A DNA stretch of 29,320 nucleotides from a virus (lineage: Duplodnaviria > Caudoviricetes), in IMG/VR virus record IMGVR_UViG_3300017721_000193, positions 1-29,320 of that record. One strand, 5' to 3'. Every line of letters begins with the position of its first letter. The stretch's first letter is position 1. Positions 1 through 29,320 of this stretch are shown one piece after another. Below the pieces are notes generated by a model, which was not told the origin of the DNA, ran no database searches, and saw only the letters and a program-made list of their open reading frames with translations. The position numbers were made by a program, and so were the translations under genes.

Positions 1-730
1 GCATACGGGCACGCCCGCACGCACACAGGCACGCCCACGCACACCCCTGCAGACGCGTACAAAATATATTTGTAACCACCAAACAAAATGCAATATTTTT
101 TTTTCGGGTCCATATCTGACGATATTAGGACCACCTAACAAAAAGTTTAGGACAGCCTAAAACATACTAAAAAGTGTAACTGCTTGATACACAGACACTT
201 AGCTTTGTCATAGGTATAAGTACCTAGTCACTAGGTATATTGTACTAAGGAGAAGCAAAACACAGGTAAAAACGTAAAGCATTGATATTCAAGTAGTTGG
301 GTCCAAATGTGTCTCATTTAAGTGGGTGTTTAATACCACTATTTCACCAATTGAGGTCCGGCATATGTAGGTACCAAAACTACTTTAAGGCTCTTAGAAT
401 GGCTTAAAATGCGTTTAAAAGGCATGACAAATAGGCAGGTAATAAAGTTGTTTTATTGGGTTTTATTTCGTATAGGTCTCGCCGTGCTAATATTTTTAGC
501 AATGCTAACCGCGCCATCTATTTAGACCCGTTACAAATTAGAAAAATAATTGCCCAAAAGTTTGGATATGACCGGAAAAAATTGTATAGTCGGTAAAGCA
601 GGCTACTCGGAGGGGGGATTGGGTTTTTAAAGGGGGTACTAATGCATGAGAAAACCACTTCATTTGAAAACTTGTATAATAATAGATACTATTATAATAA
701 TTAGTATTAGTTTACTCTATTACTATTATA

Positions 731-763
731 ATAATACCTTTACTATGGAAGTAAAGGTATTAT
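731..763. repeat. Perfect 14-bp inverted repeat ATAATACCTTTACT-N5-AGTAAAGGTATTAT
   Basis: Read directly: arms 731-744 and 750-763, inside an AT-rich tract of TATTATAATA-like units. Confidence 0.9.
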
Positions 764-826
764 AACTTGTTATTATAATAAGGCGGTGGGGGTTGTGTAG
801 TGGTAATGAATCAAATAATTCAATAC

Positions 827-836
827 TTGTACATTA
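827..836 (+). promoter_or_regulatory. Variant late-promoter-like motif TTGTACATTA
   Basis: One mismatch to TTGTAAATTA; 16 nt upstream of the first gene of the terminase operon. Confidence 0.5.
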
Positions 837-852
837 ACTTAAAAGCATTTAG

Positions 853-1137
853 ATGACGACTAAGCAACTATTAAAGTCCTTAATGGGCACAGGGTTACCC
901 AAGGGTGATTTAAAGCAGGAGATGTTCTCCTTCTATAATTCTAAGATAGGTACGAGTGAGCACTTCGTGCGTAGGGAGAACCCGAACACTTCTTGTGGGA
1001 GCTGCATACAAAGAGTGAAGACATCTATTTGGAAATGGTATCACCATGATGAGAGCTCTCCGAACTACAAGGGTTTTGTTTTTACGGGTAGGTTTGTAGC
1101 GCATGGTATGCCTCTATACAATTATGATGAGAAATAA
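853..1137 (+). CDS. Hypothetical protein with SCxxC motif
   Basis: 94-aa ORF with TSCGSC; first gene of the operon, overlaps terS start. Confidence 0.75.
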   Translation: MTTKQLLKSLMGTGLPKGDLKQEMFSFYNSKIGTSEHFVRRENPNTSCGSCIQRVKTSIWKWYHHDESSPNYKGFVFTGRFVAHGMPLYNYDEK

Positions 1138-1570
1138 AAAAGGAGATGTCGTGAAGGGACGCGGCAGCGAACTAACCACACTCCAATCCGAGTTCCTTGA
1201 GCGCATTGCTAACGAGGGTATGGAGAACAGTAGCAGTATTGCTAAGGATTTAAACTACACGAGTTACTATCGTGATAGGAGAAACCATGGAACTGCATTC
1301 CACAGAGAGTTAATGTCTCTAGCAAATCAGGAGATGAAGTCTATTGAGGCTGCAAAAGGAACGAACCTAACGGCTCTTATTCGAATCAGGGACCTAGCTC
1401 TTGCGGAGGGAGACATGAAGGCTGCTATGGACTCGATTAAGATTATAAATGATATGCAGGGTTACAAAGCTCCTACCAAAGTTGAGCAAACTAAGATTGA
1501 TATAACTGCGACCATAGACCTTACAGCTCCGGAAGAAGAACAAGACTATTTGGATATAGATGCAGATTAA
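1124..1570 (+). CDS. terS: Putative terminase small subunit
   Basis: ~148 aa, directly upstream of and overlapping terL; helical with HTH-like IAKDLNY segment and typical C-terminal GYKAPTKVEQT tail. Start moved from 1103 to the ATG at 1124. Confidence 0.7.
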   Translation: MMRNKKGDVVKGRGSELTTLQSEFLERIANEGMENSSSIAKDLNYTSYYRDRRNHGTAFHRELMSLANQEMKSIEAAKGTNLTALIRIRDLALAEGDMKAAMDSIKIINDMQGYKAPTKVEQTKIDITATIDLTAPEEEQDYLDIDAD

Positions 1571-2807
1571 ATTATACAAGCCCACTGAGCCGCAAAAGGA
1601 TTTTCACAGGCTGATACACGAGGACAAACCTTTTATTGGGTGTTTGGTTGCGGGTCGTCAGACAGGAAAGACGTTCTTCATGCAAAACGATTGTGTGATG
1701 AGGGCGTTAAATAATCCAAAGCACAGGATGTTTTGGGTATCCCCTATTCAGGACCAAGCTAACAAGGTGATGAAAGACATAGAGTCTATGTTTAGCGGTC
1801 ATCAAGATTTATGGAACAAAATAATAAAACGATATGACAGAAAGGCAAACGAACTTTATTTTTACAATGGCAGCTTTATTAAGTTTCGTAGTGCTGACAG
1901 TGGCGACAATCTACGTGGGGCTACTTTAGACTACATATACTTAGATGAGGCAGCATACATGAAGCTAGAGTTTATCAATGAGGTTCTCTTACCAATGGTG
2001 ACGAGGACGGGGGGAAGGGTTTGTGCGGCCTCTACTTTTAATGGACCTAATTGGTTCTTTGATTGGTATAAGGAAGGTCAGCTAGAATCTAACAAGCAAC
2101 AGGTAATGTCAATAAAGAGGACATACCTAGACCTAAACGATGATGATGTATCTAGAACAGTGCTAGGGATAAAGAAAAGCATGACTAGGGCTCAGTTCGA
2201 CCAAGAGTTTTTATGCAAGCCTACTAGCTCAAATAGTTTATTCAGTAATGTTGAAGACGCGGTAGCGGAACTAAACACCCCTTACGAACGTGTTTACATA
2301 GGTATGGATATTGGGGTGGCGCAAGATTACACTGTACTTACTGCGATGACAGAAAATTATCACGTCTTTGATATCGACAGGTTCAATTATAAGGAAGAGG
2401 GTATGGACAGCTTGGAGTTCAGGGAGCGCATAAAGGCTTTCTATCTAAAGCACAATGACAAACTAGCTGCGGCCTACTTCGAATTAAATAATAATGATTT
2501 ATTGTTTGATGAGATTACGGATGACGAGAGGATGTACAAACTTATACCAATCCACACGACAGCTAAGAACAAGCCCGACATGATAAGGAATTTGATAAAA
2601 CTATTTGAGGATAAGACAATACGTATACCAAAAGACGAAAACCTTGTCAAAGAGCTTTATGATTTCAAATCAAAGAAGAATGCTATCACCGGAAATCTAC
2701 AGTTTAGTAACACAGACGGCAAGCATGATGATATGGTAATGAGCCTAGCTATTGCCGCTTTCTGTGCGCGCGAAGAACAAGACGGGGGTGTAACTCTATT
2801 CTTATGA
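1560..2807 (+). CDS. terL: Terminase large subunit
   Basis: Walker A AGRQTGKT, Walker B IYLDEAA, coupling motif ASTF, nuclease IGMDIG and HDDMVMSLA. Confidence 0.95.
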   Translation: MQIKLYKPTEPQKDFHRLIHEDKPFIGCLVAGRQTGKTFFMQNDCVMRALNNPKHRMFWVSPIQDQANKVMKDIESMFSGHQDLWNKIIKRYDRKANELYFYNGSFIKFRSADSGDNLRGATLDYIYLDEAAYMKLEFINEVLLPMVTRTGGRVCAASTFNGPNWFFDWYKEGQLESNKQQVMSIKRTYLDLNDDDVSRTVLGIKKSMTRAQFDQEFLCKPTSSNSLFSNVEDAVAELNTPYERVYIGMDIGVAQDYTVLTAMTENYHVFDIDRFNYKEEGMDSLEFRERIKAFYLKHNDKLAAAYFELNNNDLLFDEITDDERMYKLIPIHTTAKNKPDMIRNLIKLFEDKTIRIPKDENLVKELYDFKSKKNAITGNLQFSNTDGKHDDMVMSLAIAAFCAREEQDGGVTLFL

Positions 2808-3517
2808 TGACGTTTAAGCAACATATGGAGCTATCTGAGGCACTATCTAAGTTTGAAGATATATCGGTATACCTAGACGATTTGGAGCCGTTAGAACGCA
2901 TTAAAACACTTAGGTCTATAAATAACACATACCCGTTAAAGGACAGTGAGGAAATCACTGAAGAGATTTCTAGCGGATTTGAGCACTCAGAAAAAGTGTT
3001 TGAATTGGTATTAGGTCAGTTTATAATGATTGAGCAGATACTTACAGGTAAGTTTAAGTTTGTTACAGATATGCACCAAGACCTCGAACTTCTCACTTAT
3101 GTATTAAGACCAAAGGGTGAGTTGGAGTTTGACAATAGTGACCCTGAAAAAGAACAACAGCATAGAGAAAAAATAATGAATACCCCTGTTCAAGACTTGT
3201 ACTCAGCGATAAATAAGTTTCTTAAAAACAGGGAGTTAATTTTATTCAAGAAATTCTCAGGCGTTTTCTATTCAACAAGTGATGACAGTGACGAAAACCC
3301 TGACGAGTTTTCTACACCCACACCTGATGAGTTATTTAACCAACAATGGTATTGGTACTCGATGGTTCGTATGTTGGCTCAAGAAGATATAAGGCGTTAT
3401 GATGACGTATACATGATGAGAATGAGCGTTGTACTTCCTGAGATGAGCTACTTAGCTCAGAAGAACAAGATAGACGCAGCTAATCAAAGACAGCAAGCAG
3501 CCTTAAATAGATTGTAA
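2804..3517 (+). CDS. Hypothetical morphogenesis protein (possible tail assembly chaperone)
   Basis: 237-aa helical ORF coupled to terL, with C-terminal QWYWYS...LA..DI motif; function inferred from position only. Confidence 0.6.
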   Translation: MMTFKQHMELSEALSKFEDISVYLDDLEPLERIKTLRSINNTYPLKDSEEITEEISSGFEHSEKVFELVLGQFIMIEQILTGKFKFVTDMHQDLELLTYVLRPKGELEFDNSDPEKEQQHREKIMNTPVQDLYSAINKFLKNRELILFKKFSGVFYSTSDDSDENPDEFSTPTPDELFNQQWYWYSMVRMLAQEDIRRYDDVYMMRMSVVLPEMSYLAQKNKIDAANQRQQAALNRL

Positions 3518-3521
3518 ATTA
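3512..3521 (+). promoter_or_regulatory. Putative late promoter motif TTGTAAATTA (copy 1)
   Basis: Exact motif, contains the TAA stop of the upstream gene. Confidence 0.65.
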
Positions 3522-3534
3522 TAAAAAAGTGTTT

Positions 3535-3972
3535 ATGAATAACCTCAGAGGTATATATGAGGCTGTCAAGGACTTCGGTGAGAGACATGAAATGGTCAAC
3601 GAAGTTATACTTGTTAAGTCTGAAGACGAGCTAGAGGACCGTGAGTTCAAGTACAGAACAATGGTACTGATGCCTATAGAGGCTAATATATCTCGCGAAC
3701 AAAATGCTCCGGCATACTACATAGATTTCGGTTTAGTATTGCTAGACAAGGTTGCCACAAAAAATGATGAGGCTACAATAAACTCCGTTGATGAAAACAT
3801 ATTTATTATAGGGCAGCTTCAAGACCATCTTCAACAGGAAGACTATGATGTTGAGTTTGGCTCTGTAGATTTAGGAAACGAATCTGTTGATGATTACAAT
3901 ATAACAACTGCAATAGCGGACTTTACATTTACATTGTCTAGAAAGCCTTATAACAGAGTTATTAATCTATAA
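3535..3972 (+). CDS. Putative tail completion/terminator protein
   Basis: Acidic ~145-aa alpha/beta protein two genes upstream of tape measure; alternative GTG start at 3529. Confidence 0.55.
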   Translation: MNNLRGIYEAVKDFGERHEMVNEVILVKSEDELEDREFKYRTMVLMPIEANISREQNAPAYYIDFGLVLLDKVATKNDEATINSVDENIFIIGQLQDHLQQEDYDVEFGSVDLGNESVDDYNITTAIADFTFTLSRKPYNRVINL

Positions 3973-4595
3973 TGATTAAGGTAAGGTCTCAAGGACAAAT
4001 AGCGGTAACAGCAAGAACAATAATGATTGCGGCTCTAACAAAAGAGTTTCGTAAATCTCAAATTATTGCTAAGATAATTAAAATAGCCAAGGGTAAAGGT
4101 ATGGTTGTTAGCGGTGCATTAGTGAATCCTAAAAGCTCAGGTTCTATAACCCCATCCTCAGACGACAGGTGGTTTATTGACAGGAAGAGCCTTCAGGTTT
4201 TTGTAGGTCCTATAACATTCGGAGTTCCTTCGTATGTGCGATTCAGGATAAAACCAAACTACGAGATAGCTGAAAAGTATTTTGCTCTTACGGAGCAATC
4301 TAGCAAATCCAAAAGATGGTTCCCAAATGTAGGGAATATAGAAAATTGGGTAAAGAAAAAAAGAATTGGAGATGCTCAAGATTCTAGAAAGATAGCTTTT
4401 GCTATATCTAAATCTATAGCTAAGAAGGGAATTAAAAAAACAAACTTAGCTAATCCGTTCTTCTATAAGGGAACCGGAGTTGAAGCTACAATAACGAGAG
4501 GAGCTAACAGGGGAATGCTTAGGGTTTCACAACTCTATCGTCCTCTTATAGTTAACTATATAGATAAAAGTTTTTCTAAAATATTTGATAAGTAA
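3972..4595 (+). CDS. Basic virion morphogenesis protein (HK97 gp10-like tail completion/neck)
   Basis: Very basic, with motif PN..I.NWVKKK...IAFAISKSIAKKGIK typical of this class; precedes tape measure. Confidence 0.55.
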   Translation: MIKVRSQGQIAVTARTIMIAALTKEFRKSQIIAKIIKIAKGKGMVVSGALVNPKSSGSITPSSDDRWFIDRKSLQVFVGPITFGVPSYVRFRIKPNYEIAEKYFALTEQSSKSKRWFPNVGNIENWVKKKRIGDAQDSRKIAFAISKSIAKKGIKKTNLANPFFYKGTGVEATITRGANRGMLRVSQLYRPLIVNYIDKSFSKIFDK

Positions 4596-7500
4596 TGGCA
4601 GCAATTCAAGGTCAAAGCACAAAAAGCATAACTAGTTATCAGTTAGACGTACAAAACCTAGTACGTGAAATGCAGACGCTCAAGGAGCAAGGTGCATCTA
4701 GCGAGAAAATATACGGACAGCTAGGAGCGAGGTTTGATACACTTAGACAAAGAGGTACTAAGCTAGAGAAGATGATGCGTTTATACGCAAAGAACACTAA
4801 AGATTCTCAGAAGGCAACAGCTAACTTAAAGACTAGGATAGGAGCTCTTAACGCAGAGGTGAAAAAGCTAGATGCCGCTGAAAATAAATTAGCCACCACT
4901 TCTAGAAAAAATATAAAAGAAGCTGCAGCTCTTGCTAAAGCGATAAGAAAGGGTTCTGAATCTGCAAAAAAGGCCTCTAAAGATACTAAGACGTTAGGTG
5001 ACGCTCAGGAGAAGCAGGGTAAGCAGGCTAAAAAATCAGGCAAGGATAATAAGGAATTAGGGAAAAGTGCTAAGTCTACAAACAAGGGACTAAAGGGGGC
5101 ACTAGGAACTTTAATAAGGTTTGGAGCAGCAGGTGCTATTTTAGGCGGGATACTAAAAGCTCTTAAATTTGTATTCGTAGATAGCTTTAAGGCAGCTGTT
5201 CAGTTTGAAAAAGGATTGGCAAACCTATCTGCAGTTGGTGGTGTAACCGGTGCAGAACTCAACAGCCTAAAAGAAGCAGCACTTGATACAGCGGGGGCTA
5301 CAAAGTTTACAGCGAATGAAATACTAGGACTGCAAACCGAGTTAAGTAAGTTAGGGTTTAGTGCAGATGAAGTTGTCGATTCTACTAAGGCTATTGCTTT
5401 AGGGGCGCAAGCGTTAGGTACAGGATTATCAGAAACAGCAACTTCCGTGGGTAAGTTAATCAATCAGTTTGGATTGATGGCTCAAGACTCGGATGTTATC
5501 GTTGATACATTGGTAACAACAATTAACGAATCGGCACTTTCTTTAGACACTTTCTCTACGGCAATCCAATACGTAGGTCCTATATCTAGAGACTTAGGTG
5601 TGAATCTACAAGAAACTTCGGCAGCTATGGCTGTATTAGCTGATAATGGTTTTACCGCATCTCGTATAGGTACGGGTCTTCGTGGTATATTTACTGAGTT
5701 AGGTTCGGAAACTGTTGATGTGAAATCTAAGTTAAAAGACCTAGCAGATGAAAATCTCTCTTTATCTGAAGCGGTAGAATTAGTTGGTAAAAGAAATGCA
5801 GCACAGCTTATAACGCTACTTAATAATGTTGAGGTATTAGAAGAAGCCGAGGACGTCTACTATCAACAAGGTAGAGCTTTGGCCGCAGCTGCTGAACAAG
5901 CAACTACCTTTAGTGGTCAGATGGATTTAGTTAGGTCTGCGGTTAATGAAGCTCAGATTGGATTTGGAGACTTCATTCTTTCAACAGGAGTTATACAAGG
6001 TTTACTAAGTACGCTTAGTAATTCAGCCAACGAAACGTATTTAGCTTTTCAGCTATTGAAAAATCAAGGAGCTGAAGCTCTTTCTGAAGATATGCGTAAA
6101 GCAGAGCAGGGAATGAGCGCATTTGATATAGCTCTTGAGCGCACAGCTAAAAATGCGGGCGTTACCGCAGAAGAAGTCCAAGAGGCTTTTGGTGACGATA
6201 TGTTTAGAGAAGCACTTCAATCCACTCCCATGAGACAGATGGAAGGTAAACTTAGAGATATGTTTGCTGATGCTTTTGGTGACGGTGATTTAGCCGATAC
6301 GTTCCAAGGGTATCTTAGTATGTTGAACGAGGAGTTGGATAAAGTTCGTGAGAAAAATTTAATTGCAGAGCAAAGACAAGATGCTGACGACCTATATCTG
6401 TCTACATTAAATGAGATGATACAGTCTGAAAGAGATGGTATTGATGTATCTAAGCAGGCCAATGAACTAGCAGGTCAGATAAACGGAGACCGTCAAGCAC
6501 TTATAAAAGGTGCTAAGGATTTGAGAGAGGAGCTTGAAACAAATGAAAATCTTACGGAAACAGAAATTCGTCAGAAAAAAGATTTAATTCTTTTGTTCAC
6601 GTCTCAAGAAAAAGCACTAGCTAACTACGAAAGAAGATTTGCTAACTTTGTTTTGGCAGAAGATTTATCTGAAAAGATAAGTAGAAAAAAAGCTAGAACC
6701 TTTAAAGAGGAGATAGACATAATGGAGGACTTAAAAGACGCTCAGGACAAGAATGCTGAGGTACAAGTTTTAGCTTCTGAGGCCTCCGGAAACTATATTG
6801 ATTCTATAGAAAAGAGAATCATGGGCAATGAAGATTTAATTAGCACTAACAATGATGTTATTAAAATGGCCGATACTGAAAAGACCATTTTAGAAGGCAA
6901 GATTGCTGCTGAAAAAAAGAACGTAAACTCAAAGGGTGAGTTAACAAAACAAGCCGAAGCAAATATAAAAGTATACGAAAAAGAAATAGCTACCCTAGAT
7001 ACTATAAAGGCTAAGTACGAAGAGAAGAATGAGGCCCTAGATAACACTACGGGAACACTAAAGGATTCTACAAAGGCTTTAGAAAAGGAGCTAAAGGCCC
7101 TAGAGGAAGAGTATAAAAAGGGTGATATAGGTACTCAAGCATTTGAAAGACAGAGACAAGAAGTAATAGACAACTATACTAAATTACTTAAAGAGATTGC
7201 TGAAAAGAATCCTGAACTAAAAGCAGCTGTTGATGCGCTACTGAAATCTGCAGGAGATGTTGATAACCCTATTGATTGGAGAAACATTTTATCTGAAGGT
7301 ATAGACGAGGCTATAGATGTTGTAACTAAGTCATTAGAGAGTTTTAGCAAGACTACTCTAGAAAACACAAAGAACAGATTAGAAGCTGAGAAGGACGCAT
7401 TAAAAGCAAGATACGAAACAGAAGATTTCTTAGCTAAACAGCAGTTTGAAAATGGACTTATAAATGAGTCTCAGTTCAGAAGAAGACAGGCTCAATTAAG

Positions 7501-8155
7501 AAAGAAACAAATTGCTGAAGAAAATGCCATAGATAAAAAGATTTTTGAAGCAGAGCAAAAAGGAGATAAGGATAAAGCAAAGACAGATTATCTAGAGGCA
7601 CTAGCCTCTATTATACCGGAGTTAATTAAAGCGGGTAAGGTTATACCTCAAGACTTAGCTATCTCATCGGCTATATCAGCTGCGCTTGCTACAGCAGCTT
7701 TTGGCGCAGAGATGAGTGCTATAGGCCAAAGAAAATTCTTCCCTAAGAAGTTTGCTGAAGGGGGTATGGTAGAGGGCCCTAGTCACAGTCAAGGGGGCAT
7801 TCCTTTTGCAGTGCAGGGTCAAGGTGGTTTTGAAATGGAAGGCGGAGAGTTTATAATTAATAAGCGAGCTGCATCTATACATCGTGATTTGCTAGAAAAG
7901 ATAAACGGTTCTATAAAACCTAACCTTCCTACACAACCTATGAAGTTTGCACAAGGTGGATTAGTATCTACAAGCCAAACTAGGATTGTTCAATCAGATT
8001 CTACAGAAAGTGTAAATTATCTAAAGGCTATTGCTGAAGCTACGACAACTAATGCAATAAACAGCAGCAGACCTGTTAGAGCTTTTGTTAGTTCAAAAGA
8101 CCTTCGCCAAGACGAAAGTGCAAGAAGAATTAAAGACAATAACACGACTATATAA
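4595..8155 (+). CDS. Tail tape measure protein (TP901-like core)
   Basis: 1186 aa, Ala/Lys/Glu-rich coiled coil; TKFTANE..LSKLGF and AAMAVLADNGFTASRIGTGLR core; C-terminal FAEGG..GPSH..GG..EGGEF motif. Confidence 0.92.
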   Translation: MAAIQGQSTKSITSYQLDVQNLVREMQTLKEQGASSEKIYGQLGARFDTLRQRGTKLEKMMRLYAKNTKDSQKATANLKTRIGALNAEVKKLDAAENKLATTSRKNIKEAAALAKAIRKGSESAKKASKDTKTLGDAQEKQGKQAKKSGKDNKELGKSAKSTNKGLKGALGTLIRFGAAGAILGGILKALKFVFVDSFKAAVQFEKGLANLSAVGGVTGAELNSLKEAALDTAGATKFTANEILGLQTELSKLGFSADEVVDSTKAIALGAQALGTGLSETATSVGKLINQFGLMAQDSDVIVDTLVTTINESALSLDTFSTAIQYVGPISRDLGVNLQETSAAMAVLADNGFTASRIGTGLRGIFTELGSETVDVKSKLKDLADENLSLSEAVELVGKRNAAQLITLLNNVEVLEEAEDVYYQQGRALAAAAEQATTFSGQMDLVRSAVNEAQIGFGDFILSTGVIQGLLSTLSNSANETYLAFQLLKNQGAEALSEDMRKAEQGMSAFDIALERTAKNAGVTAEEVQEAFGDDMFREALQSTPMRQMEGKLRDMFADAFGDGDLADTFQGYLSMLNEELDKVREKNLIAEQRQDADDLYLSTLNEMIQSERDGIDVSKQANELAGQINGDRQALIKGAKDLREELETNENLTETEIRQKKDLILLFTSQEKALANYERRFANFVLAEDLSEKISRKKARTFKEEIDIMEDLKDAQDKNAEVQVLASEASGNYIDSIEKRIMGNEDLISTNNDVIKMADTEKTILEGKIAAEKKNVNSKGELTKQAEANIKVYEKEIATLDTIKAKYEEKNEALDNTTGTLKDSTKALEKELKALEEEYKKGDIGTQAFERQRQEVIDNYTKLLKEIAEKNPELKAAVDALLKSAGDVDNPIDWRNILSEGIDEAIDVVTKSLESFSKTTLENTKNRLEAEKDALKARYETEDFLAKQQFENGLINESQFRRRQAQLRKKQIAEENAIDKKIFEAEQKGDKDKAKTDYLEALASIIPELIKAGKVIPQDLAISSAISAALATAAFGAEMSAIGQRKFFPKKFAEGGMVEGPSHSQGGIPFAVQGQGGFEMEGGEFIINKRAASIHRDLLEKINGSIKPNLPTQPMKFAQGGLVSTSQTRIVQSDSTESVNYLKAIAEATTTNAINSSRPVRAFVSSKDLRQDESARRIKDNNTTI

Positions 8156-8754
8156 TGAGCGATTACAGTATATACGAAGTATCTTCTTGGACTTCAGACA
8201 ACCACACCAATGTAAGCATAGCTTCTCAAACACTAACGCAGTTTGAATTATCTTCTCAGAATAACTTTGCTTCAGGAGATGATGATATAATAAAATTAGG
8301 TGTAACACTTAATGGCGTAGTTAGATATATATATGGAGTGCAGATAGACCAAGTGCCTTTGCAAGTAGGGTCTACTGTCACTGTAGCTTTTGACGGTAAC
8401 ATATACGGAGACTTACTTACCGGTAGCGCATTTGCTTCTTGGGAATACTACACTCCAAATGTCAGCGACATATCTATTGAATTAACAAATTATAATATAT
8501 CGCCATCACTTTCTGTTGCTACATACGGAAAAGATTTCAAAGCATATAACTCTACTTTGTCTTACAATATACAAGCACCTCAGCAAAAACTAGTATATAA
8601 TACTAAGTTTAAAACACTATACAATTTAAATCAAAAGATTTTACTAGACAGTTGCGACAATAACGTGTATAGCGTTGTACCTTCGGAGCTGTCAGCTGTA
8701 GCCGTCAACGGCAGAATAAAATCAGCACTAAACTTTAATGTATTTATAAAGTAA
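8155..8754 (+). CDS. Putative tail (distal tail-like) structural protein
   Basis: Beta-rich 199-aa ORF translationally coupled to tape measure gene. Confidence 0.55.
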   Translation: MSDYSIYEVSSWTSDNHTNVSIASQTLTQFELSSQNNFASGDDDIIKLGVTLNGVVRYIYGVQIDQVPLQVGSTVTVAFDGNIYGDLLTGSAFASWEYYTPNVSDISIELTNYNISPSLSVATYGKDFKAYNSTLSYNIQAPQQKLVYNTKFKTLYNLNQKILLDSCDNNVYSVVPSELSAVAVNGRIKSALNFNVFIK

Positions 8755-11312
8755 TGGATTACCGTTTAAATCTAAAAGAAAAAACTTCGCAAAATTTTTT
8801 TGTAGCTAGTTTATTTCCTGACTCTGTTATAGATTTTGAATTAGATTTTTATGACGTAGACAATATAGACAAAATAAAAGTACCTGTTAGTATATCTTTA
8901 TCATTGCCTATAGATGATGTTAATGTATCTATATTAGGTTATAATCCTGATTCTACTGCTACCTCGCTGATTCCTACCGATGCTTTTGATTTTGAGCTTT
9001 TTGTTAATGGAAACAAAGTATTAGAGGGAAACATGTATGTTGAGTCTTACTCCTTTAATAACGCTATACCCGTAGCAGAAGTGAGATTAGTAGATAAAAT
9101 ACAGCAAATATTCGCTGATGCTAAATCGACTACGTTTAGCGATATGTACGATTCTTTTGTAGATACAGATTTCTCTAGTTTATTGTCTTCAATGTCAGAG
9201 ACTATAGGCCAATCCCCTCAAACACCTGATGTTTTATTTCCCTATATAGATTTTTGTAACGATACAAGAAAGTTTAACTTTGCTTCTAGACAGTTTCTGC
9301 AATTTGGTTTTGACGATAACAAAGCAGGGTTTGTGCCTGCATTAAATGTAAAGAGGTTCATACAAAAATTTTTCTCTGAGGCAAACACTAATGTTATCAG
9401 TAGATTCTTTAAGATTGGAAATTTTGGTACAGGCATAACAGGAATAGATGTTTCGGATATGTACTTGCTTATACCGGAAAAGCTACAGGCTAAACACACC
9501 ACTAACAATAGAGGGTTTAATCTATTCGAAGGTACTTACGAAATAATGATAAATGAGTACACTGCAGATGCATCGTCCTCTAGCACCGCTAGGGAAAGAG
9601 AAAGTGCTGATTTAGACCCAACATTGGGGTGGAATTATGCTGCCTCACCTAGCACTAAGATAAATTCAGGGTTTGCTCTTTTATACAGGAGTCCTGACAA
9701 GAACACTTTTTTAGATAGCAACCAAGGATATGTCGGCTCAAACATGAGCTACACCGCTAGACCTTTTATTAATGACGTTTTTACTAATAACGCACGCACT
9801 TTCCCTAGTGGGTTTAGATGTGGAATAGAGATACCCATTGTTAGAACCTCAGCAAATAACTACAATTTGGTAACCGATATAAACATAGCTGACTCAACAG
9901 CTGTTTTTAGGATTCAGTCAGTTCTTTTTGAAGACGGTATTATTAAGGAGACTTTTAATATGATGAATACGGACGGCTCTATAAAAGAATTGAGCATAAG
10001 TGATTTAAGCATAGTAGAAGAGACAACAAACGACAGACTTTGGGAGGTCAACGTATCTAATAACTTTAAGTTTATGTATACAGGAAGCGTTTCTCCAACA
10101 GTAGAAAGAAATTGTCAGATAGAAATAACCGATTCAGAATTAGGAGATTTTTATTGGGAACAAAAAGATGTTGATATTGTAGCGGGTTCTCAGTATACTG
10201 TTACCACTCATATTGAATTTAACCGAGGTATTCTGAACTGTGATTACGCATCTTCATGGGTAGACCATCCAACAGAGAATAATCCAAATTTAGGGTTTGG
10301 AGTTGTTAATTCTACTGCTACAGCAGACTTTGAAAATAATGATATAGCAAAATCGATATTCATAAATGATGCGTCCAACTTAGCTAATTTTTATTTAAGT
10401 TTGGTTTCAACGGATGATTATGTAAATCCTTATTTCTCTGATGATGACGTAAATCTAAATTGGATATTTGATAATAGCTCACTGTCTCCTTTTGATATAA
10501 TGAAGGAAATTATCGCTAGGTTTAACTTATCTGTTGTGTACGACCAAAACACATCTAGTGTGCTTATTGACAGGCTAGGAGATTTAAGGGATAGAAATCC
10601 TGACGAAAACATAACTTCCAAAGTAGATGATGCTCAGGAGATAAACATAGAGGTTGTTAGAAAGCAGTTAAGGTCTTTAGAAATATCAACATCTAGTAAC
10701 GGACTTTTCTATGACACATTTGGTTATAACAAAGTAGACATTAATTTAGCGGGTTCTGAGGATGTAAGGTTTGGTCTTGCTTCAAGATTTTATAATGTAT
10801 CTCTTTGTGGTGACGAGGCGGTATCAGATATACCTGACGGGTTTAGCGAGTATGAAATAGGATTTACCTACAATCAATTTACACCTTCTAAAGATATAGG
10901 CTTAGTATTTGGCTACGTTGATTCCGCACAATACAGTACGAATATAAAAAGAGCTAAATTTGTAGACAGAGACGGTTATCGCGGATTAGTGTATAACACT
11001 GAATACAATCATACGTTCCCTAGATTTGTAAAATCAAAGACAGGTGCACTGCCGTTGAATCATTTTGATGAAGATGGAAATGGCACAGCTCTATATAATT
11101 TCTTTAAAGACAATGATAATGTAAAATATTTAAGCAGCCCTAAAATAAAATTTAATGGGTTGATAGAAGAGGAATATGCATTTGATGTAAAAGGGAATTA
11201 CTCTAAAATAGATATAGGGCATATAAACTCAAACGGATTGATAATTAAATCTATCTCAGGTCAGCTCTATGAAGGAGGAATCTACGGAGAGGTAGAAGCT
11301 ATTATATTGTAA
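8754..11312 (+). CDS. Large minor tail / baseplate hub-like protein
   Basis: 852 aa, beta-rich, second gene after tape measure; has YP.ID-like FPYIDF and I..RFNL.V motifs seen in such tail proteins. Confidence 0.65.
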   Translation: MDYRLNLKEKTSQNFFVASLFPDSVIDFELDFYDVDNIDKIKVPVSISLSLPIDDVNVSILGYNPDSTATSLIPTDAFDFELFVNGNKVLEGNMYVESYSFNNAIPVAEVRLVDKIQQIFADAKSTTFSDMYDSFVDTDFSSLLSSMSETIGQSPQTPDVLFPYIDFCNDTRKFNFASRQFLQFGFDDNKAGFVPALNVKRFIQKFFSEANTNVISRFFKIGNFGTGITGIDVSDMYLLIPEKLQAKHTTNNRGFNLFEGTYEIMINEYTADASSSSTARERESADLDPTLGWNYAASPSTKINSGFALLYRSPDKNTFLDSNQGYVGSNMSYTARPFINDVFTNNARTFPSGFRCGIEIPIVRTSANNYNLVTDINIADSTAVFRIQSVLFEDGIIKETFNMMNTDGSIKELSISDLSIVEETTNDRLWEVNVSNNFKFMYTGSVSPTVERNCQIEITDSELGDFYWEQKDVDIVAGSQYTVTTHIEFNRGILNCDYASSWVDHPTENNPNLGFGVVNSTATADFENNDIAKSIFINDASNLANFYLSLVSTDDYVNPYFSDDDVNLNWIFDNSSLSPFDIMKEIIARFNLSVVYDQNTSSVLIDRLGDLRDRNPDENITSKVDDAQEINIEVVRKQLRSLEISTSSNGLFYDTFGYNKVDINLAGSEDVRFGLASRFYNVSLCGDEAVSDIPDGFSEYEIGFTYNQFTPSKDIGLVFGYVDSAQYSTNIKRAKFVDRDGYRGLVYNTEYNHTFPRFVKSKTGALPLNHFDEDGNGTALYNFFKDNDNVKYLSSPKIKFNGLIEEEYAFDVKGNYSKIDIGHINSNGLIIKSISGQLYEGGIYGEVEAIIL

Positions 11313-11316
11313 ATTA
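11307..11316 (+). promoter_or_regulatory. Putative late promoter motif TTGTAAATTA (copy 2)
   Basis: Exact motif containing upstream stop codon, 5 nt before ATG 11322. Confidence 0.65.
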
Positions 11317-11321
11317 TTCAT

Positions 11322-12098
11322 ATGGCTACTTATAACGACTATCCCGCATCTGCATCTAACAACGCTAAGAAAGTTCTTGAGTGGAAGAAGAAGTATGGTA
11401 AGGAGGTTAAGGGAATGACCTCTGTAGGTTGGACCCGTGCAAATCAATTGGCATCTAAAACAAAACTGAGTTATGCAACTATTGCTAAAATGGCAGGCTT
11501 TAATCGTCATAGAAAGAATGCTGCGATTGACCCTAAGTATAAGAACACTCCTTGGAAAGACCGAGGCTATGTTGCTTGGCTTGGGTGGGGAGGAACTTCA
11601 GGAGTTAATTGGGCGATTAAAAAAGCTGAATCAATCCGAAAAGGAACAGTTAAGGCTAGTGCTGACATCAGTGACAACCCGTGGGGTAATCGCAAGGTCA
11701 AAGATGAACTTGCAACGCAAGGAAAGGATGGCTCAATTAAAAAGTCTCCCAAAGCTCCTAAGAGCAGCACTCCTGAAAAGAATCCTAAAGGTGTTGGAAA
11801 AGGTGGAAAGCTATCTGCAAAAGTTATTAAGTCTATAAAAAACAAGATAACTAAGTACAACGAAAAATACCCTGACAAGAAGATTGGCATGGGTGCTGCA
11901 AAACGTGTGGTGCTAAGGGGAATGGGCGCATATAACACAGGGCACTCTCCTAAAGTAACAAGTGCTACACAATGGGGATTAGCAAGACTAAATGCTTTTA
12001 TGTATTTAGTTAAGAACGGAAAGCCATCAAACGCTAAGTATGTACAGGACAATGACCTGTTACCATCTTGGCACAAAAGAAGCAAAAAGAATGGATAA
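11322..12098 (+). CDS. Highly basic two-domain head-module protein (YNDYP...WGG domain plus DUF5824-like domain)
   Basis: N-terminal YNDYP..A.NNA..G..RA.QLA...W..WGG..G..WA; C-terminal V..RG.GAY.TGH.P....QW..AR.N.F; Lys-rich linker. Confidence 0.7.
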   Translation: MATYNDYPASASNNAKKVLEWKKKYGKEVKGMTSVGWTRANQLASKTKLSYATIAKMAGFNRHRKNAAIDPKYKNTPWKDRGYVAWLGWGGTSGVNWAIKKAESIRKGTVKASADISDNPWGNRKVKDELATQGKDGSIKKSPKAPKSSTPEKNPKGVGKGGKLSAKVIKSIKNKITKYNEKYPDKKIGMGAAKRVVLRGMGAYNTGHSPKVTSATQWGLARLNAFMYLVKNGKPSNAKYVQDNDLLPSWHKRSKKNG

Positions 12099-13143
12099 GG
12101 ATTTACCATTATACGATATTACACTTGAGGATTTTGAACAGGGAATGTACAAGATTTCTCTCGTGGACAAACCTGCGATTGAGGAAAACTTCATCTACTT
12201 CAATAAGACTGAGGTGGTAGAGATGTTTACCAACGAAGAAAGAAGAGAGGTAGTAGGACCTATTATGATTCCTAATAAGGAGATTCTACGCCACAGTCCG
12301 GAAAACGGATATTACTATGTTAGGTTCACGGAAGATACAATCCGTGATATTATGTACAACTACTCTAAGAAAGGTTTGTTCAACGAATTTGGTATTCACC
12401 ATGAGTATGATACTCAAGATGTGGTGATGCTTGAAGTTTGGATGAAAGAGTCTGATAACGATAAGTCAACTGACTATGGTTATAAGCTACCAAACGGAAC
12501 TGTATTTGTCAAGGCTAAAATTGAGTCTGACGAATTGTTTAGCGCGATTAAAGAAGGAGAGGTTAATGGCTTCTCTATCGAAATTCAAGCTGATATTAAA
12601 CCCGTAAATAATAATAACATGAATGAATTTAATTTTGCTAAAGAACTAGGCAAGATGGAAGCTTCTTTTGAAGCTAACGTCTCTAAGTTCGAGGCACAGA
12701 TTATTGCTTTGGAAGAGGAGAATGCTACTCTTCTAGAAGTATTGACCTCTTTTGAAGAGAAGTTCGCTAGCGTTGAAGACCTAAAGTCTGCTGTCGAAAT
12801 GATTCAAAAGCACATCGCTGCGATGGCTGAAAATCACGAAGAAGAAGAAGAAAAGCCTGAAGAAGAGAAAGAAGAAAAGGAAATGGCCGAAGAGAAACCT
12901 GAGAAGTACATTGCTCCTGCAGGTGAAGAAGCGGTTGTTGTTGAAAGTAAAAAAGAAGAAGAAGAAGAAGACAAGTATTCTGCTGAAGAAGAAGTTTCTG
13001 AAGAACAAGTTGAGGAGCAATTTGCTGCTGAACAAAAAGCTGAAGAGGTTGCTGAAACTGTAGAAGACAAGACCGTAGTCTTTAATGCAATCACTGCAGA
13101 AAAGGTAAGTATGGTTAATGATTTCTTTAACAGATTCAAATAA
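12091..13143 (+). CDS. Prohead serine protease (XkdF/S78-like) fused to acidic scaffold-like region
   Basis: ISLVDKPAIEENF, GPIMIPNKEI, IHHE, IKEGEVNGFSIE motifs; Glu-rich coiled-coil C-half; upstream of capsid gene. Start moved to ATG 12091. Confidence 0.85.
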   Translation: MDKDLPLYDITLEDFEQGMYKISLVDKPAIEENFIYFNKTEVVEMFTNEERREVVGPIMIPNKEILRHSPENGYYYVRFTEDTIRDIMYNYSKKGLFNEFGIHHEYDTQDVVMLEVWMKESDNDKSTDYGYKLPNGTVFVKAKIESDELFSAIKEGEVNGFSIEIQADIKPVNNNNMNEFNFAKELGKMEASFEANVSKFEAQIIALEEENATLLEVLTSFEEKFASVEDLKSAVEMIQKHIAAMAENHEEEEEKPEEEKEEKEMAEEKPEKYIAPAGEEAVVVESKKEEEEEDKYSAEEEVSEEQVEEQFAAEQKAEEVAETVEDKTVVFNAITAEKVSMVNDFFNRFK

Positions 13144-13144
13144 A

Positions 13145-13154
13145 TTGTAAATTA
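13145..13154 (+). promoter_or_regulatory. Putative late promoter motif TTGTAAATTA (copy 3)
   Basis: Exact motif in the intergenic gap before the major capsid gene. Confidence 0.7.
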
Positions 13155-13186
13155 ATTAAAACGAACTTTTTTAAAACTAAATAAAA

Positions 13187-14074
13187 ATGGCTGTATCTAT
13201 TTCTAATTTGCCTTATGGCGACCGTAGTCGTGACTTGTTCATCGATTCTATGGTAAAATCGGCAGCGGTTCTTAACCGTTTCCGTCTTATCGATGGTGTT
13301 AAAGCAAAGGTTAACGTACCTATCTTTGACGCTGCATTAACTTTTGGCACGGACATCTGTGCTTGGGACCCTCAATCTACTGCTAGTATCGGTGAGAAAG
13401 AGATGACTGTATCTGATTACAAGTGGTCTTTCTTAAACTGTAAAACTGCACTAGAAGGTTCTTACCGTGGTCTTTTATTGAAGAAAGGTCAACACAACCC
13501 TGAGACTATGGACGCTGAGTTCAAGGATTGGGTATTTGATTACTTCGCTAAATTGTCTGCTCAAAAAGCATTAACTCTTGCTGCTACTGAATTAGCTACT
13601 GAGATGACTGCTGATGCTTCTGTTATCGATAACGTAATTGCAGGTGGTATTACTTCTGCTAACGTATTGGACCACATGGAAGCTGCTTACGCTCTTATGA
13701 GCGCGGATATGTTGTCTGCTGTTTACGGAGACGCTGACCGTGATTTCAAACCGGCTTTCTTCTTGGGAACTGCTGCTATGCAGGCTTACCAAATTGCTAT
13801 CGCTGAGAAGTTCACTACTACTCCACAGGGTATTGTAGAAGGAAACATTCCTCCTTACTTCGGTATGGAAGTTGTACACTTCGCTTCTTTGGCTGCAGGC
13901 GAGTTTGTATTGTGTGCTCCACAAAACTTGGTTATGTTGACTGACGACTACAATGATGTACGCGCAATCGACATGAAGTACGAACCTGAATTGTCAAGCG
14001 ACAAAATTTGGGGTCAGTTCAAGTTGGGTTTCTCTTACTTGAAAGGTGAGGAAATCGTTTACACTCACGCATAA
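13187..14074 (+). CDS. Major capsid protein
   Basis: 295 aa following protease/scaffold, strong codon bias, A-rich leader, followed by a terminator; resembles flavobacterial phage capsid proteins. Confidence 0.8.
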   Translation: MAVSISNLPYGDRSRDLFIDSMVKSAAVLNRFRLIDGVKAKVNVPIFDAALTFGTDICAWDPQSTASIGEKEMTVSDYKWSFLNCKTALEGSYRGLLLKKGQHNPETMDAEFKDWVFDYFAKLSAQKALTLAATELATEMTADASVIDNVIAGGITSANVLDHMEAAYALMSADMLSAVYGDADRDFKPAFFLGTAAMQAYQIAIAEKFTTTPQGIVEGNIPPYFGMEVVHFASLAAGEFVLCAPQNLVMLTDDYNDVRAIDMKYEPELSSDKIWGQFKLGFSYLKGEEIVYTHA

Positions 14075-14081
14075 ATAAATT

Positions 14082-14110
14082 AAAGAGGGGAGGTTCTTCC
14101 TCCCCTTTTT
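14082..14110 (+). terminator. Intrinsic terminator-like hairpin
   Basis: AGGGGAGG-TTCTT-CCTCCCCT followed by T run after capsid stop. Confidence 0.8.
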
Positions 14111-14134
14111 ATTAACCCTAAAAAACTAAAAAAA

Positions 14135-14677
14135 ATGGCTTGTGATATCACTCTAGCTGATGTGAACTTTTCTTGTGACGACCTAGGAATAGGTGGTTTA
14201 AAGCGTGTTCTTATCGGTAACAAAGCTGACTTGGTTTCAGTTGTTTCAGTAGCAAACGAAGTAGTAACCGTTACACCGGCAACTACAGGTTTGGATACTG
14301 ATGGCGATGTAATCGAGATTCAGTTCAATTTAAAAGACGGTTTCTCTGTATTCAGTGAAGTTAAAACCGTATCTGCTGATGGTGTAGTTTCTGCTGTACC
14401 TACTATCTCTATCGAGATTCCTAAGATGTCTACTACTCACCGTAATGCTTTGGACAACATCGCAAAACCGGGTGCAGAGTTAGTTGCTTTCATCGAGACG
14501 GCTGCCGGAACTTACCACATGGTAGGTTGGGTTTACGGATTGTATGCTGCAACTGTAGATGGAAATTCAGGAACAGGACGTTCTGAGAAGAACCGTTACC
14601 AAATCACACTTACAGGTGAGGAAGACAGCTTGTCTTACTGTATCGAAAGTGCTGAGTGGGCTGACGTAATTGCGTAA
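14135..14677 (+). CDS. Putative major tail tube protein
   Basis: MAC.I......C....GG.K.V N-terminus and G...SGT..SE.N.Y.ITL.G.E C-terminus; follows capsid gene; high-expression codon usage. Confidence 0.7.
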   Translation: MACDITLADVNFSCDDLGIGGLKRVLIGNKADLVSVVSVANEVVTVTPATTGLDTDGDVIEIQFNLKDGFSVFSEVKTVSADGVVSAVPTISIEIPKMSTTHRNALDNIAKPGAELVAFIETAAGTYHMVGWVYGLYAATVDGNSGTGRSEKNRYQITLTGEEDSLSYCIESAEWADVIA

Positions 14678-14684
14678 GCAATTC

Positions 14685-14694
14685 TTGTAAATTA
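14685..14694 (+). promoter_or_regulatory. Putative late promoter motif TTGTAAATTA (copy 4)
   Basis: Exact intergenic motif, 4 nt upstream of a hairpin. Confidence 0.6.
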
Positions 14695-14698
14695 ATAC

Positions 14699-14731
14699 AA
14701 GGGGGAGGGAGTATACCCTTCCCCTTTTTTT
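14699..14731 (+). terminator. Intrinsic terminator-like hairpin
   Basis: AAGGGGGAGGG-AGTATA-CCCTTCCCCTT with a T7 run. Confidence 0.8.
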
Positions 14732-14743
14732 ATTATATAACAT

Positions 14744-15256
14744 ATGAGTTTTAATTGTAGTATTTTCCTAGAGGACATAGACATAAACTGTAATCGACCT
14801 GCTAGGGGAGGTATCAAGAAAGTTGTCTTAGGCTTACAAAAAGACTTGAGTATGACTCTAGACCCATCTGACGAGACAGCAATAACAGCTCTAACGATGA
14901 ATAATTCGGTGGTCTTTGAGCATAACAAGAGAGATGGGGTTACTGCTTTTAATGAGAGCAAAGCAAACAACAGTGGTCTAGGAGTTATAACAACAAACAT
15001 CCTTGTAAGGATACCATCTGTTGATAATAGAATGAATAAGATTGACTATATGTCAAGACGCTCTGACATAGTTTGTATTTTATATCATAATAACGGAAGC
15101 GTAACGGTTAGCGGTTGGATGGATGGTCTAACTATGAACTATAATGCCTCTAGTGGAGCTTCTAAAAATGAGCTTTCGTTTATAGATGTAGAATTAGTTA
15201 CGGAAAGTTGGATAGCTTCATTGGCTAGTCATAACGTAACACCTGTACTTCCGTAA
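14744..15256 (+). CDS. Tail-tube-like paralogue
   Basis: Shares C.I.L.D....C....GG.K.V..G, FNE/FSE, V.GW..GL and SG...E pattern with 14135..14677. Confidence 0.7.
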   Translation: MSFNCSIFLEDIDINCNRPARGGIKKVVLGLQKDLSMTLDPSDETAITALTMNNSVVFEHNKRDGVTAFNESKANNSGLGVITTNILVRIPSVDNRMNKIDYMSRRSDIVCILYHNNGSVTVSGWMDGLTMNYNASSGASKNELSFIDVELVTESWIASLASHNVTPVLP

Positions 15257-15510
15257 TGTATACAAGCACTACAGAAGGTAATAACAGGAATGCAGTGCAG
15301 GTTAACAAAGGATTTGTTGACTATATATTCCCTAATATAGAGGCTTATAATGCGGACTCTATACAGGTGAATAACAATAGAGTAGATTATTTAGTAGGTA
15401 ACAGTGCCTTCTATTCAGAGGTTATTGTAGAGCAGTCTTCGGGTTGGTCTGTAAATTGGAATCTAATAAATTTAGATTGGAATATAGTAAATGTAAATTG
15501 GGAAACATAA
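15256..15510 (+). CDS. Small virion protein with W-x6-W-x6-W C-terminus
   Basis: Coupled by TAATG overlap; ends WNLINLDWNIVNVNWET. Confidence 0.7.
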   Translation: MYTSTTEGNNRNAVQVNKGFVDYIFPNIEAYNADSIQVNNNRVDYLVGNSAFYSEVIVEQSSGWSVNWNLINLDWNIVNVNWET

Positions 15511-15774
15511 ATGGAAAACAATATAACTAAAGACAGAAATTATTTTCAATCTTCAATGGGAGATTTTGGTTTCCGTAAATTAGCAGCGGGTGACACGACA
15601 CCTAGCGGGGAGACATACCGTGTTATTTTATGTCTGCAAGAGGCAAGTATCAATGCTGACTCAGAAGTGGGAGACAGTTTAGTAGGGCAGGTACTTCCTA
15701 CGGGAATGCAAATATTAGGTAAGTTCAATGAGGTATCTTGTTACCAAGGAGTTGTTCTTGCTTATTTAGGATAA
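15511..15774 (+). CDS. Small beta-rich virion protein
   Basis: 87 aa ending LPTG..I.G.F..V....G.V.AY, a pattern common in small structural proteins preceding fibre genes. Confidence 0.7.
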   Translation: MENNITKDRNYFQSSMGDFGFRKLAAGDTTPSGETYRVILCLQEASINADSEVGDSLVGQVLPTGMQILGKFNEVSCYQGVVLAYLG

Positions 15775-15920
15775 TGAGATTAGGATTAGGTATACAAATA
15801 AATTGCACTGCTGCAGTAAACAAAACTCAATTAAACTCCTATGAGTTTGACAGTAGAGTTTGGAGTTTGATATCTATGCGTTGGGAGACTATTAACGATA
15901 CTTGGGAAGAAGAAATATAA
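15774..15920 (+). CDS. 48-aa MRLGLG protein with W-x6-W-x6-W C-terminus
   Basis: ATG overlaps upstream TAA (TAATG); start corrected from 15738; ends WSLISMRWETINDTWEEEI. Confidence 0.7.
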   Translation: MRLGLGIQINCTAAVNKTQLNSYEFDSRVWSLISMRWETINDTWEEEI

Positions 15921-16295
15921 ATGGCTACACTTACAGGAAATAAACCGAAGGATACCTATAAAGGTCTTATAAAGACCTCGGATAACAACGAACTAAGCGG
16001 CTCTAAGCAGCTATCTGACGGTAATGGTAATCTGTTGCCCATTACTGTTTCTACAAGCACTGTGGCACTCACGGGAACCGTCACTTCTAACGGTGAGTCG
16101 TTAACAAGTTTTACTCATAACCAAACCACAACAGCCACTTCTTGGACCATAACACATAACATGGGCAAGAATCCATCTGTAACTGTAGTTGACTCTGCCA
16201 ACAGCTATGTTGTTGGAGAAGTTGATTATATAAATAATAACTCCCTTACTGTGAGTTTTAAATCCGCCTTCAAAGGCAAAGCATACTTAAATTAA
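15921..16295 (+). CDS. Small fibre-associated/adaptor protein
   Basis: N-terminal MATLTG...KDTY.GL.K anchor-like motif; C-terminal W.I.HNMGK.PSVTVVDS...G.AYLN beta domain. Confidence 0.7.
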   Translation: MATLTGNKPKDTYKGLIKTSDNNELSGSKQLSDGNGNLLPITVSTSTVALTGTVTSNGESLTSFTHNQTTTATSWTITHNMGKNPSVTVVDSANSYVVGEVDYINNNSLTVSFKSAFKGKAYLN

Positions 16296-16312
16296 AAATA
16301 AATTAAAAAGAA

Positions 16313-17854
16313 ATGGCTCTTAAACACTTAGTTGACTTAGACTTAGCAGGCAACGAAATTCAAAACGTAGTCTTGCAAAATTTGGCCACAGCACCAACAG
16401 GTGTTGCCGGTCAGATATTTTATGATACAGCAAACTCTGCTGTAAAAGTACACACAGGCTCAGGCTTTGTACGCATTGGCGCAAGTGCTGATGGAACTAC
16501 ACTTACCGAAAGTTCAGGTGTATTTTCTGTAGGCACAATTGCTATTAGCAATACATCAGGACTTCAGACAGCACTAAACGCAAAAGCAGATACTAGTGCG
16601 CTTCCTGAGCCTTCTGCAATTCTTTATGGCGGTGGGAATCCCTCTTTACCTTCAGGTATCACTGCGGCAGAAATCCGTACATTAATTGGAGCAGGAACTA
16701 GCTCTTTATCTTTAGGTAGTACATCAAGCACAGCACTTGCGGGAAATACAACTACTATTACAACTTCGCAGGCTAGTGCAATTACTGCCAACTCAGGTAA
16801 AGTATCGATGGTAATCGGTTCTACAGGTGAGACTGCAATGGCAGGTGATACTAGAACAATCACTAGTTCAGAGATAACTGCTATTAGCAACAACTCCGCT
16901 AAGACCGGAATCACTTCAGCACAAGCTACTGCCATTACTAATAACTCTGCTAAGACAGGTATTACAAGTGCTCAGGCTACAGCTATCAGTAACAACTCTG
17001 CTAAGACGGGAATTACCTCTGCTCAAGCTTCTGCGATTACTGCTAACACTGCTAAAGTAAGTGATACAGGTACACCTGCAATTTTATCTAACGGGACAAT
17101 TCCTTCGTTAAACTCGGGAATATCTGCGGGTGAAATGAGAACATTGATTGGTGCGGGTACTTCTAGCTTTAACGGTGCTTACACTTCGCTTACAAGCATA
17201 CCTAGTACATTTGCTCCTAGTGCACATACGCACGAAATAGAGGAGATTACAGGATTGGAAAGCGCTCTTAATGCAAAAGCACCTGCAGCGTCTCCTGCTT
17301 TTACAGGTACGCCAACGGCTCCTACCGCTGCGGGAAGCACAAATACTACTCAGGTCGCAACTACTGCGTTTGTTGTAGGTGAGATTGGTCGTTTAATTGA
17401 TTCAGCTCCCGCGGCTTTAGATACATTAAATGAGATTGCAGCATCGTTAAATGATGACAGTGACTTTGCAGGAACAATGACTACAGCTCTAGGCACTAAA
17501 CTAGCTGCAAGTTCATACACTGCTGCTGATGTTTTAGCTAAAATCAAAACTGTTGATGGTGCAGGTAGCGGTCTCGATTCAGATAAGTTAGACGGACAGT
17601 CTTCTGCTTACTACAGAAACTACAATAACTTAACTAACAAACCTAGCGTACCTACTTTTGTAAGCAAGTCGGTTACAGGAGCATCTTCAGGTGCTACCGA
17701 TTTAGAATTAGGTTACGGTGGTTACGCTAACATACAGGTTTACGATGAAAACGGAAACTTAGTAGTGACTGACATTGTTCAGAACGGTACAGGTTCTGCA
17801 ACAGCTCAATTACCTAGTGGCGTAGACTTCCGAATTGTCGCTGTAGGAGCGTAA
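16313..17854 (+). CDS. Tail fibre-like protein with internal repeats
   Basis: Ala/Ser/Thr-rich; SPAFTGTPTAPT..QVATTAFV, AP..LDTLNEIAA.L.DD..F and VDGAGSGLD.D.LDG fibre motifs. Confidence 0.85.
   Translation: MALKHLVDLDLAGNEIQNVVLQNLATAPTGVAGQIFYDTANSAVKVHTGSGFVRIGASADGTTLTESSGVFSVGTIAISNTSGLQTALNAKADTSALPEPSAILYGGGNPSLPSGITAAEIRTLIGAGTSSLSLGSTSSTALAGNTTTITTSQASAITANSGKVSMVIGSTGETAMAGDTRTITSSEITAISNNSAKTGITSAQATAITNNSAKTGITSAQATAISNNSAKTGITSAQASAITANTAKVSDTGTPAILSNGTIPSLNSGISAGEMRTLIGAGTSSFNGAYTSLTSIPSTFAPSAHTHEIEEITGLESALNAKAPAASPAFTGTPTAPTAAGSTNTTQVATTAFVVGEIGRLIDSAPAALDTLNEIAASLNDDSDFAGTMTTALGTKLAASSYTAADVLAKIKTVDGAGSGLDSDKLDGQSSAYYRNYNNLTNKPSVPTFVSKSVTGASSGATDLELGYGGYANIQVYDENGNLVVTDIVQNGTGSATAQLPSGVDFRIVAVGA
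16859..17059 (+). repeat. Four tandem ~51-nt coding repeats (ITSAQATAI.NNSAKTG)
   Basis: Seen in translation; third codon positions diverged. Confidence 0.9.
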
Positions 17855-17855
17855 T

Positions 17856-17865
17856 TTGTAAATTA
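17856..17865 (+). promoter_or_regulatory. Putative late promoter motif TTGTAAATTA (copy 5)
   Basis: Exact intergenic motif just upstream of a hairpin. Confidence 0.6.
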
Positions 17866-17868
17866 ATT

Positions 17869-17900
17869 ATAGAAGGGGAGGTTGATTCCTCCCCTTTTAT
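17869..17900 (+). terminator. Hairpin, weak terminator/attenuator
   Basis: ATAGAAGGGGAGG-TTGATT-CCTCCCCTTTTAT; short U tract. Confidence 0.7.
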
Positions 17901-17920
17901 TCTATTTAAAACACATATAG

Positions 17921-19204
17921 ATGGCAGTAAAGTTTCTCAGTGGTATAGATGTAGATGGTTCTTTAAACCTAGCTGCATCAGACATACCTAATCTAGCAGC
18001 TTCTAAGATAACAAGCGGTAGTTTTGCTACAGCTAGAATACCTAACTTAGCTGCATCTAAAATCACAAGCGGTAGTTTTGCCGCAGCTAGAATACCTAGC
18101 CTACCTGCATCTAAAATCACAAGCGGTACACTTAACTCTGCTCGCATACCTGACTTATCTTCTACCTATCAAGTATCAGGTGATTATGTTACAACTGAAG
18201 GTTTAGAAGCATATGGATATATCACCTCTGAAACAGATAGTCAAACATTATCTATAAGCGGTACTACACTATCGCTGACCAATGGCGGCTCAGTTACACT
18301 ACCAACAAGTACAGGTCCTGAAGGTCCCGAAGGTCCACAGGGTCCCGCAGGTACAAACGGAACAAACGGTAGTGACGGAGCAGAAGGTCCTGAAGGACCA
18401 CAAGGACCACAAGGACCCGCGGGTACAAATGGTACTAATGGTACTAATGGTTCTGATGGAGCGCAAGGCCCTGAAGGTCCGCAAGGACCGGCAGGTCCTG
18501 CAGGGAGTAATGGTACTAACGGTACTAATGGTAGTGACGGTGGTGAAGGCCCCGAAGGTCCACAAGGACCGCAAGGTCCGGCAGGTGCAGCAGGTGCAAC
18601 AGGGCCACAGGGACCTGCAGGAAATAACGGAGCTGATGGAGCTGACGGAGGTGTCGGAGCTGATGGTCCTCAAGGACCTCAAGGTCCTGCGGGGAGCACG
18701 GGTCCTCAAGGTCCTCAAGGTGTGGAAGGACCCGCAGGTTCTAACGGAACCAATGGTACTAACGGGTCAATGTACGGACCTGATAAGTATTTATTTCAAA
18801 CAGCGGTAACATATACTAGCAGTAATGCTAAAATATCTATAAACTCTCAAGAGATTAACGGAAGCACAAACACTAGTTTGTCTAGCAATAGAATCACATT
18901 TGGTTCTGCAGGAACATATTTAATCTCATGGAATATTAATTGGCAATCTCTTTATAATAACCGAAGCACTTTTGGTGCTACGGCTAAATTAAACGGTAGT
19001 GCAATTGCAGGTGGAACAAACCTACAGTATTTTAGATACAACACTTACGGTCATAAGAGTACGACAAGCACTTCTTTTGCAGTGACAGTTACCGCAAATC
19101 AATACCTAGAGTTTTTCACATTCCTTCACGCAGGGTCAACAAACCATAAGGTGACTAGCACCAACGGTGATGGTGGCGCAATAACAGTAATGAGAATAGT
19201 ATAA
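17921..19204 (+). CDS. Collagen-like fibre protein with C-terminal C1q/BclA-like trimeric head
   Basis: Three 18-aa IP.L.ASKITSG repeats, about 150 residues of uninterrupted Gly-X-Y, then a beta domain with AGTYLISWN motif. Confidence 0.85.
   Translation: MAVKFLSGIDVDGSLNLAASDIPNLAASKITSGSFATARIPNLAASKITSGSFAAARIPSLPASKITSGTLNSARIPDLSSTYQVSGDYVTTEGLEAYGYITSETDSQTLSISGTTLSLTNGGSVTLPTSTGPEGPEGPQGPAGTNGTNGSDGAEGPEGPQGPQGPAGTNGTNGTNGSDGAQGPEGPQGPAGPAGSNGTNGTNGSDGGEGPEGPQGPQGPAGAAGATGPQGPAGNNGADGADGGVGADGPQGPQGPAGSTGPQGPQGVEGPAGSNGTNGTNGSMYGPDKYLFQTAVTYTSSNAKISINSQEINGSTNTSLSSNRITFGSAGTYLISWNINWQSLYNNRSTFGATAKLNGSAIAGGTNLQYFRYNTYGHKSTTSTSFAVTVTANQYLEFFTFLHAGSTNHKVTSTNGDGGAITVMRIV
17984..18157 (+). 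repeat. Three tandem 54-nt coding repeats (IPNLAASKITSGSFATAR)
   Basis: Seen in DNA and translation. Confidence 0.9.
18314..18770 (+). repeat. Gly-X-Y collagen repeat region
   Basis: GPE/GPQ/GPA/GTN triplets in recurring blocks. Confidence 0.95.
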
Positions 19205-19389
19205 TGGTTGAAACTAAATATTACATAGAAGATTTAATTGACGGTTTTGTATTACAAGATGATGGTTCTTGGGATTGGTTTGTTAATAATACAGAGAAAA
19301 CATTCAACACATATGATGAAGCGTTATCTCATATCGAGACGCTAGATGATGGTGTGTATAAAGTTTTCAACAGAATAATAAAACAATAG
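19204..19389 (+). CDS. Small hypothetical protein
   Basis: 61 aa, TAATG-coupled to collagen fibre gene. Confidence 0.7.
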   Translation: MVETKYYIEDLIDGFVLQDDGSWDWFVNNTEKTFNTYDEALSHIETLDDGVYKVFNRIIKQ

Positions 19390-19396
19390 TAATATA

Positions 19397-19425
19397 AGTT
19401 ATATTTGTCTCAAACAAATATAACT
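19397..19425. promoter_or_regulatory. Perfect 12-bp inverted repeat containing TATATTTG on both strands
   Basis: AGTTATATTTGT-CTCAA-ACAAATATAACT; TAnnTTTG is the Bacteroidota -7 promoter element. Confidence 0.6.
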
Positions 19426-19433
19426 ATTATAAT

Positions 19434-19679
19434 ATGGCTAAGGCTAAGAAAAAGAAAATCGGAAAATCAGAACTAGAGGCTATTAAGGATTTGATAGCTA
19501 CAAGAGCTGAGATTATTAAGGTTTTGGGTGAGCTAGAATTAAAGAAGCTAGAAGTAGCTTCTAAGTTTAGTGGAGTAGAACAATCTTTAGAGGAACGTAA
19601 AGATGCCTTAGAGCAGAAATACGGACACATAAATATAAACCTAAGTACAGGAGAGTACGAAGAAGTTAAAGGAGAGTAA
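19434..19679 (+). CDS. Small coiled-coil protein (L..KYG...I.L.TG family)
   Basis: 81-aa heptad-rich helix ending LEQKYGHININLSTGEY. Confidence 0.75.
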   Translation: MAKAKKKKIGKSELEAIKDLIATRAEIIKVLGELELKKLEVASKFSGVEQSLEERKDALEQKYGHININLSTGEYEEVKGE

Positions 19680-21239
19680 ATGAAGCGATTAAGGACAGGT
19701 GCGGTAAACTCAATTTCTTTCATAAGAAATATAGGATACGCTATAAACTCATTTGATGTAACTTTTGAGAAAGTAGTAGGACCTACTGTACTGTCTTTAA
19801 CAGGTCTTCAAGACCAATTAGAACTGAGCAGCTGTTCTGACTTTATTGTATTAAATATAGACCTTGTAACACACACTCTAGAAGGAGGTGAATATTACAT
19901 TACGATTTCTAATGCAGGCGGAAGTAGCACATATTTGTGCGAGGTACAGGCTCATCAGTATAATACATTGAGCTCGGATTCTATTTATGCTGATAGCGTT
20001 GTGATTTCTAGCGATATCACTTCAAGCTCAAGTGTTGAGAATACTGACGGTACAACACCGTCTTCAGGAAGTTCTGCCGATTCTATGTCTATTACACTAA
20101 GAGATGACACGTATGGTGACATGACTTCTCCATATTACATGAGAACGGATTCTTGGCTAGCGCAGGCAAATATTGAAAACATAGGTTCTTCTATAACTCA
20201 GGTTAAATTTAAAATAACAGATAGCAGTTCTCAGGAAATAAGTAAGGTTGTAGCAGTAACTAACAATACTATCATGTCAATATCTTTTGACATAGAGAAT
20301 GAGGCTATAAACTTTGGTGATGTAGCAGATTGGGTGATAGAAGGATTAAATGCTTCTGACGAAGTAGTTTATACATCTAGCACATACAAGCTCATTGTAC
20401 CTCCTAAAATCAGCCTTTACTTAGCTGAGTCTTTATCAGCCGCAAATGACATGAGGACTAACGGCTCATCGGCTATAGAGGTTTTTAACGGCTCTAGCAC
20501 TACGTACAATCTTTACGCTTACTTAGAATCAAACACATCTGCTCAGATAACAGCTCATAACAGAGCTGCAGTAAACGATAAAGTGTTTAATAATTCAGGT
20601 GTCGGCACTATATTGGGAACTTCGTCTTTTGCCATATCACCAACCGAAGGCTCTATGGAGTTGATTTCTTCTGACGTATTGCCTGCTTGGGCTTATGAAA
20701 CATCTGAAAGAAACGTAAAATATTACTGCTACTTTACTTGGGCAGGTGGGTACGTTACACCTTTGCTAAATAACATAGCAGGTATGTACAACACCTTCGC
20801 TTATGGCGAAGATAGTAATGGTATAAATCAAAGACCTTATCCTAAAGAAACCCTAACTATATCAGGTACTACGTTTACTCTTGAAGGATTTAGCCCAATA
20901 CTATATAACGTCCTGACTTCTTACACAAACAGTAGGTTAGCACTTTACATGGGTAGTGGAAATTATCTAATGAATACAAACAATGTAAACAGTCTTGCAG
21001 TACAGCAAGAATATTCTGATGGAACTACTGAAGAAACAATAATAACAAAGTCTCAGTTAGCTAACGCAGGTATTTTCCCTGCTATGCAGGGCGATTCCTT
21101 TGATGTTTATGCTTATGTATCTAGAATAAATTCAAGTAAAACATTGGTTCACAATAAAGTTTGGATTAAATACGGTAGTTATTGGTTTAATATAGACAAT
21201 AGCTCTATAGACTCTCCTCACTTTTTACTTGAGGTTTAA
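19680..21239 (+). CDS. Putative structural protein, beta-rich with Ser-rich linker
   Basis: 519 aa; ~100-aa N-domain, SSDITSSSSVENTDGTTPSSGSS linker, long Ser/Thr/Tyr-rich remainder; directly upstream of portal. Confidence 0.65.
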   Translation: MKRLRTGAVNSISFIRNIGYAINSFDVTFEKVVGPTVLSLTGLQDQLELSSCSDFIVLNIDLVTHTLEGGEYYITISNAGGSSTYLCEVQAHQYNTLSSDSIYADSVVISSDITSSSSVENTDGTTPSSGSSADSMSITLRDDTYGDMTSPYYMRTDSWLAQANIENIGSSITQVKFKITDSSSQEISKVVAVTNNTIMSISFDIENEAINFGDVADWVIEGLNASDEVVYTSSTYKLIVPPKISLYLAESLSAANDMRTNGSSAIEVFNGSSTTYNLYAYLESNTSAQITAHNRAAVNDKVFNNSGVGTILGTSSFAISPTEGSMELISSDVLPAWAYETSERNVKYYCYFTWAGGYVTPLLNNIAGMYNTFAYGEDSNGINQRPYPKETLTISGTTFTLEGFSPILYNVLTSYTNSRLALYMGSGNYLMNTNNVNSLAVQQEYSDGTTEETIITKSQLANAGIFPAMQGDSFDVYAYVSRINSSKTLVHNKVWIKYGSYWFNIDNSSIDSPHFLLEV

Positions 21240-21240
21240 C

Positions 21241-21250
21241 TTGTAAATTA
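21241..21250 (+). promoter_or_regulatory. Putative late promoter motif TTGTAAATTA (copy 6)
   Basis: Exact motif in a 16-nt gap, 5 nt before the portal ATG. Confidence 0.65.
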
Positions 21251-21255
21251 TATTA

Positions 21256-22488
21256 ATGGGACTAGTAAATAATATTGTAGATTTTTTCGCATCAAAAACA
21301 TTTGTTCAGGCTACTGAATCAAGTGTATCAGCGAACGAACTAGAAAATGCTATTGTCGACCTAAACGGTCGATATAAGCTCGGCCACACCAACTTAGGAA
21401 ATTACATTAAGTTTGGAGTCAATGATGACTTTCCTGTAATCTTAGAAAAAATGCTTCGTCAGTCTCCTGTTCATTCGGGTATTCTTACAAAGAAGGCCAA
21501 GATGATAGCCGGTAATGATATTGACTACAAAGATGATTTCATGTCTACCAAGAAAGCAAAGCAAGAGCTAAAGGTTTTCTTGAATAACTGTGCCGGAAAC
21601 AATCAAGGCATGTATGATGTTATTTCTCACGCTGCATTCCAATATGAACACAAAGGTGCTGCTGCGTTCTATGTTCGTTGGAACAAAGGAAGAACAAAAA
21701 TCGTAGAGTTCAAGTCTCTAGACCCTAAAGGAGTTAGAGCTGCAGAGCCAAACGAGCAAGGAGAGGTTACACACTATATCGTAAGAAGAAGTTTTGGATA
21801 CGGAGCAAACTCAGTACAGCACAACGAGCCAAGAAAAATCAAAGCGTTTAACAAGTACGATAAGTCTGCTAAAGAGGCTGTACTATATGTTGCTAACCCT
21901 TACTCAGGAAATCCTTATTACGGAGTCCCCAACTATATTTCTGCTTTCCATTATATCGCGAGCGATTTTGAATTTGGTAAGCACATTAAAAACTCCTCAG
22001 CTAATGGATTCACGCCAAAGGTACTCGCTACTTTCATTGGCCGGAATATGTCTAATGAGCAAAAAGCATCTGAATACAGTAAATTCAAAGAGTCTTTCAC
22101 AGGCCCTGAAGCGGATAACTTCATTGTCAGTTGGGTCAAAAAAGAAGAAGACGCACCGAAATTCACGCCTTTAGATATAGCGAATTTAGACAAAACTATA
22201 GACGTATTATCAAGATTAAATGACGCTAAAATCCTTACTGCTCATAATATTACTAGTCCTACCCTCTTTGGGGTTATGGTTAGCGGTAAGCTCGGAGGAA
22301 CAGGGAACGAACTTGTCACGGCTTATCAAATATTTAGAGCAACAGAAACGCTACCTAATAGAGAAGTTATTCTAGGGGGTATCAACAGAATCCTATCGAC
22401 TGTAGGATTTGACAAGATGGAGTTATCTGTCGTTGAAGAAGATATAAACCTTGAAAGTATCAAGGGGGCTAACACAACCGATTTATAA
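21256..22488 (+). CDS. Portal protein
   Basis: FG.N.DFP..L...SPVH..I..K..MIAG, YYG.PNY, NGFTP, FTG..A, IL.AH.ITSP.LFG motifs typical of flavobacterial phage portals. Confidence 0.85.
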   Translation: MGLVNNIVDFFASKTFVQATESSVSANELENAIVDLNGRYKLGHTNLGNYIKFGVNDDFPVILEKMLRQSPVHSGILTKKAKMIAGNDIDYKDDFMSTKKAKQELKVFLNNCAGNNQGMYDVISHAAFQYEHKGAAAFYVRWNKGRTKIVEFKSLDPKGVRAAEPNEQGEVTHYIVRRSFGYGANSVQHNEPRKIKAFNKYDKSAKEAVLYVANPYSGNPYYGVPNYISAFHYIASDFEFGKHIKNSSANGFTPKVLATFIGRNMSNEQKASEYSKFKESFTGPEADNFIVSWVKKEEDAPKFTPLDIANLDKTIDVLSRLNDAKILTAHNITSPTLFGVMVSGKLGGTGNELVTAYQIFRATETLPNREVILGGINRILSTVGFDKMELSVVEEDINLESIKGANTTDL

Positions 22489-22489
22489 A

Positions 22490-23020
22490 ATGGTTAAAGT
22501 AATTTTCATAGACGACAACTACCTGTACCAAAACTTTCCTTTACCGAAAAGATTGGACCGTGCTGCGTTGTTGTCTATAATTCAATTAGAGCAATTTACC
22601 TCATTGCAAGATTTGCTAGGTACTTGTTTGTATGAGCACTTAGAGCAACAGGTATTTGACCAATCTCTTACCACGGAAGAGACTGAGTTATTTAAGTTGG
22701 TTAAATATACTTTAGCTATGTACGCTGCTAAGGCTACGGTTGCTATGTTGCGCTCAGGCGCAGCTAATACAAAGCATGAAGAATCGGTACAAGACCAATA
22801 TGTTATCGATGCACTTACATCTCAAATAGATAGCAAGGCTAAATACATCAATGCTCGCATTGTAGATTATATAAAATCAACAACATCACTAAAGAATATA
22901 GCGACAGCTGAGGCTTGCGATAATGACCTGTTCAATGAAAACGATGTATATCAGGGCTCGGTTTATTATCCTTGTGAGCCATCTAGCGATACCTGTGATT
23001 CATCTAACGACAGTTATTAA
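22490..23020 (+). CDS. Putative head-tail adaptor
   Basis: Follows portal; helical with Q...LQD.LGT.LYE motif; start corrected to ATG 22490. Confidence 0.7.
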   Translation: MVKVIFIDDNYLYQNFPLPKRLDRAALLSIIQLEQFTSLQDLLGTCLYEHLEQQVFDQSLTTEETELFKLVKYTLAMYAAKATVAMLRSGAANTKHEESVQDQYVIDALTSQIDSKAKYINARIVDYIKSTTSLKNIATAEACDNDLFNENDVYQGSVYYPCEPSSDTCDSSNDSY

Positions 23021-23023
23021 AAA

Positions 23024-23185
23024 ATGGACCACAACGACTTGAAATTATTTTTATTAAACACAGGAGCCTTTGCGGTTTCTATGACGGCTGTTGAAGATTT
23101 GCTAAAATTAGTTTTGTTGATAGTTTCAATACTATACACCTTTCAACGCTCACACGCTCTTTGGAAGAGAAATAAAGATAAGTAA
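23024..23185 (+). CDS. 53-aa membrane protein, holin-like (not in ORF track)
   Basis: MDHNDLKLFLLNTGAFAVSMTAVEDLLKLVLLIVSILYTFQRSHALWKRNKDK; fills the gap exactly, TAATG-coupled to next gene. Confidence 0.75.
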   Translation: MDHNDLKLFLLNTGAFAVSMTAVEDLLKLVLLIVSILYTFQRSHALWKRNKDK

Positions 23186-23421
23186 TGTCTGAGTCTAAAT
23201 CATTTGTCAAAGACAATTGGTCCATGCTCATATGGCTTTTAGCAGCAGTATTTGCAGCAGGTGGAATATATGCTGAGTTCACCTCTCTTAAAATGGAACT
23301 AAAAACAGTTCACGAAAGGCTAGATAAAAAGATTGTTCTTATAGATGTGCTAGAAGAAAGGGTTTACAATCTAGAACTTCGAGGAGAATACGACAAAGGA
23401 TTTAGAGAATCTAATAAATAA
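23185..23421 (+). CDS. Single-TM plus coiled-coil protein (possible lysis accessory)
   Basis: Hydrophobic WSMLIWLLAAVFAAGGIY then heptad helix. Confidence 0.7.
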   Translation: MSESKSFVKDNWSMLIWLLAAVFAAGGIYAEFTSLKMELKTVHERLDKKIVLIDVLEERVYNLELRGEYDKGFRESNK

Positions 23422-23451
23422 AAAAAGGGGGCGTTAGCCCCCTTATCTTTT
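23420..23451. terminator. Bidirectional intrinsic terminator between convergent arms
   Basis: A7-GGGGGC-GTTA-GCCCCC-TTATCTTTT. Confidence 0.85.
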
Positions 23452-23501
23452 ACATCCCTTGCCTGAGCAAGTACATTCTATCGGTGAGTTTTCACACCAT
23501 T

Positions 23502-23867
23502 CTACTTTAGACGTCCTCTCTTGTCCACGCTTCTTACCGCGAAGTACCCGCCTATCACTGTTACGCTTACCATTTCCCATAGTCCAATCCATCTTTCGCT
23601 TATATTACTAATACCAAAACCTTCAAAAAAAGTCATCAATACTAAGAATATAATTACGGTGGCTAGGGTTAGTGGCCTGACGTTCTTAGATAGCCAAGAG
23701 TCTGAACGCATGTCGCTGTTCCATCTCTTAGATATCTCTTCTTCTACAGCTGCACGAACAGCTTCTTTTTCCTCCGGAGTTTTTACAAATCGGTCCACGA
23801 CATTTGCAACCGCTTCCGCAGTTTCCTGAACAGCTTTGCCTCCTAATATTTTCAATAACTTGCTCAT
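23502..23867 (-). CDS. Holin (GTA 3TM-holin-like)
   Basis: VD.FV.T.EEK, RW.SDM.SDSWLSKNVRPL, two TM segments, GYF..RS..K; start corrected to ATG 23867. Confidence 0.8.
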   Translation of the reverse strand: MSKLLKILGGKAVQETAEAVANVVDRFVKTPEEKEAVRAAVEEEISKRWNSDMRSDSWLSKNVRPLTLATVIIFLVLMTFFEGFGISNISERWIGLWEMVSVTVIGGYFAVRSVDKRGRLK

Positions 23868-23869
23868 AT

Positions 23870-23995
23870 CTAACTCCCACAACCCTCGCAGTCAGGGTTG
23901 TCAATAGAACAAGCATTCGAGTTTTTCTCGCTTGTTGTTAGCTCATCTACGAAATCAGCAAATCCATCTGCTAAATCAAAGTCATTCTTCATCAT
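23870..23995 (-). CDS. 41-aa acidic peptide ending ACSIDNPDCEGCGS (RNR alpha C-terminal tail-like; not in ORF track)
   Basis: MMKNDFDLADGFADFVDELTTSEKNSNACSIDNPDCEGCGS; overlaps amidase stop and ends 2 nt before the holin ATG. Confidence 0.8.
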   Translation of the reverse strand: MMKNDFDLADGFADFVDELTTSEKNSNACSIDNPDCEGCGS

Positions 23996-24470
23996 TCTCC
24001 TCTTCTTCTTTAATTAATAAATCTTTAGTTTCCTTCGGCTCCCATATGAATCCATACTCTTCCTGAACATTAAAGCTAGGACAGGCTTTGTCTGAAAATT
24101 CATTGTGGCCATGCACAGTTGCTGTTGGGTATAACTTCAACAGAGACTTTATAAGATTTGTTAGCGCAACATCCTGAAGCTCGGTTCTAGTATCCTTTGC
24201 TTTTGACATTGTTTTGTTCATACCTCCCACATAAACTACACCGATGCTTCTACGGTTGTATCCCTTAGCGTGAGCTCCTGAATCTTGAACACTTCTTCCT
24301 ACCTCTATCTCTCCATCAAGGCCGATAACATAGTGGTAACCAATAGTGGAGAACCCACGATTTTTATGCCATCTAGTTATTTCATCAACACTAACCTCTC
24401 TGCCTTCAGGCGTTGCGGTTGAGTGTATAATTATCCTGTTAATGTTTCTTGCTGAATTTCTTAATTTCAT
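23982..24470 (-). CDS. Endolysin, N-acetylmuramoyl-L-alanine amidase (T7 lysozyme-like, Amidase_2)
   Basis: IIIHSTATPEG, IGYHYVI, GAH..GYN..SIG..YVGG, GHNEF...KACP zinc-amidase motifs. Confidence 0.93.
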   Translation of the reverse strand: MKLRNSARNINRIIIHSTATPEGREVSVDEITRWHKNRGFSTIGYHYVIGLDGEIEVGRSVQDSGAHAKGYNRRSIGVVYVGGMNKTMSKAKDTRTELQDVALTNLIKSLLKLYPTATVHGHNEFSDKACPSFNVQEEYGFIWEPKETKDLLIKEEEENDEE

Positions 24471-24480
24471 GATACCTATT

Positions 24481-24490
24481 TAATTTACAT
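24481..24490 (-). promoter_or_regulatory. Variant late-promoter-like motif ATGTAAATTA upstream of endolysin
   Basis: Minus strand, contains upstream gene's TAA, 10 nt before amidase ATG. Confidence 0.55.
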
Positions 24491-24730
24491 TATTAGTTTT
24501 CTATATGTCATCTCAGCAATCACTGCTGAATATATTGCGTGTAAGGGATTCAAATCTATAAATATATACAACCCTAGGCTGCACCAAAAACAAAGGCACA
24601 GGACGCAGTTAAATGGCTTATACGGCAATAGTTTATCTATGACCCAACCCCAAGGTTCGAATATAAATAAACAAGCAAATAAAAATCCAACACCTACGGT
24701 GATGAATATGCTTTCATATATCTCAATCAT
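24485..24730 (-). CDS. Small membrane protein with KPFNCxxC.xFW motif (DUF1360-like)
   Basis: Hydrophobic 81 aa; KPFNCVLCLCFW. Confidence 0.7.
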   Translation of the reverse strand: MIEIYESIFITVGVGFLFACLFIFEPWGWVIDKLLPYKPFNCVLCLCFWCSLGLYIFIDLNPLHAIYSAVIAEMTYRKLIM

Positions 24731-25137
24731 AATTTTTGACTTATGTATTCGTCTCTAGTGTATCTCATTAGTTTTGACTTGCGCTCACCGTTCTCTATAA
24801 CGAAAACATTTCCTTTGCGCCTCTCACCATAAACGTCCCTCCATTTAAGAGAGACAATCTTGTTGGTCATAGTGGAGTATATCATAGATATAATGAGGTT
24901 GGCTGCTGACTTTCCCTCGGTGTAGTAGTCTAAGAACTTTAAACACACCCTCATTACTGCTTCGTCAATTAGAGCCTGTCGAAGTTCTTCGTTCCCGTTT
25001 GTAATAAACGAGAAGTTAGATATCTCAGCACATCTCTCTAGTATAAAAGCACCAAGCTCGTCAGTAAGGTATCCTTGATTAGAAGACTTTATAGCTTCTA
25101 GCTCAATGAATCCTTTGTCATATTTGTTCTTCTTCAA
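24727..25137 (-). CDS. Putative late sigma factor (T4 gp55-like, sigma region 2 only)
   Basis: Pattern Y......E.IKS..QG.LTDELG..I......S.......E.RQ..I.EA......F...Y..GKS.A...I..I recalls gp55-family proteins; 136 aa, TTG start. Confidence 0.6.
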   Translation of the reverse strand: MKKNKYDKGFIELEAIKSSNQGYLTDELGAFILERCAEISNFSFITNGNEELRQALIDEAVMRVCLKFLDYYTEGKSAANLIISMIYSTMTNKIVSLKWRDVYGERRKGNVFVIENGERKSKLMRYTRDEYISQKL

Positions 25138-25330
25138 CTTTGTCTAGTATTGCTACGATAAAATGCAAGTAGTCTGAAAGCTCTGAGGTGCTGACGTTGA
25201 GTTCATGACCCAAGCCCAATAGTGTGACCGGTCTGTCTTCTTTGACGAGTTTTGATATAGCATAATATATAGATATTATAAAGTCAGCTTCCGAAGATGT
25301 TATCTCTTCGTATGTTAGATTAAGAGCCAT
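25118..25330 (-). CDS. Small protein with HTH-like segment
   Basis: TLLGLGHELNVSTSELSDYL; overlaps sigma-like gene start. Confidence 0.6.
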   Translation of the reverse strand: MALNLTYEEITSSEADFIISIYYAISKLVKEDRPVTLLGLGHELNVSTSELSDYLHFIVAILDKVEEEQI

Positions 25331-25535
25331 AGGGCCTAATTGAACGTGCTTTCTCAGGGTCGAGTTCAGCTATTTTATCTATCATTTCATTCTCTCTTTT
25401 GTACGCTTCAGCGTATTCTTCTGCAGATGAATCAGAACCTAGGTTAGCAAATAGCTTGGCCATCTCAAATAGATATAAGTCCACCCGGTTCTTAATTAAT
25501 TTACAGGTCTTGTAGTTACGGTTGTCTAGTATCAT
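25320..25535 (-). CDS. Hypothetical helical protein
   Basis: 71 aa in tightly packed minus-strand operon. Confidence 0.7.
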   Translation of the reverse strand: MILDNRNYKTCKLIKNRVDLYLFEMAKLFANLGSDSSAEEYAEAYKRENEMIDKIAELDPEKARSIRPYGS

Positions 25536-25536
25536 C

Positions 25537-25902
25537 TTATTTTATTTTATATCCTTTGCATTTGATGACAACACGGTACGTATTTTTCGGAAGCCCACCA
25601 TCAAAACCGATTTTAACTTGGTCATAGAATTTCGGGTTATCATCTTCAACCACGCCCAACTCAACGAGCGTATCAGCGAGAAATTTCGAAACAAGAATCC
25701 CGTTATCGATATCGAAGCGGCTGTTATAAGTAATATCAAGGCGAAAACTTTCGCAGGTAAAATCATCGTAAGGCTCAAGAGCTTCGATGCAGATTGCTTT
25801 ATATTCATCTTTCTTCTTTTTTCTGTACGTCCAATGCTTGCCTGCATAAATCATGTTAAGGCTAGGCGGCTTTGGAAGTAATAATATTATATCATTGTCC
25901 AT
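25537..25902 (-). CDS. rusA: RusA-like Holliday junction resolvase
   Basis: PPSLN..YAGKHW, catalytic DIDN......AD.L......DD pattern. Confidence 0.8.
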   Translation of the reverse strand: MDNDIILLLPKPPSLNMIYAGKHWTYRKKKKDEYKAICIEALEPYDDFTCESFRLDITYNSRFDIDNGILVSKFLADTLVELGVVEDDNPKFYDQVKIGFDGGLPKNTYRVVIKCKGYKIK

Positions 25903-26386
25903 AGTCGCTGAGGTCTATGGTGCCCCTGTATCCACTGTATTCGTTCATCAACTCGTGCAGGGGAGGTATCCAACCTAGGGCATTGTCATCACCTGATGAA
26001 GAGTTGCCTACAATTTTAAAGTTGCCTACCTTCAGGTAATTTAAAAGCTCTACTCTATCGAACATGTGACAAAGGTTCCTGCCGTCCGGTAGTTTCAATA
26101 TGTAGAAATAGAAGTCTGCCTTAGACATAAGGATACCTGAATCGGAATCCTTGTTTGTATTCCTGAACTCTATATACAGGTTCGGGCTGTCGGGTGTTTT
26201 CCTTCGCTTGGCCCACATGTAAGCCTTTGAGTCGTACTTAACCTCAATGGTTATTTCTTGACTGTAGTTCTCGCACTTGAGGTCCCAATCAAAGAACACT
26301 CTTTCAGGAGCACGGGTCACAGTGTACCCGTTTTCCTTCATGTACTCTGCTACTAACTCTTCCCCATTCTTGCCTGTGAAATTCAT
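25892..26386 (-). CDS. PD-(D/E)XK nuclease-like protein
   Basis: G..GEE.V, WDL, IEVKYD, NLYIEF, SGI..SKAD motifs. Confidence 0.75.
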   Translation of the reverse strand: MNFTGKNGEELVAEYMKENGYTVTRAPERVFFDWDLKCENYSQEITIEVKYDSKAYMWAKRRKTPDSPNLYIEFRNTNKDSDSGILMSKADFYFYILKLPDGRNLCHMFDRVELLNYLKVGNFKIVGNSSSGDDNALGWIPPLHELMNEYSGYRGTIDLSDYGQ

Positions 26387-26646
26387 GAGTCTCTTCTTAA
26401 TGCCACTTTAAGTAAAATTAAGTAGCCTATTAAATCCTGAACAGTATCTTCAGTCTCATCGTTAATGCCACGCTGCTTAATACGCATCAGCTTGTCATCT
26501 ATGCGACAGCATAAGTTATCAACTGCATTGCCTCCGGCAAATATACCGGCAGGGTTTAGAGCTGAATCACCATATGCTTCGTTCTTTAGAATCAGTAGAT
26601 TGGTAACCGCTGCAGATTCTTCTAGTATTAAATCTTTTGTATTCAT
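26383..26646 (-). CDS. Nucleotide modification associated domain 1 (DUF1599) protein
   Basis: KN.AYGDS, RIDDKL.RI, EDT..DLIGYL motifs. Confidence 0.8.
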   Translation of the reverse strand: MNTKDLILEESAAVTNLLILKNEAYGDSALNPAGIFAGGNAVDNLCCRIDDKLMRIKQRGINDETEDTVQDLIGYLILLKVALRRDS

Positions 26647-26650
26647 ATTC

Positions 26651-26658
26651 CAAATATA
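26651..26658 (-). promoter_or_regulatory. Bacteroidota-type -7 element TATATTTG
   Basis: Occupies the 14-nt intergenic gap, 4 nt before ATG 26646. Confidence 0.5.
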
Positions 26659-26660
26659 GT

Positions 26661-26957
26661 CTATTCGTCATGTAATTGAACATCAACACGATACACTTTT
26701 TTAACATCGCCATTTTGAATTACGATTCTACCGTTGTTCGGATTGAAAAATATATACTTGTCAATAGCTCCCGTATAATCAGAGACATCAAATTTAAACT
26801 TATTGTCATTGATGATTATGTCCCCATTGTCATCGACTTCAATCTTCTTAGCACTTGGTATATTGAACTTGAGGTAAGCCCTCACCAAGTTGGCGAAGGC
26901 TACCTTACGTTCAAGAATTAGGCTGTGAATATGCAAATCTTTTTCTTCCTTGTTCAT
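26661..26957 (-). CDS. Hypothetical protein
   Basis: 98 aa, overlaps helicase 3' end; start uncertain. Confidence 0.65.
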   Translation of the reverse strand: MNKEEKDLHIHSLILERKVAFANLVRAYLKFNIPSAKKIEVDDNGDIIINDNKFKFDVSDYTGAIDKYIFFNPNNGRIVIQNGDVKKVYRVDVQLHDE

Positions 26958-27840
26958 CTAGTTCGTAGTATCTGTTAGACAATTTATCAAAATATAAAGT
27001 AACGGTCCCTAGTTTACCGACAATCTTCGGCTTGGCTTTGACCACGGTAATCTCAACTTGGTTGGCTTCGTAAGGAATACCATTACCATCTTCAAGACCA
27101 AAGGGGCAACGCCATACGTTAACAACCATCATACCTTTACGGCTCCACTGCATACCGCCCGCGATATCATTCATGGTAGGCTTGTCAACATAGGGAACTC
27201 CGTTCTTGTACTTAGCTTGTTGATGTCTAGTGTGTACAGTTACAATCGTATGGTAGTCTCTATCAGCAGAGTGCTTACGAACTTTCGTGAGAACCTGACC
27301 AATAGCGATGTCATCTCTAACTCCCGCAGATACATCCGTCTTTATTTCGGTGAACGGGTCAACTAAACATCCGTCAATCTTAATGAAGTTATCATTCTCA
27401 ATCTTCTCAACTGAAGTGTAGAACGCTTCGATACTTAGGTCCTGTAGACCTGAGTCAATAATATAGAAGTGCTTATTGATAAACTCAATAGCAACTTCCG
27501 TCTCTTCATCGGTAGCTGTAATCTTGTCGTTCACTAGGAACGGCTTGCGTAAATATACCCAAAGCAACTCAGCAAATACCTCGGTAGGTGAGCCTGTCTC
27601 CGGAGAATATATAGCCCACTTCCAACCGTCATACTCGGCAAGGTTCATCATCAACTCGAATCCAAACTGAGACTTACCTTGGTGAGCCCCTGCATAGATA
27701 TATGTGGTTGACCCACGTTTAACTGAATACTTGTCAAACAGAGAACTGAATCCTGTCCAAGCACCTTTCTTGATTCCGTTGTTACGGAGTGTAGTCAACG
27801 AGTCTCTCAGCTCGTTAGCCGTGTAAATTAATTTTTGCAT
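26911..27840 (-). CDS. SF4 (DnaB/Twinkle-like) replicative helicase domain
   Basis: Walker A AGAHQGKS, YSPE, Walker B LVDPF, V.H, DIAGG..W, VVKAK...G..G...L.F motifs; no primase domain. Confidence 0.85.
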   Translation of the reverse strand: MQKLIYTANELRDSLTTLRNNGIKKGAWTGFSSLFDKYSVKRGSTTYIYAGAHQGKSQFGFELMMNLAEYDGWKWAIYSPETGSPTEVFAELLWVYLRKPFLVNDKITATDEETEVAIEFINKHFYIIDSGLQDLSIEAFYTSVEKIENDNFIKIDGCLVDPFTEIKTDVSAGVRDDIAIGQVLTKVRKHSADRDYHTIVTVHTRHQQAKYKNGVPYVDKPTMNDIAGGMQWSRKGMMVVNVWRCPFGLEDGNGIPYEANQVEITVVKAKPKIVGKLGTVTLYFDKLSNRYYELDEQGRKRFAYSQPNS

Positions 27841-27855
27841 CTGTCCTTAGTTTTT

Positions 27856-28188
27856 TTATTTTTTATAATCGCTTTCTTTATGAGCAAAGCTCTTGCTCAG
27901 TGGCTGTCTACTCAATTCCTCAGAGACATGAAAGTCAAAGACTTTCTTTCCTGTCAACTTAAATGATGCCATTAGATTTAAAATCATCTCAGGGCTTGAG
28001 TTCATGTCCTCTATACTTTTCATTCTTGTAGGTAGCTCCATTGTACGGTAGTAATTTACATGCCCGTTACCTCTTCTTACTTTATACGCAACCTTGATTT
28101 TCACAAAGTAAATCATCTGCCCATCATCCTCTTGATGAGCTGAATTTGGATTGATATCGAAGTGTTCGTCTAGTGGTCCTTTATCCAT
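27856..28188 (-). CDS. Hypothetical protein
   Basis: 110-aa ORF in operon. Confidence 0.7.
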   Translation of the reverse strand: MDKGPLDEHFDINPNSAHQEDDGQMIYFVKIKVAYKVRRGNGHVNYYRTMELPTRMKSIEDMNSSPEMILNLMASFKLTGKKVFDFHVSEELSRQPLSKSFAHKESDYKK

Positions 28189-28195
28189 TCTTTCA

Positions 28196-28381
28196 TCACA
28201 TTTTAATTAGACGCAGCCTGCGTTGATACTTACGAATCAACAGTGCTGAGTTGGTTAATTGATTTTGAATATCATCAGTCCATCCAAATCTACTAGCATG
28301 GATTGATAAGTTCACAGTATCTAGCATTAACATTTCAAGATACTTCTGAACTTCACGAATGTGTTTTCTCTTTCTATTCAT
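28196..28381 (-). CDS. Hypothetical basic helical protein
   Basis: MNRKRKHIREVQKY...; start corrected to ATG 28381, overlapping upstream stop. Confidence 0.7.
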   Translation of the reverse strand: MNRKRKHIREVQKYLEMLMLDTVNLSIHASRFGWTDDIQNQLTNSALLIRKYQRRLRLIKM

Positions 28382-28814
28382 AGGTCTTGATTTTGAAATT
28401 AGTGTTAGTGTCTCTAAACATAAGCTCTTGGTCATTAGTAGAGCCGGCCCTTGGCGGTCTGCCTCCGTAATAAATTTTACCTTTGAGGTTGTTTAGTGTG
28501 GTGTACTTGATTCCATCTTCATATGCCCATACCAAAATAGCATTCGGTATTCTCATCTTTCTTGCAAATGCTTGTAGGTCTACTAGTTTTCTTAATCCTA
28601 CTACGGGCGAATGATTGTCATGAACTGACTTAACTTTACGCACTCCTTTGATTTCAACCGCTGCGATATCTATGTGTTCTTTGTGAACAATGTAATCGAC
28701 AGCTGCGTGCGGACCTTGGTCTTGGAACGCAATACCCTCGCGGTCTTTTATTAGCAGCTGAATAGCGTTGAGCTGAAAGTCAACATCTCTCTTTGTTTCA
28801 AATGTCTTACTCAT
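28374..28814 (-). CDS. PD-(D/E)XK nuclease-like protein
   Basis: VDY......AAVEIK motif, K...L, LVW.Y.DG, GGR..R....DQE. Confidence 0.7.
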   Translation of the reverse strand: MSKTFETKRDVDFQLNAIQLLIKDREGIAFQDQGPHAAVDYIVHKEHIDIAAVEIKGVRKVKSVHDNHSPVVGLRKLVDLQAFARKMRIPNAILVWAYEDGIKYTTLNNLKGKIYYGGRPPRAGSTNDQELMFRDTNTNFKIKTYE

Positions 28815-28890
28815 CTTTTCTCCATTTATAAATTAGGTAGCCATTCCAAGCTAGTACAATTAGGCAGGCTACAATATCCTCGATTGTCAT
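28807..28890 (-). CDS. 27-aa single-TM peptide (not in ORF track)
   Basis: MTIEDIVACLIVLAWNGYLIYKWRKDE; ATG lies in the 26-bp repeat, stop overlaps next gene start. Confidence 0.65.
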   Translation of the reverse strand: MTIEDIVACLIVLAWNGYLIYKWRKDE

Positions 28891-28912
28891 CTCTCTTCGG
28901 TGTTAAAGGTTT
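28887..28912 (-). repeat. 26-bp cassette repeat copy 1
   Basis: Minus strand AAACCTTTAACACCGAAGAGAGATGA. Confidence 0.9.
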
Positions 28913-29094
28913 TCCCACTTATATCCAAAACACAATCTCATCATAGTACGATGAAACCAATTTGGTTTGTAGGTTAAATTAAATTGAACATAATGGTCTT
29001 TTCCTAATCTATAACCACCTACATACTTGGGTGTTTCAAAAAGAAGTTGTTCCATTTCTTTTTCAAAATCTGCTTCTGAATCTATTTTAATCAT
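28903..29094 (-). CDS. Hypothetical protein (KPNWFHR..MRLCFG.KW motif)
   Basis: 63 aa; starts in repeat copy 2, stops in copy 1. Confidence 0.75.
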   Translation of the reverse strand: MIKIDSEADFEKEMEQLLFETPKYVGGYRLGKDHYVQFNLTYKPNWFHRTMMRLCFGYKWENL

Positions 29095-29116
29095 CTCTCT
29101 TTGGTGTTAAAGGTTT
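29091..29116 (-). repeat. 26-bp cassette repeat copy 2
   Basis: Minus strand AAACCTTTAACACCAAAGAGAGATGA; 25/26 identical to copy 1. Confidence 0.9.
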
Positions 29117-29303
29117 CCTCAAAGTAGTCATCTGCTGATTTTTGAAAGCAGTTCCTTTGATAGTCATCTGCAAACTCACACATCACCTCCTTCTCTTTCT
29201 CAAGCATTGATTCAATCTTCTGCTCAATCAATCTTGGCGTTTCTAAATCCATTGGTAAGGTTGCTCTAACCCATTCCAATAGTTCTTGCATTGGTGTTTT
29301 CAT
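29091..29303 (-). CDS. Hypothetical protein (MKTPMQEL...LEKEKE family)
   Basis: 70 aa; starts in repeat copy 3, ends ETFNTKER* in copy 2. Confidence 0.75.
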   Translation of the reverse strand: MKTPMQELLEWVRATLPMDLETPRLIEQKIESMLEKEKEVMCEFADDYQRNCFQKSADDYFEETFNTKER

Positions 29304-29320
29304 TTCTCTTTGGTGTTAAA
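29300..29320 (-). repeat. Cassette repeat copy 3, truncated by window end
   Basis: Minus strand TTTAACACCAAAGAGAAATGA; 20/21 identical to copy 2. Confidence 0.85.

Follow-up and report, generated by a model that had tools for sequence, protein, structure and literature searches.

What would a virus gain from a separate gene for a 41-residue peptide that ends like the redox-active C-terminal tail of NrdA, the α subunit of class I ribonucleotide reductase (RNR)? The question is raised by the window analysed here, a stretch of 29,320 nucleotides (a 29.3 kb virus record) that also encodes a terminase, a tape measure protein and a protease. As an earlier note on this DNA had reported, a minus-strand ORF of 41 aa, with the sequence described there, is wedged between the endolysin and the holin at 23870-23995. 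The note regarded the ORF as uncalled, which is true only under a length cut-off, since its product appears as a hypothetical protein in the output of public gene callers. The features of the locus are the following:

23870..23995, minus strand: tail-microprotein gene, 41 aa, acidic (10 D/E, 2 K)
23873..23914, minus strand: three-cysteine tail, residues 28-41, C-x6-C-x2-C-G-S at the C-terminus (the last two cysteines being C36 and C39), resembling the NrdA redox tail
23933..23971, minus strand: predicted acidic amphipathic helix, residues 9-21, F-xx-[FW]-[ILV]-xx-[LM] (AlphaFold2 and conservation)
23960..23980, minus strand: weak NrdB-like heptad, residues 6-12, lacking in distant members
23982..24470, minus strand: endolysin (N-acetylmuramoyl-L-alanine amidase; Pfam Amidase_2, E 7e-15; PHROG amidase, E 2e-54)
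23502..23867, minus strand: holin (phrog_3427; PHROG holin, E 2e-16)
23443..23580, minus strand: another conserved micro-ORF, of 45 aa, basic and with a Cys-rich end, in a different frame from the holin gene, whose 3' end it overlaps
23425..23444, both strands: terminator-like hairpin closing the minus-strand gene run

The peptide gene shares 14 nt with the amidase gene, and its stop lies 2 nt upstream of the holin ATG at 23867. A second ATG at 23992 would give a product of 40 aa, the usual length among close homologues. Since the gene stands at the end of a minus-strand run that is followed by a terminator, it is likely to be co-transcribed within that run. Promoter-like sites are at chance level (7, against 6.8 expected). 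Among four RNA-labelled runs, a contig from one (X1, whose label is a guess) covers holin, peptide and amidase, another (X3) covers the gene partly and two give no cover; such coverage shows presence and cannot show transcription. A relative with a complete genome of 39.6 kb (G008) carries a peptide 98% and an amidase 99% identical to those of the window.

That the window ORF is a genuine gene is clear from its variation. All 92 distinct nucleotide copies keep the coding frame open, while each of the other five frames has stops in 45-92 of them, and variability by codon position is 0.14/0.11/0.38, the third position varying about three times as much as the others. Mean pN/pS over the same copies, whose pairs are not independent, is 0.22 (0.16-0.26 by divergence bin). 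Profile and pattern searches for conservation as a stand-alone ORF, a check that the earlier note had proposed, returned many free-standing homologues: 21 homologue clusters of 38-65 aa, 365 matching stretches in IMG/VR and, among 1.84 billion representatives, 47 proteins at E <= 0.001, of which 45 are shorter than 100 aa. A DNA pattern for the x6 tail alone, run on 118 metagenome loci, matched 115 times, always in ORFs of at most 94 codons from stop to stop and never in an NrdA; with the x7 pattern, IMG/VR yielded 103 short ORFs, one or more of them a cut NrdA end, and 16 NrdAs. The pooled viral loci contain 307 peptides, free or fused to an amidase. Among their 148 distinct cores, 93 have x6 and 55 have x7 spacing, and the ending is GS (136), SG (10) or GA (2). 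The cysteines stand at the extreme C-terminus in all 148, a placement that the search pattern demanded. The expectation that homologues would preserve a terminal C-x6-CxxCGS is thus borne out for the three cysteines, which are invariant in family alignments A4 and A5 (63 and 53 members), but not for spacing and ending, as C-x7 spacing is found in 55 of the 148 cores and an SG or GA ending in 12.

Only two elements are kept across the family, the tail and the amphipathic stretch. Members range from 32 to 56 aa, and the shortest, of 32-33 aa, start at the helix. AlphaFold2 predicts this helix at residues 9-21 (block pLDDT 83) and no secondary structure past residue 26, there with low confidence (pLDDT 53-65). 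Pfam and PHROGs assign no family to the peptide, the ESM Atlas holds just unnamed clusters of 40-42 aa, and in GenBank phages nothing matched over the whole peptide, the hits being confined to the NrdA tail in two records (E 0.1). An attempt to sort the phage variants by host type was rejected as largely circular, being driven by one F/W position.

The likeness to the RNR α tail claimed in the earlier note is well founded, with several kinds of comparison in agreement. The last 14 residues are identical at 13 positions to those of a Cyclobacteriaceae NrdA (P0036). When longer proteins were searched, the first 10 matches were family members fused to other sequence (seven of them to an amidase), and 105 of the 110 non-family matches listed carry the RNR large-subunit domain, with the match at the C-terminus of the protein; because these candidates were picked by shared words, the identity figures for NrdA are partly inflated, but hits of any other kind are nearly lacking. 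A broad family profile run against 401 Bacteroidia genomes matched 182 of them and left 219 without a match. Once the peptide itself is set aside, each of the 29 top-scoring loci is an NrdA C-terminus; of the 184 matches 150 are listed, and nearly all of those lie in ORFs of about 800 aa. Some genome tallies, including this one, contain the unpublished genomes G158 and G244; our claims are independent of both, and one locus from G158 (L276) was excluded from the tail counts. The best sequence match in the PDB is an RNR C-terminus (5im3, E 0.0027), and 37 of 53 family members align to the NCBIfam NrdA model solely over its last ~26 positions. Further, the variants of the peptide parallel those of NrdA tails, in their GS, SG and GA ends as in their x6 or x7 spacing. 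Among 120 Bacteroidia NrdA tails gathered, a set biased to profile matches, 99 have x7 and one has x6 spacing; further NrdAs, 9 of 120, lack the cysteine pair. The first cysteine is absent from some attached tails, and in some a stretch of similar periodicity can be seen by eye ahead of the cysteines.

A second resemblance put forward in the earlier note, between the N-terminal part of the peptide and the NrdB (RNR β) C-terminal docking peptide FTLDADF, is not supported. On a matrix built from 38 Bacteroidia NrdB ends, the heptad of the window subfamily (median) outscores all but 0.08% of background; under a composition control, however, p is 0.09, and its mean of 5.4 bits compares with a minimum of 15.5 bits for real NrdB ends. 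In the window subfamily the heptad is internal rather than C-terminal, and it is absent from distant members of 32-36 aa. As the shortest members start at the helix, a β-like heptad is not a feature of the family. These data bear on whether the peptide could be an inhibitor or regulator of RNR, competing with the attached α tail or with the β tail. Such a role would have precedent, since according to the available text of PMC3483043 β C-terminal heptapeptides such as P7 inhibit class I RNR at low micromolar levels, and the accessible part of PMC11903788 places the α tail and nucleotides in one shared pocket. The window-subfamily heptad, above 99.9% of background, has the corresponding weak F-x-hydrophobic-x-acidic-x-F arrangement at residues 6-12. 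Unlike P7, however, it is internal, not significant once composition is controlled for, and lost in many members; moreover, phages without an RNR depend on the host enzyme, and hosts themselves keep the gene. We therefore consider inhibition very unlikely.

If the peptide acts on an RNR, whose enzyme is it? The earlier note had seen no RNR gene in the window, and none was found among its 25 scanned ORFs, nor in the near-identical complete genome G008. The large subunit (PF02867) was found in none of 25 carrier records (11 of them at least 90% complete) and none of 32 further ones (11 at least 90% complete), while the same test detected it in 8/8 control records, in which the motif belongs to an NrdA tail. 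A search of the 25 for the small subunit was negative throughout. The 57 tested records are the longer ones among several hundred. Carrier records span about 28-95 kb, the largest being a complete 95 kb record, and those listed differ in gene content and order. Five viral records that do encode an RNR, one of them complete, have the attached tail, and no free peptide was seen in them. A split phage RNR was rejected on these counts. As carriers lack an RNR of their own, any RNR partner would be the host's.

Phages did not invent the peptide, since marine Flavobacteriales have the gene in their chromosomes. A free chromosomal copy was found in 11 of 301 genomes from one sampled Bacteroidia order, all 11 being small genomes; two earlier order-level searches, of 68 and 34 genomes, found no free peptide. 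NCBI labels assign the 40-aa type to Schleiferiaceae and the 50-aa type to Flavobacteriales. Single sequences of the Schleiferiaceae type recur on up to 845 contigs, which reach 2.17 Mb, and some metagenome copies stand among bacterial housekeeping genes, which from their sequences, and not from tool labels, we take to be holA, lptB, pyrG and ahcY. Homologues thus occur in host chromosomes as well as in several phage groups that are unrelated to each other, the distribution of an auxiliary gene. The window peptide is identical to the Schleiferiaceae type at 24-25 of 40 positions and to the 50-aa type at 15-17, which points to Flavobacteriales as the probable host of the window phage, a marine virus. 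Cultured relatives do not name the host: of the 15 terminase matches listed none exceeds 27%, and for the putative capsid protein there was no match. Two marker searches for the host lineage returned no close genome. A phage-like contig (L161, G026:C31) lies in a genome bin with several RNR-family matches; it is likely mis-binned and was excluded from the host inference.

In each of the 11 carrier bacteria NrdA ends in a three-cysteine tail of its own. The enzyme is thus complete without the peptide, which is a spare tail rather than one part of a split RNR. A split host RNR was accordingly rejected for the carrier hosts, whose chromosomal peptide gene does not stand beside nrdAB (about 9 kb away in G805, on separate contigs in the other 10). 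The presence of a chromosomal gene in genomes with an intact NrdA also favours a helper over an inhibitor. In all 11 the peptide is C-x6 and the NrdA tail C-x7. Tail-less class I NrdAs, with no C-terminal Cys pair, were found in five genomes of two other orders (G080:C1, G128:C1, G137:C1, G442:C5 and G520:C122; loci L530, L461, L529, L526 and L525), G080 being a single 3.2 Mb contig. No family member was found in these five, with the pattern search covering three of them; a more divergent peptide could escape.

In the window the gene forms part of a lysis cassette, a position that is usually late. The earlier note had suggested expression with the lysis genes. This position is common, but it is not general. 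Among 181 distinct combinations of core and context, 66-68 adjoin an endolysin or holin (two of them resting on manual reading of a family unnamed in PHROGs) and in 35 the peptide is wedged between both, whereas 54 of the 106 cases in which both neighbours are known have neither adjacent. The lysis link may be undercounted, as some unnamed neighbours may be further lysis proteins. In relatives the endolysin type changes while the peptide stays, and in some the endolysin is replaced by non-lysis genes; other neighbours include PhoH-like, GroES-like and methyltransferase genes. Across 63 context types, no alternative partner gene travels with the peptide. Conversely, of 80 loci with a related amidase, seven carry it. 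Amidase-peptide fusions (L152, L181; P0024-P0027, P0030-P0032), one cluster of which has 36 members, were also seen.

This neighbourhood lends some appeal to a different function, in which the microprotein would use its three cysteines to bind metal (Zn, Cu or Fe-S) and would serve as a metal store or donor, perhaps for zinc endolysins. Its acidic character, its place at the endolysin-holin junction in those 35 contexts and the seven protein clusters that are amidase fusions would suit such a peptide. All three of its cysteines are invariant, though the first is lost in some attached NrdA tails, and the role of the first cysteine in human RRM1 is described as disputed in the accessible part of PMC11143221. 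Yet between the cysteines the sequence is nearly the same as in NrdA, residue by residue, which metal binding would not call for. Further, the chromosomal copies and about half of the fully resolved phage contexts have no adjacent lysis gene, just 7/80 related-amidase loci carry the peptide, and most fusions retain an internal Met at the peptide start. Metal binding is in our view quite unlikely.

The second micro-ORF of the window, of 45 aa, ends in W-C-E-xx-P-x-E-C-x-C and is free-standing in some relatives. It gave 130 matches (91 distinct) among the collected loci, and occurs in 7/7 amidase loci with the tail peptide against 0/73 without it; none of 80 W-type subfamily loci has it, so the tail peptide does not require it. 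The window also holds an unnamed 71-aa gene (25320-25535, minus strand), and in several other phage groups (such as L083, L111 and L143) the tail peptide is followed immediately downstream by a protein that, by eye, looks like the product of this gene.

How could a spare tail be of use? In the attached case, the tail is reduced by thioredoxin or glutaredoxin and then reduces the active-site disulfide, as set out in the available portions of PMC11903788, PMC9669993, bioRxiv 2022.04.23.489257 and PMC3483043. According to the accessible text of PMC4078304, the tail must leave and then return at each turnover, reductant supply is proposed to be rate-limiting in vitro, and the reductant TCEP works solely by way of the tail cysteines. 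In the class II enzyme NrdJd, the C-terminal cysteines deliver electrons to another subunit (PMC5704485, available text). We propose, giving it about an even chance, that the free three-cysteine tail docks on host NrdA through its helix and re-reduces the active site in trans. The peptide would be made, host redoxins would reduce its CxxC, and the amphipathic helix would bind NrdA and so substitute for the covalent tether; extra tails could then speed the re-reduction half of the cycle. A gene of 120 nt might in this way raise dNTP supply without the phage carrying an RNR, to the benefit of phages relying on the host enzyme. Slightly less probable than not, and so offered tentatively, is the wider proposal that in abundant marine Flavobacteriales, and in many of the phages that infect them, an intact RNR has a diffusible activator subunit, namely a tail docked by its helix that adds electron shuttles; the phage version would be a 120-nucleotide auxiliary metabolic gene with which RNR-less phages speed host dNTP synthesis. 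The trans-acting RNR role put forward in the earlier note gains from the conserved stand-alone gene, its NrdA tail sequence and the RNR-less carriers; host chromosomes, too, carry the gene.

Several observations argue against the spare-tail reading. Above all, the NrdA of the hosts is already complete, so that any benefit of additional tails has to be assumed. The peptide is C-x6 where the host tail is C-x7, and the gene is unlinked to nrdAB; the five genomes with a tail-less NrdA, the setting in which a free tail would be most useful, have no family member; and the window gene sits in a lysis cassette, a late position as a rule. Alternatively, the peptide might serve redoxins with a target other than RNR, as a small thiol relay, redox buffer or decoy. 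The NrdA tail would then be borrowed as a recognition motif for thioredoxin/glutaredoxin, and electrons would pass to some other partner bound by the helix. In favour of this, host NrdAs keep their tail, the spacing is unlike theirs, the gene is unlinked to nrdAB, the neighbours vary widely over the 63 context types, and in the available text of PMC5704485 the flexible tail is the very part of RNR that redoxins recognise. On the other hand, the end and spacing variants of the peptide mirror those of NrdA tails, the gene is found in RNR-less phages and not in the five RNR-carrying viral records (four of them incomplete), and no alternative partner gene travels with it. A relay separate from RNR consequently seems unlikely to us.

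Compared with known systems, the peptide shares with the NrdA/R1 tail (B. subtilis C695/C698, human RRM1 C779/C787/C790) the C-x(6-7)-C-x2-C motif, placed at the very end of the chain with just two small residues after it, and an identity of up to 13/14 residues; AlphaFold2 models its cysteine segment, at low confidence, as unstructured. It differs in being a separate gene of 32-56 aa with its own start, no catalytic barrel and varying upstream genes, and in having its own conserved amphipathic helix, coexisting with tailed NrdA and riding on RNR-less phages. The split class II pair NrdJa and NrdJb likewise encodes electron-delivering cysteines apart from the catalytic chain, and in the accessible part of PMC5704485 inter-subunit electron delivery is shown for the related NrdJd. 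NrdJb is a folded zinc domain of 150-220 aa, with no detected likeness to the class I tail, that completes a tail-less enzyme, whereas the peptide is a class I tail of 40 aa and the host enzyme is whole. Another relative in kind is phage thioredoxin, as in cyanophage Syn5, a host-derived small redox gene of marine phages which the available text of bioRxiv 2025.10.05.680603 ties to genome replication, the protein raising replication of the phage genome. Unlike it, the peptide has no thioredoxin fold and resembles the redoxin's substrate, one step nearer the RNR active site. The class I tail has so far been described as a covalent, tethered part of the enzyme; in the literature searched, which held few subscription papers and no supplements, we found no description of a free-standing one. 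If the proposal is true, a free, conserved tail beside an intact enzyme would tune RNR turnover in a manner that is new, and phages of abundant marine bacteria would carry an auxiliary metabolic gene so small that length cut-offs miss it. A synthetic reagent of 40 residues would test whether re-reduction limits RNR, as well as the role of the third cysteine. Should one of the other explanations hold, the peptide would still represent a widespread, unannotated redox or metal microprotein family common to hosts and phages.

As to origin, small phages may have acquired the gene from Flavobacteriales hosts. In one genome (G108, L458:5539-5646) a 35-aa ORF duplicates the 3' end of the genome's own nrdA within a tandem duplication, possibly a route by which free tails arise, or possibly an assembly artefact. 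Among the attached tails, the closely similar NrdAs P0268, P0302 and P0345 show degenerate beside lost cysteine tails.
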